A stretch of DNA of 64,000 bases from Octopus sinensis (taxonomy: Eukaryota). Shown here piece by piece: positions 1 through 64,000 of this stretch (positions are counted from its first letter, which is position 1; every line of letters starts with the position of its first letter). The position numbers were made by a program, and so were the translations under genes. The notes under the pieces were generated by a model that saw nothing but the letters and a program-made list of their open reading frames with translations, was not told the DNA's origin and made no database searches. Where the stretch lies: assembly GCF_006345805.1 (NCBI RefSeq), contig NC_042997.1:13702001-13766000 (forward strand). Direction: 5' to 3'.

Positions 1-1555
1 TCTAATTTCACTTCATAAGTTGTAACTGAATTGTAAGTATGTATTTGATTTATCCTTATGTAATGTTATTTTTGATTTCTGGTTAATTACGATGTATTTA
101 TGTTGTTTTCATAAGAGTGTTTATGTATATGAGATGGTTGGAGTTTTTAATTGTATAATTAATTTATTTATCTGTATGAGGTGGGTGTAAATATTGTTGT
201 ATATATCGAGTTTTAGTGGTATGTATATGGTATATGTGAGGAGCAATGTATCTTGTGTGTGTGTGTTTTGCGTGTGTGTGTGTGTGTGTGAATGTGTATT
301 TGGGTTGTTATTTAGGATTTGGGGATGCTGTGTTAATTTGTCTGTGTGGGAGGGAGTGGTTTTTGGTGTATATTGAGGTTTATAGTTAGTATAGGTTTGT
401 GTATAAGTCTTGGGTCTGTGGTTTACGTGTGGGTTTTTTTTGTGTGAATGTTGCGGTTAGGGGGATTGCTATATAAGTTTGTTATAGGTTTAGCAAAGGG
501 AGATTTTATCGTTATATGCTTTTATGAGTTTTGGCTTATCATGGTTTTTTTTAGGTATTCGTGGTATTTTGTCTATTTTAGGTGTTGGTTATTTTTTACA
601 TTGTTTCATTCATAATTTTTGAGTGGTGTTTTTTTGCCACGTGAATAACCGGGTGGTGGACTAGCGTTGCTTGGAATGTGAATGGATAGTGTAGTAGTGA
701 GGTAGGCATAGAGAATGGGATTGGGTTACTGCAAGTTGTTTGTTAGAGATGCTAGGTGAGTTAAAGCTCATAAATGTATATAATGTTTTTTGTGGTGTGT
801 AAGTATTGTTGTATATGTCGAGTTTAGTGAGTATGTTATAGGCGTATTGTGAGGGGGGAGTATATGTATCTTTTGTGTGTGAGTGTTTGCGTGCGTGTGA
901 GTGTGGGTTTTGTGTGTGAATGTGTATATGGGTTTGTTATTTAGGTTTTGGGATGTATGTGTTAATTTGTCTGTGTGGGGGGGGGAGGGGTTTGGTGTGT
1001 ATATTGAGGTTTATAAGTTAGTATAGGTATGTGTATAAGTCGTGAGTCTGTGTGTTTACGTGTGTGTATTTGTGTGTGAATGTTTAGGTTAGGGGTGTTA
1101 CTTTATAGGTTTGTTATAGAGTTTAGCAAAGGGAGATTTTATCGTTATATGTTTTTAAGAGTTTTGTTTTATCAGGGTTTTTTAGGGAATTCGTGGTAAT
1201 TAGTCTATATTTTCGATATGGATTATATATAGGTTATATATGGATTATATACTTATATTTTTTTTCATTTATACTTTAATTATTTATAAGTATTATTTTT
1301 ATATTTTAAAAAATTTGATTTTTTAGATTGGAAGTCCACCTGAAGATTGTCGATCAAGACAAGACGATTGTAGTGGCGGTTTTTTTGACTATTTATTAAT
1401 TTTATGTATTGATTAAGTCTTTCCTTGTTTGTTTTGCAAATAGTGGTTTTGTCTCAAATAATATTTTTATAATATTTTACTATAAAATTGGATTTAATTC
1501 CTAATCTTTTTTTTTTTTCCCTGTAAATTTGGATATATTCCCTAATATTTATTAT
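1..1555 (+). mobile_element. ORF-less PLE-derived element (GT-rich internally repeated body plus pseudo-LTR with degenerate hammerhead); runs off the window start
   Basis: Homologous to the reverse complement of 40089-41720. Internal units about 620 bp apart (approx. 195-575 vs 810-1200). HHR remnant at 1336-1376. Ends at a (TA)n tract. Confidence 0.75.
1336..1376 (+). ncRNA. Degenerate type I hammerhead ribozyme
   Basis: ccac CTGAAGA ttgtc gatcaa gacaa GA cgattg TA gtgg. Same family as 42009-42051, but GAAA is reduced to GA and loop III is mutated. Confidence 0.7.
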
Positions 1556-1609
1556 ATATATATATATATATGTATATATATAGATAATATATATGTATGT
1601 ATATACATA

Positions 1610-1770
1610 TATACACGACAGGCTTCTTTCAATTTCCGTCAACCAAATCCACTCACAAGGCATTGGTCGGCCTGGGGCTATAGCAGAAGACATTTGCCCA
1701 AGATACCACGCAGTGGGACAGAACCCGGAACCATGTGGTTGGTTAGCAAGCTACTTACCACACAGCCAAT
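1610..1770 (-). mobile_element. SINE family B, 5' half (tRNA-like head)
   Basis: Matches the heads of the full copies at 59628-60023 and 58030-58495; B-box-like GGGTTCTGTCCC on the minus strand. Confidence 0.8.
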
Positions 1771-2989
1771 CCAAACATGAAAACACAAAGAGAAAATACT
1801 GGCGGTACCACTACATGACCACAGCCTTTACACACACACGAGTGTGTGTTTGTGTGTGTGTGTTCGTGTGTGAGTGCTCGTGTGTGTGTGTCTGTATTTT
1901 CGTGGGCGTGTGTGTGTGTGTGAGTGTGTGTGTAACTACGTGTTTTTATAGACTAGACACGGAAACCATTCTTCTATTAGAAAACCAGAAGCCAGATAAA
2001 AGTTAAATGTCATATGACATCTTAGCATTAATTGTCTTTTCTACTAAGACTTCGTTACTACATAATAGATAATTACTCATGAATGTCCTTACAAAATGTA
2101 CGCAAAATATATTGAAACTTTTTGATAACGTATAAGACACATGGAAGTAAATGACAGCACACAGTTATGAATAGGGAAGGAACATTTAAGCATATGAAAG
2201 CTACTTTAGATTATCTTAGATCAAGATATATGTATCATATAATTTCCTTTGAAATGTTATACTCGTTTAAGGGCAAGCTTTGTACTTTACAGTGTCGCAG
2301 TTTCGCCACGTTTCTTATAAGATATGAATAAGCAGGAATATATGAATTATAATATACACATGAAGAACATAAGATGTTCTAAAATATAAAGATGCAGGAC
2401 TTATTATGTGCTATGTAAACGCAAATGTATGTGTATTCGTATATGTACTCATCGACACACATACGTATGGCTAGACACACACACACACATTTTACTGTCT
2501 ATAAATACATTTACAAGGTGGAATCACGGTCAGTGTCAGTAGGATGGGCTGGGTTGCGATTGTATGGAGCTGCGCGTATGTTGAGCGTTCGTATGACTAG
2601 AGTTGTAATTATGTGAATTTTGATAGTAAAGAGAAAGCTTTTGCTTATTAGAGGCTGCTACAATAGATTCGAAGTTGAGTGGGGCAGAATAAGATAGTTT
2701 TAATGTGGATCTATTAAAGATAGAATGATATTTATATTGCCGAAGGAAGTTAGAGTATAGTATTTTAAAGGAAGATTTAGCTAAGTTCTTAATGTTAAGT
2801 GAGAATGGGAGCGTGTACGTATGTACATATACATTTGAGTGTACGTATGTACATATACACATGAGTACGTATGCGCATATACATATGAGCACGTGTTGCA
2901 TGTGTAGGTGTTGATATGTATAAATATCTATATAAATGTTTAATATATGCATGTGTATATATCTTCATATATATATTCTTCTACTACTA

Positions 2990-3722
2990 AGTACTGACCT
3001 GTCCTTTAACCAACCTAAACTTTATTCCCAAATTCTTCATTTTACTACCATTACCCCTCTCTCCGCCCTTTACTTAGGCTCTATCACTACATACCTGACA
3101 CTCCTTTAATCTTTACACTCTCATACCTTTCTCTCTCTATCACCCATTACCCCCCCCCCATTCCTTCTATCTGACGCTACTTTATTCTTTACCCTATCAT
3201 CTTTTTATACGCTCATATCTTTCTCCCTCTATCACCCTCACCTCCCCATTCCTTCTATGAATTTATCTTGACTGACCCCTAACCAGTACACTTTCCCTCT
3301 CTTCATCTCTTTATTATCTCTCCCCCCCACTTTTATTTTTCTTTTATTCTTTGTTCCTTTCTTCCTGTTTTCGATTTGACCTTACAAATACATTCCCAAC
3401 TTTTATGCCATTTTAAATAAAAACCCTCGATCCAATAACACCGTGTACAAACTCTATACTTGGAATAACCAATTCTAAATACTATTGGAACTTACTCACA
3501 AGGTACTGGAATCTTATATGTATAAGATCTGAATGTCTCACGTCTATTTTCATTCCTCACTCTCTATTTCCTATCTTATCTAAAATAACAAAAATAATTA
3601 TTGTTTAACCATTTTCTCACGCTGTCTCCGATGAAGGGATATATAAAATATCCCGGAAACAGCTGTAAGACGTATATATAAATGTTCTAAAATCTTTCAT
3701 AGCTATGGATTTATTATCTCAT
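2990..3722 (+). mobile_element. PLE 3' UTR / pseudo-LTR fragment
   Basis: About 600 bp pyrimidine-rich tract resembling the sense-strand 3' UTR of the PLE at 45150-48170. It is followed by an HHR and ends at (TA)n/(TG)n. Confidence 0.6.
3624..3671 (+). ncRNA. Type I hammerhead ribozyme, CCGAUGA core variant
   Basis: gtct CCGATGA a gggatat ataaa atatccc g GAAA C agct G TA agac. 4-bp stem I, 7-bp stem II, palindromic CAGCTG stem/loop III, GUA site (cut after 3667). Confidence 0.8.
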
Positions 3723-3759
<37 letters not shown>

Positions 3760-3791
3760 ATACATATATATATACATATATATATACATAT

Positions 3792-3869
<78 letters not shown>

Positions 3870-3871
<2 letters not shown>

Positions 3872-4022
3872 CATTCTTTTATTCTTTTACTCTTTTAAGT
3901 CATTTGACTGCGGCCATGCTCAAGCTTTTCGTCGTTCAGATCGAACCAAGGACTTATTGTTTGTAAGCCTAGTATTTATTCTATCAGTCTCTTTTGTAAA
4001 ACAGCTAAGTTACGGGGACGAA
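3870..4022 (-). mobile_element. SINE family B, 3' half
   Basis: Reverse complement contains ...agcatggccgcagtcaaatgact... tail. Confidence 0.8.
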
Positions 4023-4074
4023 AATACATGTTTTCGGTACGTATTAAAGCAACATAATTATGCATTCTTTAGTG

Positions 4075-4144
4075 ATCCCACTGATGAGCTACGTACGCCA
4101 AATTAATTTATTTGAGCATTAATAGCGAAACTCGTGTATGGGAT
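4075..4144 (+). ncRNA. Type I hammerhead ribozyme with canonical core
   Basis: atccca CTGATGA gcta [31 nt] tagc GAAA C tcgt G TA tgggat. Perfect 6-bp stem I, G-C-closed stem II, GUA site (cut after 4138). Confidence 0.85.
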
Positions 4145-4278
4145 TAACTAATTTTCTATTTTGTTCACTCTAGTGTTTGGGTTTAACTGTCCTTTCTAGC
4201 TTGCAAGAAGTCCTGTCAAAGGTCTTATCTCAGTGTATAAATCGTTATACACTCTCATATATATATAAATATATACAT

Positions 4279-4334
<56 letters not shown>

Positions 4335-5220
4335 TCTTCCTATATACAGACACTGTGTATAGCGTATCCGAGTGTATGTGAATGCGCGTGTCCATTTACT
4401 TATATGCTTGGTTATTTATATGTATACACATTCGAAACTACTTGTAAATATTCAAAATACCTATCTTTATTGAAAGCAAGAAGATAGAGCTGATAAGAAA
4501 ATGTCAATTGGTGTTCGTAAAGGCATCCATAGAGAAAAATTTAAGATATCTATAATTGATATATGTTAAAGTTAAAAAAGGTGTATATTGTAGCTCTATA
4601 TAATACAAATATCAGTTTAAGTTCGTCTTTTTTCTTACGAATTTTCATATCATATTTCAATTTATTTTATTTGTGCTTTTGTAGTTGTTGCATTTATTTT
4701 TGTAAGGTCTAGTCTTTTTTCTAACTTTCCTTTATGTCATGATATATCCATATATGTATTGATATTAGGGTGTTGTATTTTGCTTTATTCATTTAATTCC
4801 TGTCAACTTCTCTAAGCTCGTAACATTTTCCTAGGTGGTATCATGAAAAATATCAAAGTGATTTTTGCTTGCAAATGTTGCGTTCGTACAACGTGCGCAC
4901 ACAAGCATATTGTTAGGCATGCATTCATGAATACATACTAGTGTGTATATACTTCTGCTATGTCTCTGTGTCTGTATTTAAGTGAATTTATTGAAATACT
5001 TAATCATGTATAAAACATAACAATAAAATATATATAGAAACGTGGCATGCATATGTCATTTTATCTCTCCCTTTCATTTCCCTTTCTGTTTCTTTGATAT
5101 ATAAACACATACGCACATCACTCATACACACACACACATGCACACGCACACAGAAATATATATATTCTCGCACGCACTCTCTCTCTCTACATTTTATAAT
5201 ATATATTCACACATATATAC

Positions 5221-5289
<69 letters not shown>

Positions 5290-5328
5290 TATATATATAT
5301 ATATTATATATATATATATGTATGTATG

Positions 5329-5362
<34 letters not shown>

Positions 5363-6029
5363 TGTATGTATGTATGTATGTATGTATGTATGCATGCATT
5401 ATATATCAGTGTATATGTGCGTGTTTGCATGCCTGTGTGTGTGTGTGAGAGAGAGAGAGAAAGAAAGAAAGAATGAAAGAGCTAGCGCTTACGTAAAGAC
5501 ATTTAGGTGTTGGCTAGGTAAAGAAATTTCTGTTGTTCTTGAGTGAAAAATTTCCAGTCCTTATACAATTGTGTATTACATCAGTAACTATTCATCAAAT
5601 CAGATATTTAAAACTTTGGCTATATATATGTGACTTAGAATATGAAAATAAGTTAATTAAATTATTTATTCTCTTTCCAATTTTACAATATAAATGTTAA
5701 CATCATATATTTTCTTTGGATGTTTATCACCATCTTTCATTTAAGTATCCTTCTTCCTAGTAATTTTTCTTTTCTTTTTTTTTCGACAAATGCATATCTA
5801 CGTTTCTCTGCGTTCTCATGAAGTTTGAAAATAATTTCAGATGGTAACTTTTGTGGATCTGAAAGAGTAGAAGTATATCTATGAAACTAGTTCGTTTCGC
5901 AAGCTACGCACGTCTCTAATTTTGACCCCACTGTAACGTCAAAAATGTTGTTTTCTTTTTTTTTCTATTGGACCTTTCGGTTGATACGATTCCAGAAGAG
6001 TATGTTTATATGTGTGTATTAGAAAATAT

Positions 6030-6581
6030 ATGAAATATTATCCTAAAAGGACCGGCTATCATTACTGCAATCTATCTGCGTATCTTACTGGCGTATACAT
6101 TTTAAACACGGAAAGTAAAGTAGATTTCGGAGTGACTGGGTGCTAGAAAATAGAACAGGTACATAAAATTAACACATTCTCATTTTTTCGTATCAATATA
6201 TATCAATACACTAAGATCAGAAGGCAAACACTACCTGCATATCAACATTACATATGAAGGTATGAATGTTGACAGCCCCTTGTGGATAGTAAAGAAATAG
6301 GTATGAATGTAGACAGACAGATAGATAGATGGATAGGTGTTTTGTTTCGGTATGACGATGCGAAAAACTTAGCATTGGCTGAGTAGAGTGTGCAATATGA
6401 AATTAAATAAATGACAAAGGAACTGGATATTATGCAATCAACTTCATGCGCTTACAGCTGTAAGAGAATAGAGTCCATTGCATGATTTCCTGTTCCTTAG
6501 ATATTTAACTTAATTTCATAGTGTGTGTGCGTGTGTTTGTGTGTGTGTGTGTTTGTGTGTGTGTTTGTGTGTGTGTGTGTT

Positions 6582-6618
<37 letters not shown>

Positions 6619-8245
6619 TTGTGCATGCGTTTGTGTGTGAGTGTGCGTGTGTATGGATGGATGGATGATATATACATCTATATATATATTTCTTTACTAC
6701 CCACAAGGGGTTAAACACAGGGGGGATAAACAAGGACAGACAAACGGATTAAGTCGATTACATCGACCCCCAGTGCGTAACTGGTACTTAATTTATCGAC
6801 CCCGAAAGGATGAAAGGCAAAGTCGACCTCGGCGGAATTTGAACTCAGAACGTAACGGCAGACGAAATACGGCTACGCATTTCGCCCGGCGTGCTAACGT
6901 TTCTGCCAGCTCGCCGCCTATATACATCTATATAACTTTTTACACACACACACATACACACGATTTTTGTAACAAATGTGGACATAACTTTTTAGTAACT
7001 GATATAGGGCGTTCAAAATAAACATGAACGTAGAGTAACTCTTTCTGTATGGTAGCTCTTCTTTCTGCCATTCTCTGTTGGAATGCGATGAAATGAAGAG
7101 ACGACAATCCGTACACAAGCTCATGTTAAATGCCTTTGTGGATGATAATGTTGCCAGTCTCCTTGATAAACTGGAACGTGTCTGTACTGTGATCAAAAAC
7201 AGTACATTGAGGCACTAAAACCCGTGAAGAAGAAGAAATCGAACAAGTACTTTAAAACAATCCACATTCATTTTAGCAACGAACAGCCGCACACATCTTT
7301 AGTAACAAAATCACGCAATTAATATTTGGGTTTGTTTCACTGAACAGTTCGGATCTTGCGACCATCGATTCTCATTTTTTCAGTTCAATGAAGAACAATC
7401 TTCGGGAAACAGATTTGATGGCACAGAGGAGTAAAAGCAACTGTGAAGAAATGCGCACAACAGTGCACACCTACACGTATTCCAGTAGATTCGTGTGTTT
7501 GATTCGAAAATGGAGCCAATGCATCGTTTGATATGAAGACCATGTTGCATAGTTCCTTTGTAAGAAGAAAGAGTTTCTCTTCTAGCACCTGAAATGTGGA
7601 AGTTCTACGTCAGTTAATAATAAAACGTAAGCCAGCTTTAGTATTATTTTCGGGCAAAGGAGGGATATAAATACATACATACATATTTACATTCATACAC
7701 GCATAGAAATACACTCATATATATCCACATGCATACGTATATTTGTGTATTTGCGCATACGTAAACACGTGTACATTACTTTAAGATCAAGGCAGGTAAA
7801 AATTGAGTAGGGGTTTGTTATGTTTATTCTTTACACGTGAAATGTTTGTTGCTTAACGCCAAGGTCAGACAACAGTGGCATTCCACCCATGACCATCCCA
7901 TTATTTTATGGTATGTATCACTGCATTACCGAATTTGTTTCTTATATAAGGTTTGTTTACTGTTCCTAACTGATCCTAACTGACCATACGCCACTGTAAA
8001 AAGTCCTGTTGTAAAGTAAATATGTAATCTTGATATGCAGGTAGTGTTTGCCTTCTGATCTTAGTGTATTGATATATATTGATACGAAAAAATGAGAATG
8101 TGTTTATTTTATGTACCTGTTCTATTTTCTAGCACCCAGTCACTCCGAAATCTACTTTACTTTCCGTGTTCAAAATGTATACGCCAGTAAGATACGCAGA
8201 TAGATTGCAGTAATGATAGCCGGTCCTTTTAGGATAATATTTCAT
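6030..8245. repeat. 226-bp near-perfect inverted repeat (6030-6255 / 8020-8245) enclosing about 1.76 kb
   Basis: Arms differ at about 3 positions by manual comparison; no TSD found. Confidence 0.9.
6685..6918 (-). mobile_element. SINE family A, full-length young copy
   Basis: tRNA-like A/B boxes (GAGTTCAAATTCC). 16-bp TSD tatatacatctatata at 6669-6684 and 6919-6934. Confidence 0.92.
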
Positions 8246-8869
8246 TCTTTCTATCAATAGTAAGTCTTACGTTGTTGATGATTTTGATTTTGTTGTTGTT
8301 AAAAGTAAAACCTACAGGCAAAATTGATCCAGCCTCCATTACCTAATTACAACATTATCCAATATGCCTTCCTGTTTTGAAGAACACATAGTGTGATGCG
8401 ATTTGGCTGCTTTTCACTATATGTTGAGTGATTTTTTTAGAGGTTCTCTCGTTAGCTTACAAATCCAATTCGTCATACTTGACTCAGACATTCATGCACT
8501 ATTATTCTATTGTTCTAATTTCGAATTGTACTGATGTGTTGTCTCATTAATTCAGATACATTTCAACTGCAATATACTCTCTTCACTTTCTTTGTAAATT
8601 ATTTAAAGAGGGAGCTTGAGAGTTCTTCATTTCTTCAGCTTAACTTCATTTAATCTAGATTCCTCCAGAATCAAGGGAAAATATCCACCAGGTTCTTTTT
8701 TCGTTTCTACGTGTCGACTTGGGTGCAATGTTTATTTGATTTTTTTCGTTAGATAATCTTTATCTAGACCCAAAGCATCATAAATGGGGTACTGGTATGT
8801 GGATAGTTCCTCTACTAAGAATAGCAGCCCATTCTCTCGCAAAACATGCATTTAGGTGCAGGCGTGGGT

Positions 8870-9017
8870 GTGTAGTAAGAAGTTTGCTCCCCAACCACAT
8901 AGTTCGGGGTTCAGTCCTACTGCGTGACACCTTGGGTAAGTGCCTTCTGCTATATCCTCGGACCGACCAAAGCCCTGTGAGTGGATTTGGTAGACATAAA
9001 GTAAGAGAAGCATGTTG

Positions 9018-9054
<37 letters not shown>

Positions 9055-9057
9055 ATG

Positions 9058-9090
<33 letters not shown>

Positions 9091-9107
9091 CTTTATAGGT
9101 ATGTATG

Positions 9108-9180
<73 letters not shown>

Positions 9181-9285
9181 TATATATATGTGTGTGTGTG
9201 TATGTATATATATATACAAAATTCTTCAAGGTGGTACCCCAGCATGGTCGCAGCCTAATAATAGAAACAAGCAAAATGATTGAAA
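8870..9285 (+). mobile_element. SINE family B with its middle replaced by microsatellite
   Basis: Head at 8870-9015, (TA)/(TG) tract, tail remnant at 9225-9285. Confidence 0.7.
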
Positions 9286-9792
9286 TATATCATCTAAACG
9301 GTTAGAAGCGTTATATTTATTCATGTCAATATACACTTATATACATTATACATTTATTAGATATGAGACACCATGTTGGTTCAATCGGGTTAGGTATGGT
9401 GCAAAACAGCAGCAATCATTATTGTTTAGAATATTTTACTGTGTTCATTTCCTGGACTACACCTATCCTCTGGGAATGCGTTGAATGGTTTAGTTGAACA
9501 AATCGACCTCAGTTCTTATATCTTGAATTTGTAATTATTCTATTGTTCTTATGCCGAACCACTAACATACGCGGACGTAAACGCACTAACACTGGTTGTC
9601 AATCAGTAGTAGGGGACAAACACAAAGCCACACACACACATATATATATATAAGGAAAGCAGAAAATGAAGATATAATTGATGAATAACAATAGATTTAC
9701 ACCAATTATCATTTATCAATTAAGTACAAAAGAAAAAAAAAACAGAATCTCAATCTACCGGTGGATTCCTAGGAAACAAGTATTCCTTAGAC

Positions 9793-10454
9793 TAGAGATG
9801 GGGAAATTTTTCAGTGCGGCGGGCAAAAATTTTCTAAGAAAAATGTCCGCGGGCGGATCACAAGTTCTATCTCTTAAATCTCTTTACATCAACTATCATT
9901 TATCAATTAATTTCAAGAAGAGATAATCTCAACTTACCGGTGGATTCCTTGGAAATAAGTATCCCATAGACCAGGGGTGAGGAAACTTTTCAGTGCGGTG
10001 GGCAAAAGTTTTCTAAGAAAAGGGTTCGCTGACGGGTCTCTGTAAACCTCGTATATATCTTATATAATTCGATATACATTAATAAAGATAAGTTTAACAC
10101 ATTAAATTAACGCGTAACATCTTCATTAACTCTGCCACTGAATTTAGAATATTTATATTACCTATGAGGTATTCTATGCTTTTCAGCTAGTGTAGTTGTG
10201 TCTCAAGGGGTGGCAAAATCTAGCAATATGCGTTTCATAATGAAAACAAAATTTCTATTCAAATGGTTATTATCGGACGATTTCTGTTCGAGTCTGAGCT
10301 TTTTAAGCAGTTGTGGAAACGCGATCTATGTCGCAAATAGGCATACGAATATTGGGTAAATTATATGATTGAAAGATTTACTATATTTTGTACATGTGAG
10401 TATATCAGCCTGCGGGCAAAATAAAAAGGGCTCGCAGAGGTTTCCCCATCCCTG
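9793..10454. mobile_element. hAT-type non-autonomous element (MITE) with a duplicated left end
   Basis: TIR CAGGGGTGAGGAAAC (9972) vs GTTTCCCCATCCCTG (ends 10454). A second, degraded left end lies at 9793. Imperfect 8-bp flanks ccttagac/ccatagac/acttagac. Confidence 0.65.
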
Positions 10455-10489
10455 ACTTAGACGGTTGTTATAACCTCTAACTTAACTCA

Positions 10490-10811
<322 letters not shown>

Positions 10812-10834
10812 GTGTATATATATATATATATAAC

Positions 10835-10879
<45 letters not shown>

Positions 10880-10889
10880 GTATATATAT

Positions 10890-10982
<93 letters not shown>

Positions 10983-11009
10983 TATATATAATTTTAAAGA
11001 GATTTGTTG

Positions 11010-11560
11010 TGTAATGCCGGAACAATGCGAGAAGGTACAAATTAAACTATAAAAGGAAAAGAAAGCAAAATAAATTTGCTTAAACTTCGGTTTATGACTC
11101 CTTCTTAAGGATATTTGGGAAAAGCGATAGTTCGAAAATTCGTTGCTCAGATGAGTGGGGGAGGAAGGAGGAGTGTGACATGCGCAGACTGATGTTGCTA
11201 TAGCAACCAGTCTGCATTGTGTAGTTCCTTCCTGTTGTGAGTGGCTGGCCTCTATTTTTAAAGAGGACCTCCATGATTCTGAGATCGCCCCTGTTGCGTA
11301 GGGTTGCTCTGGTGAAACCTTTAAAATTCTAGGTTTAGCATTTCTTTAGGAGATTCATTATTGAAATGACCGTGCGCATGTGTTCTTTTATACGGTTGTG
11401 CAATTTTCTGCTGGTGCCCTCTATGTAGTATGCCCAACATTTACTGCAGACTATTTCATATACCACATAGGCCCTAGAACACGTTTTAATGTTGTTGATA
11501 GGACAGCTGGTTAGTGTGCACCCAACAATGCTAGACTCAACATACAGATGGTGCGCACCG
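11010..11560 (-). mobile_element. PLE 3' fragment with GIY-YIG endonuclease remnant
   Basis: Minus-strand translation CTLTSCPINNIKTCSRAYVVYEIVCSKCWAYYIEGTSRKLHNRIKEH (approx. 11530-11390). Not in the ORF track. Confidence 0.8.
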
Positions 11561-12959
11561 GTCCTTCCCTGAGTAAATTTCTGTCGAGGAAAAATACCAC
11601 AGCTAACATTTTGCCCGGCATGCTAATGATTCTGCTAGCTTGCTATCTTAAGATGTGTGTGTTGTGTGTGTAATAAACGCACACACACATACACACACGT
11701 ACATATACATTTATTATATGTTTGTAGCCATTTTGTATAGAATGACTTATATATATATATCCAAACACCTGTGATTCAAACTTTGACAAAAGAAAAGCAT
11801 TTTGATGAAAGATGCTGTTGTTTAAATTGCCCCTTGCATTTTACAGACTACAACATAAAAGCATATAATTAAGTAGTGAAAAAGATTTTGTTTAGGCCTT
11901 TTACAGATTTGCATGTTTACTGTTGTTGCAACGTCCTGTTGATCAACAGTTCATTAATCTGTGCAATACAATAGTGTCACCCAATAAGTAATTGGTGTTA
12001 AGATTTCCCTCTCAAGCAAGACTTATGCTAAAAGTACACGACCATGAAATATATTTTGACAAGCATATTATGTGGTGTGCTTTAAGCTACAATGTCCACT
12101 GACATTCCATCGATATTAATCGCACAGTTGTTACTGCATCAACGCATCAACTTGGAGATATGGGTTTATCTTTTACTGCATCTTTTATAACATTCTTTCT
12201 TGAAGCCATTGTCAGCATCTATAATTTGCTTAAGCATGTGATTTTCCTTTAATATTAAATTAATTATTTAATTAATTTTAAAATTTCAACATAATTTACC
12301 TTAGTTGATGAGTGTATTTTGTATACTTGATGAAAGCATGTAATGATATGATTGGCTTTTAAATAAAGTTCTGGAGCCTCACTTCAAATATATGCTTGAA
12401 GTGAGGCTCCAGCAAAGCCTTTGTCAGGAAGACTAAAGCAATCAAAAGAATTAAATACAAAAATATACAGAAAGAATTAAAGAAATATTAAAATATATTA
12501 TTTTGGCTTAGTGAGGGAATTTATTTCAGCCATCCTCTACCATAAGACCAAATGGGAAAAATATTCTCCAAATGAGTAAATGGATTGAAATGTTCTGCTT
12601 GTGTGTATCACGTATTTCCATTGCTACAGTATATACATTTCAGTAATAGACCGGATACTTTAACGAGGAAGTAAAGTAATTCCCTCACATTATAACGAGA
12701 GAACAAGGTGTCAATTTGGAAGACGCGATAGCTCGACCCGACGAGAGGCTTAGCGGCATTTCATTCGTCCTTACCTTCTGAGTTCAAATCTCGCCAAGAT
12801 CAACTTTACATTACATTCTTTCGGGGAACAATAATATAAGAAACACTTGAATACTGGGCTCGATATCACCGACTAGACCCTTCCCCTAAAATTTCAGACC
12901 TTGTGCCTATACTAGAAAGAATTATAATTAGAAAACAACTCATTTAAAAAGCGATTTTG

Positions 12960-15650
12960 CCAGAACGAACCTTACTGAGAATATATAATATATTTTCAAT
13001 ATTGTACCGATTCATATAAGCACCACATCCAAACATGGGACATAGGGACACACCTTTCAATACCCTTTCAAGAACAAGCACCATACATCACAACAGGGCA
13101 CTCCACAACAACAAGGAACAACAACAAAACAGCTACTGTCCCAATCACCTCAATCATTTTTTAAACCCAATACGCAAACACAGAGACACGAGATAGCACC
13201 AAACAGACAGGAAGAGCCAAAGTGATAAAAATCATCAATCTAACTCGCAGAGAGCTAGCAAGCAACCCAAATCAACATACACGCCAGAGGGCTCAAGCTT
13301 ACACCCACCCCCAACACCTCAATTACAACGAAATGAAAGAAGACGTCGCGGAATTCTGTAGAAAATTACAACTCGCTGAGGAGCTATACGACAAATACAA
13401 GGATGAATCGTTAGTCCGAAATAGGAGTAACTACACCCCTTTAAAAGTAAGAACAAAACTCTTGATCATTTCTGTGAAGACATCTCGAATTACCCATATC
13501 AACATATACACAAACAAAAACACAGGCCAAACTTCAGTAAAAAAGAATGGGCTGAGCTGAACAAATTAAAAGAAGACTAAACATTACCAATCAAAAGGAT
13601 GATAAAGGGAGTGCAGTTGTCTTAATGGACACGGTATACTATATAACTCTAGTACTATCCATATTAGAAGACAGAACATATTATGAAAAGGGCCAACACT
13701 ACAGTCAGCAGAAAATAATGAGAAATCTAAAATTCATGTTAAACCTATATAGAGAAGGGCTCGCCGCCAACAAGGAATACGATTATATGACCAACTTCAA
13801 AAGTAAACCCAGTCAATTCTACAGTATTCCTAAGATACACAAAACTGAGAAAATAAATAACGCATGCAAGATAGCCACAGACATAATAATCAAGGTCCCT
13901 GCTCCTAATGAGCTCAAATTGAGACCTATAATAGGAGGGCCCACATGTGAAATCTACCACCTCAGTAACTTTTTAGATATCCCCGTAAAACCATTCCTCA
14001 AGCATATCAAAAGCTACATAAAGAACGACCTGGATATGCTCAATCACCTCTCTAAAACAATAAACAAAAACACCCTACTAGTATCCTTCTATGTAGTCAA
14101 CTTCTATTCTAATATCGCTCACAGCCAAAGAAAAGAGGCAATTCAATTCTGGCTAGAGAATTACGCCAATGAACCCCCACATCGCATCAAATAAAAATTC
14201 GTAATAGAAGGGCTAACATTCATCTTGGAGAATAACTACTTTGTTTTCAAGGACAACTGCTATCGACAAAAATCGGGCACTACGATGGGTACGAGAATAA
14301 CCATCTCCTTTACTAACCTAGTCATGGGATATCTATAAATCAGTCTTTATCGTAAGGTACTAGAAAAATACGGCAACCCATTCTCCCTCTGCATAGTAAA
14401 TAACTGGAAGAGGTATCTGGATGACTGTTTCATTCTTTAGCATGAAAGTATAGAGAGACTTAAAGAATTGCAAGTACTTATAAATGGACTTGACGTAAAC
14501 ATTCAATACACGATGGAATATAGCCGTCAACAGCTTCCATTCCTCAACATCCTCATTAAGAAATCTAACAACGAAATAGAAACAGATATATACTATAAAC
14601 CCACTGACTCCAAGCAATATCTACCGTTCAACTCCTGCCATCCCAGACACACCAGAATGAATATCCCTTTCAACCTGGCAAAAAGGATCTGTACTATAGT
14701 TTCTAATACAAGCACCAGGGACACATGACTATATGAACTAATGGATACACTCATCACCAGGAACTACCCACCATCACTAACTGATATATGCTTTCTACGT
14801 GTCCTACAGTTCAACTAACACGAACTCAGACATCCCAAATTGAAGAAGGATTTACAACCGAAAGCCCTACCATACATTTCCACAAATAACCCTCTTCACA
14901 ATGAAGCCTTCGACACCATCCTCCAGAACATTCCCCTACAAAAAAGGAACCACAGAACGAATTTAATCCTCGAAACGCATACCATCATAAAGAGCAAAAG
15001 ATAGCCCAAATCTATGAAAAGTCTCCTAACACAAGCTCGAATACGCTCGACAACACTGAAGCCGTCAGTAAAAAAATGCGGAAGCCCCAAATGTGGGATA
15101 TGCGTCAATTTAATTGAGGGATCAGAGTTCTCCTTCAAACAGAGACAATGTTTCACAGTGAAAAGCAGCTTAACATGTACTTCGGAGAACCTGATATACG
15201 CACTAAAATGCTTTCGGTGTCAAGAGCAATACATAGGCCAAACCAAAAACAGTCTACGTCAAAGAATGGTTCTGCATAGATTCCAGATCAAAATTCGGAT
15301 CATACAGAAAAAAAATAGCATTCAGCGAACTCATCGACATTTGCGAACCCAGCTTCAGAATTCCCCCCCCCCTATCAATTCAAGGACGATGCAACCTAGT
15401 GTTAGCGCATTAGTAAAGAGTCATACTTTATCCCAAAATATAAACCTCTTTTGAATGCGTCCACCACAAATGACACTATTACAAGGGCCTTAGAATAATA
15501 CCCACGCAAATATTAAAAACGATATATATTCAGTACAGTCACTATTCATGAAATTATTTAGAACAATTCCGATCACAACGGTTCACTTTTATATCACTTG
15601 ACCATTTAAGAGGATTCCACCAACCTTCTGCTACTGTCGTACCACTCCCG
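12960..15650 (+). mobile_element. Near full-length degenerate Penelope-like element (RT, thumb, Cys-rich linker, GIY-YIG)
   Basis: DKGSAVVLMD, LRPIIGGPTC, YRQKSGTTMGT, WKRYLDDCFI (YLDD 14414-14425), LPFL, YYKPTDSKQYL..NSCHPRHT..NIPFNLAKRIC, KCGSPKCGIC, NLIYALKCFRCQEQYIGQT..LRQRM..H. Multiple stops and frameshifts. Confidence 0.95.
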
Positions 15651-15654
15651 CATT

Positions 15655-15686
15655 TTTCTTTCTTCTTCTTCTTCTTCTTCTTCTTC

Positions 15687-15734
<48 letters not shown>

Positions 15735-15735
15735 T
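15655..15735. repeat. Compound (CTT)n(ATT)n microsatellite
   Basis: Directly visible. Confidence 0.95.
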
Positions 15736-15974
15736 TTGCTGCCTCCTTTCTCAACTACTACTGTTGCTTAAACAATCAAAAACACGAATCTATATTAAAT
15801 ACCACTACCGGCTAGAATTCACACGAGTAAAAGAGAGATAAAGACAGAGAGAAAAACGGAAAATGTCCTTTGCATTTGAAAACTGAAGAGATATTTTTAA
15901 AAATCATTTCATTTAACTTTTCCACAATTTAATTGTTTTCCATGCTTTACTTTCAAACTCCAATGATCCACTTC

Positions 15975-16431
15975 TCAGTGTTAGCTAAGATTAGTTTCGT
16001 TTCAGTTCAGTCCATTATCACTGAAGTTTTGGGTACGAGACGCTTGTCTGCCAAGTTTGAGTCAAAAACTACCTCCACCCGTCCAAAAGGGTACTCAGTT
16101 TTCAGTTGCACAAGATCTTGATTGTGCACAGAACGATGAAAATGTTTTGAAAATTTTGCGTAGGCTTCTGAGCAGGTATCGCCAAACTTTTGGTAAAATG
16201 TGATGCAGACTCTCTGCTCAACGTTCTCTATCATGGTCAATGCGATGATCACGCGCTACACACGTTCCTTCTAGGCACTGCTGTAAACAGCGGAAGTGAG
16301 CTAGAATGTTAAATTTCAGTGCTCATGAAGAGCAGAGTTCAAGGTCAATCTATGCTGAGAGACTTCAGTTTGCGTGCTTTAGTTTCGTTACAATGACAAC
16401 AGTCCGGATACTTATTGATCAGACAATGTAT
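15975..16431. mobile_element. Fold-back Tc1/mariner derivative, partial copy
   Basis: Minus strand gives EQRVCITFYQKFGDTCSEAYAKF; plus strand gives LGTRRLSAKF...AQDL.DC..NDEN. TIR ending in TA at about 16430. Confidence 0.85.
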
Positions 16432-16749
16432 ATGTTGTCACCCATCTTGTTATCATAGAGCGCATTTCTATAGTTTGTCTTAGATATTCAAATACGGCTG
16501 TTGTTGATCTTAAAATTGTATATTTGTTCATTATCACGTTAACATTGGTAATCTTTTAAAAGATGATGTTCTGACATGGCCTTTAGAGCAGCTCTTTGTA
16601 TTACACTTTTAATATATTGTATCACTATCGTATCCATGCAGCTATTAAATGTTAAACATTTATATTAATCCGAAATTATTTTTTAATCAATTGCTTTTGT
16701 AAGAGCCGTTTCAATCTCCTCCAAATCCGGATTAATGTTGCATTGTGAA

Positions 16750-17950
16750 ATTTCAAATATCTCTAAATATTAGAGTATACTTATAAAATGATACCTGAGG
16801 GACACAGTATCACTGTGTAGGTATTCCAATGAAGTGACCACATTGTGGTTTGCACATTCTTGTTTAACGTTTTCCAAAGTGTTGTATAGCTGAAATCAAA
16901 TGTGATTTGTACACTAAAATACAGCAAAAGAATTTCTATGCAGGATTTTTCCAAGATCTCTGATACGATCAGTCTATGCATGTTATGTCTACTGTTTGAT
17001 GCATTATAGGATATTGATGCATTATAGGATATTGAACAATTATTTCACGGACTATCTGAAATATGAAAACATCATGATTGCTACGTCATTTTATCGAATG
17101 TAATTCAAGGAAAAGTTGAGGGGCCATAAGGTACTGTTCTAGAATTTCAAATACTTCTATCATGCCTTGAGACTTTTTAAAATTGTAAAGTTGGTTCTTC
17201 TTGACATCTAAGTTGACGGAACAAATGTTCAGATTCAAAGTAAAGGAATGTTTTTACAAGCCAGCAAGAAACTTAAGTGACACCTAATTTTATCAGTTAT
17301 TAACTGCAAACATGTTTTAACTCTTTGATGTCCGATGCATTCAATTACAGACAGAAAACAGCGATTTATGTTGCTCGAGACACCCAAATCATACAAACCA
17401 TGAAGTTTATCTGTGTCTAAGTTGCCCTATTCAGTGGAGTTATATACTAATCGAACACAGAATGTGTGACGTTAGCCAGCTAGAGAAAATGTCTTCTTGA
17501 AGCTATAAACGTCAGTAATAATATCCAGTATAGGACGCCACTCTTGGTTGGCAATTATATGTTACTTAGACATCGCTATTCTGCTGGAGCAAAAATTAAA
17601 AGCTTCCATAAGATACTCCAGTATAGAACAAAGATGCCTTTGACTGCTTTTCTTATTAATCTAAATACTTCTTTCGGGAAGGAATGTATATTACATCATC
17701 CAGTACTTGTTCCTTCAGAAATGTAAAGGTATTTAACATCGTCAACAGAAACAAATATTCAAGTGAAATATGTGGTATCATTAAAGAGTTGCAAAGTGAG
17801 TCGAGTTATCGTCTAGCATTTAGAATTTTAGAACAAATTAACTTCCCACTCGTTACTGGATTGTTTAAGACAATCATGAATGTCACGCAACCTCGTTTTG
17901 TTGATCTGAAAAAAAATTTGGCCTAAGAATAAAATTAATATTCATTCTGT
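16750..17950 (+). pseudogene. Possible highly decayed LINE reverse transcriptase
   Basis: QDFSKISDTIS resembles DFSKAFD, and GKECIL may correspond to the QGCILSP motif. Many stops. Confidence 0.3.
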
Positions 17951-20469
17951 GAAATTCGCAAAAGATATTCAGTCATATCCGACATGATAGATTTGAAACT
18001 TTAACGAAAAAAGAAAAAAATGATAAAACAATGTCTTGCAGGTATGATACTATTAATGAGGGTGTTGATTTTTCTAGTTAATTTTCATCTAAATGAGCAG
18101 TTTTTAAACTTTAGTTCTAAATACGTTCTGGGGCAATATTTGTTTTATCTTCTGGTAGCGTTCCTAAATGGGTGAAGGAAAAGAAAACAAACCACGCAAG
18201 TTTTTAATTACAAAAGTTAAACATCAATCAGTTCATTTATAATATATGTTGGAAATAATTACTTTCAACATTTAGAGAGAGAATCGAAAAGAGAATGAGA
18301 GAAAGGAAGGGTATGGCATAGTAAGAAAAGTAAAATAAGATAGAGATGTCGTCATTTCCAACTAAGTTTACTAAACATTCAGTTCATTTGGCTTAGAAAA
18401 GTACAGAGATATAAATACCACAAAATAATATCTGTAAAATAAAAAAAAATCCTCCTGATGAAAAGATAGCGATGGAGTATGCAAAAAGACAAATGTAAAT
18501 AAACATAAGTAAAGGCTTCGGAAAACAGGAAGGTGGAGGGACAAAGCGAAATTAAAGTAAAATACAGAAATTGAATGATGTAAATATAGATGTTGACTAT
18601 ATGTCATGGGGCAAAAAAAAAGGAGACAGAGAGATACAGAGAGAGAGAGAAAATGACTAAATTAATTACTGAATAAGTAGATTCAAAAACTAAGAAAGTA
18701 ATTATATTGGTGAGAAAGATGAAATGAAAGAAAAGTTAAAATCATGTAGAGAGTAAGAGGGAAAGTATTTGAAAAATGGAATTTGTTCTATAGACTGTGC
18801 GGTTTCGAATACTGACCGAACGAATTATCCAAAATAATTGAGTTAGTAAGTAATTATTGCATTGGAATAATGAAGGAAGTGGAATATATTTGTCGAAAAT
18901 TAACTTAAGAAAAAAATTGCAATGAAAGGGAAAGAGAGCATAATTTTGTTATCTCTGTTTTATTTTTGTGTTGGTGAGAAATTAATTCATATTGACTTCA
19001 AATTTTGGCATCGGGCCAGCAATTTCGAGGGAAGGAGTAGGTCAGTTACATCGATCTCAATGTTCAACTGGCACTTATATTATCGACTACACAAGGAAGT
19101 AGAGCTAAGTCTACCTCAGCGGAATTTGAGCTGAGAAGACATTCGAAATAGCCCTCAGCATTTTTCCTGGCGTGCTAACGATTTTGCCAGCTCACTGAGT
19201 TTATGGTGAGAAATGAATGTTAGAAAAGAGGAACAAAACCTGAAAAACAGAGCTGTAACTACAAAGATAGAATTATAAATATATTTCACCATGGCACATT
19301 GAAAATTAATTGAATTGGGTTAAAATCAAAAATAGGAACTCTCGGGCATAGAGGTCTAATTGAGTCAAGTATGCAAGTCAATGAGATGATTTTTACTTAT
19401 TCATTCCCCAGTCTACTTGTAACAGCCAAATTTTCCCTTCAGAACAATTGCGCGTAATTTATAAATATTGGGGCTACAAACTTTATGCAAAAAAGTGTAT
19501 ATAAGAAAAAGATATATTAAATGAGTATTTTTTTGTAAATCTTCATGCTATAATATAAATGTCTAACTTCCAAATCCTCCTCACCTTAACTTGTCATCAT
19601 ACTTGTCTCCCGTGTGACTGCTGTCCACCTGGGGTACACCATGTTTAAACATACTGTTATCACAGTTTTTAAAATGTCAAAAGAATTTGGAAAAAAAAAA
19701 CAATAGAAAAAACTTCCTTCATCTGCCAATAACCAATTTAGTAAGAGTGAGTGTGATAGACTGGGGAAAGAACATTGCCAATTGAAACAAACATAGAGGA
19801 TAAAAGATACGGTGAAATTCCACTCAAAACTCACACACAGAGGCACGGCACATACGAGAACAAATTTATTTTCATTACAATATATATAGTTGGTTCAATA
19901 AGGGAGAGGTTCGATGTGCCGACAAGTAAACATCAGTAAGGGCATAATCTTGTATGTACTATCTTGCCTTGGGCCCAGAATGTACCAGTTAGGATATAGA
20001 AACGTGTGCGTATATGCGGTAGATGTGTATGTAGTATGTGGTTGGGGTGTACGTTATGTATATGAGTGTGTGGAAGCCAAACTAACAATATTTTTTTAAA
20101 TTTATAAAAATAAACTTTTTTTTAAATAACAAAGATTTAAAGTTTAAAATTGAAAGAAATATTTTAAATATAAAAAATTTAAGAAAAATTTTAAATGATT
20201 TTAAAATTAATTTTAAAATGTAATTGAAAAACTTACATTTTAATTCAAAAAATTAAATTATAGAAAACTGTTTAACATTTAAGGCGGTGCTCCAGCATGA
20301 CGGCAGTCAATATGACTGAAACAAGTAAAGGAATAAAAAAGTAAAGGAATTTTAAAAGATTTTAAATAAAAATTAAATTTTAAAGATTACGTAACAAAAT
20401 AAAAATAATTAATTTTAATTAAATTAAAAGGAAATTAAGATGAAAAATAAATATATTGAAAAATAAGTA

Positions 20470-20750
20470 AAAAATGAAATAAAGGGAGAATGAAAGTGGA
20501 ACTTTTACAAGAATGAGGTGTTAAGTCCAACCGATACATGATTTCGAAGAGAGATGTAGCATTGACGAAGTCTTGTGGTGCAAGGTCAAATCGAGGACAC
20601 TGAGATGTTCAGCGGAGTGTTTGTAAGTACGAAAATGACAGATGACGGGGGTATATTTTTGGAGGCGGATATACCGTAGACGCTCAGACTGATCAACATA
20701 TAAAGAATTGCAAAATTTGAGGTAATAGATAATGCTAGAAAAGATACAAG
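20470..20750 (-). mobile_element. Possible decayed PLE RT/thumb fragment
   Basis: HLSVLDLTL (cf. LPFLD) followed by LDLTPHSCKSS (cf. YL.F.SCHP..K.SI). Confidence 0.4.
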
Positions 20751-20759
20751 GGGCCTTTG

Positions 20760-20897
20760 CCTTGTTTCTGCCTGTTTCTGTCTCTCTTGTTTACTCTTAA
20801 TATGAGCCTGTTTGCTAGAAGGAAGTGTTAAGACTCTCCAAAGCCACGCATTTCTCACAAGAGTAAACAAGAGAGACAGACACAGGCAGAAACAAGG
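20760..20897. repeat. 39-bp inverted repeat with 60-bp spacer
   Basis: Arms 20760-20798 and 20859-20897 differ at one position. Confidence 0.9.
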
Positions 20898-21112
20898 AAA
20901 ATGTCCCTTATATTTGAATACTATGCAAATATTCTTTTTAAAAACTTTTCTTTTAATTTTTTCCAAATTTACTTGTTTTCCATACTTACAGTTGAAAAAG
21001 TCTCAATGACTGAAACTGGTACTGAAATGTTTTTCATAAAATTATTTTAACATTTTCTACCTTGACATTTTTCCATATACATCAACTCGTGTGTTCCTTT
21101 TCAACCTTCTAC

Positions 21113-21198
<86 letters not shown>

Positions 21199-21332
21199 AG
21201 AGTTACGGAATTGAGTATGGGAAATTATCTTTAAAAAAAATATAAATTGGCCAGCAAACATAAACCAAATAAGCAAAGTATATATTAAAAGTCAGGGTAC
21301 AATATAAACCTGTTTGCTAGAAGGAAGAGTTA

Positions 21333-21565
21333 AGGCGGCGAGCTGGCAGAAACGTTAGCACGCCGGGAGAAATGCTTAGCGGTACTTTGTCTGCCGTTAC
21401 GTTCTGAGTTCAAATTCCTCCGAGGTCGACTTTGCCTTTCATCCTTTCGGGGTCGATAAATTTAGTACCAGTTTACGCACTAGGGTCGATGTAATCGACT
21501 TAACCCCTTTGTCTGTCCTTGTTTGTCCCCTCTATGTTTAGCCCCTTGTGGGCAATAAAGATATA
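21333..21565 (+). mobile_element. SINE family A, full-length
   Basis: 14-bp TSD agaaggaagagtta at 21319-21332 and 21566-21579. Confidence 0.92.
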
Positions 21566-22070
21566 AGAAGGAAGAGTTAGGACACTCCAAAGCCACGCAT
21601 TTATCACTATTTTTTTAGTATATTTGCTACATTCTCCGTGCGTATATTGTGCGAGATGCGTGACTTTGGAGCGTTTTAACCCTTCTTTCTAGGAAACAGA
21701 TCCATATTGTGACCTGGCTTTTTTTTTATATTTTGCCTATGTGGTCATGTTTTGCTGGCCACTTTATCATTTTCTTTTTAAAGATAATGATAACTTGTTC
21801 GAATTTTGAATTTATATATATACACATACGGATATGTTTACATGCATCTAAACACATACTTATATGTATGTATCTAAACACATAATTATATGTATGCGCA
21901 TGAGTATGTGAGTGCGCGTGCGCATATTTTTATGAATTTGTGTAAATGAGGCGTATTGATATGCACAAAGCATTTCGAATATTTCAAATAATTCTCAAAT
22001 CAACTTTTGATACTTCCGTTTATAAATGTGCTTATACACACACACACATGTATATAATACGCACATAAGC

Positions 22071-22103
<33 letters not shown>

Positions 22104-22408
22104 ATATAAGGTAGATAGAGGAAGAGTTCGACGGGAACAGAAATGTTGATATAATGTAGGTATGTATATGACCATAATTGTCTATCTATCTACATATCTA
22201 TCTATATGTGTGTTTGTGTGTGTGCGTCTGTGCGTATGGCTACGAACATAACTTGTGCGTATATATATATATATGTATTTGTGTATAAATGTACCTATAT
22301 ATATATATACATATATATAAATATATACATGTACATAAATGTGTATATATATATATATATATATATATGTACATAAATGTAAATATATATATATATACAT
22401 GCACATAA

Positions 22409-22439
<31 letters not shown>

Positions 22440-23556
22440 CGTATATATACAATATAAATATTTAGGCACCATTCAGTTTTGTATAAGTGACGCGTGTGTA
22501 TGCTTGTATGTATATCTATAGATGTTTGCGTATGTTAGACAGGGAATTGTTTGAGAACCTAAGGTATATTGTAAAGGAAAGTGAAAGAATGCAATTTATC
22601 GTTCCCTATCATCAATAGCTATTTAAACAGAATATGTTTTGTTGTCTTTTGGTTTCTTTAGATGAAATTTATACAAGAAAACTGAAGCCAGAATACTTTC
22701 TGAAACTATAGATAATTTGCGAATTTTCTCCATTTTCTATTTCCTATTTTGTTTTTTGCTTCTTCTTTTTTTTTCATTAAGAAAAAAGCGGGAACATAAA
22801 TGTAGAAAATGAGATATTTAACACAAATATTTTTGAACGAAAAAACATTGTCATGAAAAGAAATGTAAACTTTAGGATTTTTTTTCCATCATGTCCCTAT
22901 CATCATTTCAGTTTTTAGTTATAAGCATTTTTACACGCATTTTGTCAAATTTTCAATTTTTTTTATTCGTATATTTTAATATGCCTTTTGATATTATCTG
23001 TTATTACTTTAGTTGTATGCGGTTGAGTGTTGTGAGGTAGATAGTTAAGTTGCAACTTAGTAAAGTTTAGGAGCCGATTTCTATTTTCCATTGTTCCCAT
23101 TTTATTTTTTCTCACAAGTCTTCCATATATTTTTGTGTTTTCGAACCAGTTTCTCATCATACATGGAGAGAAATAGAGACTAACAGAAATTCTAAGACAT
23201 AGAACTAAGATTTTATAATTTGCTTTCACTTTCTGAGATCTCAGGTATAATCCCAAAGGGTTCGATTGCATTTTCGTTTTTCTAGGATTAAAAGAGGAAA
23301 TATGGTAGTTGAAGTACTGTCTTTTCCATATTGAATGTCCTGAAATTTCTCAGTTCAAATCCCACGCAGATCAACTCCCTTTTTCATGCTTCTGAAATCG
23401 ATTAAATAAAGTACCACTTAAATATTCGATTCATTTAACCGACAAATACTCTCCTCATAAAATCCAGGCCGTGTCTCTAAATTGAAAATGATTTCAACCA
23501 GAACTACAATTACCACCACCACCACCATTACCAGCACTACTAATGCTGGTGTTGCT

Positions 23557-23781
23557 TAAGGCGGCGAGCTGGCAGAAACGTTAGCACGCCGGGCGAAATG
23601 CGTAGCCGTATTTCGTCTGCCGTTACTTTCTGAGTTCACATTCCGCCGAGGTCGACTTTGCCTTTCATCCTTTCGGGGGTCGATTAAATAAGTACCAGTT
23701 ACGCACTGGGGTCGATATAATCGACTTAATCCGTTTGTTTGTCCTCTCTGTGTGTAGCCCCTTGTGGGCTGAAAAGAAATA
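23557..23781 (+). mobile_element. SINE family A, full-length
   Basis: 16-bp TSD taa(t/c)gctggtgttgct at 23541-23556 and 23782-23797. Confidence 0.92.
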
Positions 23782-24039
23782 TAACGCTGGTGTTGCTGAT
23801 GGTGATGACACTACTGTTGTTGTTTTTTCTTTCGTATTTCCTATTTCATATCCTGTTAGGCCAGACGCAAACTATAGGCTTTAGGCACAATAGGGCAGAT
23901 GTCACTTCATTGACATCCCACTCAATAACATGTGTACTATTCTAAGTATTCTAAGTATGTGTTCTATTCTAAGCAAACATATTGTTCGACCGAGAATTTG
24001 TCAGGTTTGATTGCTTTTATTCTCTCTCCCAGTGTTGCT

Positions 24040-25480
24040 GAGCATACCCCAGTGGATGATACCATTGTTGTCAGTGGCTATGTTGAGCTGATGTCCATTG
24101 TCTTGTTCTTTGAAAAATGTACACCGCTTTCATGTTGTGCCGGTAGATATATTCGGGCATCGCTGATTTCAGGCTTCAAGAAATAATGTAATCGATAGTT
24201 TTTTCTAAGTTTCCACAAATTTTACAGTGTGGATTTCTTAATACTGTTACAGAGATATATTCCGGTCGTAAGTCTCTGAATAGATAACGTAGTTAAAATG
24301 CACAACAGAAAAATCCTCAACTTACACATACTTTAGCTAAATAAATCCCGCTGAGTGTCACGTATCCATTCATGCCGATCTCCTTACTTTATTTTTGCCT
24401 CGTTTAGTTTGATGTATGCTTTGTCACATCCATGGCCCTTTTCACCTATTCAATAATTGATATAATCATATGAATCGATGGTAGACATTCAATTGAAGTT
24501 TTCTTAAATTCTGGTTTCCGTTACCGTTTTGATAAGCGTATCGAATTGGTTTTCTGACTCGGTAAGCAGTTTTAGGTTGCCCATGAAGAAAAGATGGGTA
24601 ATCTCTGGAGATTCATTTCGAAGTTTGTATCCAGTCTTTGTTCCTTGTAATTTGATTGATAATGATGTCAATGCTAAGAAAGGGTTCAAAAGTAAATGGA
24701 GTATCTTTCGACAATGCTCAATTTAAAAATGAACAGAACCCAGATATTTAATTTCCAGTCTACAGATTTGTCTTCCATTGTGGTAGCTAAACCCCATGAC
24801 ATTAGTATCATATTCAGCATTGCCAAACATTGATAGTCACTTAAACAACCGTGTGTGGAGTACCACAACATAGGCTTTTTAAACATTCACCTATGCCATA
24901 CCGTATTTGGTACATTGCTTCTTGCAGTTAACGTTGGGTTGCAGATTCTATTCTGAGTGTATATTTTGTTCCATACGACTCTTTCCAGCATTCTTTTTTA
25001 TACACAGGCAACGGATCATTTACTAGTAGCTTTTAAGCTTTCTCTGCAGTTATCCATGATGAGCTTTTACGTCAGGTCTGAGTGCACAATTGGGCAGTAC
25101 TTTGCTACCACTGTAACTTTATTCTCATCTTTTAGGATAAGATATGTTCTCTCATCCATCCCTATGGATAATTTTCCATTACAGAGAGATTCATCAAAAT
25201 ACACTCTTATTTACGCATATAGGTGGGAGAAGTTCTTCAGTCAAAAACCTGGATCCCATCAGGACCAGGTACTAATTCGGCAGCTTACCTTATTTGTTCT
25301 ACAATATCTTCTATTGTTACTTTGTTTTTTATATCTGTATTTCCTTTAAGATGCTTCTTTCTAATTTCATTTCAATTTCTTTAATACATCTATCGTCACT
25401 TCTGTACAACTCCCCAAATATGAGTCCAGATCCTGACAGTTTCCTTTAGCTTTTGTAGCAGCATACATCCATTTTCTCCA
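24040..25480 (-). mobile_element. Decayed non-LTR retrotransposon RT, R4/Dong-like
   Basis: KAYVVVLHT (cf. KAYDMVPHSW). FLALTSLSIKLQGTKTGYKL...ITHLFFMGNLKLLTESENQ (cf. ISHLLYMDDLKL). Confidence 0.7.
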
Positions 25481-25905
25481 GTTACATTTCCGATCATTTG
25501 TTTTAGGTTATAATTATATTTATTGCTGCTGTTGTAATTGAGCTGGCACTATTGTTAGAAAGAAAAGCATTGCATTATTCCGGAACTTTACGTTCTGAGT
25601 TCAAATCCCACTGAAGTCAAATTACCAAATCAATCAAAAACAGGAATCGATTACCTTCGATAACTCTCCCCCATTGGGCCTTGCACTTATATTAGAACGA
25701 AATACATCTATCCTAGTTTATCCATGATGCCTGTTCACTGATCCAGGATAACACGGTAGGCTCATTGTAAATCGATTTACGCGTATCACGAATTGATCTG
25801 TGATTACACAGGTTAGCGATAAGGCAAAGATGTTTAAACCGCAAAATCACGCGATAAACGAGGAATGATGTATTATTGTTTCACTTTTATCCATGAGGTG
25901 TTGCT

Positions 25906-25927
25906 GTAGTAGTAGTAGTAGTAGTAA

Positions 25928-25988
<61 letters not shown>

Positions 25989-25990
25989 TG
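25906..25990. repeat. (AGT)n microsatellite
   Basis: Directly visible. Confidence 0.95.
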
Positions 25991-27084
25991 TTCTACATGT
26001 TGTTATTGTATATATAAAATATGTAAATGCTTGTGTAAGAAAAAACGAGATAAGATATAAAAAAAATAATAAATTATATGTTGGTGTGTTGCGAGAAAGA
26101 CTGGCGTCAAAAAACTAGTTTTTGTACGGCTATTTAAGAAATAGAAAATTCTGTAAATAAGGCAAAATACTAAAAAAAATATATAAAACCTTGCAGTTTA
26201 GTTTGTAAAAAAAAGCAAACAAGTAAAACATTTTTTTTTACGATTAAAAATTAAGGACTCAGATATTTAACCCAATAGTTCATCGCTTTTACGTAAAATG
26301 TGTAAATATTTCAACGTATTATTAACTAGCTCTGTTTATCTATGCATTTCTCGCTCGTTCGCTCTCCCTCCACGGTTTCTCTCCCCCTCTCTCTCTCTCT
26401 CTCTCTTTCTCTGTCTCTCTCTATCTCTTGCTTTCCATCTTTTCTTCTTTATCTCTCTACACTTACTAACACACACACATGCGCAGAAACACACAAACGC
26501 ACACACATATGTCATCATTATATATATATATATATATATATATCATCCTCATGACACACACATATATATATCATAATGTAATGTAATACAATACAAAATC
26601 ATATTATATGTGTGTGTGTGTATTTATGTAATCCACTAAACCTTCACCGACATAAACCAGGTCCTCTGCTTATATTAAAAACAATCATCACCATCATCAT
26701 CATCATCATCATCAATAAGGCGGCAAGCTGGCAGAAACCTTAGCATGCGTGACAAATTCCTGGCGGCATATCGTTTGTGTTTGTGTTCTGAGTTCATATT
26801 CCACCAATGTTGAGTTTGCCTTGCATTCCTTTGAGGGTCAATAGAATATGTATCAGTCGAACACGGGGGATCTGTGTAACCAAGTTGCCCGTCCATCAAA
26901 ATTTCAGGACTTGTGCTAATACGAAAAAAAGAATTATCAGCATTATTGACACGGCGTTAATTTGGTGAGCTGCCAGAGCTGTTAGCATGCTTGACAAAAT
27001 GTTTGGCGACATTTCATCCGTCCTTACGTCTACAGTTCAAATTTGACCGTGGTCAAAATTCATCCTTTCGAGGTTGATAAAAAT

Positions 27085-27437
27085 ATCCCAACCACATGGT
27101 TTCGGTTACCGTCTCATTACGTAGCACATTGGGCAAGTATCTTCTGCTTTAGCCTCGGGCTGATCAAAAAGCCTTCTCGGTGGATTTGGTAGACGGAAAC
27201 TGAAAGAAGCCAGTCGCATATATATATATATATATGAAATTATGTCTGCATTTGTGCCCCACCATCACTTGACAACCGATGTTGGTGTGTTTACGTCCCT
27301 GTAACTTAGCGGTTTGACGAAAGAGACTGATAGCGTCAGTACTAGGTTTCCAAAGAATAAATACTGCAGTGGATTTGTTCGACAGTGCTCCAGCATGGCC
27401 GCAGTCATATGACTGAAAGAAGTAAAACAATAAAAAA
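27085..27437 (+). mobile_element. SINE family B, near full-length, diverged
   Basis: Head, (TA) linker, body and ccagcatggccgcagtc..gactgaaa tail. Confidence 0.8.
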
Positions 27438-27481
27438 GTATATATAGATAGATAGATAGATGTATATATAAAGAGTATATA

Positions 27482-28195
27482 TTACGCTAATAGTTGTACT
27501 AACTTTCATCGGAAACAATTCTTCGTGGCGGAAACCAGCGGATCTATTTTTAGTCGACCACATGGTGGTCACTCGCTTATATTTACGTATAAAATTTATT
27601 GTATTCCTGGTTTTTATGCACTAAGCCATTTGGTGTTAAATTGATGGTGCTATTAAATTAGTATCCAATGTTCTCCCCCTTATTAGTTGATTGTAATTAT
27701 ACTGCATTTAATTTTTGATGTAGTACCTGTTTCCGTAAATTTTGGTGGACTTTGGCGGGGGCACTTGAATTATAACGGCGAATACAATCGACTGAACCGC
27801 ATGTGTGTTTATCGTTATGGTAAAATCAGGCATGCGGTTGAGTAAATTGTATTCTAGACAAATTCAGCCGAGGAGCTACAGATACGTTATGTGAGTAAAA
27901 TTACATAATTTATTAATAGCGAAACAATTGTCCTGAATTAATCTGCATTTTTATTATTTTTATTTGTCCTGTTCGTTTACGCTAATAGTTGTGCTAACTT
28001 TCATCGGAAACAATTCTTCGTGGCTGAAACCAGCGGATCTATTTTTAGTGCTAGAGTCGACTACATGGTGGTCACTCTCTTATATTTACATATAAAATTT
28101 ATTGTATTCCTGGTTTTTATGCACTAAGCCACTTGGTGTTAAATTGATGGTGCTATTAAATTAGTATCCAATTTTCTCACCCTTATTAGTTGAGC
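27482..28195 (+). repeat. About 215-bp direct duplication (27482-27690 / 27977-28195)
   Basis: High identity; the second copy has a small insertion near gctagagtcgac. Confidence 0.9.
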
Positions 28196-28304
28196 ATATA
28201 TATATATATATATATGTACATATATATATATATACGCACAGACACTCACACACACACACACATACATATATATATACATATACGCACACACACGTAAGGT
28301 TATA

Positions 28305-28757
28305 TTTATCCCCACTTCAAAGGGGGGGTTAGAACACAGTATATATTGCGATAATTACCATGGGAAAACCTCTCATATGGACTTGCAGAGCATATATGCA
28401 ATTGTGTTTATATCGCTAGTGGGAGGTTATCATCCTTCATCTCCGCAGGGACAACTAGATCAAGTGTTTTCGTACATCTTTCGTAGCAAAAAGCTAAAGG
28501 TAACAGTGATTCCTCCACTAGCGATATACATAGATTCTCAGTACCTAATGAAGCACTTTTATTACAAATGGGCTAGCCAAGGAACGCCGAAATCACATGA
28601 TCTGGTAGATACAGTGGTGATGGCGGATGATTATCTTCCCATAGCGATATAAACATAAGTGTTTATATGCACCACAAGTCCATTTGTGAGGTCTCTCTTG
28701 GGAAATATCACAGTATTCTGTGTTCTAACATTACATCCACTATTAAATGGGGATAAA
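28305..28757. mobile_element. Old fold-back/MITE-like element with about 150-bp diverged TIRs
   Basis: tttatcccca..gttagaacacag..atggacttg..gtttatatcgcta mirrored at the right end. Confidence 0.6.
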
Positions 28758-29159
28758 AAAACTAACATTTGATATTAATACTGCTTCTGTCACTATTAAT
28801 TATATATACATATCAACATATAAGCACGAGTGCACGCATACACACACATACACAGAAATACATATTTATATATACACACACACACACACACACATACATA
28901 TTTATATATACATACATACACACATACACATAAACATATGCACGTATGCATAGAGACTGACAGAGAGGTAAACAGACATTCAGATGGGCAAATAACAGTT
29001 GAGCAAAATATAAAGATATGTATATAGATATACAGATAGACAGACAGGTAGATAGATATATAGATGTATATATTAATTTATCTTAAAATATTGCACACAG
29101 ACACTCATAAGCTTGCACACGCGAACGTATTCACGGAGACAAAGATATATGTGCAGTGT

Positions 29160-29565
29160 ATACTCTTTTTACTCTTTTACTTGTTTTAGTCATTTGACTG
29201 CGGCCAGGCTGGAGCACCACCTTTAGTCGAGCAAATCGACTCCGGGACTTATTCTTTGTAAGCCCAGTACTTATTCTATCGGTCTCTTTTGCCGAACCGC
29301 TAAGTGATGGCGACGTAAACACACCAGCATCGGTTGTCAAGCGATGTTGGGGGGGGGGACAAACACAGACATACAAACATACACGCACACATATGTATAT
29401 ATATATATACATATATACGATGGGCTTCTTTCATTTTCCGTCTACCCAATCCACTCACAAGGCTTTGGTCGACCCGAGGCTATAGTAGAAGTCACTTGCC
29501 CAAGATGCCCGGAACCATATGGTTGGTAAGCAAGCTACTTACCACACAGCCACTCCAGCGCCTAT
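29160..29565 (-). mobile_element. SINE family B, full-length
   Basis: Complete head-body-tail with (AAAAGAGT)n-type end. Confidence 0.88.
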
Positions 29566-29652
29566 ATGTATGTAATTTGAATACGTGTATTCGTGTGTAT
29601 ATGAGATTTTGGTTCTGTTGTTGCCTGCCTTCATATTATTGCTACAATTACG

Positions 29653-29684
<32 letters not shown>

Positions 29685-29887
29685 CATAGCGTTCGGGTGA
29701 ATATATGTACATGACTGTATATGAGTGTGTATGTGCATAATGTGCATGTGTGTCTGCATAACGTAATTGAAGCAATAATATAAAGGCAGGCAACAACAGA
29801 ACCAAAGTCTCATACACACGAATACACGTATGTATATATACATGCATATATATATATATATATACACACACATGCACACACACAAAT

Positions 29888-29935
<48 letters not shown>

Positions 29936-30437
29936 AAAGCATATTCACATTCGAGGCCATACAAGAAGCATATTTATCATTGTAAAAGGACATACTTGAA
30001 AACATATACGATATATTTTTTTAACATAAAATTAGGTTCTAAAGGAGAAATATTTCCAACAATACAATATACACTTGTTTCCATTATTTTTTTAATATGC
30101 TAAATCAAAAATAAATAAAATTTATTCTAGAAAATTTAGAATATATATTTAAATATTTTTTCCTAAAACAAATGTATTTAGGAAAATGTCATATATTACA
30201 AACTGCCCTTCAGTCCAGTGGAATTTAAAAAATAGTTTCAAAAGTTTAATACATGTACGATGGATTTTTCTTTCAAAACAGCTACTTATAGTTTATATAT
30301 TTTGCGTACTTATATTTATATATACATTTGAGAATAGATACATGCACGTACATATATGTATATATATATATAAATGCATATATATATATACATACATACA
30401 TACATACATACATACAAGCATATATATATATGCAATC

Positions 30438-30502
<65 letters not shown>

Positions 30503-30779
30503 ATAGACAGATATATATAGATAGATAAATAGATAGACAGACAGAAAGATAGTCATATATACATATGTGTATATATATGTATGTTTGTTTGTATATATAT
30601 ATATATGTATATATATGTATTTATATATATGTGTATGTATGTACGCACACATACATATATACATACATATATATATATATATTCATATATATATATATCT
30701 ATGTATACATGCATATATACATCATATATATATATATGTATACTTACATATATACACACTCACACACACACACATATAT

Positions 30780-30814
<35 letters not shown>

Positions 30815-31355
30815 TATATTCAGATATATATATATGTATACATGCATATATACATCATATATATATATACATATGTATATATATTCGCGTATATATATAT
30901 ATATATATATATGATATATATATATCAATGAATGCAGTTTTATACATGAAATACAGAAATTTAATCATTTATAAATCATAGACGTGTGTGAGTCTATTAT
31001 TATACTCATACATCTTAAATATATTCTTGCAACTATACACGCATAGCATACATATATTCTTGAACACATAACTTACATGTACATTGTTGCGCAGATATGA
31101 AGGTTTATTTATAAACTCTTACACTCTTACACACACACACACATATTTATGTGTGTGCGAGTTATTTGTACTTAAGCATATACACATGCATTTATGTGCT
31201 TGTGGGTGTGTATACAGAGAAATGCGTATGTAGTGCGGGCTTTTCTGTATAGGAAATAAATATTTGTAGGTGAAATCCGTATACATATACATATGTATGA
31301 GCCTGTATTGTATATTTATAGACACTTTGTGTATTTTAGCAAATTATTTTTGTGT

Positions 31356-31394
<39 letters not shown>

Positions 31395-31508
31395 TGTGTG
31401 TATGTACGCGAGTGTGTGCGTATGTTTTGTATATATACACACACATATAAATATATACAGAACATAAACCACAGACACATATGTATGTAAGAGGGTGTAT
31501 TTGTTCGC

Positions 31509-31546
<38 letters not shown>

Positions 31547-32214
31547 AAATGCGTGAGATCCTTGGCATGTGTGTATGTATGTATGTTGTACGTATGTATG
31601 TATGCGTGCATCATGTATGTATATATATAAGTATATAAGGTGTGTATGATTTCCTTTTGTTTGAGATATGAAAATGTGTGAAAGATGGCTACATTAAACT
31701 ACTTGGAGTTTTAAACTTCAAAATCTTTATATTTTTATTGTTTATGTTTACAATAAGCGCCATTGTGTTATAGTAATTGTTACCTGCACTAGAATATATT
31801 TGCACGTAGGCATATGTTTACATACTCGCACCTACGTATCTATGTGTGCAGATATGCTTATATGCCCATAATTATAACTGGAGAATTAGACCTGAGCCTC
31901 TAATTGTATGTATATGGGCTGTTTCTAATAACGTATCAGTAGGGCTGTTGTACAAGTTGATTATAACGTTGTTGGATTTTACTGGTTATTACTTATTAGA
32001 AATTGGCGCAATTTAATTGCGTTTTTTTTTTGGTAACATATGTGTTACATAATAAATGTTGTAATATTAAGAATATATTTTCAGACTTTAAATTCCATGT
32101 TTTCCCATCAATTCTGATAATAACTTCTCTCAAAATTTTGGGGCATGTTTCACGAGAAGGTTTGTTGATAAGAACTTTGTGATAAGCTATATGTATGTGA
32201 GAGAGCGTATTCAT

Positions 32215-32264
<50 letters not shown>

Positions 32265-32433
32265 AGATATAGATAGATACGTGTGTGTATTGATAGAAAT
32301 TATGTTATATATATATGTATATATATAGAGAGAGATATAAAACATATATGTTTATATATGCATACATATACATATATAAAATTGAAGATATATATTATAC
32401 ATATTTCTACACACACACACATATATATAATAT

Positions 32434-32483
<50 letters not shown>

Positions 32484-33251
32484 AAGTTTACCTGACATTA
32501 TGTTTAAGTGAGTTGTATTGTTTTCTTTGCATTGGAAATGGATGGTAAGTTTTTATGTCAGTGATGATGTCATCATCATCTGAATTTTAGCCACTGGAAA
32601 CATAAGCGCCTGTGTGTAGTTTCTCGATCAGTTAAAAATTGGTACTAAATCTCCCTCGCTGTAAACTTTATTATTTTAAAGGATGGAGGATATAAGAGAA
32701 TACATTTGTATATACTGTTTGCCTACAAATATAAATACGAAAATGTGCTCATGCTTACGAATTTCTTAATCATGGGGAAGAGAAAATAGACTGTCCTTCA
32801 CTCTGTTGAACCAGTAATGCTATCACTATTGTTAGAAAATATTAATTATATTTCCATGTTATATAATTATACCATATATAGACCTAGTGTTGAAACCATA
32901 ATGACATGCGTTAGATAGCTGAAGATGGGATTTACACGTATAATGTACTTCTTGAATGTGAATCTTTTGCACAGTCTGTTCTTATGGTTCTAAGTTACCC
33001 TTTATTTGAAAGTTTACTACTGAAAAAATTAAACTTGTTTAGGGAGTTCTTGGTTCCTCGGATCCTGGTTCTATTTTATACATTATAATAAGTATTAATA
33101 TTACGTATTTGTCCTTCACTGGGATTCCAATTTTATCAAGGGTAATGTTTGATTTTCTATTTTATGGAAATTTTTCTGCACATATTCAATTTATTTTTTT
33201 ACAATAGTAATCCATATATACAGAACGAAAGAATGTGTGTGTGTGTATGTC

Positions 33252-33284
<33 letters not shown>

Positions 33285-36200
33285 AAATGAGAGAGAGAGA
33301 GAAATAGTCCATTATTACACACCACAGTGCACAAACACACATAGACGCACACACGCACAGGCACACATATTCGTGAAGCGTGTATGTGTGACAGGATGCT
33401 AAATTCGTGTTCATTTGCCTACATAAGAGAACAGAGTTGTGTTCTTGCCTTCCTATACACTATTTTCTCAATTACACATGCACTCACGCACGCATACACT
33501 TGTTTACATGCATTCAAGAAACATTTTAAAAGTGGATACCTTACAAGAAGCTTGTGAACCATCATAGCTACGCAAGTGAAAATTTATGTCCATTAAACAT
33601 GTAAGGGAGTCCCTATATGGACATTCGATACAGTAGGAACAGCAGCTAAATATATTCAAACTACATTCTACCGGCTTAAAATTATGTTAACTTATATTTT
33701 AATCGTAGATAAATTCTATTTGAATAAATTTATAAGATGGCCACATCTAGGAAACTTTCAATTTTTCTCGATAATAGTTGAGATGAGATAAACAACAAAA
33801 GGTGTATGAAAATTGAAAAGCAAAAAGACAAATTACAAAGGATGATAAATTCATAAACTTTCTTCTTATTTATCAGTTTATGATATAACATCTAATAAGG
33901 CGGTAAGCTAATAGAATCGGTAGCATGTCGGACAAAACGCTTAGCACCATTTCGTCTGCTTTTACGTTCTGAGTTTAAATTTATTCTGCCAGGGTCGAGT
34001 TTAGCTTTCATCCCTTCCGGGTCGACAAAAAAGGATAATGTTTGAGCACTGGGGTCGATGTAAGCGACTTACTCCATCGATATTATAACATCTAAAAGAT
34101 GTCACTTCATTATTCATCCTTGGTGAATGTAACTTTGTCCACGAGGAATTGATGTTATCAGACGGTTTCCAGCGATCAACAGTCATTTCGATCTTGAACC
34201 GTACCACCTCTCTCTTGATGTGTCAGCAGCAGTGGCCAAATAAATCCTCATCTTCCTATTTCTTACTTCCATCTTGTGCACAGTAACCTTTTGCTCGTTA
34301 ACTCTTATTGCAATGATTGTAAACATTCTCCGCACTGACTGGGCAAGGACATAATATAACGTTTCACAGACACCGCTTCAGAGCAGTATTCTGGCTCTTT
34401 ATGGAGCACCAGTAAAATAATTGATGCCCTTTAAGCTATAAGAAGGGCTTCAATCTTTGTTTTAAGATAAAACATGATCTAACTCTTTCGTACCTTGCTT
34501 GTTTTCTTTTCTTTATTTCAGTTCATTTTATTCATTGCACATTTTATGTAGTTACTATTATCTCTGTTTTGTTTAGTAGATTTTTCATGCTTATTGTATC
34601 AAGGCTAACATTTATTTCCTATTCTGTTCATACAGACCTCAGTATGATGCACCACATTTTGCTATAAAATAAAATTCAAAATAAAAACACCAACTTCAAG
34701 AAGACCCCATTGGAAACACAAAATGATAGTACATCAAGTAAATCATATCTTCCTGAAGATCTTCAAAACTAGTGTGCAAAATAAATCCGCCATTCGAGAC
34801 ATATAATAAGGTTGTGGTTGGTCTGAGGTGATGGTAGGGGATGATGATGATGTCTTGTAAGTTGAGCTACAATTCAAACATCATAAAGCATCGCAGTTAT
34901 AACCATGCTGCACCTTCCCAAATCAAACGTCCTCCGTATCACATCATATATCATTTTTAAGAAGTTAAAGAGTGGTTTGAGAAAAATTTGACTTCTATTT
35001 CTAGCAGGTTGAGCGACAACCATGAAGCACTATTGTTGGCTGGTATATCATCATATATTCTGCTATACACTGAGAACTTAATGCATTTTTTCCTATCAAA
35101 GATCGAAAGATTTCTCAGAAGAACGACTGGAAATGTTTGTTAATTGTATAATCAATGAAGTAGGTTCTTTATATAGGGGTTCTTCTAAAGTCGTGTTTCG
35201 GAACTGTCTTCTCTGAATTGAATAAACTTTACAGATTGGTGTTCTTTAATCGGAATATTTTTTCTTTAAATGCTATTCAGATTTGAGAAGAGAATTTGTT
35301 CGTTTGATCGTTTGAAATTCCAGGATTATTGACTATTAGACAGTAACAGAAATCAGAATTTAAGCAAACTTAAATTGAAGATTTACTAGTGATTCGCATG
35401 ATTAAATTAATTATTGAATAGGTGAATGAGAGTCGTAGGTGTGACAAAGCTTACATCTAGTTAGATGAGGCAAAATAAAGTGAGGAGATTGGCATAAATG
35501 AATACATGACACTCATCGGTATTTATTTAATTAATTCTAAAGTATATTTAGATTGAGGAATTTTCTGTAATACTTTTTAACTAAGTTATCAATTTTAACT
35601 ATGATATAGGTATTCATTAATTTTATAAAACTGGGCATATTTTTGGACGTAAATATTTGGACATAAAAATATGGTTTTCATTCTCACTAAAATCAAAGTT
35701 AATATTCCTAGTGGTGGCTGTTGTGGTTGCGCCAGTAGATTTTCGGTGTTGCAGTTAGAGTTCAAGCGATAGAATGACTTCGCATCGAATTGATTTGAGA
35801 TTTGAAACGTTTAGGAAGAAATTTACCATTACGTCTGTACCTCGTGATAGAGCACTTCGAACTATTTACTGTCCACTCGGAATATGATTTTACGTCGAAA
35901 AGACTTGCTGATCAATTGAAATTTACATATAGTTCGTAAATAATTTCTTTACATAAGCTTTTTAGCGTTGAAGTTTGATGGTAAATGCACAGGTACAAAG
36001 GAAATACGAAAAGAGGTTTGGAAAGCAATCCGGTTGGTCTTCCTTTTTATGTCTATGTTATGTCATTGGGGGTTTTGACTATCTCGTCGGCAATAATGTT
36101 ATGACAACGTTGGGTTGTGACAAGGGTGTAGAATAGTATTACCCAAATAAATGTTTGGATATGGTTATCTAGAATAACATTTCACGGAATTAATATGTTC

Positions 36201-36417
36201 ACACAGAACATAATCTGTAGTACCCCAAACTACGATATTAAACTGACACAAGGCGTTAGTCTAGTTTTAGTCACGTGGAGGTAGTCATCATCCTTCCACA
36301 GCAGCCTACAAATAAGTTGCATTTTAAGACAAGATGTTTGTATCTGTCTATGATATATTTGGGGCAAAATCTATATAAGTTTGGGAGAAAATCTTTTAGT
36401 ATAATTTGTAGTACAGC

Positions 36418-36882
36418 CAGTCATTAGTCACGTGGGGGCTATAGGGTGCTCAGCACCCCCAGTTAGAATTTCACCCCCACCCCCCTATATGAGAATTTGT
36501 TTTATCCACTTTTGAAATAATACATTGTCGCCGCCATCTTTTTCTCATAAGCAATATCTGAACTCGTTAAAAATGTTATAAATTGAATTTCTTTTGAATT
36601 AGTAGTTAAGTGATATGAAAACGTGGTTAACTTAGAGCTGGTGAACGTGTTTGTTGTAGCTGTAATTTTTTTATCGCAGAATTGGCTACTGACCCGGTCA
36701 TCAACTGTGGGTTGAGTTAAGGAGTAGGTGACGCTGGGTTAGTTGCTGTTGTTGTTGTGGTGGTGGTGCTCATGGTGTCAACGGCAGTGGTGGTGCTGGT
36801 GATTGTCGTTGCTGTTGAAAAATATGTGAAGAATTATGGTAGTAAACGCATCTCTCTCTACACACACACGCACACACACACA

Positions 36883-36956
<74 letters not shown>

Positions 36957-38703
36957 AAGTTAATCCAAACAAGAAAACAAAAAGACAACAACGCGAGGAT
37001 GTGGAACAAATAAAGTATTATTGGGCGCTCAGGAAAGAAGGGAAGAAGGAGGTTACGACGTTTCGAGCGGAGCTCTTCGTCGGAAATATAGGAGAAAGAA
37101 AGATCCCGAGGTGGGAGGACAGAGGGAAAAAAATGCAAGTGGTCTTCACGAGGTCACGAACAGAGACGGACATTAAAAAGTCATTTTATATCTACTAGTC
37201 AAAGAGGATTATTATTCACGATAAAGGAAAGAAAATTTTTGAAATTTCCCAAAATATACATTCAGAAAGGATTTTTCAGGGGAGAAATTTCACTGAATAA
37301 TTTTTCTTATTTCTTTGAACAAAATTTATACTGAAATCATTTTGTGTTTAACTAAAAAAGCATAACTATGAAGAAATAGGGGAAAATACTTGAACTTAAA
37401 TTTCTTACGAGTTTAGTTTTAAAATACATAAATTTTAAGAAATTGTTACTCTTACTACGATATTCTACCTTAGAATTCCTTATTGCAAATATCAGTACCC
37501 AAAAATAATGAATCACTACCGAAAAAGAGAACTGAAGCAATCATTGCTGAATTTCCAATCTGATTCACCTAATAATGCTAAACAGAAGAGAATTGCAAAC
37601 GAAGTTTCGCAGCTCAAGGGAGGTCTTGCATGGCCCCCTCATTGGATGATCTTGGACAGGTCGAGTGCCAAACAGTGCAGCCAGTTCTAGAAAAGTTTGA
37701 TCCAAAAATTTATGGAAATCAAAGAAGTGACTTCTCGTCAAGCTGGTATATTGGTCGTTTATGTTTAGAGTATTTTCTTTCAAAGAAAGCCTTGTTTTCT
37801 TTTGCTTGTCGGCACTTTAATACTTCTGCTCAAGCTGATAATTGTTTTATTAAAAATGGATATTCTAATTGGCATCATGCAAAAGAAAACAAAACGAAGC
37901 ACGCAAAAGCTGCATCCCATATCCAAGCTATGGTAACATGGAAGGAATGCCAACAGCGTTTATCCACAACAACATCCGTGTCTTCATACTTGCAAAATGA
38001 TCAGTTGAACAAAAATCGTTATTATATCAGTTCCATTGTTGATATTGTTCATTTTCTTTGTGCAAATAAATTGCCTTTTCAAGGAAACAGAAATGAAGCT
38101 TTTCAGGATCTTTATTCAGAAGATGACACACAGCCTTGTTGGTCTTTTTATGAAATTATTCCAGTACACATTAGAGAAAGACTCAAAGGTAATGGAATGT
38201 TACAGCACGATTCCAAAAAATGCGACCTACACCTCAGCAGCAATGCAAAACAAAATCATCGAATGGTTGAGAAGACACACTGTCAGCCGCGTGGTCGATG
38301 TTTATTTGAAATTATATAAAAAATAATGTTTAAAGATTTGGCTGTTATCTCTAGCATGTTGAAAGACCTATTAGGCTTAACTATGTGCTTATTGAAAACC
38401 ATTTAAAAACATATTGGAGTCGATACATTCGACTAAAAATTCTTCGAGGTGATGCCCCAGTAAGGCCTCAGTTTAATGATTGCAACAAGTAAAATGAAAA
38501 TAAAAACGAAATAGATCAGAAGTTTTGACCAGGCTAGGCGTCAAGAAATGTGAAAAAAAAATGAAAACAATAATCGAAAAATATAAGCATGAGGCTTTAG
38601 CCCACTTTAATACTTTAAGTAGGGGCTTTTGTCCGTACCCTTGTTCAGCACCTCCAGCTATCAAGATAGCACCCCCAGTTGCAATCAGCTGGCTACGTGG
38701 CTG
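36418..38703 (+). mobile_element. Internally deleted hAT DNA transposon with ZMYM1-like/TTF zinc finger plus DUF4371-type transposase N-terminus
   Basis: Perfect 8-bp TSD AGTACAGC (36410-36417 / 38704-38711). TIR CAGTCATTAGTC vs rc CAGCCACGTAGCC. Subterminal agcaccccc motifs. ORF 37630-38319 gives FSSSWY..LEY.....FSFACRHF...GYSNW..H..A..H..AM..W and IVHFLCANKLPFQG. Confidence 0.88.
36957..37150 (-). mobile_element. PLE pseudo-LTR nested in the hAT element, with degenerate hammerhead (about 37051-37087)
   Basis: Reverse complement is ttt CCGACGA a gagc tcc gctc GAAA CG TC gtaa, with poor stem I. The tail matches 42254-42310, 42475-42552 and 62748-62832. Confidence 0.65.
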
Positions 38704-39149
38704 AGTACAGCACTCTATTATTTTACGCGCAGTGTGTTGTTTTTATACTTCTTTCCATATAAAATTTTAAGAGTAATCTGGAAATCGATGACACTGACAA
38801 GATACTAAAAATACAAACAAAATCAGTGCAGACATGCCTAGAGAAAAAACACATTCAAACAGAATGTTCTAATTGAATATAGTAAAATAGTGGTTTGTAC
38901 TTTTATAAAATATCGCATTCATATTATAGTCACTACCGATATAAGTATAGTTATCTATTGAGATATATTAAAGCTAAAAAACGATAAATATCAACACTAC
39001 AGAAAGCTCAATAATAAGCTGATGTACGTAAATAAAGATTGTAACTGCGCGCCAAATACAATACACGTTAAGTTATTGATATAAAAGTAATAACTAATAT
39101 ATAGTCAGTTACATCAATCTTCAGTGCGTGTTCCAGTTATTACCTAAAC

Positions 39150-39900
39150 CCCATCATAAAATACATGTCGAATCAGTCTATAGAAACTACTAACAAAATA
39201 CACAGTAATAAAGTAGAAGTAGAAAGCATAGCATCATTTTGTTCAATTTCACCCCAAGAAATATCAAAAATGAAGTTAATTTTTTTCAGCCCTAATTAAA
39301 AAAATAACACCACCCAACCAGTCATATATACTATACATTACCCAATAGATGACGTCAATGCCGGTTACAGCCGAACAAAGATTTTCAACAGTATAAAAAC
39401 AAGTAAACCTCAAGGCTCAGTTTTCACAAAGCCAGGAAAACAAATATAACAGCATTTCAAATTCATCATCAAGGGAGTTATTTACGAAGTGAATGTAAAA
39501 TTTCAGGCAAATAGGACGAAACAAGGGAAAAAAATCTACCACTGGTATGAACGAAGGCATCTTTAAAAGCTTTTTCGTCAGTCATGAATCTAACTTTTTC
39601 GAATGAGAAAAACGGAAATACAAAAGCCTTATCCACGTATATGCGTTACGTGAAATGACAATGATATCACAATCAGAGACGTCAAAATACAGTAAAAAGA
39701 AAAAAAAGAATTTTAGCCAGGAATTTGCAGCAGGAAAATAATTTATTGATCTACTGAAGGTAAAAGAAATACGATCATTATATACCGGCGTTAATTTCGT
39801 TAGCATTGAAAAAAACTCTTTGTTGATATATCATGAACGAAAGCGTCTCCGGCGATAAACTTGAAGCAATGGAAAAAGTATTCAACTTCGATAATGGTTA
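39150..39900 (+). mobile_element. Decayed PLE C-terminal (GIY-YIG) fragment
   Basis: IILFNF (cf. IIWFNPP), DVNAGYSRT (cf. NVKVSYSCT), KGVIYEVNV...KKIY(T)GMNEGIFK, NTKALSTYM.YVK. Frameshifted. Confidence 0.6.
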
Positions 39901-40271
39901 CATGCATACATATACATTATATAAAGAAAGTTTGAGAAACATTTTAGAGGCATGGTATATACTTGCATGAGTTATTACATCTAGAGTACTTTACTCTGAT
40001 TAAGAAGTTGGATTTTAAGAATTTACACTCTTTGTGCCAATCCTTACGTAAGCATCATACAAACTACAAACTATACTTCATATATATATATATAATAAAT
40101 ATTAGGGAATAAATCCAAATTTACAGGGAAAAATCAGATTTAGGACTAAATCCAATTTTATAGTAAAATATTATATAATATTAATTAGAGACAAAACCAC
40201 TATTTTGCAAACAAAACAACAGGAAAGACTTAATCAATACATAAAATTTTAATAAAAAGTCAAAAAAACCG

Positions 40272-40314
40272 CCACTACAATTGTTTCTTGTCCTGATCGA
40301 CAATCTTCAGGTGG
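40272..40314 (-). ncRNA. Minimal type I hammerhead ribozyme (intact)
   Basis: Exact reverse complement of 42009-42051. Confidence 0.88.
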
Positions 40315-41091
40315 ACTTCCAATCTAAAATATCAATATTTTAAATATAAAAAATAATAATTTTAAAATAATTAAAGTATCAATGAAAAAATATAAATATA
40401 TAATCTATATATAACCTATATATAATCCATATATAATCAATATATAACAATATATAAACTAAAATAAACCTATCAACATTAAATATAAATATAAATATAA
40501 ATATAAAACAAAATAAAAATAAACTATATATACACCCATACACATATAACTAATTATATATAACCATATCTAAATACATACACTAAATCACACACCTATA
40601 TATATATCCCTATACATACACATAAAGACGTCTAGGCAACGATAAATAAATAAAAAGCCAAATACTTCAACACAATACTTATTCATACTCTCACACACAC
40701 ATACAACCCACATTCATAAACAATATACGTAAACCCGCTCACACATACATATACAAACATACAGAACTCGATATATACACCAATATATTCACACCCACAA
40801 CTATACAGATAAATAAATTACGCAAATAATCCCCCCCCCCCACACACACACACCCATTCACACATACATAAACACTCAAAAGCAAAATAAATAATTCTTT
40901 GCACTTGTTGATCAAACGTTTTTTTTTTAAATTATAAATGGAATAATATATATCAACTTAAATATACAGAATCTACTACAAAACACCAATAAACGATCAT
41001 GATAAATGAAACCCACATACATATTATGATAAAACTAACTCTCCCCTACCATACACATTACCCTATATAGCAAACCCATATACACATTCAC

Positions 41092-41203
41092 TAAATGATG
41101 TTCGTTTCCAGAGCGGGAATACTTTTTATACACATGTAAGGTTCCTATGGTAACCCCACATATGTACAAAAAGCACTCCCGCTCCGGAAACGAACATCAT
41201 TTA
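41092..41203 (-). repeat. 112-bp palindrome, 52-bp stem (hairpin MITE or RNA hairpin)
   Basis: Forward vs reverse-complement comparison shows 7 mismatches in 52 bp, all transitions. TA at both ends. Confidence 0.9.
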
Positions 41204-42008
41204 AAATTATGAATGGAGAAATGGAATAAATGGAATTAAAAATTATATTCACGTGGTAAAACGAACATTACTTAAAAATTATGATGAAATAATGTAATAA
41301 AATAACAAACATCGTAAAAGACATAAATTACTACGAATTATTTAATAAAACTACCATGATAAACTAAAACTCATAAAAACATATAATGATAAAATCTCCC
41401 TTTACTAAACTCTATAACAACCTATATAGCAATCCCCTAACCTAAACATTCACACACAATACACACACGTAAACCACACACCCACGACATATACAATACC
41501 CCTCCCCCTCACTCACCATACCTATACATACGTATAAACCTCAATATATACACCAAAAACCCACTCCCACCCCACACAGATAAATGACAATACATCCCCA
41601 ACCTATATAGCAAACCCATAACACATTCACACACAAATATACATACGTAAAACACACACACACAACATATACATATACTCCCTCACATATACATATACAT
41701 ACTCACTAAACTCGATATATATAGGTGTGTGATTTAGTGTATGTATTTAGATATGGTTATATATAATTAGTTATATGTGTATGGGTGTATATATAGTTTA
41801 TTTTTATTTTGTTTTATATTTATATTTATATTTATATTTAATTGTTGATAGGTTTATTTTAGTTTATATATTGTTTATATATTGATTATATATGGATTAT
41901 ATATAGGTTATATATAGATTATATATTTATATTTTTTCATTGATACTTTAATTATTTTAAAATTATTATTTTTTATATTTTAAAATATTGATATTTTAGA
42001 TTGGAAGT

Positions 42009-42051
42009 CCACCTGAAGATTGTCGATCAGGACAAGAAACAATTGTAGTGG
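42009..42051 (+). ncRNA. Minimal type I hammerhead ribozyme (intact)
   Basis: ccac CTGAAGA ttgtc gatcag gacaa GAAA C aatt G TA gtgg. Palindromic CAATTG, GUA site (cut after 42047). Confidence 0.9.
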
Positions 42052-42136
42052 CGGTTTTTTTTACTTTTTATTAAAATTTTATGTATTGATTAAGTCTTTC
42101 CTTGTTTGTTTTGCAAAATAGTGGTTTTGTCTCTAA

Positions 42137-42182
<46 letters not shown>

Positions 42183-42205
42183 AATATACTATATATAACA
42201 CAATA

Positions 42206-42247
<42 letters not shown>

Positions 42248-42253
42248 ATATAT

Positions 42254-42302
42254 AAACACGCAAGGACGTGGAACAAATAAAGTATTATTGGACGCTCAGG
42301 AA

Positions 42303-42351
<49 letters not shown>

Positions 42352-42416
42352 CTTTTCAGCATTCAAGATTAGCCAAATCTAATCTTGAAACGTTGACGTA
42401 CTCAAACGATATATAT

Positions 42417-42482
<66 letters not shown>

Positions 42483-42552
42483 TTCCTGAGCGTCCAATAA
42501 TACTTTATTTGTCCACGTCCTTGCGTTGTTGTTTTTTGTTTTTGTTTCTTTG
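42254..42552. mobile_element. Inverted pair of PLE pseudo-LTR tails around (TA)n-hairpin-(TA)n
   Basis: Arms 42254-42310 and 42475-42530. 11-bp perfect hairpin at 42362-42389. Confidence 0.7.
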
Positions 42553-44514
42553 ATTGATTGATTGATTGATTGATTCTAGTTTCAGCTTATGAGCTGTGGC
42601 CATGCTGGGGCACCGCCATTTGGTGTTGCTACTTGGTTTCACTTCACGAAAGCTTTCTAGCAACTGCCATTTGGTGCATGAGAGAGTTCGATGCAACCTC
42701 CCTCATCTGCCCCTCCTGCCGTGAAGTTGGTTCATCTGGGACACCTGACAGGAAGAGATCCAGCTTCATTTTAAAGACATCTGCATCCACCCCATGCAGG
42801 TCTCTCAGGTTCTTCGGGAGGATATTGAAGAGCTGTGGGCCTCGGAAGCCCAGGCTATCACAGAATCTTGTCCTACATCTTGATGGCAAGTTTGGAGTCC
42901 TAGGCACCACGCAGTGGCGCCCAGTTCTGGCATTTGCGTAACTCTCGATGCCAAAGTTCAGGACACGTCCCTCCAGGATCTTCCAGTTGTATATTATGGC
43001 ATATCTTTCCCGCCTACGCTCCAGGGAATATAGTTTTAATCTCTTGAGTCTTTCCCAGTAGCTTACATTCTGCATAGAGGCTATCTTCTTCGTGTAGCTA
43101 CGTTGGATCGCCTCGAGCTCTGTGATCAACTTGACACTGGATGGTGACCATAACTGAGAGCAGTAGTCAAAGTGGCTTAGGACAAGTGTCCCCCAGAGAA
43201 CCATCATGGTTTCTTGTTCTCTTGTTCTAAAGGTTCTGAGGATCCATCCGGCCAGTCGTCTACATTTCATTGCCAATTTAGCAACATGTACACGAAAGGT
43301 CGCGTCATCACTCATGTAAATACCTAGGTCACGCACTGATTGTGCCTCTGGGATTGCTATTCCTCCGGGTCCAGTGTATTCATTGGGTATTGCATTTAGT
43401 TTTGCATGCTGATAGTATAGAGCTTGAAACTTTTCAGCATTGAACTGCATGCTATTCTTTTCGGCCACTTGTATATTTTGTCCAGCTCACATTGCAGGTG
43501 TTTAGTGTCCTCAGGGTTCTGTATTGCCTGTGAAACTTTTGTATCATCTGCATAACTTGTGATCGTGGCTCTCTGCGTGGCTGAGGGCATGTCTGAGAGG
43601 GCCATTATGAACAGTAGTGGTCCCAGAACAGTGCCCTGCGGACACCGCTCACTATTTGCGTGTTAATGGAAGTGGCCCCATGGGCTACTACCACCTGACT
43701 TCTATCTTTCAGAAAGTCATGAAGCCATTCTCCCAGTTTTCCAACTATGTTGAGATCACGCAGTTTGTGACATATCATTCCATGATCGACTTTATCAAAG
43801 GCCTTTGCAAAGTCGAGATATATCACTTCCACATTTGAGTGGTTGAGCAGCCGTTTCAGCACCCAGTCATAGTGTTGTAGGAGCTGAGTTAAACAGCTTC
43901 TCCCTGGTCGGAAACCATGTTGGGTGTCGGGCAGCAAGTCATTCTCTTCAAGGAAGGTGATCAGCTTCCTTCTGACTATTCGTTCCATGACCTTGCTGAT
44001 GTGTGAGGTCAGAGAGATAGGTCTATAGTTCTTGGCTTCCGCTCTGCTACCTCCTTTATGAATGGGGCATATTTTACCTTCCTTCAGTTTTCTTGGAAGT
44101 TTGCCAGCTGCAAGGAAGCTCTGAAAGAGTAACTGCAGTGGTCTTGCTAGGACTCTCTTACATGCTTTTAGGAGGATTGCCGGGAATCCATCGGGGCCAG
44201 TAGCTGAGTCTGTTTTCATTTCATCTATAGCCTTGATTACATCGTCTTCCTTTATATCGATGTAATCTATCGTCGCCGCCTCTGATTTTATATCTGCAGT
44301 GGTAAAAAAGTCAGTTGGATTGGTGATTTGGAGATGCCCAAGGGGTGGAGTGAAAACACTCTTGAATTGCTCATTCAGTATTTCACTTACCCTCATTGGT
44401 TTTCCTGTAAGTGTGCCATCCTTTTCGAGGAGTGGCCCTATTCTACAGTGCACCGTAGCTGTTTCTTTGGCATACCTGTAGAAAGCTCTGGGGTTAGATT
44501 TTATGTTGTCTATG
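42553..44514 (-). mobile_element. Young 5'-truncated CR1/L2-group LINE (RT domain and C-terminus) with (ATCA)n tail
   Basis: NYRPISLTS, QHGFRPGRSCLTQLL, YLDFAKAFDKVDH, SGV(P)QGTVLGPLLF, YADD, RDLGIYM, LYSLERRRER. Only two 1-bp frameshifts (about 43640 and 43467). 7-bp TSD TTCTTTG (42546-42552 / 44515-44521). Confidence 0.95.
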
Positions 44515-44540
44515 TTCTTTGTTTGGATTAACTTTATATA

Positions 44541-44573
<33 letters not shown>

Positions 44574-44574
44574 T

Positions 44575-44576
44575 AC

Positions 44577-44673
<97 letters not shown>

Positions 44674-44680
44674 TAGATAT
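44575..44680. repeat. (AGAT)n microsatellite
   Basis: Directly visible. Confidence 0.95.
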
Positions 44681-44753
44681 TTAGATATAGATATATATGT
44701 ATGTATGTATATATATGTATATATATGTTTCTCTCCTTGTTTTTTTCTGTATA

Positions 44754-44791
44754 TCTTTCTGTCGAAGAGCGTAGGTTTGAAACGTAAAAGA
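44754..44791 (+). ncRNA. Ultra-minimal hammerhead-like motif (CUGUCGA core, no loop III) in a PLE pseudo-LTR (44727-44858)
   Basis: tcttt CTGTCGA a gagc gtag gttt GAAA CG TA aaaga. 5-bp stem I. Confidence 0.65.
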
Positions 44792-44859
44792 CTTTTTCTA
44801 TTCCTGAGCGCTATACTAATACATTTGTTTGTTTGTACTTCACCTGCCTTCGTCTTTTG

Positions 44860-45105
44860 AGCAGGTGTCTTCTACTATTGCCTCAGGTCGATCAAAGCTT
44901 TGTGAATGGATTTGGTAGACGGAAACTGAAAGGGGATAGTCGTATATGTGTACATGTGTGTGTCTGTGTGTCCGTCTGTGTTTCTTCACCCACCATCGCT
45001 TGACAACCGATGCTGAAGTGTTTATGTTCCTGTAACTTAGGGGTTCGGCAAAAGTGACCTATTGAATAAGTAATAAGATTACAAAATGTAAGTCCTGAGA
45101 GTGAG
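44860..45105 (+). mobile_element. SINE family B, diverged internal fragment
   Basis: Matches the body of the full copies. Confidence 0.75.
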
Positions 45106-45149
45106 AGAGATGCAATTATACGGATAAACAAATTAGATGTACTAAATAT

Positions 45150-48100
45150 AGTAGTTTGGGCATGAAATACAAAAAATGTATATTCGTATACAAGCTAATC
45201 GAAAGAAAGCAAAAGGCGGAGACCTTCAGATGATGAATATTTAAGCAAGTGTATATAGATATTTATATTAATAGATCCAACTGACCGAGATTACAAATGC
45301 GTGGTAAAAGATGTAATAAGTCCAATGGCTGTTTCTGGGGGTTCAGAAACAGTTGGTAGATGTTGGTAGATACAGTTCATCACAATATGGATGTGGTCAA
45401 CATTGGAAAGACGAGCTTCTGTCATCTGGGTAGAGAAGATCTTACATTTCAGAGAACCTCAAAGATGGAATGATTAAATATGGAGAGTTAACTGTATTAG
45501 AGAAGTGAAGTAGGAGGTTTAGTGCGGTCATAGGGGTGGTTTAAGACAGAGAATGGTGAGAAGAGATAAGAGAGATACTTCAGGAAGTAGGAATGGGTAA
45601 ATAACAATGCTATTAAGGGAGGTGATCCTCTAGGTGAAAAGATGGGAAATGAATGGGAGGGGTAGGATAGATAGTAATTGAAAGGTGGTCAATTGTGTTG
45701 GGTTTATGTATAGGTATCAAAGTTTAGAAGTAGTAGCTATAGCATTATTGGAATTTGAGACAGTGAAGAAAATTAGTGGTAATTATTTGAGGGAGGGAAA
45801 GTATCTAATTCAGTGATAGAGGGAGATTACTAAGGTATGTAGAAAAGTATAAGAGAAGATAGTAGTAGTTAGTCCAATACTGAATGTGGTTTGGTATAGG
45901 AGTGAGAGTACTGAGATATGCAGAGGTGTATGAAATTGAATAGAGGGAGGGGAATAGAGACGGAGCGAGAGGTTGATGGGTTAGTATCTAATTGAGTGGG
46001 GACGTTTTAAGTGTTTCTGGCTGATGAGGAAGTGAGACAATAGTGATAGGATACCACGTGAGGATGAAGAGGGTGTGAGGAGGGAGGGATGGGATGGATA
46101 AGAGGAATTTGCAATGCTAATCATGAGAGTAATCTCATAAGATGTTAGCATTAGAGGAGGGGGTAATTTGCTAGGCTTATACTCCGTGGTTAATTATGAT
46201 TAAGGATAATTATAGTAATGAGATTACATAGATTTAATAAAATGGGCAAATGATGAGTAGAACCTATGTATAAAATAGAGTATTACATCTGAGAATCTAT
46301 CAATTAATGAGGGGTTGCGAAGGATGGTTAGCAATTCCCTTACACACAATTTACAAATACAGATGTTTGCGTTGTATCGGGGTGCCTCGCTTACGATGGA
46401 CCAGGATAGTGTATAGAGAACATTTTGGGATTTGAGGGTGTGTATGTAAGTTTCTAAGGGGATAGATAAGTTAGAATTTGGATTACAGATATATTCATGT
46501 GTGCTCGATAGCGTCGCTTGAAATTAACATTATACCACTGATATAGACCTTTGCTTTGAGGGAGCGTAGCACATGTAGAGTATGTGTCTACATGTAGTCT
46601 ACACGGTACATGTAGACTATAAGTTACCCAACAATTGCAAGTTTTCCTACCTGCTCTTTGGTTGGAGTTTACCACTGAGAAGGTCAAGTTTCAATAGTCC
46701 GTTTTTAGTAAAGAAGAACTGGAGATATCATCGGTATAAGTTTTGAATTAGGAGGAGGTATGATCATTAGTATATGTGGTCATATAGGTAGTATTGTATG
46801 GAAGATGCCTTCGATCTGTTATTATTTAGTCGAGTGGATTATTGCCACTAGATGGGTGACAGCAATGTTCAGCCGGACAAATTGTAGTTTTTGTCTGTTA
46901 GAGGAAGCAATTATAGATCCCAAATTAGGTGTGGTAGATAGAAGAGTTTAACAGATGATCTATTAAAAGTAAGGTAGAATTTATGCTGTGGTTGGAAGTT
47001 AGATTTTAGGATTTTAAAGAAAATTTTGGGTAGAGATTTAACTTAAAGTGAGTAAGGTGATGTGAACCATTTGATCTCTCATTTCCTGCCCTTAGAATGT
47101 TTAGAGCGTGTGGATAGAGTGAGTCTAGATAGAGAGGATTATAGTTATTATAGGTTCGAGGTGGCTCGTGGGGCTGTCGAGTGCGATGCATAGTTTTTTT
47201 TATGAGCTGATGGATTGTCGTTGAGTGGAAGAAAGATCAGTGGGGGTTCGGGGTTAGTATTAGGCAAGAGATGAGCAAATTTTGTTTTACGCATAGTATT
47301 GGGGATATATGAGATCTTTTCGCGGCAGCCACTTATCTTTAGAACCTGGTTATGATACTGGGCATGATTGATAAAAATTTCTTTATTGGAGATTCTGATA
47401 CAAATGCCTGTGACTACATGATTAAGGGTAAGTTTAAAGTAATTTGATAGGACGTTTATGTATTGTAGAGATTGACTGCGATTTTTGAAATGGGGATATA
47501 TATTTGTATTTAAGTCCAGAGATTATGTAGGGCTTTATTGATGCGTTCCACAGAAGGTCGAGATAATTCAAAGGGTTTAAGGAGTGCATCATCACTCCAA
47601 TGTCCTCCGGAGAGATTTAGAGGAGTATTGTTTAATTGGGAAAAGAAGGCATAGGTTAAGTCAAATAAGCTGAGTCAGAGGAGACCATGGTTATATCGAA
47701 GAAATCGGTAGATGCGTTGCAGGTCTAGTAATTATCTTTGAAGTGGATTAGAGATTTCCTAGCGGCCAGGATGATATCAATGTCAGATCGTGATATAGGT
47801 TCGTAGTTTCGAGCGAGATTAAGGCTTTATTGAAGAGAATTGGTGATATGGAACAACTGTAATTGGAGGTGTCAAACTGGAGGAAATGGGTGTGCTGTTT
47901 TTCAGAAAGATGATAACGTCACCAGTGCAATTCCAAAGCGGAAGCTTAACCTTAGTCTTAACTAGCGGTAGAATTCTGTTGATAATGCACTTACTAATTC
48001 GACCCAAGTCAGATTTAGTGTAGTAAATCATTGTTATAGAAGGTTTGGCACCTACTTGTATTTCAAAATCTCTTGAAATGATTAATTCAAGCATGCATTC

Positions 48101-48170
48101 ACGTTTTTCTTCGCATGATGTAATAATTCTATTCATTAATAAAAACTTGTCTGAAACAGTTATAGTGAGC
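45150..48170 (-). mobile_element. Decayed Penelope-like element (RT plus C-terminal GIY-YIG) with about 1.1-kb biased 3' UTR and HHR relic (about 45318-45352)
   Basis: TKSDLGRISKCIINRI, LQFDTSNY..ISP.LFNKA, LNLARNY..IS..DIDIILAARKSL...FFDITM.S.DSA (cf. FDVTMGSYDGAE), PPNSKL, KTCNC, FKRRYRAH, LETYIHTLKSQN..Y.LSWSIV.EAP.YN....CKLC.RELL.IL. Confidence 0.88.
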
Positions 48171-51039
48171 GAACCAAAATCCGTCTGTTGTTACTTGTTT
48201 ATATATATATATATATATACATAGACAGAGAAGACAAAGATAGGTAAATAGATAGACAGAAAGGTAAACACAGGCATACACACACATAACAATGAGATAT
48301 ATACATGTATGTGTATATATATATGTATGTATGTATATGTATCATTGTTCAGTTTTATTTCAAGATTTCTAGCCAATGGAGAAAGAACCGCTTTCTAACT
48401 TATATCCAATGCTCTTTCATTGCAATTTCAACATCACCAACAAAGAAATTTTGTTTGCATGTATGCATACGTGCAGATTTGTATGTTTTGTTTTATGTAT
48501 GTCTTCTCATGCACATACTTGCATATCTAGACATATTCATATATATTTAAATGATAAACTTCTGGAAAGCTTTACAGGTTTTACAGTTCCACTGATGGTT
48601 TGGATCTGTACTCTTCGAATCAGCTTTTTCATTTCTGGTTTTGAGAAGCCTAATTCTCAAGACTGGTATTTAAGCAGTGTGATGTATGTATGTATGTATG
48701 TATGTATGTATGTATGTATGTATGTATGTATGTCAGGTCACTTTTGAGTGCTACTGGTAACATGTAACCCAGTACAACCTGTTGCATGGTCGGGCCATCG
48801 GCGGCTAAACCATTGGGAGTGAAGGACTCCTAGCCTTTGTTAGGGCATCCTTCTAGAAGAAGGTAACTCAGGTAACTGGGATAAATCCGACATAAAACCT
48901 GTGCTCAGTAGTTACCGATGATGTTCACTTGTTCTTCTTTTCGGATTATGGCTACTGTTGCTTAATGAGTGTGATTGACTCAGTGCACTGCATTTCCTCA
49001 CTTAAGAAAAAGTCTTCTTGCACAGGCATTGCACGATAACAACATTGTTCATGATTGTTGATGATGCTGTGAGTCTCAACTGAATGGCTGGCTGTAGCCT
49101 TAAAAAGTAAATAAAAGTCACATTCGATCACAGCACCAATAACAGTTAAGCTTCGTGCAATGACCATACTCGATAACGAGTGATCAGCCATCATGTATGT
49201 ATGTATGTATGTATGTATGTAGTATGTATGTATGTATGTTGTATGTATGTATGTATGTATGTATGTATGTATTTATGTATGTATGAAAATCCATGCACGA
49301 TGTACTAGGAACATTTTCTATTAGTTCTTTCACCAAGTTAGTAGCCAAACTTAACTGTTCATTTTTATTCTTATTCAATCTACGTACATTTCGACCACCT
49401 ACCATGTTAATACCTACTGAGAATCGTAATTACAACGAAATAACACTTCCACGTGTATAACACTCATATACTTCCTCCCCTAACACTTATCATATTACAT
49501 TTTTCTAACAATAACATAGATTATGGTCGTTTTCCCTATTGTGACATGAAACTTTGCGTCGGGGCATTCTCTGAAAAACATTACTATCAGCTATCTATAG
49601 TTAAGCATTATTCAGTCGCTATCATTTATCAGATAATACAGAAATATTCCCTACGGTCGCCTGCTTTAACATATCACCTGCGTTCGGCTATTTTTTTACG
49701 AAAAATAAATGCCTCTTACGATAAAGTACTAAAGTTTTCAATACGAAAAATATGGAGAAAATACGTCGCTTCTGGTCCACGATTTTTTAACTCCAATTAG
49801 AATTACAGTTTTCTACTTTTAGAAAACGGGAACTGTATTGCTAAAAATATTACATTGCTCTTAAGAGAATTTGTAGATATTTAATGAAATTTACTGCCTA
49901 ATATATTTATTAAGTTTTTGTTTCCTGAAACTTCCCAATATCCTTTAAAACGTTAATGGCTATGTCAGGGCAAACATAAGAAAATAAAAGTTTCGTACGT
50001 GACTACCCTGTCAATAAATAACTAAAATCTTTAGACGTTACTCACAAGCGAGTATGGCATCGTAACTTTTACCACACTTACCCTAATTATTTTAGATTCC
50101 TAAATAACTGCAAGCAGTCATAACCAGTGCGACATAAAGAATATGACAAGTGGCAGCAGAGAGCTACGCATTTGGCATTCAGCTCGGTTGATTGTCAATA
50201 GACATGCTAGAAACAAATTAGAGTACCCCAAATATTGTATGGCAACATAAACTTCTTATTCTAAACCTGTAGAAAGTACCAAGTTGAATATTTACTACAT
50301 TGACAGGTCACACACCTTACTTTATGTATTATAAAATAGCAAATATCCAACCTTATAAACAAAAAAAAAGTCTTGATTAGATACAAGAAAAGCTTTAACC
50401 AACATAAATCAGGAGCTGCATATAACGTACTTGTTTACTCCGTTGGTTTTATTCCTGATTGAAATATAAGCAGTAAAAACTTCACTATCAAATCAAAATT
50501 ACAACTTCGCTACACATTTTTTTAATACACATTCCACAAAATATTTTCTTTCAATCTTTCTTTATTTTTCTCCTTCTATATAACTACACACCTGCTCGTA
50601 ACTTAGCGGTTCGGCAAAAGTGTTATAGAATAAGTACCAGACTTTAAAAGTAAGCACTGGCGTCAATACATTCGGCTAAAAATTATTCAAGGCAATACCC
50701 CAGCATGGCTTCAGTATAATGACTGAAACAAATAAAAGATATATATATATATATAAATAACTAAAAATAAGGGTGTCTGAGAGGTACCACCATGTCGAAA
50801 TAGCAGTCAAATCCCTGACTCTAAAAACCACGTTAAATGTTCATATCGCACCATGAGATAAGACAGAGAGATAAAATAGACTAGCAAAAGATATTACTGA
50901 ATAATTCAAGATCCTGGATTTCTAGCTTTGCTTTAAACAAGCTTTGCCGTCATCGGTTGGATATATCAATGCACATAAATACAAATATATATATGCAGAG
51001 GCCATGCATATTAAATATCGATATTATCCTTATTTATAA

Positions 51040-51106
<67 letters not shown>

Positions 51107-52713
51107 ATATTATATAATATAATAAAATATATATTATATTGTATTACACTATATAATATTATACTATTATATCATATAGATTTATACATATAAATGAGTG
51201 ACTCTATACGTGTAATATGTATTAACCTCTGTGCTTATACGTGTTTCACTTATATTTCCAAGATACAAGAATAATACAGATTAAACTAAATAGTTAACAA
51301 TCGATTTAAAGCATGCACACATGTTTGGAAAATAATTATGTGTGTAACCAAACAGACTATTTGCTATATTTTATGTCTCCCAGCCAACGAAACTATGTCC
51401 TCTTTTGGACTCAGACTTATTGACAAAATTTATGTTGAATCATTGCATATAGAGGTGAAATTATTAAAGTATTTGTGAAAAGGATGAAAAAATTATGAAG
51501 AATATATTTTATCGTGATCTTTTCTTCCAGGAATTTTAATGTTCAGTTCAACTGTTATTGATTCATTTAACCATATGCATTACAAATTTATGGCTTTCAG
51601 GCATGGGGGAGAATTTGCGTGATATTTTCCGCGCACCGTTCGCCATTCGCCATTCACCAACAAATAAGCTGTTATTGATGTGACAAAACAGTTTTTCCCC
51701 ACTGAAAATTGAAAAGATTTTTTAAAATTTTAACTTAGTTTAATACCTGCTCGACAAATGTTGAAAATACAGGAAGTATTTCTTCCGCGTCTGAATGGAT
51801 TTATGACTCAATGTAATCCGTAAACATAAGCTAAATGTTATACCGTCCTCAGCAGGATGTAGTTTCGCTGTGAGAGTGTCCGTTTCGTATCTTACTTTAC
51901 TAATTATCTGTGTTCCCTAAAATTGTCTCCCTACAGGCATTGTTATTTCTATTGTTAATATTATGTTTCATATTTAGCTGCAGTGATGTAAAACAGTTTG
52001 AGAGAGACAAGCTAGATTTTTTTTGTTCTTTGTTGTTTTTCTTACATTAATATAATGTTGATGGTTCACTGTTTCTGATTTCAAATCTCAATAGCATCAA
52101 CCATAGGCGTTTTTTCGTAGTATTTTCCCGTGTTGATGTTTGATCCCAGTAGGGTAGCAAGCTAGTAGAAGTGTTACTACATCGGAAAAAATGCTTAGCG
52201 GCATTTCTTCCGACTTTAGGTTTTTAGTTCAAATTCAACCTTGATCGACTCTGCTTTAACCATTTCGGGGTCGATAAAATAAGTACCAGTTGAGTAATCG
52301 ACTTGCACCCCACGTACATTTGCCGAAGTCGCGTTTGCCTTTTATCCTTTTGGGGACGATAAAATAAGAAAACTGGTTTCGATATAATCGACTAACTACT
52401 GCCTCGAAATTGTTCGTTTTGTACCAAGACTTTGAAAGACGGTGAGCTGGCGGAATCAGTAGCACGTTGGACAAAATGCTTAGCGACATCTTGTCCGACT
52501 TTGTGTTCTGATTTCAAATTACGCCAGGGTTGAGTTTGCCTTTTACCGTTAAGCACTGGGGGTAATGCAATCGATTTACCTTAAACCCGAAATTGGTAGC
52601 CTTGTGACAAAATTTGAAACCAAGATTTGATCATGGCGCAACAACGATCACATAATTTACGAGAATCCTTCCAAGAGGCCATTATTTCATATACTATTGA
52701 ATTATATATAACT

Positions 52714-52744
<31 letters not shown>

Positions 52745-52984
52745 CAGTTATATTTGCGAAATAATTGAGTGAAATGTTAAATCTGTACAAAAATTGAATT
52801 AATTATATAAGTTTAACTAATTTGAGTGTATATATTTGAACCACTTTCTTATTTTTTTAATTCTTGTGGTTATAGTTTGTAGTAGTATTATTTATATGTT
52901 AGCTTGAAGTTATTTTACAATTTATTACATAATTAGAATAAGATTAAACTTAGGTGTTTATTAAATAAACACATAAACAAATAA

Positions 52985-53552
52985 TTAAGTTTAAAGACAC
53001 TTTATAACTTAATTGAATTAAAATACAAAACTGGAAAAAGTTTTGGAAGTGAAATGAATACGTACAGCTTAATTATTTTTAAGTTTAATTCTACATACTT
53101 GCCTGTGTCAGACGAGAGAGTGTTGGAGCAGATATTTCTTAAGTTGGATGCACTTTCTGTTTCCAATCCCACTACTAGTAAACCTAGGTTATTTTCCAGT
53201 AATGATATACTATAGATTGTTCTTTTCTTCTAAAAGCTAAAATATATGTTTAGAGATAAAATAAATATTTCTATCTATTTATTCTACTTTTATTTACACC
53301 AAGTTTTTAACGAGATAAATTTATTATAAACACTAAGTCCTACGTATTAAGTTTAAAGACACTTTATAACTTAATTGAATTAAAATACAAAACTGGAAAA
53401 AGTTTTGGAAGTGAAATGAATACGTACAGCTTAATTATTTTTAAGTTTAATTCTACATACTTGCCTGTGTCAGACGAGAGAGTGTTGGAGCAGATATTTC
53501 TTAAGTTGGATGCACTTTTTGTTTCCAATCCCACTACTAGTAAACCTAGGTT
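52985..53552 (+). repeat. About 205-bp direct duplication, period 362 bp
   Basis: 52985-53190 vs 53347-53552; one substitution seen. Confidence 0.92.
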
Positions 53553-53769
53553 TACAGTTAATAAAACACACGAGTATTCGAAGCAAATACAACGTCTCAC
53601 ACACACACACATGATAGATAAATATATAGATATATATATAGATAGATAGATAGAGAGAGAGAGAGACTGAGAGAGTGTGAATGAGTGAGAGGCTATAATA
53701 AAAATTTTGTCGTTCTTTTCCCAAAAATCCGCGTATTTTTAACTAAGTAAATGATAATCTTTTCTATTC

Positions 53770-54136
53770 TAGGGGGGAGTGGGCCAGTCGATTAGATCGA
53801 CCCCAGTACGCAACTGATACTTAATTTATCGAGCCGAAAGGATGAAAAGCAAGGTCGAACTCGGCGGAATTTGAACTCAGAATGTAGCGACATACGAAAT
53901 ACCTATTTATTTATTACCCACAAGGGGCTAAACACAGAGGGGACAAACAAGGACAGACATAGGTATTAAGTCGATTACATCGACCCCAGTGCGTAACTGG
54001 TACTTAATTTATCGACCCCGAAAGGATGAAAGGCAAAGTCGACCTCGGCGGAATTTGAACTCAGAACGTAGCGGCAGACGAAATACCGCAAAGCATTTCG
54101 CCCGGCGTGCTAACGTTTCTGCCAGCTCGCCGCCTT
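53770..54136 (-). mobile_element. Tandem SINE family A copies (old partial 53770-53900, young full 53902-54136)
   Basis: The young copy is nearly identical to 6685-6918. Confidence 0.88.
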
Positions 54137-55654
54137 ATAATGAACAAATAATGAGCAAGGTAACCGATGTTTCAATTATTCTGGTTTCTTAAGACATTTG
54201 GATGTAAGAATCGTTAGACCATCGAAAAAATATTTTACGTCATTTCTTCCAGCTCTAGTTTCAAATCCCACAAACGCCAAATGTGTCTTATATCCCCCTG
54301 GGTTCGGTGTAAGAAACCTAATTTTGCCTCTATTTGAAAGAATATTTAAAATAGCCTTTTCTATAATTTCACTGTAATTTACTGACAAATCCCAGCTTCT
54401 ATAGGGTCAAATGAATGAGAGACAAAAGCTCTCTCACTAGACAGTACATCATTTTATACACGTGTCTGTTTCAATTATAATAGACATCATAGGGAGAGAG
54501 GAAGAAACTAGGATTTTTTTTTAAAAGCGCAATATAACGGTTCCGTTGTGCAGAATTCTACAAATCATTACAACTTTTAGTTTACGGATAAAATGAAGGA
54601 TTCGATGTAAGTTCATGCACAGAATATTATTTACATCAGTGTTGCATTATATTCACAATATATGAACATAGTATTAATTAAAACAAAAGCACATCTTGCG
54701 TGACATGCCTCTATCCATTTATGGAAAGTATTGTCATTTTTTCTCTTACCTTTTTCTTTCCTAACTTATTCTAAAAAACATATTCTTTGTATGAGAATTT
54801 CTTGCTTCTAGAATTTGAAATATTTCACCTAGGCATTTTCTAGCATTTTCTACCATACATTTTTAATGCATTCTTCATATTTTCTCTTTATTGATAAAAA
54901 TTAGTTATCCTCTCAAAATATATTATCTTGAATGAAATAATTACTGTAATGAAGTAAAGAGGTCGAAAGTAAAAATAGAAATGGTATTATTGCTTCATGC
55001 AAATACGCATAGACACATACACGCACACGTGTGAACGCACATACATTCACATACATTCACACATACACTGACACACATATACATACTTGTATATACAAAC
55101 ATATGCATACATACGTACACACACACGTACACATATACTCAGATATAGTCGTGAAGCACTGGCAACAGTTATTGTAAGGGAGGTAATCAGTTCTAGATAA
55201 ATCTTAAATAATGGTGGGCAAGAATTTAAAATCTAAATCTTATAGTAACGAAAAAGATGTATAGAATATACATGTTTAATTATATTTTTGTACTCATTAA
55301 GAAGATCTTAAATATCTCTTATTCTCTAGTAGCCAATTATAGTGCCATTTTATCTTAGCTTCGAATCAACGGCATGATATAACCTTAGGCAAATATATTA
55401 CATTAACTTAAACATTTCACGAAGCGATATTACTTAGAAGCCATTCAAGGAATGCATTTGTGTACTATATATATATATAGTGTTTTAACTCCTATTTCCA
55501 GCGTCGTGGTATCTCTTAGATACCCTAAATTATAATTTTAATAATAATTATTACCTTTGAAGGTTTTTATTCCCATGCTGGCCACTTGATAAGATCGATA
55601 TTTAAATTAACAGTCTTATCCTTATTTATAAATATATATATATATATATATATA

Positions 55655-56532
55655 GTCAATAAGTATCTGGACTATTGCCATAGTAACGAAGCTAAAGCAT
55701 GCAGAGTGAAGCCGCTCGGCACAGATTGACTATGAACTATTCTGTGCAAGCGCACTAAAGTTTCGCGTTCTAGGTTACTTCTGCTGCTTACAACGGTGTT
55801 TGGAATAAAGGTGTATAGCGTGTGATTGTAGCATTGGCCATAACAGAAAATTGAGCAGAGAATCTGCATCAAATTTCGCCAAAGGTTTGGCGGTACTTGC
55901 TCAGAGGCCTGTGCAATTTTTCAAAAAAGTCTTCATCATTCTGGACACAATCAAGGAGATCCTGCGCAACTGCAACCCGAGTGTCATTTTGATCAGCTAA
56001 AAGCAGTTTTGGCACAAACTTTGCAGACGCGTCTCATACACAAATCGTCAGTGATAATGGATTCAACTGAACCGTAAATAATCTGAACATCCTCTGATAA
56101 CTCACGGATGGTAATTCGAAGATTTTCCCCTCACAGCGGCACGCACATCTGCAATATTTTCCTCAGTTCAACTGGTTGCGGGTCTCTCAGAACGTTTGTC
56201 ACTATCGACACATTTTTGGGCATCTTGGAAACATCTGCACCATTCGTACATTTGTGTGACGCTCATACACTCTTCTCCAAACAGTTTCTGAAACTTTGCG
56301 TAGGTTTCTGAGCAGGTATCGCACTGATAACTGTCTGGACCACAGTCAATGTGACTATCACACGCTACACACTTCTCTCCAAGCACTGCTGTAAACAGCG
56401 GGAGTGAGCTAGAACGTTACAACTTAGTGCGCATGCACAGCAGAATCAACGGTCTATCTGTGGCAAGTGAGTTTAATCTGCGTGCTATAGCTTCGTTACT
56501 ATGACGACAGTCTGGATATTTATTGATCACAT
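55655..56532. mobile_element. Fold-back mariner derivative: two inverted 5' halves of a transposase gene
   Basis: About 270-bp inverted ends. The plus arm encodes EQRICIKFRQRFGGTCSEAC. The minus arm encodes ETYAKFQKLFGEECMS.TQ.YEW.R.FQD....V.SD.RS.RP.TS and AKFVPKLL..DQ...RV.VAQDLLDCVQNDEDF. Confidence 0.9.
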
Positions 56533-56543
56533 CTTGTGTGTGA

Positions 56544-56605
<62 letters not shown>

Positions 56606-56661
56606 AGGCAAGTAAGAAAACAAAAGTGACATACAACTCACACAGAAATATACATACATGC

Positions 56662-56730
<69 letters not shown>

Positions 56731-56857
56731 TATATAGAGGGTACTATTATTCATAGGTACCGCACGCTCGGAGGGACTCTTGCAGTCAAAACTACTAAAA
56801 TAAACAAATTGTACCGAATGCAAAACTTCAAAGCAAGTCATTTAAAAACAGAATTTA

Positions 56858-56921
56858 GTTACATATCACCTGTGATTTCGCAATTAATGCAGAATATGCA
56901 TTCTATGCTCTTCAGTGCAAC
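56858..56921 (-). ncRNA. Full three-helix type I hammerhead ribozyme
   Basis: Reverse complement is GTTGCA CTGAAGA GCA..AGAAT gcat ATTCT..TGC GAAA TCA cagg TGA TA TGTAAC. 6-bp stem I (one G-U), G-C-closed stem II, 3-bp stem III with tetraloop, AUA site. Confidence 0.8.
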
Positions 56922-57316
56922 GAACTCATGACATGTAAGGAAAAAACACAATATAGCATACCCGACAGCCAACCGTAGAATTCGTCGTAGCATGTACGAA
57001 TGTTTATCTCTACATATCTATGAAAATGGCGGGCTTATTCGCAATGCATTTCTGTAACGAAGACGGGATGTGTCGCTGATGTGGTCACAGATGCGTGACG
57101 AAAGATTTCCGGGCAATGGACATGAGTTCGAATTAGAACAGTAATAAACGAGTGAAGAACGAACGTATAGAGTGTATGTTTATTTGGCAAAATATTTGCC
57201 ATCCGAAATACAATACATACAAATATGTGTGTTTGTGTGTGTGTGTGTGTGTGCGTGTGTGTGCGCGCGCGCGTGTGTGTGTGCGCGCGCGCGTGTGTGT
57301 GTGCGCGCGTGTGTGT

Positions 57317-57348
<32 letters not shown>

Positions 57349-58029
57349 ATGTGTGTGTGTGTGTGTGTTTAAAGAGATAGATAGAGAGTGATGTATATAC
57401 AATAAATGCATGCACACATAATAAATAAGTTACAATTATTGTTACATCAGCCGAAATCGTTCAGAAATTTCTCTGTGGATTCTTTCAAATTTGTCTTATA
57501 GACACGTTCACAGTGAATAAAGTTTTCTATTCAAACACGATACTGAGTTGTAGTTCTTTCGCTTCATCATGTCATAAATGACAGAAGCATCGCAGTTCAC
57601 TTAGAATCAACTAGATCCAATAGTACAAGTCTTAAAATTGAATCGTGTGTTCCACTCGCCGAATACATTTAGTCAGGATTTGTTATTTTCAGTTTGCTTC
57701 ACAATGATGAGTTGCTAGTTTCCACTACTAAGTGGAAGCTTGTGTAAAAGTCTACCGCAACAAATTTGAATCATTTAAAGTCTTATGAGAGAAATCTAGT
57801 AGTGAAACTTCGATAGATTCCGTTCATGTTCTTGGGTGGTTGACTTAATTCTACATCCTGTTTCATGCCACCACTTGGTCCTTTTGTGCACCTAGCTATT
57901 TCACCTATTCCTTTTTGACTTATATTCAATTCACTGAATGAAAAAGTTGACAACTCATAATTAAGTAAATGTAATCCCTAATTATTAGGAAATTGAGAAA
58001 TAGATAAACTAGTTTGAGAAGTGCATTAA

Positions 58030-58257
58030 TACTCTTTACACTTTTACTCTTTTATTTGTTTCAGTCATGTGACTGTGGCCATGCTGGAGCACCGCCTTTA
58101 GTCGAGAAAATCGACCCCCAGGTCTTATTCTTTGTAAGCCTAGTACTTATTCTATCGGTCGCTTTTTGCCGAACCGCTAAGTTACGGGGACGTAAACACA
58201 CCAGCATCTGTTGTCAAGCGATGTTGGGGGGACAAACACAGACACACAAACATATAA

Positions 58258-58325
<68 letters not shown>

Positions 58326-58495
58326 GACGGGCTTCTTTCAGTTTCCGTCTACTAAATCCACTCACACAAGGCTTTGTTCAGCCCGTGGCTATAGTAGAGG
58401 ACACTTGCTCAAGGTGCTACGCAGTGGGAATGAACCCGAAAAATGTGGTTCGTAAGCAAGCTACTTACCACACACCCACTCCTACGCCTAGTAGT
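58030..58495 (-). mobile_element. SINE family B, full-length
   Basis: Complete head, (TA)/(TG) linker, body and tail. Confidence 0.88.
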
Positions 58496-59627
58496 TATAT
58501 TACATCCAATTATTTTTTCAGACGCATGCAAATGTATAAGGTTAACAAATGCACTGTAACAATACTCTTACAAAATTTATAGGTCTAAATATTGCTCAGG
58601 TCTGAATGTAACAATATATATCTAGATGCTTTACAAAAGTGGTTGTGTAATATTTCAATTGTACCAACACCAAATTAGGCAATGGATATAGCAGAATAAA
58701 TTAACTGTCGTATCAATGCATGGTAGTATTGTGACTTCTCACCAAATTCTGTTTTGAAATTCCACTGAGGTCAACTTTGCATTTCGTCTTTCCGGAGTCC
58801 ATAAAACAAAGTACCAGACAAGCAATGACATTAATTATATCTCCTAAAACCTCACCTCAAAATTTGTTGGTTATGTGCTTCAATTTGAAACCATAAGCTG
58901 GCAGAATAAGTAAAGCGTCAGAATAAAATGTTTTACAGTATTTGTTCTTGTCTTTTATGGTCTGAATACAAATCTGGACAAGACCAACTTCTTTTTCAAC
59001 ATTTCTGCCTCGAAAAAATTGTACCAGCCGATTACTAGGATCGAATTTGGTACAAGGCCAGCAATTTCAGGAAAGGAAGTGAGTCGATTACATCGATCCC
59101 TATAATTGACTGGTACTTGTTTCATCGATCCTGAAAGAATGAAAGGTACAACTGACCTTGGTGGTACTTGAACTCAAAACGTAATGAACAGGGAAAACAT
59201 TATTATGCTTTCAATACCGGGTGAATATAAAGACAGCCGGAAGAAACAGAAAACATGGCAATTGCTCAGCTAGTTTCTAGTACTTTCTATATACAATTTC
59301 TACATACAATTTCTTTATACAATTTCAATACTTGAAAACAGATGATTTCAGGGACAAGGATTTAGATTTCTATTGACAGCAAAATAGAAAATGGGGCTCA
59401 AAACTTTCAATTAAATGAGAAGACTACAAACATTAACGACAGCTCAACAAGATCTCGATTTTTCTGAACGTTTAGGGTGATTAGAAGATTTTGTTTTATA
59501 TGAGCGAGGATCAGGAAAAAAGTGAAAATATGGAAGAGTTATAACGAGAAAGTCATTATCCTTTTGCTCGCGGCGGAATATATACAAAATTTGACGAGGA
59601 GCAAACAACATACATTTGCCTTATAAA

Positions 59628-59788
59628 TGCGGCTGTGGTAAGTAGCCTGCTTACCAACCACATGGTTCCGGGTTCAGTCCCACTGCGTGGCACCTTAGGA
59701 AAATGTCTTCTACTGTAGCCTCGAGCCGACCAAAGCTTTGTGAGTGGATTTGGTACACGGAACTGAAAGTAGCCCGTATATATATATA

Positions 59789-59826
<38 letters not shown>

Positions 59827-60023
59827 TATATTCCCCCAACATCGCTTGACAACCGGTTCTGGTGCGTTTACCTCCCCATCACTTAGCGGTTCGGTAAGAG
59901 AGACCGATAGAATAAGTACCAGGCTTACAAAGAATAAGTCCTCGGTCGATTTGCTCGACTAAAGGTGGTGCTCCAGCATGGCCGCAGTCAAATGACTGAA
60001 ACAAATAAAAGAATAAAAGAATA
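59628..60023 (+). mobile_element. SINE family B, full-length
   Basis: GGGTTCAGTCCC B box; tail ggtgctccagcatggccgcagtcaaatgactgaaac plus (AATAAAAG)n. Confidence 0.9.
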
Positions 60024-60301
60024 TCCTCGGAAAAAGAATTGAATAAAATTTTGGTCGATTTGAGTTACAATATGTTTCAGTCGACAGCAGCAGAGCATAT
60101 CGAAACAATGATTGTTATTCAGAGCTAAGAAGGAGACAAAAAGTGGACGCTTGTTCACGTAGTGCATGGACAAAAGAAACGTTATATCTCTTATATTTTA
60201 CTTCTTACAGCTGGGGAATCACATAGAAGAATGAAGTTTTTTGTAGTCGAATGAATCAAGGTGTGGTGGGGGCCAAATACAGATACAAAGACGGGCACAT
60301 A

Positions 60302-60344
<43 letters not shown>

Positions 60345-60348
<4 letters not shown>

Positions 60349-60490
60349 TTTCCGCTTACCAAATCCACTCACAAGGCTTTGGTTGACCCGAGAGTATAAG
60401 TAAAAGATACTTGTTGCCATGCAGTGGGACTGAACCCGGATTCGTGTCACTGGGAAGCAAGCTTCTTGCCACACAGTTATTCCTGAGATT
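60345..60490 (-). mobile_element. SINE family B, 5' half
   Basis: Matches the family B head. Confidence 0.75.
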
Positions 60491-61292
60491 ATATGCGAAA
60501 GTTAGAGAAATAGGTCTCTATTTATACCGTTTGTTCGTAAATGTAATCGTGCCAAAGAACGTACGATCTCGTCTTTGTTCAGGAGCAAAACCGATGCTGT
60601 GAGGGTTTGCGTACACAACTAGCTCCCCCCCCCCCGGTCATGTATCTGGACGACCATAAACCTTTCTCGGAAGTATGCATTATTAATTCTGGAGAAAATA
60701 GGACAAACTGCTCAGCGGTTGTTAAAAGAAAAGGGCTTCAGGTGCTCCTCAACATTAAAGGTAAAATGGGGAAAAAAGATGGTAGCAACAGCTGTGGTGA
60801 TGACAATACCAGAGCCCTGAAGTTCAAGGCTGCTTTCGATTTTTCCGCAAGCACACATTTCATAGCATAATGAGTGCTAACTTCGAAGAGAGGTCGACAG
60901 AACTTCTTTATCCTTATACACCTTCTTTATCCTCAGACATCAGAGACTATGGATGTAGGGCACCGACAAGCCGAGAGGGTTTAGTACGTTAGCTACTCTA
61001 CTTCGTCTCTCTTAACTGCTGGTTTACGTAGAGAACATATGCACGTTTCTCTTATATGAAAATACAAACGTAGTACAATATATTTATATTTGTTGATGGG
61101 TTCCCAGTGTAGGCGTACCGTAGCAAAATAATATAGGCAATTTGTATCTTGGATATCCATCCACACTTAAGATAACTTAAAACATTTCCTAATATACATT
61201 TTAGCTCCAGCACATCTTCAATAATTTTAATGACACAGTTTTTTTAAAAAATAACCACAGAATTTCTTCGAGTACTGCTTGTCAAAGATTGT

Positions 61293-61338
<46 letters not shown>

Positions 61339-61345
61339 TATAATA

Positions 61346-61429
<84 letters not shown>

Positions 61430-62222
61430 ATATATATAAATATTTATATATAAATATTTATTTATTTATTTATGTTGCGTGATAGTTTAAAGAAGATAGT
61501 TTATCTTTAAAGAATACATAAAAGATTTTGTTTAGACGCCCAACGAACATTGCTTTTGTAAATTTAAAGTACAGCAAAATACAATTCAAAATGGCATGTA
61601 AGTAAAATAAATTGTATTTTCCCTGTGGCCATTAGAGAATACTACTTAACATATTAGCAAGCTACACGGATCGATTATGTTATTTCAGTTTCTGACTCAT
61701 CTTTAAAATTTGAGAAGCGATATCACATAGTTTCTTTTGTAAATGTGTAAATTTCAAACTGTATATTATATTATACAACACGTGATATTTTATTTGAAAT
61801 ATGGGTATCAGTAATAACTGTAAGAACCACCACATGATAGAATAAACACGTGAAAATCGTTGATGGACGAAAAAACCTGTTAAATGCAGAGATTACAGAC
61901 ACTTTCAATCACCAACTGTTTCTCTACTAAATATCTATTTAAGTATCCTTTCTCTTTTCTCTCTATATCTTCTTTTTTTTTTGCTATCTCTTTATCTTTC
62001 TGTATCTACTTATCTACTGTCTTTACATGAATATATGTATGCATACACACATACATACACGTGTGTGTGTATGTGAGTGAGTATGTGTGTGTGTTCGCGC
62101 GCCCTTATATATTATGCATGTGCGAATATAAATATAGGTAGATATACATATATGAATATTACTACATAGATTTGTGTGTGTGTATGTGTGTGTGCGTGTG
62201 TGCGTGTGTGTGTGTGTGCGTG

Positions 62223-62255
<33 letters not shown>

Positions 62256-62489
62256 ATATATATATAGAGAGAGAACTGGAGTTTATAGCATGGTTCTTTT
62301 TAGCTGACAACTTAAAACAAATTACATTTTACTATTTGTCACACAAAGGACTCAAAATCTAGAGAAATGGAAACACAATACCTAAGCAATTTGGTATTTG
62401 AGTTCCACCCCCGAAAAAATAATAAATTTCATTTCATTCTCTTTTGTCTCCTCTTTCTTTACCTTTCCTTTTTCTCATATGAAAATATA

Positions 62490-62549
<60 letters not shown>

Positions 62550-62578
62550 TATATATTATATATATATATATAATATAT

Positions 62579-62613
<35 letters not shown>

Positions 62614-62747
62614 TTAATAAATTTTAGGGTAGTAAAATATTATCTAGAAACTAATCCTTCTAGCGGTTTCGATGTCCGATTATGGCCATCTCTTATGTGT
62701 TTGAATGTACACTGCATATATATGTATATATATATATATATATGTAA

Positions 62748-62925
62748 TTTTAATCCAAACGGGAAAACAAAAAAACAACAACACGTGGAACAATTACAGT
62801 ATTATTATTAATAGGCGCTCAGGAAAGATGGAATATATATATATATTATTATATGTAGAAAAAAACACAAACTGGGACAAGAACGCAAAACACTTACAAG
62901 ACGATACAAAAAACACGGACAAAAA
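62748..62925 (-). mobile_element. PLE pseudo-LTR tail fragments embedded in (TA)n
   Basis: taatccaaac..cgtggaaca..agtattatt..gcgctcaggaaaga matches 36957-37045. Confidence 0.65.
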
Positions 62926-63039
62926 ACATATATATATATGTATACATATATATATGTGTGTATATATATATGTATATATATGAGAATATATATGTATATA
63001 TAGATATGTGTGTGTGTGTGTATAGACATATGTGTGTGC

Positions 63040-63075
<36 letters not shown>

Positions 63076-64000
63076 GTTACTTCAGCCCACTCAGCCGCTA
63101 AAACAGTAACCCAGCGACAAACCGGCTTCCCGTCCTGCGAGTAAATATGTAGATGCCACAGAAACTGGGAGAAGGGCTCGAGAAAGATGCCTTATCTTTT
63201 ATTTATTTATTTATTTTTATAATTCGCAGATTTCGAAATATTGATTGCTGCTAATGGCTTTGCGTTAATTATTTTTCTTTAGGTTGTCAAAGTAACGATA
63301 GGAAAAGAGGAAAATTTTCAAATGTACGGTTCAAAAATAGGAATTCTATTATATTGTTTTAAAAAATAGTTCAAAATGCGGTGGAATCCACAAGCAAAAC
63401 AATCAAGAATTTGACCACAAGTGTGCCAACAAAAGTAGCAAAGAAGGTTATCAAATAAGATTAAGAATGGTTGTAAAAGTTTTATAATTATGTCGAAAGC
63501 CCTCTTAGATGATACAGGTTACGTATGACATTCAGCGATTGCGATTTGGGGGCTATCAATGAAGCTCATTTATACAAAATAACCAAAAAAAAAAAAAGTT
63601 TGCAGAATGGATTAGATATTCATTATTCAAAATTTATTCAGAATTGGTCTAATTGTGGCACGTTTAAACTTCTTGATAGTTGGATATCATGCAAGCTGAA
63701 CTACAATTTTATAAACTGTAGTTACAAAGTCTGTTGTGTGTTTAATTTTTTGTAAAGAAAACGACTCATTTCTTGATAATATTACGGTATATGAGGAAAA
63801 ATAGCTTCTATAAGGCAACCTGACTTCATACATGTCTTCAACAATCAAGCAATGATTGAAATGCCTTCGATGAAATCGTTGTTTCTTAGACTTCAGAATT
63901 CTATGCTCACAGAGTAAATAGACAGGTTTCTTATTGCCAAAAATGTAGAGATTCTAATGCTAGTTATTTCGTTAAATAAACATTGTTCTGGGCTGCAGTA

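What the first reader, a model, noticed from the sequence alone, without database searches (positions are those of the whole stretch)
40089..42141. ORF-less, retrozyme-like element with two intact hammerhead ribozymes in inverted pseudo-LTRs
Seen in the sequence: a 2-kb element with no coding remnant, a strongly G+T-skewed and internally repeated body, and two near-identical arms of about 420 bp in inverted orientation. Each arm has a perfect minimal type I HHR (CUGAAGA / GAAA / GUA, palindromic CAATTG loop III), and a second family member lies at 1-1555. Established: PLE pseudo-LTRs carry minimal HHRs, PLE insertions often have an inverted 5' pseudo-LTR, and non-autonomous HHR retroelements (retrozymes) make circular RNAs. 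Inference: this is a non-autonomous ribozyme-bearing family mobilised by PLE RT, possibly undescribed in cephalopods. The palindromic loop III predicts cleavage as a dimer or in trans.
Basis: partly seen in the sequence, partly recalled or inferred. Interest (0 to 1): 0.88.

Follow-up and report, generated by a model that had tools for sequence, protein, structure and literature searches.

The report
Penelope-type twin insertion with hammerhead motifs
The 2-kb "element" is two truncated copies of one non-coding, hammerhead-bearing retroelement family, inserted head-to-head in a (TA)n microsatellite of an octopus-like genome. This is the known insertion pattern of Penelope-like elements, not a new retrozyme.

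Summary
Inverted arms lie at 40180-40605 and 41715-42143 (3 substitutions and 6 gap positions over 424 aligned nt). Each carries the same hammerhead-type motif. No coding remnant is present, and a second family member lies at 1-1558.

The unit is not one element with two pseudo-LTRs. The body is collinear with copy 1 only on the minus strand. The locus is therefore a 1.62-kb 5'-truncated copy (41714->40094, minus) plus a 0.43-kb inverted 5'-truncated copy (41715->42143, plus). Their 5' ends meet at a TATATAT microhomology and their 3' ends face outward into (TA)n. An ~86-nt 3' tail is present at one end only.

These are published signatures of Penelope-like element (PLE) integration. The hammerhead core and an 8-nt palindromic helix III are there, and a dimer fold is energetically plausible while the monomer fold is not. 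It is not "perfect": 10.1-11.1 is U-A, helix I has 4 bp, and no Rfam model matches.

The two motifs lie on opposite strands, so circular-RNA (retrozyme) biology is not supported. Whether the family is non-autonomous or the long non-coding end of a coding PLE could not be decided. Copy 1 runs off the window, and no cephalopod genome could be searched by DNA. Verdict: new member of a known kind, low to moderate interest.

The parts
40094..41714 (-). Long copy of the family, 1.62 kb, 5'-truncated relative to copy 1. Its 3' end (...CCCTAATATTTATT) is at 40094, abutting (TA)7.
   Evidence: Collinear with copy 1 on the minus strand only: 41721-41246 = copy-1 200-647, and 40444-40092 = copy-1 1206-1555. 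No ORF and no PLE-protein match.
41715..42143 (+). Short inverted copy, 0.43 kb, 5'-truncated. Its 3' end lies at 42139-42143 in (AT)n, and it lacks the ~86-nt tail.
   Evidence: Matches the reverse complement of 40180-40605 with 3 substitutions and 6 gap positions over 424 nt.
41715..41721 (.). Head-to-head junction of the two 5'-truncated ends, with a TATATAT microhomology shared by both copies.
   Evidence: Arm identity starts at 41715, while homology of the long copy to copy 1 runs to 41721.
42009..42051 (+). Hammerhead-type motif, type I. Helix I CCAC/GUGG, core CUGAAGA, helix II UUGUC(GAUCAG)GACAA, GAAA, helix III C(AAUU)G, then UA. Predicted cleavage is between 42047 and 42048.
   Evidence: Chance expectation. 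Dimer versus monomer energies. No Rfam match.
40272..40314 (-). Identical hammerhead-type motif in the long copy. Predicted cleavage is between 40276 and 40275.
40094..40179 (-). 3' tail of ~86 nt, made of two ~37-nt modules (40138-40174 and 40101-40137) that resemble the module before them (40175-40211). It is present in the long copy and in copy 1 and absent from the short copy.
   Evidence: the repeat finder family D11 at 73%. The alignment shows the right arm stopping after ...CTCTAATTAAT while the other two copies end after ...CCCTAATATTTATT.
40606..41714 (-). Non-coding body. On the sense (minus) strand it is G+T-rich and C-poor. It holds diverged repeats of a ~0.5-kb unit (41721-41246 and 40820-40674) and ~170-nt sub-repeats.
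41092..41203 (.). 112-nt internal hairpin (52-nt arms, 87% complementary) inside the body. It is absent from copy 1 and is probably a local inverted duplication.
   Evidence: (pair I18). Only sub-threshold miRNA-model hits.
40080..40093 (.). (TA)7 at the left flank, a remnant of the target microsatellite.
42144..42254 (.). (AT)n at the right flank, the target microsatellite.
1..1558 (+). Second family member (copy 1), cut by the window start. It has a 611-nt internal duplication (181-579 vs 792-1211), a broken hammerhead at 1336-1376, the same 3' terminus ...CCCTAATATTTATT, and is followed by (AT)n.

Best explanation
The locus is one integration event of the Penelope-like-element (PLE) type, not a single element framed by two pseudo-LTRs.

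Proposed mechanism: an RNA of a hammerhead-bearing family was reverse-transcribed from both nicked strands of a (TA)n microsatellite. One cDNA reached 1.62 kb (now 41714->40094, minus strand). The other reached 0.43 kb (41715->42143, plus strand). Their incomplete, 5'-truncated ends were joined in the middle at a TATATAT microhomology. The two RNA-3' ends therefore face outward and the shared 426 nt appear as inverted arms. Reverse transcription started at two alternative sites that lie in repeated ~37-nt modules of the 3' tail. This explains why ~86 nt of tail is present at one end only.

Each copy carries, 92-96 nt upstream of the shorter terminus, a minimal type I hammerhead motif. Its 8-nt palindrome ACAAUUGU lets two sense RNAs pair into a double hammerhead. 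In this locus the two motifs are on opposite strands, so a read-through transcript would hold one ribozyme plus its antisense. It would fold into a ~426-bp hairpin rather than release a circle.

Shown: the anatomy, orientation, termini, junction, motif, lack of coding sequence, and the second copy.
Inferred: priming on both strands, the alternative initiation sites, mobilisation by a PLE RT/GIY-YIG protein, and any cleavage activity.
Open: whether the family is a dedicated ORF-less parasite or the long non-coding (pLTR) end of a coding PLE. I lean slightly to the latter.
For: 1. Strand logic. The body aligns to copy 1 only in minus orientation and continues into the left arm. The right arm is an extra inverted copy of the 3' end.
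2. Arms are 99.3% identical by substitutions, against 87.5-89% to copy 1. This fits one event from one template.
3. All three 3' ends abut (TA)n.
4. The tail is at one end only, and the termini fall at equivalent points of three similar modules...GTCTCTAAT...GTCCTAAAT and ...TTCCCTAAT.
5. The junction microhomology lies at 41715-41721.
6. The hammerhead descriptor expects 0.03 sites per shuffled window against 4 observed. The strict form was found in 0 of 200 shuffles. The dimer fold lies within 2 kcal/mol of the dimer MFE, whereas the monomer fold is 13 kcal/mol above the monomer MFE.
7. Literature. PLE insertions are highly 5'-truncated and often have an inverted 5'-truncated copy at the 5' end, a 30-40-bp tail at one end only, and a microsatellite bias (PMC8557442). 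A purified PLE protein cleaves and extends both DNA strands, prefers AT-rich DNA, and starts reverse transcription at two internal sites whose spacing is the tail. Those sites lie 85-92 nt downstream of its hammerhead cut site (PMC11167929). PLE hammerheads are minimal type I motifs with a palindromic helix III that act as dimers (PMC4209133).
8. The window is octopod: its SINEs are ~91% identical to Octopus bimaculoides. Octopus vulgaris has 30 recently active Penelope families (PMC13282606).
9. Two more hammerhead-type motifs in the window sit ~120-130 nt upstream of ends that abut (TA)n.
Against: - No RT/GIY-YIG sequence is linked to this family in the window. The only PLE coding remnant (13129-15462) shares no DNA with it and shows no hammerhead.
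- The tail is ~86 nt, not the published 30-40 bp. No direct pseudo-LTR tandem is seen.
- The hammerhead lacks the G10.1-C11.1 pair that Cervera & de la Pena call highly conserved, and it lacks the extra base between 9 and 10.1. It has a 4-bp helix I, matches no Rfam model, and is not the predicted MFE fold.
- Conservation cannot be judged. Two motifs are copies from one event and the third is broken.
- Target-site duplications cannot be read inside (TA)n.
- The right arm's missing tail could also be a later deletion in the microsatellite.
Confidence: 0.72

Rival explanations
1. The family is a dedicated ORF-less, non-autonomous parasite of PLE machinery. It would be SINE-like: a non-coding, G+U-rich repeated body plus a PLE-type 3' end with a hammerhead. 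The copies seen would be (nearly) all there is to it. This is the core of the first reader's reading without the circular-RNA part. It is compatible with the twin-insertion anatomy.
For: - At least 1.56 and 1.62 kb upstream of the 3' end are free of ORFs and of PLE-protein similarity in two independent insertions.
- The body is built of diverged internal repeats whose number and spacing differ between copies, as in other non-coding composite retroelements.
- No ATG-initiated frame starts at the hammerhead, unlike the Anolis PLE whose ORF starts in helix II.
- Non-autonomous PLE derivatives are an accepted category (PMC7229834; bioRxiv 10.64898/2026.07.22.740005).
Against: - The long copy is 5'-truncated relative to copy 1, and copy 1 runs off the window. 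The family's true 5' end is therefore unseen.
- Recently active Penelope insertions in O. vulgaris average ~5.4 kb: 1,795,539 bp over 329 insertions (PMC13282606). That leaves room for pLTRs of more than 1 kb, so 1.6 kb of non-coding 3' sequence is not unusual there.
- PLE copies are mostly 5'-truncated.
Confidence: 0.33
2. It is a retrozyme in the working sense. Transcripts would be cut at two hammerheads, and the excised RNA would be circularised and serve as the transposition intermediate.
For: Two intact copies of the motif lie 1.7 kb apart, and there is no ORF. A palindromic helix III is typical of retrozyme and satellite type I hammerheads.
Against: - The two motifs are on opposite strands (42009-42051 + and 40314-40272 -). 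No single transcript has two sense ribozymes.
- There are no direct tandem monomers of 150-450 bp.
- Copy 1 has a single, broken motif.
- A read-through RNA would sequester the ribozyme in a ~426-bp duplex with its antisense.
Confidence: 0.04
3. It is a foldback- or MITE-like DNA transposon with long terminal inverted repeats containing short sub-repeats. The hammerhead-like string would be incidental.
For: The arms are long (426 bp), AT-rich, and carry 11-bp and 6-bp tandem sub-repeats (40396-40470, 41864-41927). Both flanks are TA-rich.
Against: - The outer termini are not symmetrical: the right arm lacks the ~86-nt terminus.
- Copy 1 shows one arm joined to at least 1.2 kb of body with no inverted partner in view, and it has the same 3' terminus.
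- The inner arm boundary coincides with a microhomology junction.
- The hammerhead descriptor is far above chance and recurs in two other (TA)n-abutting elements.
Confidence: 0.05
4. The inverted arm arose after insertion, by a local inverted duplication or replication-fork template switch in the (TA)n tract. Alternatively it is an assembly artefact.
For: - The region is rich in small palindromic rearrangements: a 77-nt perfect inverted duplication at 42273-42349/42436-42512 and a 112-nt hairpin at 41092-41203.
- Most differences between the arms are indels in low-complexity runs, which could be sequencing noise.
Against: - The duplicated segment is exactly the element's 3' end with its own terminus in (TA)n. 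This is the arrangement published for PLE insertions.
- It ends at a module boundary of the tail rather than at a random point.
Confidence: 0.06

Closest known systems
Minimal type I hammerheads in the pseudo-LTRs of Penelope-like elements (Cervera & de la Pena 2014, PMC4209133)
   Same: Type I topology, CUGANGA/GAAA/UH core, very short helix III with palindromic 15.2-16.2 and loop, a short helix I (4-5 bp in their families), a predicted dimeric active form, and a location near the 3' end of a retroelement.
   Different: U10.1-A11.1 instead of the highly conserved G10.1-C11.1. No extra base between positions 9 and 10.1. Helix II is 5 bp and A/U-rich rather than 6-8 bp. No coding PLE is attached in the window.
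PLE insertion architecture: 5'-truncated copies, an inverted 5'-truncated copy at the 5' end, a one-sided tail, and microsatellite targets (Craig et al. 2021, PMC8557442)
   Same: All four features are present at this locus.
   Different: The tail is ~86 nt (two ~37-nt modules) rather than 30-40 bp. No direct partial tandem (pLTR) is seen. No ORF is present.
Poseidon PLE of Anolis carolinensis studied in vitro (Frangieh et al. 2024, PMC11167929)
   Same: Both DNA strands are cut and extended. The target is AT-rich. There are two alternative reverse-transcription start sites, and the sequence between them is the optional tail. The start sites lie 85-92 nt downstream of the hammerhead cut site, against 92-96 nt here.
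   Different: In Anolis the ORF starts inside the hammerhead, whereas here no ATG frame does. The initiation region there is an AC-rich stem-loop, whereas here it is U-rich with no predicted conserved structure.
Metazoan non-LTR retrozymes (Cervera & de la Pena 2020, PMC7229834; Li et al. 2026, bioRxiv 10.64898/2026.07.22.740005)
   Same: ORF-less, low GC, type I hammerhead with a palindromic helix III, and thought to depend on PLEs.
   Different: Retrozymes are direct tandem repeats of 150-450-bp monomers, each with a sense hammerhead, and yield 170-400-nt circular RNAs. Here there is one sense motif per copy, a body longer than 1.1 kb, and inverted rather than direct duplication.
Sm-alpha, the SINE-like hammerhead-bearing repeat of Schistosoma mansoni (named in PMC6155905)
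   Same: A dispersed non-autonomous retroelement carrying a type I hammerhead.
   Different: By my recollection (not checked here) Sm-alpha is ~0.3 kb with a canonical, efficient hammerhead. This family is at least 1.6 kb with a minimal, non-canonical motif.

Membership tests
Hammerhead ribozyme, minimal type I (PLE type) | Catalytic core C3-U-G-A-N-G-A9 ... G12-A-A14 ... A15.1-U16.1 followed by H17 | tested here: met
   CUGAAGA ... GAAA ... U-A|G at 42013-42047 and on the minus strand at 40310-40276.
Hammerhead ribozyme, minimal type I (PLE type) | Type I topology with helices I and II formed and occurrence above chance | tested here: met
   Helix I CCAC/GUGG (4 bp), helix II UUGUC/GACAA (5 bp). 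The descriptor expects 0.03 sites per shuffled window. The strict form was found in 0 of 200 shuffles.
Hammerhead ribozyme, minimal type I (PLE type) | Short helix III with palindromic 15.2-16.2 and loop 3, allowing a dimeric extended helix III | tested here: met
   ACAAUUGU is a perfect 8-nt palindrome. The dimer hammerhead fold is -23.2 kcal/mol against a dimer MFE of -25.2. The monomer fold is +4.7 against -8.3.
Hammerhead ribozyme, minimal type I (PLE type) | G10.1-C11.1 base pair (called highly conserved in PMC4209133) | tested here: not met
   Positions 10.1/11.1 are U/A in all three copies. The two other hammerhead-type motifs in the window do have G-C.
Hammerhead ribozyme, minimal type I (PLE type) | [quoted passage not shown] | tested here: not met
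   Helix II starts directly after A9.
Hammerhead ribozyme, minimal type I (PLE type) | Match to a curated hammerhead covariance model | tested here: not met
   No Rfam hit in the whole window at gathering score, and none in 39900-42300 at E<=10. My own assumption, not tested, is that models with a longer helix III would miss minimal motifs of this kind.
Hammerhead ribozyme, minimal type I (PLE type) | Covariation or conservation of the helices across family members | tested here: inconclusive
   Only three copies are available. Two are identical and come from one event. The third keeps helices I and II but has lost GAAA and helix III.
Hammerhead ribozyme, minimal type I (PLE type) | Self-cleavage at the predicted site | not testable with these tools
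   This needs transcription and cleavage assays.
Penelope-like element (autonomous) | ORF with a telomerase-like RT and a GIY-YIG endonuclease | tested here: not met
   No ORF and no tblastn match to 60 PLE proteins in the element or in copy 1. The only PLE coding remnant is at 13129-15462 and is unrelated at the DNA level.
PLE-type insertion (product of PLE machinery) | Constant 3' end with variable 5' truncation | tested here: met
   Three copies of 0.43, 1.62 and at least 1.56 kb share the 3' region.
PLE-type insertion (product of PLE machinery) | Inverted 5'-truncated copy adjacent to the 5' end | tested here: met
   41715-42143 (+) is joined to the 5' end of 41714->40094 (-). The criterion comes from PMC8557442.
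PLE-type insertion (product of PLE machinery) | Optional tail extension at only one end of the insertion | tested here: met
   About 86 nt is present at the left end and in copy 1 and absent at the right end. It is longer than the published 30-40 bp but is built of ~37-nt modules.
PLE-type insertion (product of PLE machinery) | AT-rich or microsatellite target | tested here: met
   All three 3' ends abut (TA)n.
PLE-type insertion (product of PLE machinery) | Direct partial tandem forming a pseudo-LTR | tested here: not met
   No direct repeat of the 3' region occurs within either copy.
Metazoan non-LTR retrozyme | Direct tandem repeats of 150-450-bp monomers, each with a sense type I hammerhead (at least 2 consecutive) | tested here: not met
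   TRF finds no such array. The two motifs are on opposite strands, 1.7 kb apart.
Metazoan non-LTR retrozyme | Expression as small circular RNA | not testable with these tools
   No transcriptome access.
Plant LTR retrozyme | Type III hammerheads in direct LTRs, PBS/PPT, and a 4-bp TSD | tested here: not met
   The motif is type I and the repeats are inverted. The TSD cannot be read inside (TA)n. PBS and PPT were not looked for.
Foldback/MITE-type DNA transposon | Terminal inverted repeats that reach both outer ends, and a fixed TSD | tested here: not met
   The right arm lacks the terminal ~86 nt of the left arm. The TSD cannot be determined in (TA)n.

The most novel reading that the evidence does not exclude
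The family is a dedicated, ORF-less, C-depleted (G+U-rich) parasite of octopod Penelope-like elements. It would be distinct from tandem retrozymes. Its 3' tail is a triplicated ~37-nt initiation module, so reverse transcription can start at alternative modules. That would be natural genomic evidence for the internal-initiation mechanism so far shown only in vitro for one lizard PLE. It would also be a non-canonical (U10.1-A11.1) hammerhead kept active by dimerisation or by the PLE protein.
Probability: 0.25. Interest if true: 0.45.

Novelty: new member of a known kind. Interest (0 to 1): 0.27.

Why it matters
If the reading is right, this is a clean, young example (arms ~99% identical) of the PLE double-strand-primed twin insertion, in a lineage where PLEs are still active. 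Its two alternative 3' termini fall at repeated tail modules. This matches the internal-initiation model derived in vitro and could be used to map initiation sites genome-wide.

It also adds a cephalopod family to the catalogue of hammerhead-bearing retroelements. Its 10.1-11.1 pair deviates from the rule, which is a cheap test of how much of the hammerhead consensus PLE-associated motifs really need.

It does not open a new kind of system. Every component has a published counterpart.

Tried and rejected
1. Rfam on the whole window at gathering score and on 39900-42300 at E<=10: no hammerhead hit. The only hits were sub-threshold miRNA models on hairpins and (TA)n.
2. Exact-pattern scans for more family members. 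Two metagenome scans and one viral-contig scan found nothing. The prokaryote genome scan gave two 21-mer chance matches in sphingomonads with no hammerhead context.
3. A composite query of pseudo-peptides translated from the element, hoping that gene callers had called spurious ORFs on other copies: no hit.
4. Exact look-up of eight window ORFs, to locate the source contig and read upstream of copy 1: none is in the collection.
5. Fetched loci around relatives of the window's PLE and LINE proteins: L001 (O. bimaculoides), L002-L004 and L005. None holds the family. L001 shares SINEs with the window, L005 shares the LINE, and L004 shares nothing.
6. The window's own PLE remnant (13129-15462) as the autonomous partner: rejected for lack of any shared DNA, hammerhead or tail.
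7. The neighbouring RT ORF (43605-44561): it is an APE-type LINE on the minus strand, arranged tail-to-tail with the right arm, and unrelated.
8. A conserved stem-loop in the three tail modules: RNAalifold predicts none.
9. A strand-specific editing signature (excess A/G differences) as the cause of the G+U-rich strand: mismatch spectra show no such excess.
10. The body as a decayed tandem array of hammerhead monomers: no CUGANGA and no similarity to the 3' arm in the body.
Full report
**Observation**

The window holds a 2.05-kb stretch bounded by (TA)n. Its ends are inverted copies of each other. The repeat finder reports three collinear inverted pairs between 40221-40605 and 41715-42102 at 93-100% complementarity. 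blastn joins them into 40180-40605 vs 41715-42155 at ~98%. A MAFFT count gives 424 aligned positions with 3 substitutions and 6 gap positions.

Both arms hold the same 43-nt string, CCAC CTGAAGA TTGTC GATCAG GACAA GAAA CAATTG TA GTGG. It lies at 42009-42051 on the + strand and 40314-40272 on the - strand. There is no stop-free frame above 72 codons in any of the six frames. tblastn with 60 Penelope-like-element (PLE) proteins hits the window only at 13129-15462, plus a small piece at 11320-11484.

A second member of the family occupies 1-1558 on the + strand. Identity is 87.5-89% over the last ~350 nt and ~79-80% over the body. The strand caveat is that the body is C+A-rich on the + strand. 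Its G+T-rich, C-poor strand (T 44%, G 26%, A 24%, C 6.6%) is the minus strand.

**Anatomy**

Copy 1 gives the family's polarity: a G+T-rich body, then the hammerhead in sense, then a 3' tail ending ...CCCTAATATTTATT, followed by (AT)n.

In the 2-kb unit the body aligns to copy 1 only in minus orientation. Window 41721-41246 corresponds to copy-1 200-647, and 40444-40092 to copy-1 1206-1555. The body also runs without a break into the left arm.

The unit is therefore two copies:
- A long copy on the minus strand, 41714->40094 (1.62 kb).
- A short copy on the plus strand, 41715->42143 (0.43 kb). This consists only of the family's 3' region.

The two 5' ends meet head-to-head. Arm identity begins at 41715, while homology of the long copy to copy 1 runs to 41721. 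The junction thus lies in a shared TATATAT.

The long copy begins at the equivalent of copy-1 position ~200. Copy 1 extends further 5' with the same C-poor look on reading, and is cut by the window edge. The 2-kb unit is therefore not a complete element, and 'ORF-less' is established only for the 3'-terminal ~1.6 kb of the family.

**3' ends**

The left arm and copy 1 end identically (...CCCTAATATTTATT|(TA)n). The right arm stops ~86 nt earlier (...GTCTCTAATTAAT|(AT)n).

The last ~120 nt of the family are three similar ~37-nt modules. Family D11 puts two of them at 73% identity. Each ends in a related motif...GTCTCTAAT...GTCCTAAAT and ...TTCCCTAAT. The short copy ends just after module 0. The other two copies end just after module 2.

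All three 3' ends abut (TA)n. No conserved stem-loop is predicted for the modules.

**The ribozyme motif**

Read as a type I hammerhead, the string has:
- Helix I CCAC/GUGG.
- Core CUGAAGA.
- Helix II UUGUC(GAUCAG)GACAA.
- G12-A-A14, then A15.1-U16.1.
- C15.2-G16.2 closing an AAUU loop.
- A17, with cleavage predicted between 42047 and 42048.

A descriptor with these elements finds 0.03 sites per dinucleotide-shuffled window against 4 observed. The stricter form (helix I >=4, II >=5, III >=3) occurs in 0 of 200 shuffles.

The monomer hammerhead fold costs +4.7 kcal/mol against an MFE of -8.3, and the MFE is no better than shuffles (z = +0.7). Two molecules paired through the 8-nt palindrome ACAAUUGU give a double hammerhead at -23.2 kcal/mol. 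That is within 2 kcal/mol of the dimer MFE of -25.2. This fits the published view that PLE hammerheads are built to act as dimers and cleave poorly in vitro (PMC4209133).

Several points count against 'perfect':
- The 10.1-11.1 pair is U-A, not the G-C that the same paper lists as highly conserved.
- The extra base between positions 9 and 10.1 is absent.
- Helix I has four pairs.
- No Rfam model matches, even at E<=10.

Conservation cannot be assessed. The two intact motifs stem from one event, and copy 1 has lost GAAA and helix III (GAAACAATTG -> GA--CGATTG).

**Context**

The window is from an octopod. Several SINE copies are ~91% identical to Octopus bimaculoides locus L001. The nearest named relatives of its TE proteins are from O. 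bimaculoides and Argonauta hians.

The RT ORF next to the element (43605-44561) belongs to a frameshifted, 5'-truncated APE-type LINE on the minus strand. It is 89.5% identical to Logan contig L005, lies tail-to-tail with the right arm, and is unrelated to it.

The PLE remnant at 13129-15462 shares no DNA with the family and has no hammerhead nearby. Its relatives L002 and L003 also lack one.

Two other hammerhead-type motifs lie at 4073-4146 (+) and 56921-56858 (-). Both have G10.1-C11.1. Each lies ~120-130 nt upstream of an element end that abuts (TA)n. Hammerhead-bearing retroelement ends in (TA)n therefore recur in this genome.

**Mechanism**

The anatomy matches point by point what is published for PLE integration:
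- Copies are highly 5'-truncated. Often an inverted 5'-truncated copy lies at the 5' end, a tail is present at one end only, and insertions are biased to microsatellites (PMC8557442).
- A purified Poseidon protein cleaves and extends both target strands, prefers AT-rich DNA, and starts reverse transcription at two internal sites. The sequence between those sites is the optional tail. The sites lie at +111-118 of the ORF while the hammerhead cuts at +26, a spacing of 85-92 nt (PMC11167929). Here the shorter terminus lies 92-96 nt downstream of the predicted cut.

I therefore read the locus as one event. An RNA of this family was copied from both nicks of a (TA)n target. Initiation was after module 2 on one strand and after module 0 on the other. 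The two unfinished cDNAs were then joined at a TATATAT microhomology.

The anatomy is shown. Both-strand priming, alternative initiation and the identity of the enzyme are inferred.

The hammerhead's role is also inferred. In PLEs it is thought to process multimeric transcripts. In the Anolis system it needed the protein and was dispensable for insertion in vitro.

At this locus the two motifs face each other on opposite strands. A read-through RNA would carry one ribozyme and its antisense and would fold into a ~426-bp duplex. Excision of a circle is not expected.

**Comparison and membership**

The locus works like a PLE insertion and meets four of five insertion signatures. The direct pseudo-LTR tandem is missing. 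It fails the defining test of an autonomous PLE, because it has no RT/GIY-YIG ORF.

It also fails the defining test of an animal retrozyme. Retrozymes are direct tandem monomers of 150-450 bp, each with a sense hammerhead (PMC7229834; bioRxiv 10.64898/2026.07.22.740005). TRF finds nothing of this kind here.

As a hammerhead it meets the core, topology and palindrome criteria. It fails the G10.1-C11.1 criterion and the covariance-model criterion.

A foldback-type DNA transposon is unlikely. The outer ends are asymmetric, and copy 1 shows a solo arm with the same terminus.

**What stays open**

The question is whether the family is a dedicated non-coding parasite or the long non-coding (pLTR) end of a coding PLE.

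Recently active Penelope insertions in O. vulgaris average ~5.4 kb: 1,795,539 bp over 329 insertions (PMC13282606). That leaves room for non-coding ends of more than 1 kb. PLE copies are also mostly 5'-truncated. I therefore put the dedicated non-autonomous reading at about one third.

I could not obtain further copies:
- Pattern scans of the public collections found nothing relevant.
- A pseudo-peptide search found nothing.
- The window's ORFs are not indexed.
- About 60 kb of fetched loci do not contain the family.

**Verdict**

The 'retrozyme-like element with two pseudo-LTRs' framing is not. This is a young, tidy PLE-type twin insertion of a hammerhead-bearing, non-coding 3' region in an octopod genome: a new member of a known kind. 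The features most worth following up are the triplicated tail module with alternative termini and the non-canonical 10.1-11.1 pair.

Noticed in passing
window 4073-4146 (+): A second hammerhead-type motif from a different family: UGAUCCCA-CUGAUGA-GCUA...UAGC-GAAA-CUCGUG-UA|UGGGAUUA. It has G10.1-C11.1 and an 8-bp helix I, and the stretch folds well (z = -4.2). It sits ~120 nt upstream of an element end at 4257 that abuts a microsatellite. Its 5' side (3876-4028) is a SINE-like repeat with four other copies in the window.
   Followed up: partly
window 56858-56921 (-): A third hammerhead-type motif: GUUGCA-CUGAAGA-GCA...UGC-GAAA-UCACAGGUGA-UA|UGUAAC. It lies in a ~480-nt segment between a (CA/CG)n tract and (TA)n, ~130 nt upstream of the (TA)n-abutting end at ~56735.
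   Followed up: partly
window 13129-15462 (+): A decayed Penelope-like element ORF (RT plus C-terminal GIY-YIG, several stops). The best relatives are 57% identical, and O. bimaculoides is at 52%. It ends near a (CTT)n(ATT)n tract at 15655-15735. No hammerhead is seen nearby, and two relatives fetched from public contigs (one a 3.87-kb-period tandem array) lack a canonical one as well.
   Followed up: partly
window 42575-44561 (-): A 5'-truncated, frameshifted APE-type LINE directly right of the element, 89.5% identical in DNA to a Logan contig (L005). It ends in a (TCAA)n-like tract at ~42550-42575 and is unrelated to the hammerhead family.
   Followed up: yes
window 42273-42349 and 42436-42512: A perfect 77-nt inverted duplication around an 86-nt centre, each arm ending in (AT)n. 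The same ~57-nt unit occurs again at 36987-37043. This looks like another small repeat inserted twice, tail-to-tail, in the same (TA)n tract.
   Followed up: partly
window 41092-41203: A 112-nt near-perfect hairpin (52-nt arms, 87% complementary) inside the body of the long copy. It is absent from copy 1 and part of its flank is duplicated at 41259-41301. It gave only sub-threshold hits to miRNA models (best 34.9 bits against a gathering score of 100).
   Followed up: partly
window 1-1215 and 40606-41714: The sense strand of the family is strongly C-depleted (5-7% C; T 44-45%, G 26-30%). Mismatch spectra between copies show no excess of A/G differences, so an editing origin is not supported. 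The cause is unexplained.
   Followed up: partly
window 53928-54131, 21337-21541, 6712-6915, 23563-23745: ~200-bp SINE-like repeats ~89-92% identical to a repeat in Octopus bimaculoides (L001 1868-2071). This is the basis for calling the window octopod.
   Followed up: partly
window 37630-38319 (+): A 229-aa ATG-initiated ORF with no Pfam match at E<=0.01. It was not examined further.
   Followed up: no
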